Source: Macrostomum hystrix (taxonomy: Eukaryota; Animalia; Platyhelminthes). Taken from it: a DNA stretch of 64,000 bases. Positions 1-64,000 of the stretch are shown here, piece by piece. A program made the position numbers and the translations under genes. Within the stretch, counting starts at the first letter, position 1; each line of letters opens with the position of its first letter. The notes under the pieces were generated by a model that saw only the letters and a list, made by a program, of their open reading frames with translations, did no database searches and was not told the DNA's origin. The stretch covers positions 3,100,001 to 3,164,000 of the forward strand of contig CATNEN010000034.1 of assembly GCA_950097015.1 (NCBI GenBank), read 5' to 3'.

Positions 1-1822
1 GCTCAGCCAGCCGCGGCCGAGGCCGCCGTGGACGCCGCCGCTGCGGTTGCGTCAGCCGCAGCAGCCACCGTTGCCGCCGGCGGCAGCGCCACTGAAGCCG
101 CCGCTGCTGCCTACGCCTGTAGTAAGAAGATAAGCACCAACGAGTCCGCTCCTAAGACTGTTCTGCAGGTAAGCGTGGTCTTTAATTATCCCATTAATCC
201 CGATTCTGGTATGTAGGTACTAATTTAAACTGTTGTCTTCACTTACACCAATCTCCAGGCTCTTCAGCAGCAGTTCGGCTTAGACCTGAATGAACTGCGT
301 GTTACAAGAACTTTAAAGTACACCGACAAGCGGTTGGCAGAGGTGCCTGAGACTCTTCTAGAACTGCTGGCATCTGAGAATGAGATTGGAATTCAACTAA
401 ATCGGCTAGACCTATCTGGCAATGATCTAACTGCTCTGCCTAGCCGGCTAACTAGGCCACCGTTTGCCGACACCCTGCAGCACGTGTCTCTGCGTAAGAA
501 TAAGCTGGCTGGACAACTAGAGCCCGGTGTGACCCAGCTCTACGGCTTGACGGTGAGCTGGTTGTGTATGATTGATTGTTAGCATTAATAAGCCAGGTGT
601 GTTAATTATGTAGTCTATATAAGCCAGGTGTGTTAATTTTGTAGTCTAGATAAGCCATGTGTGTTAATTATTTAGTCTAGATAAGCCCGGTGTGTTAATT
701 ATGTAGTCGAGATGAGCCAGGTGTGTTAATTATGTAGTCTAGATAAGCCAGGTGTTAATTATGTAGTCTAGATAAGCCAGGTGTGTTAATTATGTAGTCT
801 AGATAAGCCAGGTGTTAATTATGTAGTCTAGATAAGCCAGGTGTGTTAATTATGTAGTCTAGATAAGCCAGGTGTTAATTATGTAGTCTAGATAAGCCAG
901 GTGTTAATTATGTAGTCTAGATAAGCCAGGTGTGTTAATTATGTAGTCGAGATGAGCCAGGTGTGTTAATTATGTAGTCTAGATAAGCCCGGTGTGTTAA
1001 TTATGTAGTCGAGATGAGCCAGGTGTGTTAATTATGTAGTCTAGATAAGCCAGGTGTTAATTATGTAGTCTAGATAAGCCAGGTGTGTTAATTATGTAGT
1101 CTAGATAAGCCAGGTGTTAATTATGTAGTCTAGATAAGCCAGGTGTTAATTATGTAGTCTAGATAAGCCAGGTGTGTTAATTATGTAGTCTAGATAAACC
1201 AGGTGTTAACTATGTAGTCTAGATAAGCCAGGTGTTAATTATGTAGTCTAGATAAGCCAGGTGTGTTAATTATGTAGTCTAGATAAACCAGGTGTGTTAA
1301 TTATGTAGTCTAGATAAGCCAGATGGGATAAATTATTGTTTAGATAGGACATGCGATTTAAATGACTGAGTTATTAATCTCATTTATCTTAGCTACCTAG
1401 CAAGAACTTATCAATTGCAATCTAATTCTTGTATCCAGGTGCTAGACCTGTCCGTCAATCAGCTAACCAGCCTGCCTAATGAGCTGACCAAGCTGTCCAA
1501 TCTGCGCGATTTAATTCTGTCCTACAATCGATTTGTGGACTTTCCCGAGCCGGTGTACAATATGCCAAAACTGGAGACCCTGCTATTGGCCAATAACGGC
1601 ATCTCCTCGCTGGCTCCTGATAGGCTGAGCGAGATGGCCTCACTGTCCACACTGGACCTGACTAATAACAACCTGGCCACTGTGCCGCCGCAGTTGGGCC
1701 TCTGTGCCGGACTGAAGAATCTTCACCTGGAGGGCAACCGGTTTCGGGTGCCTCGACCCGACCAGCTGGCTAAGGGTAGCGCCTTTGTGCTGGAATACCT
1801 ACGCAGCCGCATCGCCAGTTGA
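1..1822 (+). CDS. LRRC40: Leucine-rich repeat protein 40-like, 3' part (exons <1-168, 259-552, 1439-1822; 281 aa within window)
   Basis: Phase-0 splices CAG|GTAAGC (169), CCAG|GCT (259), ACG|GTGAGC (553), TCCAG|GTG (1439) join LRR units in frame. C-terminus LHLEGNRFRVPRPDQLAKGSAFVLEYLRSRIAS matches the LRRC40 ending as I recall it ([32 protein letters not shown]). Confidence 0.85.
588..1322. repeat. Intronic minisatellite, 29/31-bp unit CCAGGTGT(GT)TAATTATGTAGTCTAGATAAG
   Basis: About 24 tandem copies read directly, inside the LRRC40 intron 553-1438. Confidence 0.95.
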
Positions 1823-2252
1823 TTGATCACTGCAAGGGTCACCTAGCATTTTTTATATTCTGTAGGAATACATTTTGGAAATTAATCAATAAGGTCACAT
1901 TCTGCTGTGCGCCAGTGGCCATAATAAAAATAAGTTTCAGTGCCTCTAGACTTCTTTCCGTTTTTTGCTTGTACTCGTATTTACAGTTGTCAGCCAAAAA
2001 TCTAATTTGCTCACACTGCTGTCCAACCAAACCGGTGACTATTTGTCACCATCGGCTCCTAAATATTTCTATTTCCGAGCTGTGACTCCAGCAATGTGAT
2101 TTTTCTATGCGCATACAGATATTTTGTATGTATCCTGTGACATTGCAGCAAAATAATTACTACTTGATTTAGTAGCGTCTATAGATTTTAAAGCAGCTTT
2201 TTAATATTTTTCTTTAACGTTTTAAGCTATAATTTTTTTTCTTACTTTCGCT

Positions 2253-2996
2253 CGATTCTCCTTGGCTCCTGATTAGATTCTTGCTCAGGTTGCTGCGATT
2301 CTCTTTGGCCCCTGATACGATTCTTGCTCAGGTTGCTGCGATTCTCTTTGGCCCCTGATACGATTCTTGCTCAGGTTGCTGCGATTCTCTTTGGCTCCTG
2401 ATACGATTCTTGCTCAGGTTGCTGCGATTCTCTTTGGCTCCTGATACGATTCTTGCTCAGGTTGCTGCGATTCTCTTTGGCCCCTGATACGATTCTTGCT
2501 CCGGTTTTTGCGATCCTCTAAGGCACCTGATACGATTCTTGCTCAGGTTGCTGCGATTCTCAAAGGCACCTGATACGATTCTTGCTCAGGTTGCTGCGAT
2601 TCTCTTTGGCTCCTGATACGATTCTTGCTCAGGTTGCTGCGATTCTCTAAGGCACCTGATACGATTCTTGCTCAGGTTGCTGCGATTCTCTTTGGCCCCT
2701 GATACGATTCTTGCTCAGGTTGCTGCGATTCTCTAAGGCGCCTGATACGATTCTTGCTCAGGTTGCTGCGATTCTCTTTGGCTCCTGATACGATTCTTGC
2801 TCAGGTTGCTGCGATTCTCTAAGGCACCTGATACGATTCTTGCTCAGGTTGCTGCGATCAGAGCCATACACAAAAAGTACAAAATAGATTAAACTGCACG
2901 GCCGATCTTCTAGTACATGTACTTTTATTTGATCTTGCTGCGATTCTCTTTGGCCCCTGATTAGATTCTTGCTCCGGTTTTTGCGATTCTCTAAGG
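2253..2996. repeat. Minisatellite, 43-bp unit GATACGATTCTTGCTCAGGTTGCTGCGATTCTCTTTGGCCCCT
   Basis: Tandem copies with a variable tail (TTTGGCCCCT / TTTGGCTCCT / TAAGGCACCT), interrupted at about 2858-2929. Confidence 0.93.
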
Positions 2997-3085
2997 TACG
3001 CAATGAGTCACAATAAGTCATCCCTGTACAGATTCGACGTCGGATACTCCGTTTTCAGCATTGTTCCCATCCAGTGAATTAAGGA

Positions 3086-3400
3086 ATGAAGGCGCGCAGT
3101 GAAGCAGAAATAGAACAGAATGTTTCGAAATGCCACGTTTGCCAACACAGAAATCGGTGCTCAAGGCATGGTCAGAACCAAAGCAAGCTTGGTGTCGGGT
3201 TGAATCTGAAGTCGCCACGCTACCACCCCTCTTCAAATGGAGGTAACAGAGGCGGCAGTGAAGATTTTGAAGATCATGAAAACATTGTACACTTTTGGAG
3301 GGGTTTTTTCCCAGCCACCAATGAAGCCTGATTGTTGCACGCCTTTACTGTCTATGTCCCGAACCCCAGCGGCTCGTCTCGCTGTCTTACAGCCTTCCCC
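3086..3400 (+). mobile_element. Degenerate Ty3/Gypsy integrase relic
   Basis: Frameshifted pieces EIEQNVSKCHVCQ (H2C2 zinc-binding end), KSVLKAWSEPKQAWCRV, SPRYHPSSNG and VTEAAVKILK follow retroviral-type integrase motif order. The central catalytic region is missing. Confidence 0.55.
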
Positions 3401-3436
3401 AAACTGAGTTCTCTTGCTGCCCTAAGTCAGGCGGTC

Positions 3437-3574
3437 TACTTTTGGACCATAGACATTTCGGGCGTGCACCAATCGACAAAATAATCGATTGCTGCACGCC
3501 CCGCGAGACCGCTGGCTATATCCGCTCCGTGAGACTGATTGTTGCACGCCCCAACTGTCTGTGGTCCAAAAGTA
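3437..3574. mobile_element. 138-bp MITE-like inverted-repeat element
   Basis: Arms 3437-3474 and 3537-3574 are reverse complements (34/38 identical), and both outer ends are TA. Confidence 0.6.
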
Positions 3575-5259
3575 TACAATGCCAGTGATAAACGGCTATT
3601 CGTACTGCAAAGTTTTAAACCTCGGGCGCTACGCGCCCTCGGTTAAAAACATTGCAGCACTCATAGCCGTTTATTACTATATCATTGATTGTCAAGAACT
3701 GCAGACTCTGATTTTCCATTGCTAGAATTTAAACGATCATAACCATAGACAAAAACACTACGCGGAAAAAATCTGGCGCACAGCTATCATTTAAGAAGTC
3801 TGTATTCTATGGTAAATGACAAGGCCTGAAGCTGTTGTCTTGCGTAAGAAACTACAAACAATGATCATTAAAGCGCAAGAGATTGTCTGTGTCTGAAACC
3901 CTGCAGGTTCGGGCTTCAAGTGCAAAACTAAATGTAAAAGAGAATTTGGCCAAATATGAGAAATGCTTCAAGACTCATAATCAATATATAAAAACCTGGA
4001 AGACAACAGTTTTTACTTTGCTTTCTGAAAGTATTTTGGCTGCAATTGCAGCTACAGCTCCTGAATTTCCAAGACTTAAGCAAAGTTATTTTATTTTATT
4101 ATGGTGCATTTCAGTTACAAAAAGCGCACTATAGCGCTCTGACGACGATAAATCAAAGTAAAAAACATAGTGATATAAAATTTGAGGTTTGAAATAATCC
4201 GCATTAATAATAGGCTTCATTAAAAGTGGCTGCATGCATTTAGAACGAGGCACCGAAATTAGATATACGAATCTTGAGCATACAGTTTATTGCCGAAGCC
4301 TAATCCCATTTATGGTAATAAATTTTCCCATTATGCGGCCTTTGAGCCGTTTTGCTCTCGAATTATTGGGGCCCGGAGTCGTAAAACATTTTCTTCTGCA
4401 GAAAAGAAATTTTACCGAACTTGCCTGAGCAGTCTCAAATTTATCTCCCTTATGATCTTTCTTCTTGGTGCCCTACCTAAAATTGGCGTTTAGCAACTGG
4501 AATGATAGATTTTTCAAACAAAATCTCCCAAATCTCTTTTTAAATGTCCCATGGTTTACTAAGAAACTTTACTAGGAAATTAAGCCATGAGAGAAACTCA
4601 ATTTGTGTTACTTTCAGAAAACGTTTATCCCACCTCAAACTTCCCTAACCACTCAGTTAATCTCTTCTCTATTATCCCTTAATTTAAAAAATCTCATTTT
4701 CCTTTATTTCTCATCTGATCCCAATTCCATATCTATCTCGTTTTTACTCTACTCTCTCCCTCTTATAATATTTCCACTCACCTCCCCATCTCCTCTCCCT
4801 AGTGTCGAGTCACCTGGTTTTCTACGCAACAAGAAATATTTCCCATTAATGTTATTTCCCCCCTACAGCGATTATTACTCATAGCTAGCGCTTAGCGAGC
4901 ATTAAAAGCCATCAAAATAATGTAAACTATCAGCATCGTATTTTGCTCTTGAAGGAGCAAATGCATCTCTGGAAATTTATTTTCGCAGTTAGTTTTTGAG
5001 GGGCCTCGCATTAAGTTCAGTCTGGCTATATTTTTTGCATCACTGCTTCTATGTATTGCAGCCTAGTTTCCAGATATTGGTGCTCGAGATTAATCCGCAG
5101 CAATAATAGTTTCGGCTGAATTAAAATCTAAACTCAATCAGTCATGACTTCGCACACACACATGCTGCATAAGTAATGCAGTTGCGTAGCTGTGGAGGCT
5201 TGGAAATAGATTTTTAATCGATCCACTCTTGTTGAATGATCATTGTGGATTGGGCAATA

Positions 5260-6122
5260 CGAGGGGCGTTCAATAAGTTTCCGGATGCACAGAAATGAAA
5301 AGCGTCAGAGGGAAGATAAATGTCAGGCCTTTTCGAAGTACTCTCCAGCAGCTTCGATGCACTTTCTCATCCTTTCAAACCAAGTAGCAAAGCAGACAGC
5401 CCACTCTGACTGAGGGATGTCAAACAGGTGACTTTGGAAGGCCTCGACGGCCTGTTCCGGCGATGCAAATCGGACTCCCTTGAGCAGGCGCTTGACTTGT
5501 GGGAACACAAAGAAGTCACACGGTGCCAAGTCGGGGCTGTAGGGTGGGTGCTGAAGCAGTTGGACGCGATTCTGCTCCATGAACTCCACAGTTAGTCGCG
5601 CTGTGTGGGCCGGGGCGTTGTCCTGGTGGAGCAGCAACCCACGATGGCGAGTCCTTGGGCGCTTCTCAGCGATGGATTGCAGCACCTGGGGCATACACTC
5701 GGTTACATACCAGCCCGCAGTCACCGTCCGCTGTGTTACCAGCGGAATCTTCGCGAGCCTCGTCTTCGAGCGACACTCGGCCCCGACGAAATTCTGCGAA
5801 CCAGTCAAAGACGGTTGTTCTCGAGGGTGCAGTATCCCCGAAGGCTAGGCGAAGCCGTTCTAAGCTTTGCGACTGGTTCAGACCACATTTGTAGTCGTAA
5901 AAAATCATCGCCCTCCAGTGGATGCGTGACAGTTCCATAATAGATACTTGAAGTTGGAGGTGATAGGTAACTTTGAAGTGAAGTTGTGAGATTCAGGTTT
6001 ATTGTGTAATCATTATATTTTATGTCAAATCTCAGGAGATGTACATTTTTCATGTGAGTACATTTTGAGCAGCCTAGAGTGCGCTGGCTCTTATGGTCCG
6101 GAAACTTATTGAACGCCCCTCG
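5260..6122 (-). mobile_element. Mariner (DD34D) element, internally deleted and non-autonomous, 863 bp
   Basis: Perfect 26-bp TIRs CGAGGGGCGTTCAATAAGTTTCCGGA (5260-5285 / 6097-6122), TA duplication at 5258-59 and 6123-24, and transposase fragments inside. Confidence 0.95.
5323..5938 (-). pseudogene. Mariner transposase with internal deletion and frameshift
   Basis: N-terminal HTH part (MELSRIHWRAMIFYDY...WFAEFRRGRVSLEDEAR) is joined out of frame near 5752-5756 to the C-terminal part (HQDNAPAH...HPPYSPDLAPCDF; D-34-D). The WVPHEL linker and first catalytic Asp are absent. Confidence 0.92.
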
Positions 6123-6250
6123 TACAAGTACAAAACTTAAACATCTGAACAATCATAACGTAGTACTTTCACAAACCTGATACTTCATAAGGCGGAAACT
6201 AAACAAGCTAGAAGCTTGAGTATCCGGTATCTATAGTGAATCTTGGGTGA

Positions 6251-6362
6251 GGGAGGCTGAGTGGCAGAGCGGTTAATGCGTTTTCTTCTCGCACCAGGTC
6301 CCTGAGCTCGATTCCGCGGCGAGGCCACAATGATTAGGGGCACAGCCCCGAAGAGAAGGCTT
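6251..6362 (+). mobile_element. tRNA-derived SINE, copy 1 (3'-truncated)
   Basis: A-box-like GTGGCAGAGCGG and B-box-like GAGCTCGATTCC; homologous to four other copies in the window. Confidence 0.75.
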
Positions 6363-7239
6363 CACAAACCAGTAACTATACAAACCGAAAGCTACAGAAA
6401 CCGGAAGCTACTAATTGCTTTGCACAGCAACCACGTTATTTGATGTGAGCTGGCAAAGGTTTTAACCACCGAGTCACCGAGTCTATTCGCAGCAAACCGT
6501 ATGGACGAAAGTCTTCATTGGAAATCAATGTCTAGCAGAGCGGGTAGGTGCTTGAAGCCGATCTACTGCGGATAATATTTATCTGCTGTCTGTTATACTT
6601 CTAGGAAGTATCAAAACTAGCCCAGTTTTCTGACTAAGTTGCACGCCATTGCAGTCTCTCAACGAATGGATCAGCCAGCACATGGCCCAGCAAACCAGCT
6701 CTATAGTAGTCTTTTCCGCTGAGGAAAGTTTTTCTCATTCTCTTTCTTTCTGTGGGCTGTCAGAATCAGCAGCAGCTACAGAGCCGTTTATGTAGCTGCT
6801 TGTTATAGGCAGCGAGGGTCTAAGCCTACTGTCTGCAAAATACGCATCTAATAATTTATAGCTCTTCTATTTGTTATCTTTTTAACTGATTCGCCACTGC
6901 CTATACACCAGCTCCGCTAAATTCACAAGAGCTAATCCGAGACTATTTCTACGAAAGCGTTGGATTTCTGCTGATATTATTGGTCTGTGAGAAAGTTTAT
7001 GAACAACTTGCTACATCAATTTCATACCCCCACGCTTTTAGTCTGTATATGCCTTCGCGTGGGTCTGTTTTCCATTGGAACTGTTTGCCAATCTGGCTAC
7101 AATGCTTATTCATCGACTTATCACATTTATTTATTTCCAGTTTTTTTCACGTCTGGCTTACAACTGCTACTGCCAAACTCCTGGCAATTCATTTCTTCAA
7201 AAATCTATCATTCCTGTTTCTATTCGCACCTGTCTTAAG

Positions 7240-7965
7240 AAAAAATCCATCTCTCTTTCTCAAATGCCTCTCATATCTATTTATCTTCCTCAAATCCATC
7301 TCCCACCCATCTCTCTTCCTCAAATCCCTCCCCGATCCATCTCTCTTCCTTAACTGCATCTCATATCCATCTCTCTTCCTCAAATCCCTCTCCCATCCAT
7401 CTATCTTCCTCAAATCCATCTCATATCCATCTATCTTCCTCAACTCCATCTCATATCCATCTCTCTTCCTCAAATCCCTCTCCCATCCATCTCTCTTCCT
7501 CAAATGCCTCTCCCATCCATCTCTGTTTCTCAAATGCCTCTCCCATCCATCTCTGTTCCTCTAATGCCTCTCCCATCCATCTCTGGTCCTCTAATGCCTC
7601 TCCCATCCATCTCTGGTCCTCAAATGCCTCTCCCATCCATCTCTGTTCCTCAAATGCCTCTCCCATCCATCTCTGTTCCTCAAATGCCTCTCCCATCCAT
7701 CTCTGTTCCTCAAATGCCTCTCCCATCCATCTCTGTTCCTCAAATGCCTCTCCCATCCATCTCTGTTCCTCAAATGCCTCTCCCATCCATCTCTGTTCCT
7801 CAAATGCCTCTCCCATCCATCTCTGTTCCTCAAATGCCTCTCCCATCCATCTCTGTTCCTCAAATGCCTCTCCCATCCATCTCTGTTCCTCAAATGCCTC
7901 TCCCATCCATCTCTGTTCCTCAAATGCCTCTCCCATCCATCTCTGTTCCTCAAATGCCTCTCCCT
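7240..7965. repeat. Pyrimidine-rich minisatellite, 30-bp unit CAAATGCCTCTCCCATCCATCTCTGTTCCT
   Basis: Degenerate at the left end and homogeneous from about 7620; it accounts for the repetitive ORFs at 7189-8032. Confidence 0.95.
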
Positions 7966-8604
7966 CTACTCGTGTCCCTCTCTCCGCTGTATCTCTGTTT
8001 CTGATGTTCTCATGTACATTTTGAATCAACAATATGAACGCATATATCTCCTATTTACAGACTTTTTACTATAATACAATATAAGGTACGAAAGTGGTAT
8101 TTTGATGTCTTGTAGATACTTTCATAACTTGCATTGTTGTTTTTCTATTGTATTAGCTGAGTGACGTTAGTAATTTTCTGGCCTAAATATGAGTTACGAG
8201 CCAGTATGAACAAGCACTTTTGTACTAGTACAAGATTAAAGCATTGAAATTAATCTACATTTATTACTTCACTCACAAACAGTTTTTTATTGCACAAAAA
8301 ATAAGCTGCTATATTGGAATCTAGAACTAGGGCTTGCAAACCAAATTTGCTCAATTCTTGATTGGCTAGAGATCCTGCTGGCAATCATTGAAAATTTGTT
8401 CGTATTTGGTGCGCAATCGAAGCGTAAGCTGCTAGGTAATTTCAGTATTAAAAGCTTACGTTGACAAGAACAAGCAAGCATTTGAAAAAAACTGAATATC
8501 TTTAGGCTTACGCGTCTATATACTCGAGTTTCCACTATTTGTTACACAAAAATTTGCGAGCCATATTGTGTCGTGTGCCTTTTTGCGTGATTTTAGAATG
8601 TACT

Positions 8605-11056
8605 TTAAACGTCGGACGCTGCGAAAACTTGCTGGCGCCTGCCTCCTCTCACAGTGTCGCATCTAACACTGTCCACTGTGGCGTAGGCGTTGTACAAATC
8701 GTAGTGCCTCTGCTGCTGCTGCTGCTGTGCCTGATGCCGATGATAATGCTGACGCTGCTGATTGTAGCTTAACGACGAAGGCGGCGATGGCAGCGGAGGT
8801 GGAGGCTGCAGAGGCGGCGGAGGCGGCTGCGGTGATTGCTGCTGCTGTAAAGGCACTGCACGAGGTGGCAGCGACGGCGGCAGCTGCTTTCCAGATCTTC
8901 TGGTCAGCCGACGACTGAGCCAGGTGCGCCAGACTGTCAAGGACTGACTGTTAGCCCACACCAGCAGGCTGGCCGGCAGTCCGGCAGTCAGCGACATGAA
9001 GATCTTCAACATGTAGACGGCTGCTGACGGCTTCGCGGAGAGGCGGCAACCGGCGGCGCCGCTGACGCCGTCGCGAGTGGCACAGCCGGGCCTGTCCAGG
9101 ACCGAGTCGAGGCTGTGCGCCCAGCGCGATCGCTCGGCCAGCTCGTAGATGTTGGCGGCCAGCACACAGGCGGCAGGCAGGGCGAACAGGAAGGCGAAGA
9201 GGCTCAGCCGGGCGGCTCTCTGCTCGGAGCTGCAGCCGACGGCGGTGGGGTCGCCGGCCTGGGCGGCTGCGCTGGTTTTTTCCTCCGGCTGCTGCATGGT
9301 CGATCTGTGCTGCTGCTGGCTGAGCTCGTCGGACGGGAAGTGCGGAGCCCCGGGATGGGCGAGCACGGAGCGGAGGGCCGATACGAGGAAGCCCAGACCG
9401 AGCAGCAGGGCTGTTGCCATGGGCACCACCTGGATTTGATTGCGGCGGAGAGCACCTGAGAGTCCCGTGTAGCTAGCTAAAGCTCCTAATGCGCTCGTAA
9501 TTATTACTTTACTTTCGACTGGTCTGTGGGCACTTTCTCATCGCCAGACAGTGTACACTCCCACTATGCCTTGGAGGTTGGCCCTAATGGGCGTAAGTTG
9601 CGCAAAAACCTCCAAGCCTTCTCTCCGCGGCTGTGCCCCAAATAAATGTGGCCTCGCCGTGGAATCGGGCTCAGGAACCTTAATGCGAGAGGAATGCGCG
9701 TTAGACCGCTCTGCCACGTGACGAAAACGAAATTCCAACCTGAAACATGAGCAGATCGGCTGGCCTCGAACCGTCCACCACGCACAGGTGAGTGAGCTCG
9801 TCACCTTCGATGCGTTGCAGTACCAGCAGGGTCACGCTGAGCAGCAGCGGCGCCCCCCAGGCCAGCAGGTGCAGCCACACAGTGCGCTCGGCCAGCAGCC
9901 TGTGATGCCACCGCCTGGCAGCGCTGAGGTGCCAGCAGAGCGCCAGAGCCAGCCACCAGAGCAGGCCGGCCAGCCAGCTGAAGTACAACAGCAGGAAGAT
10001 GGCCGCGCACCACTGACCGGCGTGTCGGCTGACGAGCACCAGCTCGTTGGCCACTCCGGGGCCGGCGGCCATCGAGGCGGACCGGCTGCAAGCCAGCTCC
10101 GGGCCGAGGGCGGCGCGCAGCAGGTGTCCCCCAGCGTGCACCAGGTGGCAGGCCGACACCCACACCACGGGCCGCTCGGGATAGCGAAATCGGCCCGCGT
10201 CGATAGCGAAGGTTGCCAATGCCAGGCCGGAGTAGACGACCGCCGCCACTGACCAGGCGAGCATCCAAGCGCCGGCGAAGTCGCGATCCTCTTTGGCGAA
10301 TAAGTAGCTGGACAGGCAGCGCTTGGCGCACCAGCCGCCGCCGCCTCCACCGACTGTAATCTCAGCCAGGGAGCACTTCTGACCATGCGACGCGCTGCCG
10401 TCAGCTTTGCCTCGACCCGGCACAGCTGAGGCGCCAGACGCGGCAATGTCAATGTTCGCTGACGCGTTTCCCCATCGATCCGTGCCGCTGGCGCCAATAT
10501 GGTTGCTGAGAGGCAGCTGCGGCATGTGCTGATTAAGCTGATCCACCAGGGCGTTGAACTCCTCATTGCTAGGCCGCAGGCAGAGATTCCTCCTAGAGCC
10601 GACGTTCTCCTTCTCCAGCAGCTCGCAGTCCAGGTGTTCCGGCCAGTCGGAGCCGTACTGGCTGAGCCTGGCCTGGCAAAGGCGCCTCACCGACTGGCAG
10701 AACTCGCGACACGGCCGGACCAGCAGGCTCTGGTCGCGATTGCAGAACGGCAGGTGGACGGAGCAGGCCAGCAGGCGCAGGTACGGAGCGCACTGCGTGT
10801 TGACGAGCTTATCGAGACCGTCCAGTTGGCGGGCGACGCGGTCCTGGTTGACGAAACTGGCGGTGCTGTTGTAGCGGATGCTGGCACAGGCTGTCACCCG
10901 GATTGGCACTGGTGCGCAGGACTGTTCCGCCCTGGCGGAGTCGACGGCATCTTCGCCGCCAAGTGAGATCACAACTGCCGAGGAAGAGGCCGCATTCGCT
11001 GCTGCCGAGGCGATAATAAGCAGGAATGGGATAATGGATCTTTCAAGCGAAGGCAT
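8605..11056 (-). CDS. FZD: Divergent Frizzled-family Wnt receptor (exons 11056-9740 and 9429-8605; 713 aa)
   Basis: Signal peptide, 10-Cys CRD with YNST, ICL1 RFRYPERP and seven hydrophobic segments. The phase-0 intron CAG|GTTGGA...ATCCAG|GTG gives an ungapped alignment to the Frizzled GD..C.V....L..F...P segment. C-terminal PDZ ligand SDV. Symbol is family-level only. Confidence 0.93.
9532..9718 (-). mobile_element. tRNA-derived SINE, copy 2, inside the Frizzled intron
   Basis: Minus strand reads GTGGCAGAGCGGTCTAACGCG...GAGCCCGATTCCACGGCGAGGCCACA...GTGTACACTGTCTGGCGATGAGAAAGT. Confidence 0.8.
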
Positions 11057-11964
11057 GTCTGTCCTTAGTTATTGTTGGGTCTTCTGGATCTTCTGGAATT
11101 TTCTGCCAGCTTTTATCCCAGATGTGTCTTTGCTAGTTTGGTGGGTTCCTTCCTCTATTAGCGGCTCTGAGCCCTCACCATTGGCCCTGGCGTTCTGCAC
11201 CCTCCTCTAGCCCGCTCCACCCAATTTTGCGCTTGTCACTTTTTCTGAAGCTAAAAATCTAAGAGAATGAAGCCGCTAACTACTCGCAAGGCTGATGTCG
11301 CGCGCACCAAAAATGTGATTTGGCCTCGAAACAACTAAGAAAACCAAACTTTAGGAAACAGATCTCCCTATATACTCCAATAGGTAAGCAATGGGAATAA
11401 AAAATTCAAGTGGCGCTCGGCAGGGAGGGTCATCAGTCAATGTCGGCGGTCGGGGGGTTGTCGGAGGGCGGAGGAAGTGGTCTGCCAGCATGGAGCGTGG
11501 AACCAAAACGCTCCTTATCTTTTTTTCGCTGCCCCTGGCTCTCTTTGAGAGGGCCGCTTTGGGCCCCTGGCTTGGCGGTGTGTGTGCTGTGTGTGTGGAA
11601 GGCGGGGTAACTGATTTGAGGGAGGGGGTGGGTGGAACGGAACCCTGTCGGTTCGGTGAGGTTGCGGGCTTTGAATAATTACCTTCCGCCATACGCTCCA
11701 GCTCCCTATGCTGAAACCTGTGCAGTCGAGGAGGTGAGCCGGGTGACTGGAAAATTAGACTGAATTTACGGGACATTCTTCCCTCAAGCACAAACACACT
11801 GGCTTTATATTTCTCTCCTTCCTTTTGTTATAGTTTTCAATAGAGATTCAGACTCTATTACTATAAATTAAACACCTGGGAAAGAAGCGAATAATATTCC
11901 CATAAATCAAACTGATTCCATTCACCAATCTTTATTATTTACCTGATCCACTCTTTATCGCCTG

Positions 11965-13220
11965 CTCTACCACTCCACCACTAACTCTTCCTACTATAAT
12001 CTTCCACTCCACCACTAACTCTTCCTACTATAATCTACCACTCAACCACTAACTCTTCCTACTATAATCTTCCACTCCACCACTAACTCTTCCTACTATA
12101 ATCTACCACTCCACGGCTAACTCTTCCTACTATAATCTACCACTCCACCACTAACTCTTCCTACTATAATCTACCACTCCACCACTAACTCTTCCTACTA
12201 TAATCTACCACTCCACCACTAACTCTTCCTACTATAATCTTCCACTCCACCACTAACTCTTCCTACTATAATCTTCCACTCCACCACTAACTCTTCCTAC
12301 TATAATCTTCCACTCCACCACTAACTCTTCCTACTATAATCTTCCACTCCACCACTAACTCTTCCTACTATAATCTTCCACTCCACCACTAACTCTTCCT
12401 ACTATAATCTTCCACTCCACCACTAACTCTTCCTACTATAATCTTCCACTCCACCACTAACTCTTCCTACTATAATCTTCCACTCCACCACTAACTCTTC
12501 CTACTATAATCTTCCACTCCACCACTAACTCTTCCTACTATAATCTACCACTCCACCACTAACTCTTCCTACTATAATCTTCCACTCCACCACTAACTCT
12601 TCCTACTATAATCTTCCACTCCACCGCTAACTCTTCCTACTATAATCTACCACTCCACCACTAACTCTTCCTACTATAATCTTCCACTCCACCACTAACT
12701 CTTCCTACTATAATCTTCCACTCCACCACTAACTCTTCCTACTATAATCTTCCACTCCACCGCTAACTCTTCCTACTATAATCTACCACTCCACCACTAA
12801 CTCTTCCTACTATAATCTTCCACTCCACCACTAACTCTTCCTACTATAATCTACCACTCCACCACTAACTCTTCCTACTATAATCTTCCACTCAACCACT
12901 AACTCTTCCTACTATAATCTACCACTCCACCACTAACTCTTCCTACTATAATCTTCCACTCCACCACTAACTCTTCCTACTATAATCTACCACTCCACCA
13001 CTAACTCTTCCTACTATAATCTACCACTCCACCACTAACTCTTCCTACTATAATCTACCACTCCACCACTAACTCTTCCTACTATAATCTTCCACTCCAC
13101 CACTAACTCTTCCTACTATAATCTTCCACTCCACCACTAACTCTTCCTACTATAATCTTCCACTCCACCACTAACTCTTCCTACTATAATCTTCCACTCC
13201 ACCGCTAACTCTTCCTACTC
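11965..13220. repeat. Minisatellite, 34-bp unit CTTCCACTCCACCACTAACTCTTCCTACTATAAT
   Basis: About 36 tandem copies; the plus strand is almost devoid of G. Confidence 0.95.
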
Positions 13221-15489
13221 GACTCTACCGCTCCCCCCTCTCTCTCTCTAAGTGTCCCTTTAGTACTCCAGCACTTTTCCTACTCTATCTACCGCCCTCC
13301 CTAATCCACTCTTCTACCATCCTTACTCCACTGTACCACTCTCTCCATTCTTCTCCGCCACTTTTACCATTAGTGCGCAATTTATAGATGTACAAAAAAA
13401 ATAGGTGGCAAACGGTATTGCAGACCAAGGGGGCCGCAATGCGACGGAAGACAGATGGGCCGAAAGGTATTTTCTGTGGTGGCAAGTCTATACGCCCCTT
13501 TTTTAGGTCGGATTCCCAACAGTAGGGCATCGCAAGGCCCAGATATATATTGTTATTAACAGCAGCAGCTGGCTACAATTCACACACTGGCTGCGGCCCA
13601 GTGTGTTCTGACTGTCCTGCCAGTCCCTGATTGATCGCGGCCGAAATCGGGTCCGACACCGGCGCGCCATTGAATAAAGCTTTTTTGAAGGCCTCTTCTG
13701 TTAAAAAATAGAACGATATTTTGTAACGCGCCTTAAAATTGTGAAAGATATTTATCTTTTCTCTCTTTTTGTATACATTACTAAACTGAACTTCACGGTT
13801 ACCTCCCTTGTGGTCTCCGAGCCACATGCCGATGTTTTTGAAGAATGACTGTCCGGTGCAGCAGTATACCCACCTTTTTTGAAATAGCTGTGTAATACTG
13901 TGTGTGTGTATATGTAACTTGTATGGCTGCCAGCATAAATCTACTGCCATGGCGGTTTAGTGATTGATCGATCGGGGTCTTATCTCTGGCAGCCGTGGGT
14001 GAAGCTGCAGTTACTGATTTCCCCTCCGTTTCAACGCCCACCGGCGGCTTGTCAAGTTGCTGTTGCCTTGTTGTCTTTTGCCTCCGAGTCAATAAATCGC
14101 TTCGGTGTTGGTTGCCAAGGCATGGACCATAGACTATATGAACTGTGCATGCGATTTCTGTGAATGGATTGATGAGGTATCAATCCTGGGTATAGGCATG
14201 TTGCTTCTTCCAATACTGAAACATTAAGATGTACGCTGCGCCAATTAGTGTATGCGCAGCGGAGCTGTTCAAACATCAGGAAATTAGAAGGATGGTTTCA
14301 CCCGCTTATGTGTTCCATAATCTATTTATTTATACTCGTATTTCTAAAGTTTCTCAACCTTTTATTTCGATTGGTGAAATCGATGAAAGTGAAAAAGCGT
14401 GAGATACATGTCGCAAAGACAGTAACAATAATCTGAAAGCTTCAGTTTCCGCGACTTTATCTTTATTAAAAACTTTCTCATTAGGAGAAGTGCTCGACTC
14501 CTTTGAGATAGAAGCCTCAGAAGCTTCAAAAAGTGCACTTTGCCTAACAGACCAGAGTCGGCTTCAAGACCGCGGTCACAGTTGCTAAAGACTGGCACGA
14601 TTTCTTCACAAGCTAGTGTTTTTTATACCCATAAAACTAATTCATCAAGCAGCCAGCCTCACCCTGTCTCCCATTTCAATCCGATGTCGCCGATGCTGAC
14701 CGCCAGTTGCCGAGGCGGAAAACGGCCCACACAGGGTTACCGCGCGGTTCCATTCAAAATGAAATGAGAAATAGAGAGGAGATGATGAGGAGAAAGATAC
14801 AGGAGCTGGGGAGAGAAATTCGCCGAGGGGCGGACCCGGCGCAAATGGGGAAGCAATCAAGAAAATTATTGGCACTGGGATTCGGCCCAGTTTATCCCCT
14901 GCCACAGACTCGCCTTACATGCATATCCTGCACCAACTCGGTCCAATGCGAAAGCCTCGAGCAGTCAGCACAGCCCTTAGGCCTAAAATCGGCATCCAAA
15001 CCGACTCCGGGCCACGCGGGAGCTGCCACGGCTGCGGCTGATGGAAAACTAGAAAAGAAGCGGTCGGAATCTGAACTAATTCCAAACCGAATGGCTGCAT
15101 TGCACCCGCCGCTAGAAGGCCTAAAGCTTTGCCACGATCCTTGTTGGACTGTTAAACTGTCGATACTGCCGCAGCAATGCGTTGTGCTTAATTCTCGCCT
15201 AGGCGATCGTATATTCTAGGGCTATTCTGATTCAGATGGCTAATGTCGAAAAGTTCAATTTTGTGCACTATTGCATGTATGATATGTGTAATATTATGTC
15301 ACTAGCGTATAGTTCTCCTGTGATCAAAAAGGATACTCAGTGAATCGATCTGGGGCACCAAATTATATTTATACGATATATTCACTATATATTGTACATT
15401 CACTATTTCTTATGTTCAGCTAGGTGACTAGAAGTGATTAATGCTAAACTATTCACAAGCCAATATCGTTTAACTCTCCTCCTCATCAT

Positions 15490-15790
15490 CCAGCGAGGAG
15501 GTAATTTTGCCCACTTCGTTGACTCCGGTCCTGTGCACACACGCACACAGATACTGTACGCAGTCACGCACTCACACAGGTGTGTCCATCTGCCCTGACT
15601 TTCTCATCGCCAGGCAGTGTACACCGTCACTGTGCCTTGGTGGTTGACCCTCAAGGGCGTAAATTGCACGACAAGCCCTCAAGCTGGGGCTGTGCTCCAA
15701 GTTAATGTGGCCTCGCCGCGTAATCGAGCTCAAACTATAGGGACCTTGGTGCGAGAGGCAAACACGTAAACCGTTCTGCCGCTCAACCTC
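15490..15790 (-). mobile_element. tRNA-derived SINE, copy 3 (near full length)
   Basis: Colinear homology with copies at 36562 and 37284, including the tRNA-like head, internal hairpin and CCTCCTCGCTGG 3' end. Confidence 0.82.
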
Positions 15791-18165
15791 CTTAAAAGAC
15801 CCGTTGACTTTGTGCATCTTAATCTATCACCGAAGTACTGAAAAAATAATACTGAGCGTTTTTATCTTCATCATTGCTTAAAAGCTTTGAAAGTTTTGAT
15901 TCTGTGTAAATTGATTGTATTGATTATTTTTGATCGGCAGTTTTACTACAGTTCCTGCCTCAGGTTAAAATTAACTTATCCATGAAATTTAACCATAGGT
16001 AATCCATTTTCTATAAGCATGCTTCGCGCAGTTCGTATCTTATATAATATTGCTGATGTTTTGTTTTAATATTTTGTGTAACAGTGCTTAAATTTAAAAC
16101 GACACCATGCTGATTGGCGCTCAAAGAAATCAATCAATCGTTGACTTAAAATTTATTGTTTACATGCATGGCTTATCATATTCTGAAATAGATACTTCTA
16201 TTCATTTTCTTGAGCTCTTACACCAGCAAGAATTTTTATATATATTTGTTTCTTAGTTATCAGTTTGATTATGTTGCTGGATAAAAAGTTCACCTAAAAA
16301 TTCACATTTGTCTGTTTGATTCAGACATTCAATACGTTTGTTTACAAACTTAAAATGTTACGTTTCCAATAGCAGTGGCGTGAGTGTAGCGTCTAAAATA
16401 AAACTTAATATATTTTTCTATTTCAAAGCTCAAATAATTTTTATATCCACATGGCATTAATTAGTTTCCACATTAGTTACACCATTACATACATGTGATA
16501 TTGTGATAGTGATTTTAAGTGGTAGTGATAGTGACTTGTGATTGCACTGTGTTTAAATAGGGTATATTTCATTATGGGGTAGTTTTACCCCAAAATTGTG
16601 ATACCCATCATTTATCCATTGGCTGCCAATAACTTTTGAGAAATAGGCTTTGTTTTATTTTATATTTTTCATTATAGGAAGTGAAGTATAGCTAGCTGCC
16701 CATAAATAAAAATGATGCTCTAAACAAACATAATATCGGGCTAGCTATTCCTCTGACTTATAGTAGTATATTGGTTAATAAAAACTATAACTTTGTATTT
16801 TAAATGGGGCTATCAAAATAAGGAACCTGGTTGTTTGTTTATCACTTAGCTAGCTACAATATGACTTGTGCTATAAGGTGAGTAGCCATATGAATTTTCA
16901 GCTTAATAGGCTATTGCCACCCTATACTCTTTACAACAAAGATAATTAGTTTCTATGGGTTTTAGACCCAAATTTTGCTTTATCTAATTGTTATCAAACT
17001 ATATCAAACAGAGGATTTCATGCTCATACTTTCAGTTTCTATCCATAATTTTTTTATGACTGAAACATGTATACTTACAGTCAGCTTATCACTTAGATTT
17101 TTATATTAGTTTTAGTCTTTCCAATATTAAAATGATGTGCTGATACAAGGATAAGAAATTGACTCTTAAAATATTTTGTAGAAAAAGAGACAGTTAGAGG
17201 CTTACAAAACTCGATTCAACATAGCTTTTTAATTAGCTAGTCTATTTTTACTTTAAAGGAAGAACTTGTATACTATAAGTCAACAAGTTGTCTTTGAAGC
17301 CTTATTGCTCAGTAGTTTTCTGAGAAGGCATTTTATTGAGAGCTGGTACATAGATTAAATGTTTCAACTTCTACTATGAGTAGCAAGTTAGTCCTAGACG
17401 ATTTTTCATCTAGCACAAAATAAACGTACCCAGCAACTCATACATCACCTCATCAAATTATCAAACAACTCATCACATCACCCCATCCAGCTACTCGCCC
17501 ATCACCAGATAAACACTGCCGATATTATAACATATGAAGGGCGTTTTCTTCTTTAACTTGCCTCTAGATTGCTTTTCGTATTAAAAAATTCAATACACTT
17601 TTTAGCTCATAGTTGCCGTTTGGGTGCAGCTCTATAGCAATGCCTGTTAAAGCTTTCGTAAAAAACGAAAGTTTTTAAATTATAAAAGTGCATTGTTTTC
17701 TACTTGCTTCTTTCCTGTTGCCAGTATTTATATATATCCCAATTCTATCTCTCATTCTTTATTTTGCTCAACAAACTATATTTACTGCACATTAGCTGAC
17801 ACATGCCCAGCTCCTGTAAGCTGGCCTATAGTAGCTAGTCTTGCTGTCTACGTACCCTAAGCAGCTTCTCCGTGGCCGGGTCAGTTGTCTTGCCTACCGG
17901 CCCAATATTTTTCTGCTCAACTCGGCCTAGGCAGGTTTGACGAAGCAGCTCGGCTCCTGACGTTCCGCTTCCCCCTTGCTGCGGGCTCTCCTATTCCCAA
18001 ACAGAGCAAAAAATCGATTATTTCTCCCCAAAGCATACCACGCGCAGCTTTTCTTCCCTTCCCACATCCTGCAGCAGCAGCAGCCGCTTCCCAAAAACCT
18101 CCGCATGGTTCTGAACTGCGTAGTTTTCCATTGTCTAAGCGACCCGTCCTCTTTTATTCTTTCAT

Positions 18166-18166
<1 letters not shown>

Positions 18167-18202
<36 letters not shown>
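18167..18202. repeat. (CT)n microsatellite upstream of PKD2
   Basis: 18 CT units read directly. Confidence 0.95.
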
Positions 18203-18204
<2 letters not shown>

Positions 18205-19080
18205 ATCTCGCTTAGTATGCTCCCCAATGCCACGATGCTGCATTCTCTTTTCCCGCCCTCCGAAAAATCTCCCCTACCCCCACAATCGCTGTTTGTTGCC
18301 CGGTTGGCGTTGGCAACGCGATCCTGTCTCTCCCTCTAGCCTATTTCTCTTTCCTCTATCCATCGCGGTCCTATCCTACTACCAAATGCTGAAGCCCAGC
18401 TTTTCTTGTCCACAGAGTGAGAGAGAGAGTGCAAAGCTGCTGCTATAGGCCTCTTTTATAAGACCTGCTGCGAGAAACAACAGGCCGTAGCCCTGGTACC
18501 TGTCCAGCTGATTTGTCCCCACCCGGCGACCCACCTCCGTCAGTGCCCAGCTAGCCGCCCCACTCCGCCCCGTCTCCCCGCCGCTGGTCTCACTCCTCTG
18601 TTTTCTCGCATTCCAGCCTTTTAAGAGCGGCGCCAAGAGCTGCTTGGAGAGCCTCGCGCTGGTTCGGGCATAGCAACTGAGCTTCTCTCCAAACTTTGAG
18701 CTCTCGGCAGTGCTCAAACAGGCTGCACTTTCAAGTTCAACTTCCAAGGTAAATTGTTTTTGCTTCCATCATCATGACGTAACTGCGAACATTTTCCCCT
18801 TCTCGAAGGGAAAATAAATTGTGACACCATGAAGGGAAGTCGTGACATTCAAGAGATCCTCAAGTGTCTTGTATCCTAAATCCCAGATTCTCAAATACCG
18901 AATATTTTAACCACAGATCCTTAAGTTTGAAATATTCGAATCCCATATCCCAGATCCTCACGTTCTAAAACTTTGAGTCCAATGTTCTAACTACTGGGCT
19001 AAAACTCCCACGTGTCACGTTTCAATAATCCCCTAATCCCTGGCGCAGGCAAGCCAGTCTCGCTTCGAATATCGTCAACA

Positions 19081-22000
19081 ATGTCGTCCCGGCCGCAAAG
19101 CTCGGGCGTGAGATCTCGCGGTCGCCAGCCGCAGTCCACTTCGCAGCAGCAGCTGCACGGCGGCAGCCAGGCCTGGTCGGCCGCCAGCGACGAGGTCGAC
19201 GTGGCCAATCCGCACGTGCTGGACCAGGAGCCGGAAGCATGCCAGTCCGACAATCCGTTTGAAAGCCAGGCCGGGCAGGCCGATCTGCAGGTTGAGGAGG
19301 CCCACGGCTGCTGGTATCGCTTCAAGCGGGGCCTGCGCGGTAAGCTGCCACATTGGACATTGGAGACAGATGAGAAGAGACCGGAGGGGAGAGGCCGGGG
19401 AGAGGGGAGAGGCGATCGGTGAGAGATGGGAGAAGAGATCAGTTATAGAGGGGAGAAGAGATCAGTTATGAAGGGGAGAAGATATCAGTTAGAGAGGGGA
19501 GAAGAGATCAGTGAGAGAGGTGAGAAGAGATCATTTAGAGAGGTGGGAGAAGAGATCAGTTCGAGAGGGGAGAAGAGATCAGTTAGAAAGCGGAGAAGAG
19601 ATCAGTAAGAGAGGGGAGAAGAGATCAGTGAGAGAGGGGAGAAGAGATCAGTTAGAGAGGGGAGAAGAGATCAGTTCGAGAGGTGAGAAGAGATCAGTGA
19701 GAGAGGTGAGAAGAGATCATTTAGAGAGGTGGGAGAAGAGATCAGTTCGAGAGGGGAGAAGAGATCAGTTAGAAAGGGGAGAAGAGATCAGTAAGAGAGG
19801 GGAGAAGAGATCAGTGAGAGAGGGGAGAAGAGATCAGTTAGAGAGGGGAGAAGAGATCAGTGAGAGAGGTGAGAAGAGATCAGTGAGAGAGGTGAGAAGA
19901 GATGAGTGAGAGAGGTGAGAAGAGATCAGTGAGAGAGGTGAGAAGAGATCAGTGAGAGAGGTGAGAAGAGATCAGTTAGAGAGGTGGGAGAAGAGATCAG
20001 TGAGAGAGGTGAGAAGAGATCAGTGAGAGAGGTGAGAAGAGATCAGTTAGAGAGGTGGGAGAAGAGATCAGTGAGAGGGGAGAAGAGATCAGTGAGAGAG
20101 GTGAGAAGAGATCAGTGAGAAAGGTGAGAAGAGATCAGTGAGAAAGGTGAGAAGATTTCAGTTAGAGAGGTGAGAAGAGATGGGAGGTATGTGTTTCCTG
20201 AGTAACTGTACCAACTAGTTAAGTTACAGAGAAATCATTCTACCAGTATGGGTGGTCAGAGAAAACTTGTTGCAACCAAATCGCACCCCAATGTCACTAA
20301 AGCCTTGTGGCTAACCAAGGATACGGTGGACGTGACTGGCAATTCCGAGTTGCGCATTAAGACCACCCTGCGAGAGCTGGTGCTGTACTGTGTCTACCTC
20401 ACAGTGCTGTCCATTTGTAAACAGATGCTTTATATTTGAGTCTGTTTTCATAAATCCGTAACTAACTCGAGAAAATCACACAGAAAATGTGTCCACTTTT
20501 AGCTTAAAATGTAATTTGTAATTCACATATTGTAATTCACATATTTTGTAATTTATCGGTCATTAACTCGGTTTAGAAACTAGAAGTTGACCTGTTCTGG
20601 TCTAGGCCGGAAATGTAGAAAATGAATTTCACGGTAGTGTCGTTATTCACACATCTAGCAGTGCAGCTTTAAATTCCTATGTTTCCTCGAAACCGTCACT
20701 CGCTCGCAGCAATTTGGCGCACCAACATGACCGAGGACACGCGAGAGGACAGGGAGCTGTACATCAAGACCACCCTGCGGGAGCTCATTGTCTACTTGTT
20801 CTTCCTCATTGTTCTCATGATTTGTAAGATTTTCCTCTGTAAACGTAGTGCATTCAATGGTTCTATTTTAGAACTCCCATGTTTTTCTCAGTTTAGCTTT
20901 TAGTTTGACCTGTTTTATTTATTTTATTTAATTTATTTTTTCTATTACCCTAACCGAAGTCCTATTTGATCTTCAGATCGCTCGATTTCTATCTGAATTT
21001 TAATCTTCAAATCCCAAATCAACCTCAAATCTCTAGATCCCCACCCAAACCGAAATCACTAGATCCTAACCCTAACCGAAATCCCTAGATCCCTACCCTA
21101 ACCGAAGTCCCTAGATCCCCACCCTAACCGAAGTCCCTAGATCCCCACCCTAACCAAAATCCCTAGATCCCCACCCTAACCGAAGTCCCAAGATCCCACT
21201 CTAACCGAAATCCCAAGATCCTCACCCTAACCGAAATCCCCTAAATCCCCACCCTAACCGAAGTCCCAAGATCCCACCCTAACCGAAAGCCCAAGATCCT
21301 CACCCTAACCGAAATCCCAAGATCCCCACCCTAACCGAAGTCCCAAGATCCCCACCCTAACCGAAGTCCCAAGATCCCCACCCTAACCGAAAGCCCAAGA
21401 TCCCCACCCTAACCGAAAGCCCAAGATCCCCACCCTAACCGAAATCCCTAGATCCCCACCCTAACCGAAAGTCCAAGATTCCCACCCTAACCGAAATCCC
21501 AAGATCCCCACCCTAACCGAAATCCCAAGATCCCCACCCTAACCGAAGTCCCAAGATCCCACTCTAACCGAAAGTCCAAGATCCCCACTCTAACCGAAAG
21601 TCCAAGATCCCCACCCTAACCGAAATCCCTAGATCCCCACCCTAACCGAAAGCCCAAGATCCCACCCTAACCGAAATCCCTAGATCCGAACCCTAACCGA
21701 AAGTCCAAGATTCCCACCCTAACCGAAAGTCCAAGATCCCCACCCTAACCGAAAGCCCAAGATCCCCACCCTAACCGAAATGCCTAGATCCCCACCCTAA
21801 CCGAAATCCCTAGATCCCCACCCTAAAGAATGTCTCTAGATCCCATGCTATTAGATATTAGAATTTTCTAATTCCCATCTTTCAGTGGCCTTCGGCATGA
21901 CCAGCTCGACAATGTACTATTTCACAAGCGTCATGCAGGCCCAGTTCGACCAAGCGCCCAACTCGGAGACACAGACCACATTCGCCACGGCTACCACCAT

Positions 22001-25000
22001 TGCCGACTGGTGGCGGGTGAGCATTTTTTAGTATTTTTAAAGAGGAATTTTTTTAGTGCCTTGATGATATTGTTATCTATTTCCCTGTATTTTTATATCC
22101 CAAGTTTCAGTTAATCTCCTAATATTCTCTACCCGCCTTAATCCCTATTCCATTCTCCTAATTATCCCACTTGTGCAGTCTCTACTCACCTCAATCCTTA
22201 TTCCATTCTCCCAATTATCCCACGTGTGCAGTCTCTACTCACCTCAATCCTTATTCCATTCTCTCAATTATCCCACTTGTGCAGTCTCTACCCACCTCAA
22301 TCCTTATTCCATTCTCCCAATTATCCCACTTGTGCAGTCTCTACCCACCTCAATCCCTATTCCATTATCCCAATTATCCCACTTGTGCAGTCTCTACCCA
22401 CCTCAATCCCTATTCCATTATCACAATTATCCCATTTCAACTGTCCGCTCCCATCCGCAGTTCATGAAGGGCCCACTACTGGACGGCCTGTACGTGACCA
22501 ACTGGTACAACAACGCCAACTTCACTGACTCGCGCGAATTGAACTTTGTCTATTACGAAAACAAACTACTTGGCGTGCCGCGCGTTCGTCAGGTTAAGGT
22601 GCGCAACGACAGCTGCTCGATTGCCGACGACTTCAAGAACGAGATCAAGGCCTGCTATGCCATGTACAGTCCGGGTGTTGAGGATACGAACAATTTCGGC
22701 TATATGAATTCAACTGCCTGGAATTACACTTCTGAGAAGGTTCTGGATGGCCGCAGCTACACTGGCCAGATTGCCACGTACGGCGGCGGTGGATTCTACG
22801 CCGATCTGACTAGGAATAAGGACGACTCTAACGCTATCATTGATGAGCTGTTCAAGGTGAGACGGAAGATTAGTAAAATCGTTAGTCAAATATGATTTTT
22901 TAATTGGATAGATAGTTGTTTTTTAATTAAAATCTGCCGAAACGCAACCAAAGAGTCTAATTACTGAAAATTGGAGACAGCAAAGCAACCAAGACAGGCA
23001 CAATAGCAACTATAGCAGACCCCATAGCAACCAAGACAGGCGCATTAGCAACTATAGCAGACCCCATAGCAACCAAGACAGGCGCATTAGCAACCGAAGC
23101 AGGCTCCATAGCAACCAAGACAGGCACAATAGCAACTATAGCAGACCCCATAGCAACCAAGACAGGCACAATAGCAACTATAGCAGACCCCATAGCAACC
23201 AAGACAGGCACAATAGCAACTATAGCAGACCCCATAGCAACCAAGACAGGCACAATAGCAACTATAGCAGACCCCATAGCAACCAAGACAGGCACAATAG
23301 CAACTATAGCAGACCCCATAGCAACCAAGACAGGCGCATTAGCAACCGAAGCAGGCTCTATACATACCCAAACAGATGTACAATATTAGCAGGTTAAAGT
23401 GTATAAAAAGTCAATATTTACCTATCAATTGGATAAGTGAAGATATCACGCAACTCCCGCAGGGCCTTTGGATCGATCGCGGCACTCGCGTAGTCTTCGT
23501 CGACTTCACCGTGTACAACGCCAACATCAACCTGTTCTGCGTGGTCAAGCTGATCATGGAATTCCCTGCCACAGGCGGCGCCATCCCGTCTAGCGAGTAC
23601 CGCACTGTGAAGCTGCTGCGCTACGTTGAGCCTCGCGACTACTTCGTGCTGATCTGCGAGTGCATCTTCATGCTGTTCATCTGCTACTACGTTGTTGAGG
23701 AGGTGATCGAGATCAAGCGGCACAAGCTGGCTTACTTCAAGACCTTCTGGAACTGGCTGGACATCCTGGTCATTGTCATCTCGCTGGTCTGCGCTGGATT
23801 CAACGTCTACCGAACCATTGCCGTTGGCAATAAACTGACCCAGCTGTTGAAGGACGAGTCGAAATTCCCAGACTTTGACTTCCTGTCCTACTGGCAGCTG
23901 CAGTTCAATAATGCCATAGCAATTACCGTGTTCTTCGCCTGGGTGAAGATCTTCAAATACATCAGCTTCAACAAGACTATGACCCAGCTGAGTTCCACTC
24001 TGGGTGCCTGCGCCAAGGATCTAGTCGGCTTCGCCGTGATGTTCTTCATCATCTTCTTCGCCTTCGCCCAGCTGGGCTACCTGATCTTCGGCACCCAGGT
24101 GAAGGATTTCCGCGAATTCCAGCAGGCCATCTTCACCCTGTTCCGCATCATCCTGGGCGACTTCGATTTCCACGAATTGGAGAATGCGCACCGAGTTCTG
24201 GGACCAATCTTCTTTCTGCTGTACGTGTTCTTCGTCTTCTTCGTGCTAATCAACATGTTCCTGGCCATTATCAACGACACCTACAGCGAGGTGAAGAGCG
24301 AATTGGCCAACCAGCCCAACGATTTTGAGATGACCGACTACTTCAAGGAGGTAACTGGTTTGCTGTTGTGTGGGAAATTAATGCTTCAATGATGACAATT
24401 TGCCTAGTTGACCAGGTGTCTAGATATGAGCAGGTGTCTAGATATGAACAGGTGTCTAGATATGACCAGGTGTCTAGATATGACCAGGTGTCTAGATATG
24501 ACCAGGTGTCTAGATGACCAGGTGTCTAGATGACCAGGTGTCTAGATGACCAGGTGTCTAGATGACCAGGTGTCTAGATGACCAGGTGTCTAGATGACCA
24601 GGTGTCTAGTTGGCCAGGTGTCTAGATAACGCGGGTCTAGATGACCACGTGTCTAGATATGACCAGGTGTCTAGATGACCCGGGTCTAGATGACCAGGTG
24701 TCTAGATATGAACAGGTGTCTAGATGACCAGGTGTCTAGATGACCCAGGTCTAGATGACCAGGTGTCTAGATGACCCGGGTCTAGATGACCAGGTGTCTA
24801 GATGACCCGGGTCTAGATGACCAGGTGTCTAGATGACTAGGTGTCTAGATGACCAGGTGTCTAGATGACCAGGTGTCTAGATGACCAGGTGTCTAGATGA
24901 CCCGGGTCTAGATGACCAGGTGTCTAGATGACCAGGTGTCTAGATGACCCGGGTCTAGATGACCAAGTGTCTAGATGACGCGGGTCTAGATGACCAGGTG

Positions 25001-28000
25001 TCTAGATGACTAGGTGTCTAGATGACCAGGTGTCTAGATGACCAGGTGTCTAGATGACCAGGTGTCTAGATGACCCGGGTCTAGATGACCAGGTGTCTAG
25101 ATGACCCGGGTCTAGATGACCAGGTGTCTAGATGACGCGGGTCTAGATGACCAGGTATCTAGATAACAAATAAAATAATTTTTTAAATATATCGTGTTGA
25201 CTATCATATTTATAAATAGCTAACGAGCTATTAAGAACATTTTAATTAGCTCGTAGAAATTAAAGTATTCTTTTATGATGGTTTTATATTAGATTTTCTC
25301 CAATTTCATAAATAAATCAGTGAAAGCCTATTTTGAAATTGTTTACTTTGGTTGCCATGACGAGATGGAGACCTACTTGAGATCAGTTTTTGTTCACCTG
25401 CCAGACAGGAAAATTTAACTGCTAAATTATTTAAAGCAGAATCTGACGAAAAATTCTCTGATATTCAATTCCCCCACCATTTGTTCATGAATTATTAAAT
25501 TTTCCAAGCCTTCTATGTCCCACAATTACCTTTATTAGCTATTTTGAAAGATAGAAGATAGAACAAATATTTAACAGAATAATTAAATCCGAGCAACAGA
25601 AAAATACTAAACTTGTCGTACTAGTACACTAGTCTAGTATGTTTTATATCTTCTGAAGTCACACTTCTTCTCTATACCTACTATGAAGCATATCTGAGTG
25701 TTATCTAGGATCTACTCTAGAGCTGAGTCTAGGATCTACTCTAGATCTGAGTCTAGGATCTACTCTAGATCTGAGTCTAGGATCTACTCTAGATCTGAGT
25801 CTAGGATCTACTCTAGATCTGAGTCTAGGATCTACTCTAGATCTGAGTCTAGGATCTACTCTAGATCTGAGTCTAGGATCTACTCTAGAGCTGAGTCTAG
25901 GATCTACTCTAGATCTGAGTCTAGGATCTACTCTAGATCTGAGTCTAGGATCTACTCTAGATCTGAGTCTAGGATCTACTCTAGATCTGAGTCTAGGATC
26001 TACTCTAGATCTGAGTCTAGGATCTACTCTAGATCTGAGTCTAGGATCTACTCTAGAGCTGAGTCTAGGATCTACTCTAGATCTGAGTCTAGGATCTACT
26101 CTAGATCTGAGTCTAGGATCTACTCTAGATCTGAATCTAGGATCGTATTTCATTGCCTGCTTTCTATACTCCCACAGCGCGCAGGCAAGGTGCTTGACAA
26201 GCTGAACATCAAGCGCGACAAGATCGTCGATATTCAGAAGGCCATGCAATCGGCCGATATCAACAATGACAGGCAGTTGGACTTTGAGGAGTGGCGCGCC
26301 GAGCTCAAGATGTGAGTCCCGTGTTGTGCTGACCTTGAATTTATGGTTAGTGTGCTAGGCTAGGCATCGTAGGCATTCATATCTGCTGTGGTAGGTAGCG
26401 TAGGCATTCATATCTACTGTGGTAGGTAGCGTAGGCATTCATATCTGCTGTGGTAGGTAGCGTAGGCATTCATATCTGCTGTGGTAGGTAGCGTAGGCAT
26501 TCATATCTGCTGTGGTAGGTACCGTAGGCATTCATATCTGCTGTGGTAGGTACCGTAGGCATTCATATCTGCTGTGGTAGGTACCGTAGGCATTCATATC
26601 TGCTGTGGTAGGTAGCGTAGGCATTCATATCTGCTGTGGTAGGTAGCGTAGGCATTCATATCTGCTGTGGTAGGTAGCGTAGACATTCATATCTGCTGTG
26701 GTAGGTAGCGTAGGCATTCATATCTGCTGTGGTAGGTAGCGTAGACATTCATATCTGCTGTGGTAGGTAGCGTAGACATTCATATCTGCTGTGGTAGGTA
26801 GCGTAGACATTCATATCTGCTGTGGTAGGTAGCGTAGACATTCATATCTGCTGTGGTAGGTAGCGTAGGCATTCATATCTGCTGTGGTAGGTCTACCATT
26901 CATTCGAAAAAAACATAATAATAAAATCTCCATAGGCGAGGCTACGCCGACGGCGAAATTGAAGCCATGTTTGCCAAATACGACGTCGACGGCGATCGCG
27001 TACTGGACGAAGAGGAACAGCGGAAGATGACCAGCGAATTGGAGGGCCAGAAGGTACAGTGCTGCTTCCTGGCTTTCTATTATTATAATTATAATACTTA
27101 TAAATGTGCATATTAATTAGTACTAGAATATTTTAGTTCTCAATTCGGTCTACTTCTAGTAGTGTTTAGTAGCAAAGTGTTATGCTCTTATAGAATTTAG
27201 TTAAATATAATAATAACTCGTTTTAGTTATTTGTGTTGGAATATGTATATTAATCGAAAATGAAATCATTTTAATATTCTAACAACATCACAAACTCTAT
27301 TTTTAATAATTTATTCAACAGCGCAACCTGGACGCCAATGCTGTAGGAGGGCTAATATTTTTTGTGTTGTCGTTTTTGGCTTTTGTTGTTAACCATAAGG
27401 GTTTTTACTGTCTTATCTTAAAAATAAACTATTGATATTGGAAATATCGATCTCTTATTGTTATAACCATAGTTCTATTGATGACAGCAGGACTGTCTAT
27501 ATTTATAATTTATGCGAATCTCTTTACCCAATATTTTCTATTCCTTATCCCAATCGTATTTTCTGTATATATAATTAAACTATTGTTAATTATCTCACGG
27601 CTGCTGTTTTCAAGTAAAAACAGGATTTTCTCCTGATATACTCCAGATCTACTCAAGATCTCTCTAGATCTACTCTAGATCTACTCTAGATCTAATCTTG
27701 ATCTACTCTAGATCTACTCTTGATCTAATCTTGATCTACTCTAGATCTACTCTAGATCTAATCTTGATCTACTCTAGATCTACTCTGGATCTACTCTAGA
27801 TCTACTCAAAATCTACTCAAGATCTAATCAAGATCTACTCTAGATCTACTCTTGATCTAATATTGATCTACTCTGGATCTACTCTAGATCTACTTATGAT
27901 CTATTCTACATTTAACGAGAAATAAAAGTCCTGATCTAACAAAGTCTTTCACCCTTCTTCGCGCCAATGGAAAGACCCTGTGGCTAACTCAGTCTCACCC

Positions 28001-28534
28001 ATTCGCACACATTGGCAGGCGGCGCTGAATGATCAAATCCAAACGGAACGCGAGCGACCTTCCACCGCCCGCTCAACTGCCGACCTGGGCGACGACAACC
28101 GGCAGCAGAGCTCTCGACGCGGCGGCAGCGCCGGCACCGGCGGCGGAGCGGGCGTCTCGTCGGAGGAGTTCACGGTGCTGGCCAGGCGGGTGGACCGCAT
28201 GGAGCACAGCATTGGCAGCATCGTGTCGAAGATCGACGCCGTCCTGGTGAAACTCGAAGCCATGGAGAAGGCCAAGCTGCGCCGCCGCGAGACCATGACC
28301 AAACTGCTGGACTCAATCAGCGAGAGCGAGGGCGTCTCGGACGAAATGAAGCGAGAACAGATGGAACAGCTGGTGCGCGAGGAGCTGGAGCGCTGGGAGG
28401 GCGAACCGGTGGATGCCGCCCCCGTATCGGCCCGAGCCGCCACAGCGAGGGGTCGTTCTGCCGGTTCTGCCGGCGGCGCCTCGCGTCCTGGTAGCGCGGC
28501 AGGCGGCGGCAGCGGCAGCGAGACCCGCTACTAG
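19081..28534 (+). CDS. PKD2: Polycystin-2 / TRPP cation channel (exons 19081-19339, 20303-20416 OR 20710-20823, 21886-22016, 22461-22856, 23463-24350, 26178-26311, 26936-27053, 28019-28534; 851 aa with one exon-2 variant)
   Basis: All junctions are GT-AG and in frame (2556 nt total). Motifs: [11 protein letters not shown] domain ([12 protein letters not shown]; WIDRGTR; [12 protein letters not shown]), filter [11 protein letters not shown]6 [13 protein letters not shown], two EF-hand loops and coiled coil [20 protein letters not shown]. Several motifs are closer to PKD2L1, so orthology within the family is unresolved. Confidence 0.96.
19420..20180. repeat. Purine-rich minisatellite, about 23-25-bp unit GAGAAGAGATCAGTGAGAGAGGT (PKD2 intron 1)
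   Basis: Tandem copies read directly. Confidence 0.93.
20303..20416 (+). CDS. PKD2: PKD2 exon 2a (alternative copy, 114 nt)
   Basis: AAG|CC...ATTT|GTAAAC, phase 1/1; encodes [38 protein letters not shown]. Confidence 0.8.
20710..20823 (+). CDS. PKD2: PKD2 exon 2b (alternative copy, 114 nt)
   Basis: GCAG|CA...ATTT|GTAAGA, phase 1/1; encodes [38 protein letters not shown]. Confidence 0.9.
21055..21830. repeat. Minisatellite, about 27-bp unit CCCTAACCGAAATCCCAAGATCCCCA(C) (PKD2 intron after exon 2b)
   Basis: Tandem copies, most containing one CCCTAA hexamer. Confidence 0.93.
22110..22440. repeat. Minisatellite, 53-bp unit (PKD2 intron 3)
   Basis: About 6 copies of CCTCAATCCTTATTCCATTCTCCCAATTATCCCACTTGTGCAGTCTCTACTCA, ending about 20 bp before the acceptor. 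Confidence 0.9.
22984..23355. repeat. Minisatellite, 42-bp unit GCAACCAAGACAGGCACAATAGCAACTATAGCAGACCCCATA (PKD2 intron 4)
   Basis: About 9 copies; contains eight CCATAGCAAC motifs. Confidence 0.93.
24410..25160. repeat. Minisatellite, 16-bp unit GACCAGGTGTCTAGAT (PKD2 intron 5)
   Basis: Tandem copies with 15- and 18-bp variants. Confidence 0.95.
25700..26140. repeat. Minisatellite, 24-bp unit CTAGATCTGAGTCTAGGATCTACT (PKD2 intron 5)
   Basis: About 18 copies; accounts for the SRIYSRSE repetitive ORF. Confidence 0.95.
26360..26893. repeat. Minisatellite, 31-bp unit GTAGGCATTCATATCTGCTGTGGTAGGTAGC (PKD2 intron 6)
   Basis: About 17 copies read directly. Confidence 0.95.
27640..27905. repeat. 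Short near-palindromic repeat, 11-bp unit CTAGATCTACT (PKD2 intron 7)
   Basis: Degenerate tandem copies rich in AGATCT and TCTAGA. Confidence 0.85.
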
Positions 28535-30174
28535 CCTAAGCTAGCCAATCGCCGACTTGCTAATCTGTGAAACAAGCAGAAATGTTATTTTAGCTTCAGC
28601 ATATATCAATTGACAAATCGCCAAATGAAATTATTGTTATTTTTTAAATAATAATGAGACAGACAAATTCGAACCTTGGATCTCTCAGTTCCGCAACCTT
28701 CTCATCCGTCCCGTTTGCGTTTCTTTAACAGGCTCTGGTTTGTTTTTTTGTGTGTCTGTATGCTTAGATTCGTATCAACTGTACTTTAAGAAGACATTTT
28801 TCCTAGTTCAGTTCGGATACAATGGTTTGTTTTGAAGAGATGCCTAAAAGTGCAAATTTTAAAGATCTATTTTATATTATTTGTTATTTTAAATGTGCCT
28901 TCGATTGACAAGCCAGCAGCTGCCATGGCGGCTATTAATGAAATCTCTACCAATATATATTTTAATATTTAATGTTATATTGAGAAATATTTGACAAGCA
29001 AATACAGATGATCACACTATTGTTGTGGCCGCCAGCCCAATGAGCCAGCTCTATTACCCCACACTATATTTCCCTCTTTTGGCAATCCAGAACTACATGT
29101 GCCGATTTGCTTTGCTTTTCATTTCATTGTTCATTCAGTCCGTGGACTGGGGAGGCCGTCCGACGTCAACATCGTCGAGATATTCAGTGATTATTGTCGA
29201 AGACCCTGGCGACAAGGACAGCTAACGTTGTTTTGTATAGACCTCTGGCGAATCCATATTGGTTCAATAACCTGAGTTAATCTTGTTGTGCTGAGGCAGC
29301 GTGGCCAAATGAAAAACGGAGCAGTAATATAATTGAGGTGAAAAGAAACGCGCGCACCATTATATATTTAGACTGTCAAGGCTGTCACGTCAACAACCAA
29401 CCCCACCCCGGCTTAGACCGGTCTGGGGCAGACGGTAAACCCCCCAGCCAATCACAACGCGCGCCACGTGCGCTAGCACTCTAGGCGGCATGCAACCCGC
29501 ATACGCACAAAATTCTTAAAAAAGAAAGCTTTGAGCATTTGAAATACCCCCCGGGTCCTTCTACTGTCAAACCTTGTACTGCCTGTCAGGCTTCTACTGG
29601 CTAGCCACCTCGTGAACAGTCTGGTGCACAGCACACTCGTGCAGCATGCTCGTTTTGCTGTTATATTGGTTCGTCTCTCTGCGGTTTTCGAAGTTCTTGC
29701 TAGAAGGAAAACAATTTGCGTCCTTAACTCCAAGAACGCTGCTATGCCGTCAATTGGCGTCAATAGGCTCAGAACGTGCCTTTCCAATTCCAATGTGTAT
29801 TGGCTCAAATACAAGTATAAGCAACTTACAAACATGCTAATAAGATAAGCAAACTTGTCGGGACGTACATTGGGGTAGAGAATGAAAGGAGAGAGGGTGG
29901 CTCGCCAGCCAATAGCAACAGAGGGGGAGAGAGACGGGTTACCTAATTAAATTTTTTAGCTTTCTAGCAACGCTCGTATCGCACTACTTATTAGTTGAAT
30001 TAAGTAAGCAAGATAGTACATTAAAGTTGTTTTATTTCAAGTACTCTTAGCATAGCGTTTCTTCTACCATTGTTGTATTTAGAAAAATGTACAATTAGCG
30101 CCAGTGGAAGCCTTTCATAGCATATTGATGCAGGCAGTTGCCTTCAGTCTATTTCGTTAAACGTTTGTATACAT

Positions 30175-30873
30175 TTAGAATCGCCGCGACAGCCACTGCA
30201 TCAGCGTCTCCTGCCTCTCGCGACGACTATTTCCGCGTCGTCCGCCGGCGGCGCCATCGATGCGCGCGCCCAGGCTGCGGCAGTGCCGCTTGAATTCGCG
30301 CTTGTTGCCAACGAACTCCGGGCAGGTGTTGACAGTCTCGCATTGGGCAGACTCGGCCGGCTCCTGCGGGCAGCGGCAGTTGTTGCAGCCGTCGAAGAAG
30401 GTCGCGCCCCGCTGCTGGCGGCACAGCTTGCGCTCCTTGAAGCACTTGATTGGCCAGCGTTGGCCGCCTGCTGCTGGCGCGATGGCGCCTCCGGCTGCAG
30501 CCGCAGCCGCGGCCCGCTGGTTCTCCATGCGCCACCTGTAGCGCAGCATCTTCTTCTGCACCTTGCGGGCCAGCTTGGCGCAGTAGCGGGCCGCTTTGCG
30601 CTTCTGCCTCGGCTCCTGCAGCTCCTCCTCGCGCGGGCAGGACTTGATTGTGCAGGTCAACTTGTCCGCCTGAGAGCCGCAGGTGCACAGATTGCAGCCG
30701 TCCGACACCTTGAAGCCAATCAGAGCCGCGTCACCTGTGCAAACCTCCTGCGGCTTGACCTGGGCGCATGTGACATCCATGCTGCGGCCTCGGCCGCCGC
30801 GGCCAAAGCGTCGGCCGCTGACGATGGCGGCCGTGGAGAAGGCCAGGAACAGTAGTAGTACGACACGCATCAT
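30175..30873 (-). CDS. Secreted cysteine-rich protein with two pacifastin-like domains (intronless, 232 aa)
   Basis: Signal peptide MMRVVLLLFLAFSTAAIVSG; C-x14-CNLCTC-x8-CTIKSC and C-x11-CNNCRC-x9-CETVNTC; many dibasic sites; GC-rich coding-like sequence. Confidence 0.8.
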   Translation of the reverse strand: MMRVVLLLFLAFSTAAIVSGRRFGRGGRGRSMDVTCAQVKPQEVCTGDAALIGFKVSDGCNLCTCGSQADKLTCTIKSCPREEELQEPRQKRKAARYCAKLARKVQKKMLRYRWRMENQRAAAAAAAGGAIAPAAGGQRWPIKCFKERKLCRQQRGATFFDGCNNCRCPQEPAESAQCETVNTCPEFVGNKREFKRHCRSLGARIDGAAGGRRGNSRRERQETLMQWLSRRF

Positions 30874-30944
30874 AATTGCTTCTGTCCCTACGGGTCTAGT
30901 AAAGAAAGCCTTTTACCTTGCCTTCCAACAGGTTAGATAGCTGG

Positions 30945-30952
30945 CATTTATA
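30945..30952 (-). promoter_or_regulatory. Candidate TATA box (TATAAATG) of the pacifastin-like gene
   Basis: Motif lies about 72 bp upstream of the ATG at 30873; supported by position only. Confidence 0.35.
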
Positions 30953-31829
30953 CACACGAAGCCTGTGGCACAGATTTACTCCCTGGATTCTCGCTTATCT
31001 TATCGCAGGATGTCTCTAGCTTCGTTAGTTTAGTTTCTGTTCTGATGCCACGAAATTTCCGGTCAGAGACTAGCCTAACAGAGTTTGACTGCGTGCCACT
31101 GGGACACGGCAGGTCTTTGCCTTCTGATAACAAGCTTCGGGTTTGCTGCTTCGAAAAATCTGCCCACTTTGGCACCTTAAGTTTGGCTGCCTCAGTGGAA
31201 GCAGGTTTAAAATTACTTGCAATCTGCAAATTTGGTATTATTCACACTTGGTCACATGCTTCTATGGGAAATCCTGCATGTACTGGTTGCCCTTTGTAGA
31301 GCTGCAAGTACTCGTACTTGGTCAAATAAGGACTGCATTTCATTATAAAAAATATTTTTTATATTTCATATCTAATTATCAACCATCACGATAGTACTTA
31401 TTTCTTTCTCTATCTAATGAAATCAACAAGAGTAATCCTTATCTATTTTATTCCAAATGTGCAACCAGTTCAGACCAGTTAAGTTCATTGTGAAGAGCCA
31501 TATTTAGCCCAATCATGAGCCTAATTTTAAACTGTTTGACAAACTCGCGAGCTCATGCTGACCTCTGTTGACTCCCTATTTAGACTTTAATTAACTAATT
31601 GTTCCACTTTATAGCTTCAATAAATAGTCTAGCTATTATTGGTATAGCAATAAGACTAAAAATGGCTTTCTCGCTACAACTCTAGCTGAGGACCTTGCTG
31701 GTGTTGTGAGCTGCGTCTCACAATGCCCTTGCCCCGACCCCTGCGTTCTCTAACCCTTCCACCCTGCTCAATCCAGTTCTACCCGGCCCCGTCTTAGCCC
31801 ACCCTCCTTTATCGTTGTTTTTCACTCGC

Positions 31830-31915
31830 CCATTGGCTGCCCCCTGCGCCGTCTTCGCTTTGGGGGCTAGCCCAATCAGGTCTCTCGCCAAGGAGACTTC
31901 TGATTGGCTAGCCTT
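31830..31915. promoter_or_regulatory. Cluster of three CCAAT boxes in a GC-rich island
   Basis: CCCATTGGCT, GCCCAATCAG and CTGATTGGCTA within about 90 bp; target transcript not identified. Confidence 0.3.
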
Positions 31916-32734
31916 CCTCCTTTGCTCTCTCTCTGTCTCGGCTCTCGACCCTGTGAGTTTTCCCCCCCACCCCCAGCCCTGCGTGGCTTAGCCTCCCCCA
32001 GCCCTGCGTGGCTTAACCCCACCCCCAGCCCTGCGTGGCTTAGCCTCCCCCAAACTTGCGTGGCTTAACCCCACCCCCAGCCCTGCGTGGCTCCGCTCTG
32101 CCCCGTCCAGCCATATGCTCTCGCCCCCACCCGACGCTGTTATTTATTCGCGCGCGCTACCCGTGGCCAGCTCTCCCGCGCCGCTCCGCCCGAGTACTAC
32201 CTTGAGAACCCTGTCTTGAGTTAGAGCAATAACTTAAATAGGAGGTTAGGCGCGAACGGTTGTTATAGAATAAACTACGCAGCCTGAGACACTTCGATTG
32301 TTTTGAGTGCAGCGTTCGATCCCTCCCTGTTAGAAAAGCTTTAACGAGTTATTTATTTGTCCGTGCTCCAAACTTTTTCATCTGCCCGACATCTGCTACT
32401 TCCAAAGATCATCATCATCATCTTTCTCCTCCAGAGTCTTCTCTCAAGTCTGCGAAGCGTCGGTACGCCTCCAGACCGTCATCCACCTCTCTCTGGGGCT
32501 GTCGAGTGGCTACCTGCTCGCAGTCAAATCACTCGCGCATCCTTCTGTGCCGGGCTTAGCGAGTGTCTTTACGCTCCAAGCCCATTCCGTTTCCGCTCGG
32601 AGTGTCTAAACGCCTCGAGGGTCGCCGCTTCCCATCCCTCATCCCCGGCAAGCTTTTGGCAGTCTGTAGCCGAACCCCGACTAGCACGCCTGCGAACCGC
32701 CGACGGTAGCGGCAACTAAAACATTGGTAGCAAC

Positions 32735-33350
32735 ATTCTACAACACTACGATTCTAGCTGAGAATCTTGCTACCATTCTAGCTGAGCATCTTGCTACCAT
32801 TCTAGCTAAGGATCTTGCTACGATTCTAGCTGAGGATCTTGCTACGATTCTAGCTGAGGATCTTGCTACGATTCTAGCTGAGGATCTTGCTACAACTCTA
32901 GCTGAGGATCTTGCTACGATTAGAACTAACTACGGATCTTGCTACGATTCTAGCCGAGGATCTTGCTACAACTCTAGCCGAGGGTCTTGCTACGATTAGA
33001 ACTAACTACGGATCTTGCTACGATTCTAGCTGAGAATCTTGCTACGATTCTAGCCGAGGATCTTGCTACAACTCTAGCCGAGGGTCTTGCTACGATTAGA
33101 ACTAACTACGGATCTTGCTACGATTCTAGCTGAGAATCTTGCTACGATTCTAGCCGAGGATCTTGCTACAACTCTAGCCGAGGGTCTTGCTACGATTAGA
33201 ACTAACTACGGATCTTGCTACGATTCTAGCCGAGGATCTTGCTACAACTCTAGCCGAGGGTCTTGCTACGATTAGAACTAACTACGGATCTTGCTACGAT
33301 TCTAGCCGAGGATCTTGCTACGATTCTAGCCGAGGATCTTGCTATGATTC
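32735..33350. repeat. Minisatellite, 24-bp unit GATCTTGCTACGATTCTAGCTGAG with higher-order blocks
   Basis: Tandem copies interspersed with a GATTAGAACTAACTACG variant. Confidence 0.93.
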
Positions 33351-33749
33351 TAAAGCTATGGCGTCAGTTGAGCTTTAGAAATTTAATGATATGGCACTTT
33401 TTAACACGAGTAGAGAATAGTGGCTTAAGATATTTTGTCAACTATGCAAGCTGCAATGTTAAAACTTGTGGATTTATTTTAAAAATGGAATCCTACCTTA
33501 ATTCTCTGCTCCTTGCATACTTTTTTATAATGAAAGCTAAAAGCAGAACAGAATTAGCGTGGTCGTTTTCAACATTAAAAGTACATTATTAATACCTTGT
33601 AGGGGGAGTAGATTATGAAGAAATTTAGGAAGAACTCATTTTGGGATCTATCGGCCGGGCGGGATCGTGATGGAAATTGGAGACCAAGGTTCGCCTCGCA
33701 TTAGAGAGCATAGGCTATAGCTGTTGGCGGGGTAAGAAAAGTCCTGTGC

Positions 33750-33763
33750 GTTGCCATGGTAAC
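33750..33763. promoter_or_regulatory. RFX X-box motif GTTGCCATGGTAAC
   Basis: Full match to GTHNYYATRRNAAC on both strands; about 1.1 kb upstream of the QVR-like Ly6 ATG. Confidence 0.45.
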
Positions 33764-34033
33764 CATTGATTTATTTGCGCCTAGTAGGGACACAGATGTC
33801 GAAGGACAGGGGGTCGGCGTTTCGGGTGAGCATTTCTATATCGAAGCTTTTTATCCCTCGAAAGGATGTTTAATTACCAGACCTGACCAAAGGAAGACAG
33901 TATAGTAATTGTATTTTTTGCAAGTGTGAAATTTTTACCGGAGCATTTATTATCGCGAAAAATCAATCCCTTTGTTAGCTTTTCGGGTCGTACTTTTTGT
34001 GTCAGTCGGGGCTTCGCCCCCACTCCAAGAACT

Positions 34034-34345
34034 GGGGGTGGATGGGGCGAACCCCAAAGTCAAGGGTGTATGGGCGAACCCCTTAATTCGGGGTTTGAAG
34101 ACGAAGCCTTCAATTCAAGGTGTGGGGGTTAAAAAGCCCTCGATTCAAGGCGTTGGGCGAGCCCCTAAATTCACGGCGTGGGAGTGAAGCCGTGACTTGA
34201 GGGTGTGGGGGGGTGCCCCCAGAATCGAGGGGTTTACCCATACACCCTTGACTTTGGGGGTTCGCCCCACCACCCCAGAATCGAGGGGTTTACCCATACA
34301 CCCTGAATTTATGGGTTCGCCCCACCACCCCTGAATTGAGGGGTT
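34034..34345. repeat. Foldback-like cluster of inverted and direct repeats
   Basis: Arm at about 34034-34093 (TGGGGCGAACCCCAAAGTCAAGGGTGTATGGG) is the reverse complement of about 34217-34276, followed by a second diverged copy to about 34345. Confidence 0.65.
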
Positions 34346-34895
34346 CGTGACAAAAAATGTCTGTGGCAATTATACCGCCGTCTATTGCCCGTACGATTTG
34401 TATATCTGGGTAAGGATTAGAATAAAAAAACTGCTTATGAGATAAAGAAAGGAGTTGTTCGATATAGAAAATGCTTACTCCATCACCCGAGACAGGGATG
34501 GACATATAGAAAGCCATTCGACCAAGCAGCTCCCGGCCTCTGTCCCCAAATCTCCCAACACGTTTTTTCCCACCCTTCCTAACTTGGGGAAGAAAATGGG
34601 AAGGGAATTGCGTATGCACTGTGAGAGCGAGGAGGGGAAGAAAATGCCTCACATCTCCGCTGCTGTACATTTACTCGCTTCACTTGAACTGCCTAGCCCG
34701 TTAGATTTGCCCTGATCCCTTGCAATCCTCACCAGACAGACATCCCGACACAATCTCTCTCCGTCTCCTGCCCTCTTCCCCTTTTTATAGCAAACACTCC
34801 GAACTCCCCAGTCGGTTGGCAGATCCCCCACACGGATTATCTACCTAGCCCGGGCTCTGACATTGTGTCCAGGACCAACCGAAGCCACAGACAAG

Positions 34896-36295
34896 ATGCC
34901 AGCCACGCTGTCTGAGCTGACACTTCTGGTCCTCTGCTTCTTGGCTCTCTGTGTCTTTTACAGCCGTGCTCAGGGTAAGAACAAAGATCCCTACTTCAAG
35001 ACCCTATATCCACAATCTAATTTAACCTCTAATTCACAATCCCTCACTCACAATCCTCATTTAAAACCCCCTATTCAGAATCCCTCATTCACAGAACCTT
35101 ATTCAGAATCCCTCATTCACAAACCCTGATTCAGAATCACACACTCACTCAGAATCCTTGATCATTCAGAATCATTCACAACCATCATTCACAACCCTCA
35201 TTCACAACCCTCATTCACAACCCTCATTCACAACCCCCATTCACAACCCCCATTCACAACCCTGATTCACAACCCTCATTACAGCTCTCATTCACAACCC
35301 TGATTCACAACCCTGATTCACAACCCTCATTTACAACTCTCATTCACAATCCCCATTCACAACCCTGATTCACAACCCTCATTTACAACTCTCATTCACA
35401 ATCCCTATTCACAACCCTGATTCACAACCCTCATTCACAACTCTCATTCACAACCATCATTCACAACCCTCATTCACAACTCTCATTCACAACCATCATT
35501 CACAACCCTCATTCACAACCCTCATTCACGATCCCCATTTACAACCCTCATCCACAAACCCCATTCACAACCCTCATTTACAACTCTCATTCACAATCCC
35601 CATTCACAACCCTGATTCACAACCCTCATTCACAATCCCTATTCACAACTCTCATTCACACCCCTCATTCACAATCCCCATTCACAACCCTCGTTCACTA
35701 CCGTTGTTCACTACCGTCATTCACTAGCTTCATTCACAATCCCCATTCACAACCCTCATTCACAACCCCCATTCACAACCCTCGTTCACTACCGTTATTC
35801 ACTACAGTCATTCACAATCCCCATTCACAACCCCGATCGCCGCCAGTGTACTCATCTGACTCGGGCGGTGGCATCAGCTGCTACGTCTGCAGCTCCATCA
35901 ACGGGTCCAACCCGGCCTGTCACGATCCGTTCGACGCGTCCCTGGTCGGCCTGACGACCCCCTGCAGCCAGGGCCGGCGCGACCAGAACGGACTGTTCCC
36001 GGCTCGCTTCTGCTACAAGCTGAAGGGCGTCAGGCGATCGGACGGTCAAGCCGTTCTCGTGCGTCGCTGCAGCGTCGATCCCCTAATCAACAGTGTAACC
36101 AAGAGCCACTGCGGGAATTTCAAGATTGCAACGGGCTCCAATTATCAATACTTTGACGGCTGCGTGTCCATGTGCCGCTTTGATGGCTGCAACGGAGGCT
36201 ACCGGACTGCCAACACCGCGTCTCCACTGCTGCTGCTGCTGATGCTGCTGATGCTGATAATGTTGATGATGATGTCACTTGGACCGCTGTCATAG
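34896..36295 (+). CDS. GPI-anchored Ly6/uPAR (three-finger) protein, QVR/sleepless-like (exons 34896-34974, 35847-36295; 175 aa)
   Basis: Signal exon MPATLSELTLLVLCFLALCVFYSRAQ ending G|GTAAGA and phase-1 acceptor CCAG|TG. Domain CYVCSS...CHDPF...C...FCYK...RRC...C...CVSMCRFDGCN (10 Cys) with a hydrophobic C-terminal tail. Confidence 0.88.
35140..35835. repeat. Minisatellite, 13-bp unit ATTCACAACCCTC (Ly6 intron)
   Basis: Degenerate tandem copies ending about 10 bp before the acceptor at 35846. Confidence 0.92.
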
Positions 36296-36341
36296 CCTAG
36301 TCAATCTGCGCTTGATCATAGCAACACTGCGCTAGTGTCTG

Positions 36342-36355
36342 GTTGTCATAGCAAC
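36342..36355. promoter_or_regulatory. RFX X-box motif GTTGTCATAGCAAC
   Basis: Full match to GTHNYYATRRNAAC on both strands, 47 bp after the Ly6 stop; a second half site CATAGCAAC lies at about 36317. Confidence 0.35.
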
Positions 36356-36561
36356 CGAGCAGATAGAACTGGCTAAACAGAAGACTAGCAGAAGCTTCCC
36401 AGACACTAGCTAGTGTCTTCAACAGATTCCCATATTGTTGTGTACCAGTGAGATAGCTGCGGTGTTAGTGCATGCATCTGAATAGCTATGTGATGTACAA
36501 AAGGAAAATATATATATTCTTGTATGTTCCTATTCAGCGGGTCAAAAACAAGTATTAGGCT

Positions 36562-36855
36562 GGGGCTGAGTGACTGAGTGGTAAACGCATTTGCCTCTCG
36601 CACCAAGGTCCCTGAGCTCGATTTCGCGGCGAGGCCACATTCATTTGGGGCGCAGCCGCGGAGAGAAGGCTTGGGGGGCTTGTCGTGCAATTTACGCCCT
36701 TTAGGGGCAATCTCCAAGGCACAGTGAAGTGTACACTGCCTGACGATGATAAAGTCAGAGCAGATGTACACACCTGTGTGAGCGTGTGCCTGCTTACGGT
36801 ATCTGTGTGCGTGTGTGCTTAGGAGTCAGCGAAATGGGCAGAATTGCGTCCACCT
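36562..36855 (+). mobile_element. tRNA-derived SINE, copy 4 (near full length)
   Basis: GGGGCTGAGTGACTGAGTGG head, GAGCTCGATTTC B-box-like motif, internal hairpin at 36729-36771. Confidence 0.85.
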
Positions 36856-37283
36856 AATTAATATATTAATACTTGAATTAATACAACATGCTTAATATAT
36901 ACTTATATGCACACCCGATTTCACAACTAGTTTCACAAACAACATCATAACAATATGTTCGAATAACAAAAAAATTACTAGTTATTCTGCACTCACTAAC
37001 TCATGCATACATCGACATTCCGCTCCTGTTCCTATTATGTTCTCAATTAGCCCATAAATGCTGCTCTTCTGCGAATTGAAATATATGTTTTCGGTATTGA
37101 AACGCCAATTTTACAGCATTAGCTGTTTCATTTTGAACGGGATCTTTTTAAACTCCTTTCTTGTGCAGTAAAAAGGTTTGCAATTTGAGCATTAGCCTAC
37201 TGATAAGTAATAATATAATAATAATAATAATTGCAGGAGGGCTGCGGGCAATGGCACATCATTTGGTGACACTAGACCCGCAG

Positions 37284-37578
37284 CCAGCGAGGAGGCAATT
37301 CTGCCCATTTCGCTGACTCCTGAGCATACGCGCACACAGATACTTTACGCAGGCGCACACTCACACAGGTGTGTACATCTGCCCTGACTTTATCATCGTC
37401 AGGCAGTGTACACTTCACTGTGCCTTGGAGATTGCCCCTAAAGGTCGTAAATTGCACGACAAGCCCCCAAGCCTTCTCTCCGCGGCTGCGCCCCAAATAA
37501 ATGTGGCCTCGCCGTGGAATCGAACTTCGGGACCGTGGTGCGCGAGGCGAACGCGTTGACCGCTCTGCCACCGACCCC
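37284..37578 (-). mobile_element. tRNA-derived SINE, copy 5 (near full length), inverted relative to copy 4
   Basis: Reverse complement aligns along copy 4; B-box-like GAAGTTCGATTCC on the minus strand. Confidence 0.85.
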
Positions 37579-37591
37579 CTAACAATTTAAG

Positions 37592-40530
37592 CTCCCACTG
37601 CCTCCGCTGATCCCGCTGCTCCCACTGCCTCCGCTGCTCCCACTGCCTCCGCTGCTCCCACTGCCTCCGCTGCTCCCACTGCCTCCGCTGCTCCCACTGC
37701 CTCCGCTGCTCCCACTGCCTCCGCTGCTCCCACTGCCTCCGCTGCTCCCACTGCCTCCGCTGCTCCCACTGCCTCCGCTGCTCCCACTGCCTCCGCTGCT
37801 CCCACTGCCTCCGCTGCTCCCACTGCCTCCGCTGCTCCCACTGCCTCCGCTGCTCCCACTGCCTCCGCTGCTCCCACTGCCTCCGCTGCTCCCACTGCCA
37901 CCGCTGCTCCCACTGCCTCCGCTGATCCCACTGCCTCCGCTGCTCCCACTGCCTCCGCTGCTCCCACTGCCTCCGCTGCTCCCACTGCCTCCGCTGCTCC
38001 CGCTGTTCCAAATGCCTCCGCTACTCCCGCTGCTCCTACTGCCTCCGCTGATCCCACTGCCTCCTCTACTCCCACTGCCTCCGCTACTCCCACTGCCTCC
38101 GCTACTCCCACTGCCTCCGCTGATCCCACTGCCTCCGCTGCTCCCACTGCCTCCGCTACTCCCACTGCCTCCGCTGATCCCACTGCCTCCGCTGCTCCCA
38201 CTGCCTCCGCTACTCCCACTGCCTCCGCTGATCCCACTGCCTCCGCTGCTCCCGCTGTTCCAAATGCCTCCGCTACTCCCGCTGCTCCTACTGCCTCCGC
38301 TGCTCCCACTGCCTCCGCTACTCCCACTGCCTCCGCTGATCCCACTGCCTCCGCTGCTCCCGCTGTTCCAAATGCCTCCGCTACTCCCACTGCGGAGTGT
38401 TCTTTCCCCAGGGGGGAAATAGTTTGTGGCCTTTCTACTGTTAATAAAAATGTATTATCTAATCATGCTTAACTGAGGGTTTGGCGCTGGGCACTGTGGA
38501 CGAGTCATGACTAACCCCTTTTCTTGACGTAATGTGTCCTTTAAAGTAACGAGCAGGACAGCTTCAATCATAACTCTTATCTCGGCTTTCAAGGCTAATG
38601 CTCCTGAGACTATGAAGCCAAGTTTTTCTTAGCTGGGCTGAACAGATTGCTGTCAGTGAGTGGTTTCAGTGGGCTTTTTCGAAAACTAGCAAGATCTACG
38701 AGCGTAGAATATATTGGAGAGATTTTGAGCAGTCCACATGTGTCTAACTCTGTTGGCCAAATTTTTTTCCAGATTAGACTTTAATTTTACCCGGCTGACT
38801 CTGACACACCTAATTTTTTCAAGTCTTTTACAGACAAAAATAATGTAATTCTTCAAATCCAAAATAGTAAAAAAATTGAAATAATATCTACTCCGCTACT
38901 CCCACGGCCTCCGCTACTCCACTGCCTCCGCTACTCCCACTGCCTCCGCTACTCCCACTGCCTCCGCTACTCCACTGCCTCCGCTACTCCCACTGCCTCC
39001 GCTACTACACTGCCTCCGCTACTCCCACTGCCTCCGCTACTACACTGCCTCCGCTACTCCACTGCCTCCGCTACTCCACTGCCTCCGCTACTCCCACTGC
39101 CTCCGCTACTCCACTGCCTCCGCTACTCCCACTGCCTCCGCTACTCCACTGCCTCCGCTACTCCCACTGCCTCCGCTACTCCACTGCCTCCGCTACTCCC
39201 ACTGCCTCCGCTACTCCACTGCCTCCGCTACTCCCACTGCCTCCGCTACTCCACTGCCTCCGCTACTCCCACTGCCTCCGCTACTCCACTGCCTCCGCTA
39301 CTCCCACTGCCTCCGCTACTCCACTGCCTCCGCTGCTCCCACTGCCTCCGCTGCTCCCACTGCCTCCGCTACTCCACTGCCTCCGCTACTCCACTGCCTC
39401 CGCTACTCCCACTGCCTCCGCTACTCCACTGCCTCCGCTGCTCCCACTGCCTCCGCTGCTCCCACTGCCTCCGCTACTCCACTGCCTCCGCTGCTCCCAC
39501 TACCTCCGCTACTCCACTGCCTCCGCTACTCCCACTGCCTCCGCTGCTCCCACTGCCTCCGCTACTCCACTGCCTCCGCTGCTCCCACTGCCTCCGCTAC
39601 TCCCACTGCCTCCGCTACTCCCACTGCCTCCGCTACTCCCACTGCCTCCGCTACTCCACTGCCTCCGCTACTCCCACTGCCTCCGCTACTCCACTGCCTC
39701 CGCTACTCCACTGCCTCCGCTACTCCCACTGCCTCCGCTACTCCACTGCCTCCGCTACTCCCACTGCCTCCGCTACTCCACTGCCTCCGCTGCTCCCACT
39801 GCCTCCGCTGCTCCCACTGCCTCCGCTACTCCACTGCCTCCGCTGCTCCCACTACCTCCGCTACTCCACTGCCTCCGCTACTCCCACTGCCTCCGCTGCT
39901 CCCACTGCCTCCGCTACTCCACTGCCTCCGCTGCTCCCACTGCCTCCGCTACTCCCACTGCCTCCGCTGCTCCCACTGCCTCCGCTACTCCACTGCCTCC
40001 GCTGCTCCCACTGCCTCCGCTACTCCACTGCCTCCGCTACTCCACTGCCTCCGCTACTCCCACTGCCTCCGCTACTCCCACTGCCTCCGCTACTCCACTG
40101 CCTCCGCTACTCCCACTGCCTCCGCTACTCCCACTGCCTCCGCTACTCCACTGCCTCCGCTACTCCACTGCCTCCGCTACTCCCACTGCCTCCGCTACTC
40201 CACTGCCTCCGCTACTCCCACTGCCTCCGCTACTCCACTGCCTCCGCTACTCCCACTGCCTCCGCTACTCCCACTGCCTCCGCTACTCCACTGCCTCCGC
40301 TACTCCCACTGCCTCCGCTACTCCCACTGCCTCCGCTACTCCACTGCCTCCGCTACTCCCACTGCCTCCGCTACTCCCACTGCCTCCGCTACTCCCACTG
40401 CCTCCGCTACTCCCACTGCCTCCGCTACTCCACTGCCTCCGCTACTCCCACTGCCTCCGCTACTCCACTGCCTCCGCTACTCCACTGCCTCCGCTACTCC
40501 CACTGCCTCCGCTACTCCACTGCCTCCGCT
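37592..40530. repeat. Minisatellite, 18/17-bp unit CTCCCACTGCCTCCGCT(G/A), split by a unique insert of about 490 bp (38396-38890)
   Basis: Tandem copies on both sides of a non-repetitive block. Confidence 0.95.
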
Positions 40531-40875
40531 ATTGCTGACGCCAATGTTGCCCCAGCTAAATGTAAAACGTTCGCGAAGAACAAAGAACATAGATCCACGA
40601 TATGTAGTGGGGCTCTTGCATAATAAATGTACTGGATGTTTATTAAATTATCTCGGTAGACAATTGGATTTAAAGTAAAGAAAATCGAAATTATTGTTTA
40701 TTTCTTTTTCCATTGTAGCTGACACAGATTACTGCGAAAAAAATTAACTAGCCATGGTACATAGCTAGATACGAGTATTTCAAATCAGTAAATTGTACTA
40801 GTATTATAATTGCACCTCGCACTATAAGCTACGAGTGTAAAGGTGAAAAATTGACTTGCTCTCAGCAGTTCAGTT

Positions 40876-41420
40876 TCAGATTAGCAATGATTTGACTCCA
40901 ACGAGCAGAACTCCAGAGAGCAGGCTGACAGCGACCGGGGCAGCCACAGCTCGGTAGCCTGAGTTGCAGAGGTCCGTGTAGCACTCGGTGCAGCCCGCGG
41001 TGCCGTTGCACCAGCCGCAGGTGCCCTGAATCTGTGCAGCCAACAAATGAAACGTGTCGACAATACTGGGGGCTATTGTCTATGTAGTCATTATGTACAA
41101 TGGATTGCTAGCCTAGTCGGCCAGTTTTCAGATCCACTCACCGCGCGAATGCCGCCGGGAATTTGTACATCCTGACGCAAGCAGGAGGTCACGGCCCTGC
41201 CGCAGTCGAAGGGGGTCTTTGGCACACCAACAACGTTGCTATAGATGTAGCAACGGAGGCCCATAGTACAGGCTAAGGAAACGGGAGGTAAATCAATGTA
41301 AGATGCCAGTTTTGGTTACAGAGAACCTGACCTGCAGACTCTGATTTAATTGAGATGCGTCTAGGACTCACCGATCATAGCAAATAGGACTAGCAGCAGC
41401 AGGCTGTACTTTTGCGTCAT
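40876..41420 (-). CDS. Minimal 8-Cys Ly6/three-finger GPI-anchored protein B (exons 41420-41372, 41272-41142, 41031-40876; 111 aa)
   Basis: MTQKYSLLLLVLFAMIG|GTGAGT, then ACTMGLRCYIYSNVVGVPKTPFDCGRAVTSCLRQDVQIPGGIRA|GTGAGT, then IQGTCGWCNGTAGCTECYTDLCNSGYRAVAAPVAVSLLSGVLLVGVKSLLI*. Same exon structure as paralogue C. Confidence 0.88.
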
Positions 41421-41542
41421 TTTCTTCTGTGAATTGAGCTTGAACTCGTTAGGCCTAATAATATGGCTTAATGATAATTTCTGTTCTCTTTTCTGCTCTT
41501 ATTGCAAGCCTGCTTCGCCCTTTCGAAATTTTATTCTTTATA

Positions 41543-41556
41543 GTTTCCATGGTTAC
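41543..41556 (-). promoter_or_regulatory. RFX X-box motif GTAACCATGGAAAC, 123 bp upstream of the Ly6-B ATG
   Basis: Minus strand is a full match to GTHNYYATRRNAAC at a promoter-proximal position. Confidence 0.45.
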
Positions 41557-41992
41557 TAAGTCAACAGGTTAATCATCAATTGTAATATGCGACTTAGTAT
41601 CTAATTTGGTAATTCGATAAGATAAAAAACAAGCTTCGTCAATAAGGTCTCACTGAATGGAACCGTTTTTTATCGGTTGTGACTTTGTTTATCGCCGCAA
41701 ATTATTGCGATCGCGCATTTAAAATTAAGGGCTTTTTAAATATAAACTCTTGTTGGACACGTGTACATATTAATTTAGTATTCTTCTAATATTTCATGCA
41801 AACTTAAGTTAATCAAACAATGTATATTTGTAAGAAATATGCGCTGCGTCCTACTTAACAATGTCAGCAAGTATAGTTAGAATATTATTACCTAATTTAA
41901 ATTACATCGAGCTCGGTCGCAATAGTGATCAGGCAACACTACAGCTCAACCGGACACTTGGGACACTTAGGAGCTAGAGTATTGCTCAGAGA

Positions 41993-42499
41993 GGACAGGC
42001 AGGGAGAGGACAGGCAGGGAGAGGACAGGCAGGGAGAGGACAGGCAGGGAGAGGACAGGCAGGGAGAGGACAGGCAGGGAGAGGACAGGCAGGGAGAGGA
42101 CAGGCAGGGAGAGGACAGGCAGGGAGAGGACAGGCAGGGAGAGGACAGGCAGGGAGAGGACAGGCAGGGAGAGGACAGGCAGGGAGAGGACAGGCAGGGA
42201 GAGGACAGGCAGGGAGAGGACAGGCAGGGAGAGGACAGGCAGGGAGAGGACAGGCAGGGAGAGGACAGGCAGGGAGAGGACAGGCAGGGAGAGGACAGGC
42301 AGGGAGAGGACAGGCAGGGAGAGGACAGGCAGGGAGAGGACAGGCAGGGAGAGGACAGGCAGGGAGAGGACAGGCAGGGAGAGGACAGGCAGGGAGAGGA
42401 CAGGCAGGGAGAGGACAGGCAGGGAGAGGACAGGCAGGGAGAGGACAGGCAGGGAGAGGACAGGCAGGGAGAGGACAGGCAGGGAGAGGACAGGCAGGG
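41993..42499. repeat. Invariant 15-bp minisatellite GGACAGGCAGGGAGA
   Basis: About 33 copies with no visible variant; accounts for the (GEDRQ)n ORF. Confidence 0.97.
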
Positions 42500-42770
42500 T
42501 GTAAATAAAGGCAAGAGAGAACTGGTTACTTTTAAGCTTTTTAATCAGTGAAAGCAATTTGGCTTGGCTAAAAAGGCGATGCCTTTATAAAGATGAAGTT
42601 CTATATATTTTGTAGATTTAAGTGAAAAGTGAAAATTGATCAGTTTTGTTAAGAAGTTAAGGAACTATAAATATTTTGCTAAAAACTGAAGAAAAATCCA
42701 TTTGGCAACAACCGTTGCTTCTGGCTTATTTTAATTGTCAGTTTTTCGGTCCAATCGAATTGTATGGCTT

Positions 42771-43256
42771 TTAGATGAGCAACGATTTCAATCCGATGAG
42801 CAGGACTCCGGAGAGCAGGCTGACAGAGGCTGGGACGGTCATTGTGCGGTGGGCCGAGTTGCATAGTTCAGTGTAGCACACGGTGCAGCCGCTGACGCCA
42901 TCGCAGTTGCCGCAGCCTGTCTGCGTCTGTGCAAATTTCAAATATTGTTCAGAGAAGAAAATTATTCATGCCCGTGCGCAGTTAGAAGTGATTTCAAAGA
43001 AAGTCAATGATATTCAATTCTTGTCTGTCATTCGACAAATTGTGATTGTATAGGAAAAAGTTGAACTCTCGGCACCACTCACCATTCTGATGCCGGCGAG
43101 ATTGGTTTCAATCTTATTGCACGCGTTCACACCCGACGGGCACTGTATCTCAGTCTTCGGCACGCCAAGTAGGCTGTTGAACGCGTAGCACTTGAAGCTC
43201 AGGGCACAGGCTGTGGAACAAAGGTGAGCCTCTGTGTGACAGGCAGACAGGCAGGC

Positions 43257-43305
<49 letters not shown>

Positions 43306-43387
43306 GCAGCATGTTAAAAGCTGTAGTGTACTCACCGGCCATGCCGAACAGGCAAAGTAGGAACAGTGAGAAGCTTTGGTGGGTCAT
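42771..43387 (-). CDS. Minimal 8-Cys Ly6/three-finger GPI-anchored protein C (exons 43387-43336, 43210-43083, 42926-42771; 111 aa)
   Basis: MTHQSFSLFLLCLFGMAG|GTGAGT, then ACALSFKCYAFNSLLGVPKTEIQCPSGVNACNKIETNLAGIRM|GTGAGT, then TQTGCGNCDGVSGCTVCYTELCNSAHRTMTVPASVSLLSGVLLIGLKSLLI*. Confidence 0.88.
43237..43306. repeat. (AGAC)n microsatellite in Ly6-C intron 1
   Basis: Read directly. Confidence 0.92.
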
Positions 43388-43924
43388 GTCAAGACCTGAT
43401 GAAAGAAGAAGTTTGGCGTTTCGTTTCGGCTTGCGTGTCGTAGCAACTCTGCGCCTCGTATTTATACGCGAAAAATACTTTCAGTAGAGATACTGTTTAT
43501 CTCTACTGCGACAACCACAAACTTGACTCAGATATTCTACCAGGATTCTACAATTCTACAAATTATAATCTAGATGATAATAGACTGTGGGTCAGATGCT
43601 ATTCACCTGCGACTCGAAAATGTTACTCGTATTTTTAGGCAACAAGGTAGATTGTTACTAAAGCTTGAAAGCAAATTAATTTGTCATTGCGGATATGATC
43701 ATTTTTCGCAGTCACTATCTCTGGCATTCTTTGAGAAAATCTAATCTACGAGTAAATGCTCTGCAGTAGAATGCATTCAATTTTTTTAAACTGACACTCC
43801 TGTCTGAGCAAGTGGCCGACCTGAGCAACAGCGAGACACCGAGGAAGACAGAAAGAACAAGACAGCGAGAGGGCGACAGCGAAAAAGTCAGAGCGATTAC
43901 AGGAGAAAGATAGATATAGAAAGA

Positions 43925-46900
43925 CAGAGAGAGTCAGGGAGAGTCAAGGAGAGTCAGTGAGAGTCACTGTGAGTCAGTGAGAGTAAGGGAGAGTCACTGT
44001 GAGTCAGTGAGAGTCAATGAGAGTCAGGGAGAGTCAGGGAGTGTCAGGGAGTGTCAGGGAGTGTCAGGGAGATTCAGGGAGAGTCAGGGATAGACAAGTC
44101 AAGAGAGGAGAGTCAAGAGAGACAGTTAAAGTCAGGGAGAGTCAGGGAGAGACAGTGAGAGTCAGGGAGAGACAGTGAGAGTCAGGGAGAGACAGTGAGA
44201 TTCAAGGACAGATTGTGAGAGTCAGGGAGAGACAGTGAGAGTCAGGGAGAGACAGTGAGAGTCAGGGAGAGACAGTGAGAGTCAGGGAGAGACAGTGAGA
44301 GCCAGGGAGAGTTATGGAGAGTCAGGGAGAGTCATGGAGAGTCAGGGAGAGACAGTGAGAGTCAGGGAGAGTCATTGAGAGTCAGGGAGAGTCATTGAGA
44401 GTCAGGGAGAGACAGTGAGAGTCAGGGAGAGTCATTGAGAGTCAGGGAGAGACAGTGAGAGTCAGGGAGAGACAGTGAGAGTCAGGGAGAGACAGTGAGA
44501 GCCAGGGAGAGTCATGGAGAGTCAGGGAGAGTCATGGAGAGTCAGGGAGAGACAGTGAGAGTCAGGGAGAGTCATTGAGAGTCAGGGAGAGACAGTGAGA
44601 GTCAGGGAGAGTCATTGAGAGTCAGGGAGAGACAGTGAGAGTCAGGGAGAGACAGTGAGAGTCAGGGAGAGACAGTGAGAGCCAGGGAGAGTCATGGAGA
44701 GTCAGGGAGAGTCATGGAGAGTCAGGGAGAGACAGTGAGAGTCAGGGAGAGTCATTGAGAGTCAGGGAGAGACAGTGAGAGTCAGGGAGAGTCATTGAGA
44801 GTCAGGGAGAGACAGTGAGAGTCAGGGAGAGACAGTGAGAGTCAGGGAGAGACAGTGAGAGTCAGGGAGAGACAGTGAGAGTCAGGGAGAGACAGTGAGA
44901 GCCAGGGAGAGTCATGGAGAGTCAGGGAGAGTCATGGAGAGTCAAAGAGAGACAGTGAGAGTCAGGGAGAGTCATTGAGAGTCAGGGAGAGACAGTGAGA
45001 GTCAGGGAGAGACAGTGAGAGTCAGGGAGAGTCATTGAGAGTCAGGGAGAGACAGTGAGAGTCAGGGAGAGACAGTGAGAGCCAGGGAGAGTTATGGAGA
45101 GTCAGGGAGAGTCATGGAGAGTCAGGGAGAGACAGTGAGAGTCAGGGAGAGACAGTGAGAGTCAGGGAGAGACAGTGAGATTCAAGGAGAGATAGTGAGA
45201 GTCAGGGAGAGACAGTGAGAGTCAGGGAGAGACAGTGAGAGTCATGGAGAGTCAGGGAGAGACAGTGAGAGTCAGGGAGAGTCATTGAGAGTCAGGGAGA
45301 GACAGTGAGAGTCAGGGAGAGACAGTGAGAGTCAGGGAGAGTTATGGAGAGTCAGGTAGAGTCATGGAGAGTCAGGGAGAGACAGTGAGAGTCAGGGAGA
45401 GTCATTGAGAGTCAGGGAGAGACAGTGAGAGTCAGGGAGAGACAGTGAGAGTCAGGGAGAGACAGTGAGAGCCAGGGAGAGTCATGGAGAGTCAGGGAGA
45501 GTCATGGAGAGTCAGGGAGAGACAGTGAGAGTCAGGGAGAGTCATTGAGAGTCAGGGAGAGTCATTGAGAGTCAGGGAGAGACAGTGAGAGTCAGGGAGA
45601 GTCATTGAGAGTCAGGGAGAGACAGTGAGAGTCAGGGAGAGACAGTGAGAGTCAGGGAGAGACAGTGAGAGCCAGGGAGAGTCATGGAGAGTCAGGGAGA
45701 GTCATGGAGAGTCAGGGAGAGACAGTGAGAGTCAGGGAGAGTCATTGAGAGTCAGGGAGAGACAGTGAGAGTCAGGGAGAGTCATTGAGAGTCAGGGAGA
45801 GACAGTGAGAGTCAGGGAGAGACAGTGAGAGACAGGGAGAGACAGTGAGAGCCAGGGAGAGTCATTGAGAGTCAGGGAGAGACAGTGAGAGTCAGGGAGA
45901 GACAGTGAGAGTCAGGGAGAGTCATGGAGAGTCAGGGAGAGACAGTGAGAGTCAGGGAGAGTCATTGAGAGTCAGGGAGAGACAGTGAGAGTCAGGGAGA
46001 GTCATTGAGAGTCAGGGAGAGACAGTGAGAGTCAGGGAGAGACAGTGAGAGCCAGGGAGAGACAGTGAGAGTCAGGGAGAGTCATGGAGAGTCAGGGAGA
46101 GACAGTGAGAGTCAGGGAGAGTCATTGAGAGTCAGGGAGAGACAGTGAGAGTCAGGGAGAGTCATTGAGAGTCAGGGAGAGACAGTGAGAGCCAGGGAGA
46201 GTCATGGAGAGTCAGGGAGAGTCATTGAGAGTCAGGGAGAGACAGTGAGAGTCAGGGAGAGTCATTGAGAGTCAGGGAGAGACAGTGAGAGTCAGGGAGA
46301 GTCATTGAGAGTCAGGGAGAGACAGTGAGAGTCAGGGAGAGACAGTGAGAGCCAGGGAGAGACAGTGAGAGTCAGGGAGAGTCATGGAGAGTCAGGGAGA
46401 GACAGTGAGAGTCAGGGAGAGTCATTGAGAGTCAGGGAGAGACAGTGAGAGTCAGGGAGAGTCATTGAGAGTCAGGGAGAGACAGTGAGAGCCAGGGAGA
46501 GTCATGGAGAGTCAGGGAGAGACAGTGAGAGCCAGGGAGAGTCATGGAGAGTCAGGGAGAGTCATTGAGAGTCAGGGAGAGACAGTGAGAGTCAGGGAGA
46601 GTCATTGAGAGTCAGGAGAGGACAGTGAGAGTCAGGGAGAGTCATTGAGAGTCAGGGAGAGACAGTGAGAGCCAGGGAGAGTCATGGAGAGTCAGGGAGA
46701 GTCATGGAGAGTCAGGGAGAGACAGTGAGAGTCAGGGAGAGTCATTGAGAGTCAGGGAGAGACAGTGAGAGTCAGGGAGAGACAGTGAGAGTCAGGGAGA
46801 GTCATTGAGAGTCAGGGAGAGACAGTGAGAGTCAGGGAGAGACAGTGAGAGCCAGGGAGAGTTATGGAGAGTCAGGGAGAGTCATGGAGAGTCAGGGAGA

Positions 46901-47560
46901 GACAGTGAGAGTCAGGGAGAGTCATTGAGAGTCAGGGAGAGTCATTGAGAGTCAGGGAGAGACAGTGAGAGTCAGGGAGAGTCATTGAGAGTCAGGGAGA
47001 GACAGTGAGAGTCGGGGAGAGACAGTGAGAGTCAGGGAGAGACAGTGAGAGCCAGGGAGAGTCATGGAGAGTCAGGGAGAGTCATTGAGAGTCAGGGAGA
47101 GACAGTGAGTGTCAGGGAGAGTCATTGAGAGTCAGGGAGAGACAGTGAGAGTCAGGGAGAGACAGTGAGAGTCAGGGAGAGACAGTGAGAGTCAGGGAGA
47201 GACAGTGAGAGCCAGGGAGAGTCATGGAGAGTCAGGGAGAGTCATGGAGAGTCAGGGAGAGTCATTGAGAGTCAGGGAGAGTCATTGAGAGTCAGGGAGA
47301 GACAGTGAGAGTCAGGGAGAGTCATTGAGAGTCAGGGAGAGACAGTGAGAGTCAGGGAGAGACAGTGAGAGTCAGGGAGAGACAGTGAGAGCCAGGGAGA
47401 GTCATGGAGAGTCAGGGAGAGTCATGGAGAGTCAGGGAGAGACAGTGAGAGTCAGGGAGAGTCATTGAGAGTCAGGGAGAGACAGTGAGAGTCAGGGAGA
47501 GACAGTGAGAGTAAGGGAGAGTCAAGGAGAGACAGTGAGAGTCAGGGAGATTCAGGGAGA
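43925..47560. repeat. 3.6-kb satellite of 10-bp subunits: near-constant GTCAGGGAGA alternating with GACAGTGAGA / GTCATTGAGA / GTCATGGAGA
   Basis: Strict 10-bp register is visible in the sequence columns from about 44130 to 47550. Confidence 0.97.
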
Positions 47561-48309
47561 AAGGCACGGGCAGGCTGGGAGATTGTAGGAGGCAGAGAAT
47601 CACAAGAAAATGAGGTCAGATTTGAACGCAAAACTTGAAATAAAGTAGAATATGCTTGATAAGGGATTCATTTGAATACGTCAATATATTTAAAAAGTGT
47701 TGAATCAATTTCGCGTTGAATCATAGTTTCTCATTTAACTGATTTAGGCTGCAATTGCGCAATTTGTGTATCGCGATGAATTCCACTCAGAAATTAACCC
47801 AGGAAAAAGTATATTCTTTTGTTTACGACTGGCTAACAAAGAAGAGCAAAACTAAAGGCTGTGTTTTCCACTTACGTAAATATTGCGCCGAAAATCACCT
47901 GCCCATCTTGCCAATTTGTTTACGAGAATTCATCATTAATTGAAATCTCAGGTCTATATGTATCGGTCAGTTTAAATTTATTTTAACTCTCCTGTAAGTA
48001 AGACTCTACTGTAAGTAAGCACTATAGCGCATTACTGAAAAATCAGAAAAATATTCTTGCATCTAACCAATGGCTGTGCCGCACCGGTTGGTCAAACCCC
48101 CAGTTAGCAAAACAACTAAAAGTTTCTAACCCATTAGCTTCCTAGTTGCAACTAGTGGCAGAAATAAGAAGCTGCTCTACAAGGAAAGTTTCTTCTACGC
48201 AATGCCAAAGAAGCTGGTAGAGTGGGGAAACCGCTAGTGAGGTTTTTCAAAATCGTTTAACTCTGGTAAGTTACATTTAGCCGAAATATTTTGCATCCAA
48301 CACCATTCT

Positions 48310-49800
48310 GAATCTCCTCACAGTCTCTCGATCTCCTTTTCCCAATCCCTTCATCTCCTCACAGTCTCTCGATCTCCTTTTCCCAATCCCTTCATCTCCT
48401 CAGAGTCTCTCGATCTCCTTTTCCCAATCCCTTCATCTCCTCCCAGTCCCTTCATCTCCTCCCAGTCCCTTCATCTCCTCCCAATCCCTTCATCTCCTCC
48501 CAATCCCTTCATCTCCCCCCAGTCCATTCATTTCCACATCCTAATCCCTTCATCTCCACATCCTAATCACTTCATCTCCACATCCTAATCCCTTCATCTC
48601 CTCCCAGTCCCTTCATATCCTCCCAGTCCCTTCATCTCCTCCCAGTCCCTTCATCTCCTCCCAGTCCCTTCATATCCTCCCAGTCCCTTCATATCCTCCC
48701 AGTCCCTTCATATCCTCCCAGTCCCTTCATCTCCTCCCAATCCCTTCATCTCAACATCCTAATCCCTTCATCTCCTCCCAGTCCATTCATCTCGACATCC
48801 TAATCCCTTCATCTCCTCCCAGTCCTTTCATCTCCTCCCAATCCCTTCATCTCCCCCCAGTCCATTAATTTCCCCATCCTAATCCCTTCATCTCCACATC
48901 CTAATTACTTCATCTCCACATCCTAATCCCTTCATATCCTCCCAGTCCCTTCATCTCCTCCCAATCCCTTCATATCCTCCCAGTCCCTTCATATTCTCCC
49001 AGTCCCTTCATATCCTCCCAATCCCTTCATATCCTCCCAGTCCCTTCATCTCCTCCCAGTCCCTTCATCTCCTCCCAGTCCCTTCATCTCCTCCCAATCC
49101 CTTCATCTCCTCCCAATCCCTTCATCTCCCCCCAGTCCATTCATTTCCACATCCTAATCCCTTCATCTCCACATCCTAATCACTTCATCTCCACATCCTA
49201 ATCCCTTCATCTCCTCCCAGTCCCTTCATATCCTCCCAGTCCCTTCATCTCCTCCCAGTCCCTTCATCTCCTCCCAGTCCCTTCATATCCTCCCAGTCCC
49301 TTCATATCCTCCCAGTCCCTTCATATCCTCCCAGTCCCTTCATCTCCTCCCAATCCCTTCATCTCAACATCCTAATCCCTTCATCTCCTCCCAGTCCATT
49401 CATCTCGACATCCTAATCCCTTCATCTCCTCCCAGTCCTTTCATCTCCTCCCAATCCCTTCATCTCCCCCCAGTCCATTAATTTCCACATCCTAATCCCT
49501 TCATCTCCACATCCTAATCACTTCATCTCCACATCCTAATCCCTTCATATCCTCCCAGTCCCTTCATCTCCTCCCAATCCCTTCATATCCTCCCAGTCCC
49601 TTCATATTCTCCCAGTCCCTTCATATCCTCCCAATCCCTTCATATCCTCCCAGTCCCTTCATATTCTCCCAGTCCCTTCATATCCTCCCAGTCCCTTCAT
49701 CTCCTCCCAATCCCTTCATATCCTCCCAGTCCCTTCATCTTCTCCCTGTCCCTTCATCTCCTTCCTGTCCCTTCATCTCCTCCCTGTCCCTACATCTTCT
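48310..49800. repeat. Pyrimidine-rich minisatellite, about 19-bp unit CCCTTCATCTCCTCCCAGT with an approximately 613-bp higher-order duplication
   Basis: Diagnostic variant AGTCCATTCATTTCCACATC occurs at 48521 and 49134. Confidence 0.92.
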
Positions 49801-50491
49801 GTCCAATCAGGATTTTATTTACATTATCTGATTTCTTACTACCAACCATTCGACCTACCGCACAAAAAATTAGGCCTCTAATAGACTTTTAAATGCATTT
49901 TAATAACCAAAGCATTATCTTCGCATAGGAACAAGGCATTACACTTAAGCGCATTCGGCTATCCAGTTCATAATTCAACCAGCCCATTTTGAACTGCCTG
50001 TCATTTTGTCTGGATCTAAAGAAGGGAAAATTAAAAAAAGACTATGGAATGATTTTTCTGGCTATATACGGCAGTCCCATGGACCCCTGAAATGGGAGAA
50101 AACTGTACTAAATATGTATCCGGCCTAGTTGATAAATAAACTGAAACTCGTTGATAAACTATGCTGAATATTGGCCTGAAAGCTTGAAAGTCATTGCCTA
50201 ACAAAATAGCAACAAGCCTAGCCGGTTTGGGATTGGAGCTGAAACATAATCCGGGCTTAGACTATTGAGGAAAAATGCGTGAATCTGTCTAATGACCTCC
50301 TTAGAGAATGGGATCTAGAAAGACGACACCCATTATCACCGATCAGCGCTTTTCCTCTAAAAGAAAAAAATCTGCGCCATTGGCTCCGCAATTAGCTTTT
50401 ACCACTTCACTTACAATTCCAGGAAAAGTCAAGGAAGATCTATGGGCTGAAATAATTTGTTTAATTCACAATCATTGTCTAACAGATCTTT

Positions 50492-50492
50492 G

Positions 50493-50527
<35 letters not shown>

Positions 50528-50528
50528 G

Positions 50529-50627
<99 letters not shown>

Positions 50628-50628
50628 G

Positions 50629-50723
<95 letters not shown>

Positions 50724-50752
50724 GTCTATCTATCTATCTATCTATCTATCTA
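50492..50752. repeat. (TATC)n / GATA microsatellite
   Basis: About 65 units with three TGTC interruptions. Confidence 0.97.
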
Positions 50753-51284
50753 CCCAGAAGGCAGGAATGTTGTCGGGCCTTTCGCCTCGGCCACCATTCG
50801 GGAACTGAGGTAGGGATCAGGTCTGGCATTAATCTCGGCGATCCCTCATCAATCAGTGTGGCTGGCGCGGCTCGTTCTGAAAGCCCCGAGGCTACTTATA
50901 AGCCTTTAACCTGGTGAAGGGATAAATATCCCATTTCTGTCTTTTTTGTCCCGCCCACCGCCAGGCTACCCGCTTTCTGATTAAATATTTGTCAATCTTG
51001 GGCCACTCGAAGCCAACTGACAAGCAGAAAGTTTGCGTGCACGGAGACCGATAGGAACTGTACAGACTAGGCAAAAAACACGGAGAGACACGGAGGCGGC
51101 CACATTGAAACCAACAACGCGAGGGGACATTATGTCATAGATTTCTAATTTGTGATTTACGGAAAACTCTTCTGTTATCGATGAAGCTGAAGCCCGCGAG
51201 GTTTTTTTGTTTTATCAACAAATTCAGGTAGAAGTTTTTATTAATTTTGAATCAAATGGGATTTCAGTCGAGTCTTTTTTGACC

Positions 51285-52355
51285 ATGTCTTCTCCCTCCT
51301 GTCTTCTCCCTCCTGTCTTCCTCTTCCTGTCTTCTTCCTATTGTCTTCCCCTTCCTGTCTTCTCCCTCCTGTCTTCTCCTTCCTGTCTTCCTCTTCCTGT
51401 CTTCTCCTTCCTGTCTTCTCCCTCCTGTCTTCTCCCTCTTGTCTTCTCCCTCCTGTCTTCTCCTCGAGTCTTCCTCTTCCTGTCTTCCTCTTCCTGTCTT
51501 CTCCTTCCTGTCTTCTCCCTCCTGTCTTCTCCCTCTTGTCTTCTCCCTCCTGTCTTCTCCTCGAGTCTTCCTCTTCCTGTTTTCCCCTTCCTGTCTTCTT
51601 CCTCTTGTCTTCCGCTTCCTGTCTTCTTCCTTTTGTCTTCCCCTTCCTGTCTTCTCCCTCCTGTCTTCCCCTTCCTGTCTTCTCCCTCCTGTCTTCCCCT
51701 TCCTGTCTTCTCCCTCCTTTCTTCCCCTTCCTGTCTTCTCCCTCCTGTTTTCCCCTTCCTGTCTTCTTCCTCTTGTCTTCCCCTTCCTGTCTTCTCCCTC
51801 CTGTCTTCCCCTTCCTGTCTTCTCCCTCCTGTCTTCCCCTTCCTGTCTTCTTCCTCCTGTTTTCCCCTTCCTGTCTTCTTCCTCTTGTCTTCCCCTTCCT
51901 GTCTTCTCCCTCCTGTCTTCTCCTTCCTGTCTTCCTCTTCCTGTCTTCTCTCTCCTGTCTTCTCCTTCCTGTCTTCCTCTTCCTGTCTTCTCTCTCCTGT
52001 CTTCTCCCTCCTGTCTTCTCCCTCCTGTCTTCCCCTTCCTGTCTTCTCCCTCCTGTCTTCCCCTTCCTGTCTTCTCCCTCCTGTCTTCCCCTTCCTGTCT
52101 TCTCCCTCCTGTCTTCCCCTTCCTGTCTTCTCCCTCCTGTCTTCCCCTTCCTGTCTTCTCCCTCCTGTCTTCTTCCTCCTGTCTTCCCCTTCCTGTCTTC
52201 TTTTTCCTGTCTTCCCCTTCCTGTCTTCTTCCTCCTGTCTTCCCCTTCCTGTCTTCTTCCTCCTGTCTTCCCCTTCCTGTCTTCTCCCTCCTGTCTTCCC
52301 CTTCCTGTCTTCTCCCTCCTGTCTTCCCCTTCCTGTCTTCTCCATCCTGTCTTCT
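51285..52355. repeat. CT-rich low-complexity repeat built on CCTGTCTTC
   Basis: Accounts for the SSPSCLLPPVF and GRRQEGEDR ORFs. Confidence 0.93.
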
Positions 52356-53104
52356 GGCTAGGAAGACTGTTTGCTTGATCTAAAATTACAGCTAAATTCC
52401 ATAAATATTTATGTAGTTTTGCACCCTTAACTGCTCGGAAAAAAATGTAACCAAAATCTGAGTCATTTCTTGGAATCCTTCTGGGTGTTTCGTAACTCTT
52501 TTATAGCATGCGTTCACAAGTTTTGGTCGTTAAAACTCCAGTGAGTACAAAGCTCAAATATCATTTTCTACGCTCAGAAACTAAGTGATGCAGCTATATT
52601 CTTGGGTTGTCAAGTTATAATAAATTTAGCATTTAATTATTTTTGCACCAAATGGTGGACAAAAGTAACGAGTCCGTTTTCGCGCATACAGACATTGTAA
52701 TTATTTCATTTTTATTACTCAGCGACACTCAACCTTTTCTTGACTTTTCCTGTCTGAGGAAATGAGTCATCTGGGACACCTAGGCAAAGGTAATTTTTTG
52801 GCAAGAGATTAACGCATGCACACACACATCTAAAGCACACACTAACTTAGTACAAATTTGCTGACTGACATGTGTATCAAATCTAAATAAACTGCTTTTA
52901 ATAGGCACAAACTCAAATATTGTGTATGGGTGTGTGCGTGTGTGTGTTTTGGATAGACCTGTGGCATAGCTGTGTTTCTACTAAATGTTAAGCACGGAAC
53001 TGGTGTCTCCTGGCTTGTTGGTCTATAAGAAAATTTCTGTTATTTGCTCACTGCTATGAAGTAACCAAGTTGACGAATCATGGGGTAGAATCGACTTTGA
53101 AATG

Positions 53105-53675
53105 GAATAGTTATGGGGTGGAATAGTCATGAGATGGAATAGTCATGGGATGGAATAGTCATGGGATGGAATAGTCATGAGATGGAATAGTCATGGGATG
53201 GAATAGTCATGGGATGGAATAGTCATGGGATGGAATAGTCATGAGATGGAATAGTCATGGGATGGAATAGTCATGGGATGGAATAGTCATAGGATGGAAT
53301 AGTCATGGGATGGAATAGTCATGGGATGGAATAGTCATGGGATGGAATAGTCATGGGATGGAATAGTCATGGGATGGAATAGTCATGGGATCGAATAGTC
53401 ATGGGATGGAATAGTCATGGGATGGAATAGTCATGGGATGGAATAGTCATGGGATGGAATAGTCATGGGATGGAATAGTCATGGGATGGAATAGTCATGG
53501 GATGGAATAGTCATGGGATGGAATAGTCATGGGATGGAATAGTCATGGGATGGAATAGTCATGGGATGGAATAGTCATGGGATGGAATAGTCATGGGATG
53601 GAATAGTCATGGGATGGAATAGTCATGGGATGGAATAGTCATGGGATGGAATAGTCATGGGATGGAATAGTCATA
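53105..53675. repeat. Minisatellite, 16-bp unit ATGGGATGGAATAGTC
   Basis: About 34 copies. Confidence 0.95.
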
Positions 53676-53798
53676 GGGTTAATCAAAGTGAGGCCGAGAA
53701 ATTACAAGTGGAGGATAGGATTGGAATGTTCCCCATGAATCCTTTAATGGGGAACCACTGTTTGGTAAGTGCCAAAGAAAGTTTCAAAGCCATTACAC

Positions 53799-53800
<2 letters not shown>

Positions 53801-53836
<36 letters not shown>
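53801..53836. repeat. (GCA)12 microsatellite
   Basis: Read directly; no supported coding context. Confidence 0.9.
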
Positions 53837-54384
53837 CAAATGGCTGCGTGACCGTAAGCTGACTCATCACCGTCACCTACTAGCTACCAAGCAGCACAGG
53901 AGAATGCGCGTAGAACATCTTACAAGCTTTTGTCCCTCACAAACATTAACCCCACCAGCCCAGTAGGGCTATAGGGCATGAGGTGTCGACTAGAATCAGA
54001 GCGAAAAAGAGAGACACAGAAAGGTGGCAGAATATATCGTGTCCCAGTTTTTATATTTCTAGGTCCGCAATAGGTTCGAGCGTACTTTACCTACGCTTTC
54101 TAATGCCCCTCGTTTGTAACTACACACACTCACACACCGACTTGTTAATCAGGTTCATTTTCGAAAATGCGCCCACAAATTGTATAAGTTTTTTTTACTT
54201 TCCTGAAGCTTTTTCACATCCCTTGCAGTCTTTCTTCTGCTATTCTCCTTCTTCCAACTACCAACTTTGTCCAGGCTACAAGCGTGATTGTTAGCGTCGC
54301 AGATTGCCCACGGGGGCGCTCAAATATAGTGGTATTTTTTATTTAGGAAAAACTTTTCTCCTAATTAATAAGCCACTGCGGGTG

Positions 54385-55125
54385 ATAAAGTTGCAGATTG
54401 TGGTAGGTAGAATAGACTGCTGGTGCTAAAGTTGCAGATTGTGGTAGGTAGAATATAGACTGCTGGTGTTAAAGTTGCAGATTGTGGTAGGTAGAATATA
54501 GACTGCTGGTGTTAAAGTTGCAGATTGTGGTAGGTAGAATAGACTGCTGGTGCTAAAGTTGCAGATTGTGGTAGGTAGAATATAGACTGCTGGTGTTAAA
54601 GTTGCAGATTGTGGTAGGTAGAATATAGACTGCTGGTGTTAAAGTTGCAGATTGTGGTAGGTAGAATGGACTGCTGGTGCTAAAGTTGCAGATTGTGGTA
54701 GGTAGAATAGACTGCTGGTGTTAAAGTTGCAGATTGTGGTAGGTAGAATATAGACTGCTGGTGTTAAAGTTGCAGATTGTGGTAGGTAGAATAGACTGCT
54801 GGTGCTAAAGTTGCAGATTGTGGTAGGTAGAATATAGACTGCTGGTGTTAAAGTTGCAGATTGTGGTAGGTAGAATATAGACTGCTGGTGTTAAAGTTGC
54901 AGATTGTGGTAGGTAGAATAGACTGCTGGTGTTAAAGTTGCAGATTGTGGTAGGTAGAATATAGACTGCTGGTGCTAAAGTTGCAGATTGTGGTAGGTAG
55001 AATAGACTGCTGGCGCTAAAGTTGCAGATTGTGGTAGGTAGAATAGACTGCTGGCGTTAAAGTTGCAGATTGTGGTAGACTGCGGGTGTTAAAGTAGCAG
55101 ATTGTGGTAGACTGACTGCTGGTGG
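54385..55125. repeat. Minisatellite, 41/43-bp unit AAAGTTGCAGATTGTGGTAGGTAGAAT(AT)AGACTGCTGGTG(T/C)T
   Basis: About 17 copies just upstream of the ROR ATG. Confidence 0.95.
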
Positions 55126-55293
55126 AAGAATTTCCGATTTTTATAGAGTTTAACACGGTAGTGAAGTTGAAGAACAGTCTTTTAAGTATTGGACATTAAA
55201 CATCTTTTTGATTCCGTACAAAAACACGTGTACTGCTTTACAAATTCCAGGTTGAAAGCTTAAATAACAAAGGAGTGATTCCGTCAAAGGGAA

Positions 55294-58200
55294 ATGAATT
55301 CTGAGTTATTTTTGCTGGCCCTATTGCTTCCAATCTGCTGGCCAACTTGGGTTGCAGAATTTCACGGCGCCAGTGCTAAAACAATAGATCTTCCGCCTGT
55401 GAACATGTAGGTGCACCGACCACTCGTTTTTTTATTTTGTTTAACCACCGTTAATTAGCGTCAATTATTATAAGCTGCGAGAGCAACGTAGAATTTTGCT
55501 AGGTCTGTAAAACAAAATTGTTGAGCTCGAAAAAAGTAATAAAAATTCTTACAAAAATGTAGACGCTTAACTTAATTCTAGAAGTTTTCTGTAGAATTTA
55601 CTGTATATACAAAAATGTAATACTTCGGGTGTCCGGAAAGTCATGAGAATGTGTTATTCTAACTACTTAGACACAAGCTATTGACAAGATACTGTACCAT
55701 TCTAACACTTGACTTAATATATGTCTATGGCTGAAAGAGCTAGATTCTTGCTTCAAATTTGGGGGTAAGGCTGATGGTTATAACTTAGAAGTCTAGGCCA
55801 CTGCAACGCAGAGGCAAAGCAAGCATCTATCGTTACTTTTTTCTTCATTGATCCTTGCTGCTGCTTTGAGATGGACGAGTTTCAAGCTTATGCTTATACC
55901 AGGTATAAGCTTGGTATATCTGCTCCTGATTGCCATGGAGAACTGCTGAAAGTGCATGGAGATGTGGCGCCTGGTCTGTCGTTAGTGTACCGATGGTACA
56001 CAAGGTTCCGTGACGAGTCGTACCCACTGGCCCAAGCTGCCCGTACTGGCCGGCCGAGATCGACGAGAACACCAGAGCTGATCGAGACCTGCAGAAATCT
56101 CGTGAAAGAAGACCCAAAAGTGAGTGTCAGAGATCTTGCTGACTTCATGGAGGTTGGGAAATCAACAGTGCATGAAATATTGACTGAAGACCTGCAACTT
56201 CGCAATGTGTCTGCCGTGTGGGTCCCGCATGTTCTCTCCGAGGAGAACAAGGTTGCTCGCGTCAATTGTGCCAAGCAAATACGTCGGATTTTTCATACCG
56301 AGGGCATGACCAGCTTCTGCAACAAGTACGTGGTGGAGGACGAGACGTGGGTGTACCTTAAAAACACTGGTACACGGCAGAACAACCGGTGCTGGCTGGG
56401 TCAAGGCGACCATCGACCTCAAGTTGTGAGACACTCAGTCGGGGACCCAAAGACAATGCTGGTAGTCGCTTTCACCCCAAGCAAGCGATTCTCTATCATG
56501 TCAACGGCGCCAAAGCAGACTGTTGATGCCAATCGCATCGTTGAATTCGTTCGACACACAGGTGACCTATGGCGGAGCCTCAGATCACAGCCAATTCATC
56601 TGTCCGAAGTCTTGTGGCAGTGGGACAACGCACGACCTCATGTGGCCCAGCCTGTGCAGCAGTACATGGAGACTCGTGGAGTTCAACTGCTTTTTCAGAG
56701 TCCCTACAGCCCTGATTTCAATTTATGCGACCGTTTTTTCTTCAATTGGCTGAAATCGGACTTCTCGAAGCGGGAGTTCAGCAGCCACGATGAGGTCCGC
56801 GAGGCCGCGTTGCAGTGGGCGAGGGGTCTGGATGCAAACTGCTTGAAACGCGAGGTTCTACGGCTCGTGGAGCACTGCCAAGCTGTGATTGACTTCAGGG
56901 GAAATTACATTACTGATTAGTAAAGTTTCACTGTTCTGCGCGTTTTTATAATTAACCTTTTGTAGTTTTCTCATGACTTTCCGGACACCCGGAATAGTTG
57001 GCTATTCGTACGGTACCGTATGAATAAAACTGATGCTATTCAAACGGCATTTTACCCACCAATTTAAAATGTTATTTTAATACGAATTTTATTTATATAG
57101 ACTGTGCAAAGCCAAGCTTTTAAGTTGAACTGATTTCCCTAATACCTTTTAAGTTGAACTAATACTAGTAGCTCATTTTGAAATTTTAGAAAAAAAAGAG
57201 AAAATCTAATAACAAGTGGCATAATTTCTAATGTTTGATTATGCAATTTCAATTTGTAATTGCTATCGAAATTGCTGTTTTGCTGTTTGCATCTACAATT
57301 TATATAGCAATTGGATATAGTGTATAATACTGAATCGGAAAATATAATAAACTTAAAATAAACTCATATCATACTTGGGTAGATTGAGCTAATTTTGCCA
57401 AATTAAATTTTATTAATTCTATATATTTCTATCTAGATACGTCTATCATTTTATCAGTATCTGGGTAATTCTCGTTTAATTAATACACAATAAATCACAT
57501 ACGTATTTAAATATCATTTTAATTTGGCGGGTAAACTGCCATATGAATAGCATCAGTTTTATTCATGCGCTACCGTACGAATAGCCACTAAAATTATCAT
57601 TACGATTTATCCGTTTTCAAGCACCAGTTTGAAATAGCGAATGAGTTTGGCACCTTTTTAAATTATTCATCATTCTGGCGCCAATTTGAACCAAAATTCA
57701 ACTTGGAAGTTGGTGAAGACTGGGCATGGTGCATTCATAAGTTTACTAGTTTCCAATAAAATTATAAATCCAAATTATGGCTCGTTGTATTGGTACAGAC
57801 TTAAATTATGTATGAATTTGGCGCGGTTTTAAATTTATCATGAATTTGGCATTGATTAAAATTGTGCCGACCATTTCGCTTTATAAATAAAATAAACTCT
57901 GATGGGCACATTAAATAACTTGTCTATATTTCTAAATTATAGTAACTGTAGAAAATGTATAATATCACCCATTAATTCTGAGCAAATACAAATTACCGCG
58001 AGCTAAATCCAACTAGTCCTCCCAGTATACTTCGCAATCCGGAAGTTGGAGCCGACATCAGCGGCAATCACATCAGGTTGGTGAGGCCGATGACCAGCTT
58101 GACTGTGGCGGCTGGTGAGTCCGCCACATTTATCTGCGACATCATCGGGAAGCCGCTGCCACACTATCGCTGGCTGAAGGACGGAGAAGATGTGGCCCAG

Positions 58201-61200
58201 AGATCGCGGTTTAATGTTCGAGCTGTGCAGTTTGGATCGACGTGAGCATTTTGACTGAGTGATTCGCCACAATCGCAGCACAAGCAATAGCTAATTAGGA
58301 ATCCTAACCAGCAATAATCCCACCAGGAAACGAAGCTAGAAACACAGCAGGAAACGAAGCTAGAATCGCAGCAGGAAACAAAGCTAGAATCGCTGCAGGA
58401 AACAAAGATATAATCGCTGCAGGAAACGAAGCTAGAATCGCAGCAGGAAACAAAGATAGAATCGCTGCAGGAAACGAAGCTAGAATCGCAGCAGGAAACA
58501 AAGCTAGAATCGCAGCAGGAAAAAAAGCTAGAATCGATGCAGGAAAAAAAGCTAGAATCACAGCAGGAAACAAAGCTAGAATCGCAGCAGGAAAAAAAGC
58601 TAGAATCGAAGCAGGAAACAAAGCTAGAATCGCAGCAGGAACCAAAGCTAGAATCGCAGCAGGAAACAAAGCTAGAATCGATGCAGGAAACAAAGCTAGA
58701 ATCGCAGCTGGAAACAAAGCTAGAATCGCAGCAGGAAACGAAGCTAGAATCGCAGCAGGAAACAAAGCTAGAATCGCTGCAGGAAACGAAGCTAGAATCG
58801 CAGCAGGAAACGAAGCTAGAATCGCAGCAGGAAACGAAGCTAGAATCGCAGCAGGAAACGAAGCTAGAATCGCAGCAGGAAACAAAGCTAGAAACACAGC
58901 AGGAAACAAAGCTAGAATCGCAGCAGGAAACAAAGCTAGAATGGCAGCAGGAAACAAAGCTAGAATCGCAGCAGGAAACAAAGCTAGAATCACAGCAGGA
59001 AACAAAGCTAGAATCGCAGCAGGAAACAAAGCTAGAAACACAGCAGGAAACAAAGCTAGAATCGCAGCAGGAAACAAAGCTAGAATGGCAGCAGGAAACA
59101 AAGCTAGAATGGCAGCAGGAAACAAAGCTAGAATCGCAGCAGGAAACAAAGCTAGAATCACAGCAGGAAACGAAGCTAGAATCGCAGCAGGAAACAAAGC
59201 TAGAAACACAGCAGGAAACGAAGCTAGAAACACAGCAGGAAACAAAGCTAGAATCACAGCAGGAAACGAAGCTAGAATCACAGCAGGAAACGAAGCTAGA
59301 ATCGCAGCAGGAAACGAAGCTAGAAACACAGCAGGAAACGAAGCTAGAAACACAGCAGGAAACAAAGCTAGAAGCACAGCAGGAAACAAAGCTAGAATCG
59401 CAGCAGGAAACAAAGCTAGAATCGCAGCAGGAAACAAAGCTAGAAACACAGCAGGAAACGAAGCTAGAAACACAGCAGGAAACGAAGCTAGAAACACAGC
59501 AGGAAACAAAGCTAGAAACACAGCAGGAAACAAAGCTAGAATCACAGCAGGAAACAAAGCTAGAATCACAGCAGGAAACAAAGCTAGAATCGCAGCAGGA
59601 AACAAAGCTAGAATCGCAGCAGGAAACAGAGCTAGAATCGCAGCAGGAAACAAAGCTAGAATCGCAGCAGGAAACAAAGCTAGAATCGCAGCAGGAAACA
59701 AAGCTAGAATCGAAGCAGGAAACAAAGCTAGAATCGCAGCAGGAAACAAAGCTAGAATCGCAGCAGGAAACAAAGCTAGAATCGCAGCAGGAAACAAAGC
59801 TAGAATCGCAGCAGGAAACAAAGCTGGAATCGAAGCAGGAAACAAAGCTAGAATCGCAGCAGGAAACAAAGCTAGAATCGCAGCAGGAAAGAAAGCTAGA
59901 ATCGCAGCAGGAAACAAAGCTAGAATCGCAGCAGGAAACAAAGCTAGAATCGAAGCAGGAAACAAAGCTAGAATCGCAGCAGGAAACAAAGCTAGAATCG
60001 CAGCAGGAAACAAAGCTAGAATCGCAGCAGGAAACAAAGCTAGAATCGCAGCAGGAAACAAAGCTAGAATCGAAGCAGGAAACAAAGCTAGAATCGCAGC
60101 AGGAAACAAAGCTAGAATCGCAGCAGGAAAGAAAGCTAGAATCGCAGCAGGAAACAAAGCTAGAATCGCAGCAGGAAACAAAGCTAGAATCGCAGCAGGA
60201 AACAAAGCTAGAATCGCAGCAGGAAACAAAGCTAGAATCGCAGCAGGAAACAAAGCTAGAATCACAGCAGGAAACAAAGCTAGAATCGCAGCAGGAAACA
60301 AAGCTAGAATCGCAGCAGGAAACAAAGCTAGAATCGCAGCAGGAAACAAAGCTAGAATCACAGCAGGAAACAAAGCTAGAATCGCAGCAGGAAACAAAGC
60401 TAGAATCACAGCAGGAAACAAAGCTAGAATCGCAGCAGGAAACAAAGCTAGAATCGCAGCAGGAAACAAAGCTAGAATCGCAGCAGGAAACAAAGCTAGA
60501 ATCGCAGCAGGAAACAAAGCTAGAATCGCAGCAGGAAACAAAGCTAGAATCGCAGCAGGAAACAAAGCTAGAATCGCAGCAGGAAACAAAGCTAGAATCG
60601 CAGCAGGAAACAAAGCTAGAATCGCAGCAGGAAACAAAGCTAGAATCGCAGCAGGAAACAAAGCTCGAATCGTTCTTAAGACATTGTTGAGTACCAAAGC
60701 CAGTATCGTAACGGAAACCAAAGCTAGAATCACACCCGAACTCAGTAATCTGAAATTGTTATCCCGAAAGATACTATTTCCATGAGAAATACTACTTACT
60801 ACGTTAGTAGGCTGCTGCGGCTAATGCTAAATATATTTGTTTGAAAAAAACACTATTGAAGGCTGCAAATCAAGCGTCTGAGGCACTCGGACGCCGGCCA
60901 GTACAGCTGCGTAGCTGCCAACCGAAACGGAACGTTAAGCACCGACGCTCAGTTAATCGTCACCGGCTCGCGGCGACGCCGACCAGATGGCGACGGAGAC
61001 GATGACTTCGGTGATGAAAAAGCCGATAGCGACTACGAAGTCGGTAAACGGGATGGATTCTGCCAGCAGCTAAGAATCAGTGTTTGCAGCGGCTACCTGA
61101 GACGCGGCGCTAGGGTGTTGGTGGAATCGCAGATTTACCAGCAGGACAAAGAGTTGCAGCTCATGCAGCGTGAGTCTTCTTACTCCTGATTGGCTGTCAC

Positions 61201-63641
61201 TCTGAAGCTAAGAGAGTTCGTCGAATTTCGTAATTTAACATCGTTTTTGGAATTCGTCGATTCCGGAATTCGTCGGTTCTAGAACTCGTCGAGTCTGGAA
61301 TTCGTCGATTCTGGAATTCGTCTATTCTGGAATTCGTCGATTCTAAAATTTGTATATTCTGGAATTCGTCGATTCTAAAATTCGTCGGTTCTGGAGTTCG
61401 TCGATTCTGGAATGCGTCGATTCTGGAATTCGTCGATTCTAAAATTCGTCTATTCTTGAATTCGTCGATTCTAAAATTCATCGATTCCGGAATTAGTCTA
61501 TTCTGGAATTCGTCTATTCTGCAATTCGTCTATTCTGGAATTCGTCGATTTGGGAATTCGTTTTTTTAGGAATTCGTCGATTCTGGAATTCGTCGATTCT
61601 AAAATTAGTCTATTCTGGAATTCGTCGGTTCTGGAGTTCGTCGAGTCTGGAGTTCGTCGAGTCTGGAATTCATTGATTTTAGAATTCGTCAATTCCGGAA
61701 TTTGTCGAATTTCCGAGTTCATTGACTCGTCGATTCGTCAAATTAGGAAGTCATCCGATTTCGAAGGCTTTGACTTCTTATTTTGTTTCTCGATTTTGTG
61801 GGCACAGATTTGACTACTGAGAGGTCCTGAGTTCGAACCTGCTTGTTCACACTGTGATAAAGTGCTGTGACTTGACGATGCTCAAATCAATTGTCATTAA
61901 AATATGTGCAGATTTGAACTGCCGACCTTCCAGTGCTCAAATCTGTGCACACATCAAAAGATTGTTGCTTTTTGTTACAAGCAATGCTATGATGGTACCA
62001 GAGTCCAATAAATTAACGATCTACCTTGATTGCTAACCATTAGCAGGCTGTTTTGTTTTACTTGACTCCCCATAAATCAGATTTTATCCCCAGACCATTA
62101 GCGATCATATTAGATCTGAAAGTGTCATTTTGTGATTTACAAATCATCCTATATACGCTCGTATGAGAACCGCAAATCACTTCTGAAACCGTCGATAATC
62201 ATCCAGTGTAATAAATTGGATATTTTGCTTTTTGATGTACGAGCTAGTTTGATTATTACGATCGAATCTTTAGTAGGCGACTGTTAATTACGAGCTACCT
62301 CAATCAAGTCCAGCAGTTCATAAAATCTTTGATAAAGCACTTTTAACAGCCGAAACATTCCTCACTGTAATTTTATACCGTAGCTTACAAACTTTGAGAT
62401 AAGGCACTTTGGTGCTATACAATGCAATGAAGGGGTAGAGGCTATTTCAATGTACATGCTATAAGTCATGCACAATGTATAGACCTTTTTATGCTGTCAT
62501 TGGCGCAAGGGATAGAAATGAACCAATGTACACTCGATGCGTCACTCGTCACTGAAGGTCCTGGCGTGGGGTGGTTGGTGCATGGGGTACAAGTGAAGCA
62601 ATGTACACTCTATGCGTCACTCGTCACTGAAGGTCCTGGCGTGGGGTGGTTGTCGTGTGGGGTAGAAGTGAAGCAATGTACACTCTATGCGTCACTCGTC
62701 ACTGAAGGTCCTGGCGTGGGGTGGTTGGCGTGTGGGGTAGAAGTGAAGCAATGTACACTCTATGCGTCACTCGTCACTGAAGGTCCTGGCGTGGGGTGGT
62801 TGGCGTGTGGGGTAGAAGTGAAGCAATGTACACTCTATGCGTCACTCGTCACTGAAGGTCCTGGCGTGGGGTGGTTGGCGTGTGGGGTAGAAGTGAAGCA
62901 GTGTAAACAATGGAACTAAATGAACGCAACCTGTTCCACAGTGCATAAAATGATGCGCGAAGTCTCGAACGAGACCTGCCTGCCGCCTCTGATGGAGGCG
63001 GTGTGTCGGCACAGCTTTCCGGAGTGCGCAGCCGCGGAGGACGGCACTGCCGATGTAGGCCACACCGGGATCAGCACCAGACGCCGTCGGCGCCAGAGAG
63101 TGCGGCAGCTCTGCCGTCAGGACTGCCAGAAGCTGACCCTGGGTGAACCTTGTCGCGGCAGCTTCAACCGCCTGAAGGACAGCCTGGAGTATTTCGATAG
63201 GCACAGTGCTAGCGGAGCTCGTGAGTGGCGACTGCAGCTGCCTGCCTGGGATAGACGGGATGGGGTGGGATGGAATCAGGTGTGAAACACCTTGCATGAT
63301 CGAGACTAGATGTGGCAAGCGGTTCGCCTGTAAAGCTGCGAACACCCACCTGAAACCCACCTGTACAGAACTGCGTCATCTGCTGCCCAGCTGCGACTCC
63401 CTGCCGTCCCAGACTCACCTGTGCGAGCCTCTCGCTACTCAGGCGTCCCCCGGCGACCATCCGGATGGCTGCTTCGTCTCTGTCGGCAGCCGAACTGGAC
63501 GGCGCTGCCTGCCGCCGGAGTCTCCGTGCCGACCGGCCGCGAGCGACGTCTCCGATCGTCGGCCGGGATCGCCTTGGTGCTACGTGGACCCCGGCGGCAT
63601 TGAAACTTGCAGACGGTTCGATCTTTGCGGTGATAGAGCAG
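55294..63641 (+). CDS. ROR: ROR-type receptor, 5' part: signal peptide, Ig I-set, Frizzled-like CRD, kringle (exons 55294-55406, 58026-58241, 60862-61169, 62942-63220, 63369-63641; probably continues beyond the window)
   Basis: Five GT-AG exons join in frame (phases 2,2,1,1,1): MNSELFLLALLLPICW...; TFICDIIGKPLPHYRWLKDG...FGST|LQIKRLRHSDAGQYSCVAAN; DGFCQ...VCRHSFPEC...LCRQDC...LPSCDSLP (10 Cys); kringle with PWCY. The Ig-CRD-kringle order defines the ROR ectodomain. TM and kinase are not in the window, and exon 1 is the least certain. Confidence 0.85.
55623..56994 (+). mobile_element. Full-length mariner (DD34D) element in ROR intron 1, 1372 bp
   Basis: 27-bp TIRs CTTCGGGTGTCCGGAAAGTCATGAGAA / TTCCGGGTGTCCGGAAAGTCATGAGAA (2 mismatches) with TA at 55621-22 and 56995-96. 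Confidence 0.95.
55871..56920 (+). CDS. Mariner transposase, uninterrupted 349 aa
   Basis: HTH region with RTGRP, WVPHVL linker, VEDETW (D1), WDNARPH (D2) and SPYSPDFNLCD (D3, 34 residues after D2). Confidence 0.95.
   Translation: MDEFQAYAYTRYKLGISAPDCHGELLKVHGDVAPGLSLVYRWYTRFRDESYPLAQAARTGRPRSTRTPELIETCRNLVKEDPKVSVRDLADFMEVGKSTVHEILTEDLQLRNVSAVWVPHVLSEENKVARVNCAKQIRRIFHTEGMTSFCNKYVVEDETWVYLKNTGTRQNNRCWLGQGDHRPQVVRHSVGDPKTMLVVAFTPSKRFSIMSTAPKQTVDANRIVEFVRHTGDLWRSLRSQPIHLSEVLWQWDNARPHVAQPVQQYMETRGVQLLFQSPYSPDFNLCDRFFFNWLKSDFSKREFSSHDEVREAALQWARGLDANCLKREVLRLVEHCQAVIDFRGNYITD
56997..57588. mobile_element. MITE with about 86-bp imperfect TIRs, abutting the mariner
   Basis: 56999-57084 and 57502-57587 are reverse complements (about 77/86 identical), with an AT-rich non-coding interior and TA on both sides (56995-96, 57589-90). 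Confidence 0.8.
58325..60675. repeat. 2.3-kb minisatellite, 24-bp unit GAAACAAAGCTAGAATCGCAGCAG (ROR intron 2)
   Basis: About 97 copies; the period divisible by 3 explains three long repetitive ORFs. Confidence 0.97.
61250..61720. repeat. Degenerate 16-bp repeat CTGGAATTCGTCGATT (ROR intron 3)
   Basis: Many GAATTC-containing copies. Confidence 0.88.
62525..62905. repeat. 75-bp tandem repeat, about 5 copies (ROR intron 3)
   Basis: Accounts for the VEVKQCTLYASLVTEGPGVGWLACG repetitive ORF; ends about 35 bp before the acceptor at 62941. Confidence 0.92.
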
Positions 63642-63704
63642 GTGGGTCTTACTCAGCCGGCGCCCAGGCCTAGCTAAATACAATGGCTCTTATCTCGGTT
63701 AGAC

Positions 63705-64000
63705 CGACCATCCCCTGTTAGACAGACCCATCCCCTGTTAGACAGACCCATCCCCTGTTAGACAGACCCATCCCCTGTTAGACAGACCCATTCCCTGTTA
63801 GACAGACCCATCCCTGTTAGACAAACCCATTCCCTGTTAGACAGACCCATCCCCTGTTAGACAAACCCATTCCCTGTTAGACAAACCCATTCCCTGTTAG
63901 ACAAACCCATTCCCTGTTAGACAGACCCATCCCCTGTTAGACAAACCCATCCCCTGTTAGACAGACCCATCCTTGTTAGATAGACCTATCCCCTGTTAGA
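63705..64000. repeat. Minisatellite, 20-bp unit CAGACCCATCCCCTGTTAGA (runs off the window end)
   Basis: Tandem copies starting about 65 bp after the putative ROR donor. Confidence 0.93.

Follow-up and report, generated by a model that had tools for sequence, protein, structure and literature searches.

A tandemly duplicated exon pair probably gives a flatworm polycystin-2 gene two alternative pre-S1/S1 segments

Exons 5N and 5A of Nav channels and exons 8 and 8a of Cav1.2 are mutually exclusive homologous exons. Their lengths, 92 and 104 nt for the Nav and Cav exons, are not multiples of three, so that inclusion of both copies, or skipping of both, shifts the reading frame. Tandem-duplicated, mutually exclusive exons form a general class that has been reviewed repeatedly (PMC9013439, PMC9741552, PMC5740500). 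Within the TRP superfamily, mutually exclusive or alternative exons have been described for insect TRPL, Pyrexia and TRPM, where the exons concerned are N-terminal ones, or the first to be coding, in genes of TRPC, TRPA and TRPM type, and Pkd2 is described in the same work without mutually exclusive exons (PMC6137742, PMC7143563). Our literature search found no TRPP channel with reported mutually exclusive exons, as an earlier note on this DNA had supposed, and none in which the pre-S1 helix is swapped together with S1.

Polycystin-2 channels play a central part in ciliary signalling and in human polycystic kidney disease. In these proteins a tryptophan of the pre-S1 helix (W81 in PKD2L1, W201 in PKD2) is needed for an N-C gating contact with the TRP-like domain, and an alanine scan of PKD2L1 from W81 to L95 identified W81 as the sole essential residue (Zheng et al. 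2018, PMC6483072).

Here we analyse a PKD2 gene of the flatworm Macrostomum hystrix, contained in a stretch of 64,000 nucleotides (assembly GCA_950097015.1, contig CATNEN010000034.1, positions 3,100,001 to 3,164,000) that we call the window and to which all coordinates refer. By comparing two adjacent exons, 2a and 2b, with each other, with assembled RNA contigs and with their counterparts in Macrostomum lignano and other animals, we consider it highly probable that a tandem duplication of PKD2 exon 2 has produced two singly included alternative exons, and with them two PKD2 isoforms. The duplication would be old, one exon would be spliced in at a time, and the resulting polycystin-2 isoforms would differ only in 38 residues, a segment that would comprise the pre-S1 helix in the cytosol and the initial two thirds of the transmembrane helix S1.

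The coding exons and the intron between 2a and 2b lie on the + strand, and the two minisatellites of the locus carry no strand. The coding part of exon 1 (19082..19339), delimited from the sequence, starts with an ATG at 19082, ends at a donor G/gtaagc after 19339 and has 78% identity over 88 aa with the M. lignano proteins P0211/P0238. Intron 1 contains a GA-rich minisatellite (19400..20181; Tandem Repeats Finder, about 34 copies of a 23-nt unit). It is followed by exon 2a (20303..20416), the 293-nt intron between 2a and 2b (20417..20709), which has GT-AG ends and in which a conserved element is absent, and exon 2b (20710..20823). A C-rich minisatellite (21011..21845; Tandem Repeats Finder, units of 26/52/78 nt) occupies the intron 3' of 2b, and exon 3 (21886..22016), which has 98% identity with M. 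lignano copy L003, encodes the end of S1 and the start of the extracellular polycystin domain. Later PKD2 coding exons were located within 22500..28531 by a tblastn search of the window with M. lignano P0211, their limits being approximate HSP ends (~22500-22856, 23445-24368, 26175-26312, 26928-27053 and 28016-28531). The first two of these, the coding exons after exon 3, bear the matches to PF20519 (103 and 76.7 bits) and PF08016 (263.5 bits), so that the gene is of PKD2 type and encodes both the polycystin (TOP) domain and the polycystin cation channel domain of a TRPP / polycystin-2 channel; per exon, its identity with M. lignano PKD2 proteins is 78-94%.

Exons 2a and 2b are adjacent homologous exons with their own splice sites: each is 114 nt long, in phase 1/1, open throughout, and flanked by AG on its 5' side and GT on its 3' side, all at the positions that the earlier note had given. 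The same pattern of length, phase and AG...GT ends was found for the pair in M. lignano L003, L004, L007, L008 and L009, and tblastn detected no third copy of the exon in the window. The two copies are identical at 70/114 nt and at 19/37 whole codons, or 20/38 when their common split Ala codon is counted. Of the identical residues, seven are written with different synonymous codons, and the split Ala (GCC vs GCA) brings the number to eight; the figures previously claimed, 20/38 and eight, are right when that codon is included. Both peptides align to the same residues of the solved PKD2L1 (80-116) and PKD2 (200-236) structures, 2a to PKD2L1 81-112 (21.4 bits, E 2e-3) and 2b to PKD2L1 80-114 and PKD2 200-236 (38.6 bits, E 3e-9), and their likeness is therefore beyond chance. 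Exon 2a thus supplies an alternative pre-S1 helix with the first two thirds of S1, and exon 2b an alternative pre-S1 helix with the start of S1. Common to both are the pre-S1 tryptophan, which is residue 2 in each and aligns to position 81 of 6du8 (PKD2L1) and 201 of 5mke (PKD2), and an IKTTLREL core; the differences fall at about 18 positions, between the tryptophan and S1 and within S1. They comprise the peptide changes that had been quoted, TEDTREDRE (2b) vs TVDVTGNSE (2a) and LFFLIVLM (2b) vs CVYLTVLS (2a). The description of 2b as the conventional form holds moderately. Exon 2b has 22.3/37 residues in common with 68 non-Macrostomum PKD2 peptides vs 18.9/37 for 2a, but an annelid exon resembles 2a and 2b about equally.

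The RNA data consisted of assembled contigs matched on 20182-21010, with matches to exons 1 and 3 made from the loose-end letters. Exon 2a was represented by one contig of one run (X1, a run only guessed to be RNA): over 157 nt it joins exon 1, 2a and exon 3 with 0 mismatches (19323-19338 / 20302-20416 / 21886-21911), with a 16-nt and a 26-nt flank, both below the 31-nt bridging threshold. Each flank is unique in the window and ends exactly on a predicted splice site. The same run contains the junction of 2b with exon 3. Exon 2a had been proposed as a possible minor form; the depths of the two exons in this run are similar (6.9 for 2a vs 5.2-5.4 for 2b), although contigs are no measure of isoform shares. 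In runs X5 and X6, from another study, contigs of 1164 nt join exon 1, 2b and exon 3. Across the contigs the last 16-30 nt of exon 1 directly precede either 2a or 2b, and the first 26-30 nt of exon 3 directly follow both. Each exon is thus included singly in RNA, 2a in that one 157-nt contig; a joint of 2a with 2b (20416-20710) was found in none of the contigs of four runs from two studies, contigs being assemblies that drop rare forms. Two outcomes that would have spoken against the earlier proposal of homologous, alternative exons, absence of 2a from RNA and constant joint inclusion of both copies, did not occur.

We presume the two exons to be strictly exclusive. The best surviving alternative, though an improbable one, is that the two behave as independent cassette exons, and that transcripts with both or with neither are also made at appreciable levels. 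Because 114 = 3 x 38, double inclusion or double skipping would keep the frame and escape NMD, which cannot police either form; the 293-nt intron between the exons is spliceable, with its GT-AG ends; rare forms would have been dropped from the contigs; and an RNA-structure device for exclusivity was found neither in the window nor in the M. lignano ortholog or paralog. Against independent inclusion, the 20416-20710 joint appeared in 0/4 runs, and the contigs lead from 2a on into exon 3 and from exon 1 into 2b. Moreover, two S1 helices or none would be expected to invert or destroy the topology of the channel, and so to be selected against.

The choice between the exons may be a regulated one, as the splice sites suggest. 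The donors of 2a-type exons in three genes read GTAAAC, GTAAAC and GTAATA, without +5G in any of them, and those of 2b-type exons GTAAGA, GTAAGT and GTATGT; 2a has the weaker sites, an AAG acceptor and a GTAAAC donor, as had been described. Since its donor is weaker and +5G is missing in all three genes, 2a probably needs a splicing activator. The hairpin at the donor of 2a (20416-25 / 20441-50), which had been offered as a sign of regulation, does exist, with 7-10 bp and an MFE of -8.3 kcal/mol, but it is not significant against shuffled sequences (z -1.45; 20/200 shuffles fold as well) and is absent at the orthologous M. lignano donor (z +0.65); we therefore reject it as regulatory evidence.

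Several other devices were examined and set aside. An inverted-repeat scan and intron alignment in the window, ortholog and paralog showed nothing conserved in the way of docking/selector or looping-out pairing, and the energies of duplexes between the three introns, set against shuffles, had z values between -1.9 and +0.9; with intron complementarity neither conserved nor unusual, competition of the Dscam1 docking/selector type is not indicated. Pairing of the 2b donor with minisatellite units looked recurrent in the inverted-repeat scan before the shuffle test. Masking of that donor by the downstream units, which departs slightly from shuffles in L003 (z -2.5) and L007 (z -1.9) alone and not in the window (-1.2) or the paralog (-0.7), was rejected, as was pairing of the GA-rich upstream with the C-rich downstream minisatellite (z -1.06). 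Steric exclusion is ruled out by the length of the intron between 2a and 2b (159-293 nt, too long; 163 nt in L003 and 159 nt in L004 of M. lignano), and U12-type incompatibility by the GT-AG ends of all sites.

Both exons are intact in 3/3 genomic copies of the syntenic M. lignano ortholog. Between the window and this ortholog, 2a has 32/37 aa in common and a dN/dS of 0.12 at a dS of 0.69 (Fisher p ~1e-5 to 9e-5), and 2b has 36/37 aa in common and a dN/dS of 0.03, while alignment is lost in the introns that flank the pair. These values show purifying selection that keeps both copies between the two Macrostomum species, in agreement with what had been proposed from the synonymous differences. 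The paralog Mlig009305, with about 65% identity overall, contains both exon types in the same order, and the protein annotated for it carries the 2a-type exon; the annotation of the ortholog gives the 2b form alone. A single exon instead of a pair is found in two further paralogs, in the cestode Rodentolepis nana and in the annelid Capitella. As the ortholog and Mlig009305 both carry the pair, this distribution indicates that the duplication predates the radiation of the Macrostomum PKD2 paralogs. In a phylogeny that left exon 2 out, the Macrostomum PKD2 genes form one monophyletic group, within which the two genes with the pair belong to separate sub-clades. Four proteins considered as non-flatworm carriers of a 2a-type exon (P0145, P0154, P0157 and P0216) were rejected, as they group with Capitella and have a conventional S1. 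Annotated isoforms of nemerteans, gastropods, oysters and sea stars contained no alternative versions of this exon, and a word search turned up no Logan transcripts from other Macrostomum species.

These comparisons bear on a second alternative, which we regard as very unlikely: that 2a is a decaying or cryptic duplicate spliced in as noise, so that the gene effectively makes the 2b channel alone. Such a duplicate would fit the greater divergence of 2a (21 vs 38 bits to PKD2L1, and 18.9 vs 22.3 of 37 residues in common with other animals), its weaker splice sites, the presence of 2b only in the deeply covered runs X5 and X6, and the annotation of the ortholog. Yet 2a has kept its low dN/dS at a dS at which the surrounding introns have diverged beyond alignment, it is unbroken in all three M. 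lignano copies, where loss or disruption had been named as an outcome that would count against the proposal, and its type is retained, and even annotated, in a paralog as distant as Mlig009305; in X1, too, its depth is close to that of 2b. Scarcely credible, finally, is an artefact, whether an assembly chimera or a processed retrocopy in DNA, as the source of the contig joining exon 1, 2a and exon 3: the contig is short and of low depth, has flanks under 31 nt and comes from a run whose RNA nature is guessed, but it has no mismatches, its unique flanks stop exactly at the predicted splice sites, the length of its 3' flank, 26 nt, suits a k=31 bubble whose two paths have the last 4 nt of the exon (ATTT) in common, X1 also contains the 2b / exon 3 junction, and the evolutionary conservation of 2a is independent of this contig.

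Two singly included exons of this kind may have consequences for the channel. As had been suggested from the peptides, the isoforms might differ in gating, trafficking or partner binding. Because W81 was the only essential residue in the alanine scan from W81 to L95, the pre-S1 residues that differ between 2a and 2b may act weakly. Both versions keep the tryptophan and the IKTTLREL core, and the swap would tune gating, lipid (PIP2) coupling or subunit packing and would not turn the channel on or off. More tentatively, the swap could be a built-in switch of gating and lipid coupling that, through the exchange of residues near the conserved tryptophan and on the face of S1, alters the N-C contact between the pre-S1 helix and the TRP-like domain, PIP2 inhibition or the partner subunit; each of two paralogous genes might in that case give rise to two channels of distinct physiology, used in different ciliated or sperm cells, from a pair kept since before the Macrostomum PKD2 radiation.

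The role of the pre-S1 helix in gating and PIP2 regulation has so far come from mutagenesis only, and Macrostomum PKD2 supplies two selected, naturally exchangeable versions of this helix together with S1. Transgenesis and RNAi are available in the animal, and a comparison of the isoforms would show which pre-S1/S1 residues tune the gating, lipid coupling or assembly of TRPP channels. Current M. lignano gene models hide the isoform pair, one gene being given in the 2b form only and its paralog in the 2a type only. With this pair, tandem exon duplication as a source of channel diversity, a general class that was already known, extends to a TRPP channel.

Compared with the described systems, the PKD2 pair is like Dscam1 and 14-3-3zeta in being a cluster of homologous alternative exons, and differs from them in that its introns (window, ortholog and paralog) have no conserved or statistically unusual complementarity. 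It resembles insect TRPL, Pyrexia and TRPM, TRP-superfamily genes whose isoforms arise by mutually exclusive exons, as is probable here; unlike the insect cases, however, it swaps the pre-S1 helix and S1. It is like Nav and Cav in that the exons are tandem duplicates of equal length and phase, with probably one copy per mRNA and purifying selection on both, and what is swapped is a transmembrane helix with its adjoining segment in a six-TM channel. By contrast with those channels, this is a flatworm TRP-type channel, the swapped part is the pre-S1/S1 segment and not the voltage sensor or pore, and the 114-nt exons keep the frame, so that NMD cannot enforce exclusivity. The work on the N-C contact of TRPP2/TRPP3 (PMC6483072) concerns exactly the pre-S1 helix that the pair encodes, with the key tryptophan kept; there, human channels carrying point mutations were studied, whereas Macrostomum offers two natural, whole versions of the helix and S1.

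As judged from its sequence, the host gene is a polycystin-2 type channel (PKD2), in which exon 1 runs from the ATG at 19082 to 19339, exon 3 occupies 21886-22016, and the two exons after exon 3 match PF20519 (103 and 77 bits) and PF08016 (263 bits). Exon 2 is present as two alternative copies of 114 nt each, 2a (20303-20416) and 2b (20710-20823), each bounded by AG on its 5' side and GT on its 3' side and both in the same open phase, with one base taken from the preceding exon and two bases passed on to the following one. The copies are identical at 70 of 114 nucleotides and 19 of 37 whole codons; seven identical residues use different synonymous codons, as does the Ala that both copies split across the exon boundary (GCC vs GCA). 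The figures given for the pair in the earlier note (lengths, phase, identity and codon differences) are all correct.

Minisatellites with units of 16-53 nt lie in nearly every PKD2 intron (19400-20181, 21011-21845, 22126-22434, 22984-23346 and 24404-24600), and the first two arrays are in the introns flanking the exon pair on each side. Of these two flanking arrays, the one upstream of the pair is rich in GA and the one downstream in C, and their mutual complementarity is not significant (z -1.06). The orthologous introns of Macrostomum lignano contain different, unrelated arrays, so that the arrays turn over fast while the exons persist. Elsewhere in the window, the terminal part of a long open frame, at 35860-36292 (+), encodes a cysteine-rich segment (CYVCSS...CHDPFD...CNGG) resembling a Ly6/uPAR-type domain and preceded by a long 'HNPHSQPSFTTLI' repeat, and about 3 kb of short tandem repeats at 37583-40675, open in several frames, are putatively proline/leucine- and alanine/threonine-coding, or satellite.

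Searches used single exons or database proteins as queries. Eight sequencing runs from two studies (P1 and P2) matched, and four (X1 from P1, X5 and X6 from P2, and X2) were compared with the window as assembled Logan contigs, on 20182-21010 only, a stretch preselected because the flanking introns carry repeat arrays of 780-835 nt. In X1, recorded only as 'RNA?', a 157-nt contig covers 20302-20416 with no mismatches, its unaligned ends of 16 nt (5') and 26 nt (3') being below the 31-nt rule for bridging; X5 and X6 each have one 1164-nt contig over 20709-20823 with long unaligned ends on both sides, and X1 and X2 also contain 2b with identical letters on its downstream side. Each loose end occurs once in the window: on the upstream side at 19323-19338 (or 19309-19338), where exon 1 ends, and on the downstream side at 21886-21911 (or 21886-21915), where exon 3 begins. 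Since the loose ends match these two exons, four of the junctions that the earlier note had named for checking (19339^20303, 20416^21886, 19339^20710 and 20823^21886) exist in assembled transcripts, the 2a joints coming from one run. From how the assembler works, we infer that the 2a contig has a 3' flank of 26 nt because of a k=31 assembly bubble whose paths share their last four letters, ATTT. No joint of 2a to 2b (20416^20710) was seen in the contigs of the four runs over 20182-21010, which drop minor variants. Contig depth in X1 is similar for 2a (6.9) and 2b (5.2-5.4) and cannot rank isoforms, and 2b alone was seen in X5 and X6 (depth 143 and 110), in contigs that can lose minor variants.

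Contigs of X1, X5 and X6 also match 20752-20785 with three mismatches. They belong to a second PKD2-like transcript, well expressed (depth 82 in X5 and X6), that matches the window at the conserved 11-residue core only; its flanks (...TNMTEDTKTN and ...LIYCVFLVVL) are absent from the window. The transcript resembles M. lignano P0244 (A0A1I8IF70) and hence comes from a paralog at another genomic site.

The M. lignano protein P0211 (Mlig004710g1) was 78-94% identical to the window exons in a protein search, and no M. lignano copy among the three is nearer, so that the window would derive from another Macrostomum species or lineage. Synteny links the window with L003, the locus of P0211, as in both PKD2 is followed by a pacifastin-like gene on the minus strand; in the window this gene for a secreted protein, at 30178-30870 (-), is 63% identical to the gene after PKD2 in three M. 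lignano contigs. As the proposed check in related genomes found, the pair is intact in all three copies of the ortholog Mlig004710 (L003, L007 and L008; 2a-type upstream of 2b, each 114 nt, AG/GT) and, in the same order, in the paralog Mlig009305 (L004 and L009; 2a-type and 2b-type, about 65% identical overall). Between the window and L003, dN and dS by the Nei-Gojobori method were 0.085 and 0.69 for 2a (dN/dS 0.12; Fisher p about 1e-5 to 9e-5) and 0.012 and 0.42 for 2b (dN/dS 0.03; p 2e-5), bearing out the purifying selection claimed for both exons, and the introns around the pair are no longer alignable between the window and M. lignano. The annotated proteins of Mlig009305 carry the 2a-type exon; public M. 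lignano models have 2a-type only in Mlig009305 and 2b only in Mlig004710, neither being annotated with both, and so the pair is hidden in current annotation.

Two more M. lignano paralogs (L005 and L006) have the 2b-type only, exon 2 is single-copy in the cestode Rodentolepis nana (L002) and the annelid Capitella teleta (L010), and in nemerteans, gastropods, oysters and sea stars the annotated isoforms show no difference in this exon. When the exon 2 segment was cut out of the full-length proteins before a maximum-likelihood tree was built, the PKD2 paralogs of M. lignano, five in number, grouped as one clade (95/99), in which the two genes that carry the pair sit in separate sub-clades (support 84-89). 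The simplest reading of these sequences would be that a single duplication preceded the paralog radiation and that 2a was afterwards lost at least once; the pairs in two paralogs may instead stem from independent duplications, or from conversion between paralogs. The earlier note's view of 2b as the conventional form holds only moderately: compared with 68 distinct exon 2 peptides from outside Macrostomum, 2b comes a little closer than 2a (22.3/37 vs 18.9/37). Both depart from conserved positions, 2b with N in place of R5 and 2a with V in place of T10 and S, T or A in place of R14. Capitella matches the full 37-codon extent of the exon (L010 5245-5355), and the cestode nearly all of it (L002 10211-10318). 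Exon 2 of human PKD2 is also 114 nt, which would make the duplicated unit very old.

As 114 is a multiple of three, double inclusion or skipping keeps the frame and NMD cannot police the choice between the exons. The single consistent splicing difference between them is donor strength: 2a-type donors (GTAAAC, GTAAAC, GTAATA) all lack a +5 G that all 2b-type donors (GTAAGA, GTAAGT, GTATGT) have. With an AAG acceptor in both species, 2a does have the weaker splice sites proposed for it, and it is about an even bet that 2a would require a positive factor, 2b being the default. That minisatellite units mask the 2b donor seemed a recurrent pattern at first look but held up only weakly and in M. lignano only, where the donor region (L003 8045-8062) is complementary at 15/18 nt to a downstream minisatellite unit (8242-8852, with an equivalent in L007; z -2.5 and -1.9, respectively, vs shuffled probes); such complementarity was not seen in the window or the paralog. 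No conserved or unusually strong intron-intron complementarity was found around the pair, and the hairpin suggested at the 2a donor is neither significant nor conserved. Steric exclusion is rejected, since the intron between 2a and 2b (293, 163 and 159 nt in three loci, all sites GT-AG) is too long.

Among all PDB chains, polycystins were the only matches to the two peptides (2b 38.6 bits, E 3e-9; 2a 21.4 bits, E 2e-3), and both align to PKD2L1 80-116 (6du8) and PKD2 200-236 (5mke), a segment made up of the pre-S1 helix in the cytosol and about two thirds of S1, counted from its start. In both peptides the second residue is a tryptophan, corresponding to W81 in PKD2L1 and W201 in PKD2. This pre-S1 tryptophan, in PKD2 14 residues upstream of S1, binds a lysine of the TRP-like domain, a contact that is needed for channel activation and is weakened by PIP2 (Zheng et al., PMC6483072). 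2a and 2b share this W, the core IKTTLREL and its following Y, and differ at most residues from W to S1 and on the S1 face (Y-C-V-Y-L-T-V-L-S in 2a vs Y-L-F-F-L-I-V-L-M in 2b).

Exon pairs of this kind are exemplified by Nav and Cav channels. Channels are known to diversify through tandem-duplicated mutually exclusive exons by which a transmembrane segment is exchanged (class reviews PMC9013439, PMC9741552, PMC5740500), and mutually exclusive exons have been reported in insect TRPL, Pyrexia and TRPM (PMC6137742, PMC7143563). In keeping with the earlier claim of no TRPP precedent, the full-text literature searched, with most subscription journals outside it, did not yield any description of such exons for PKD2, PKD2L, any TRPP channel or Macrostomum. 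The pair is of special interest in that the part it swaps is the pre-S1 helix, whose role in gating has been experimentally defined.
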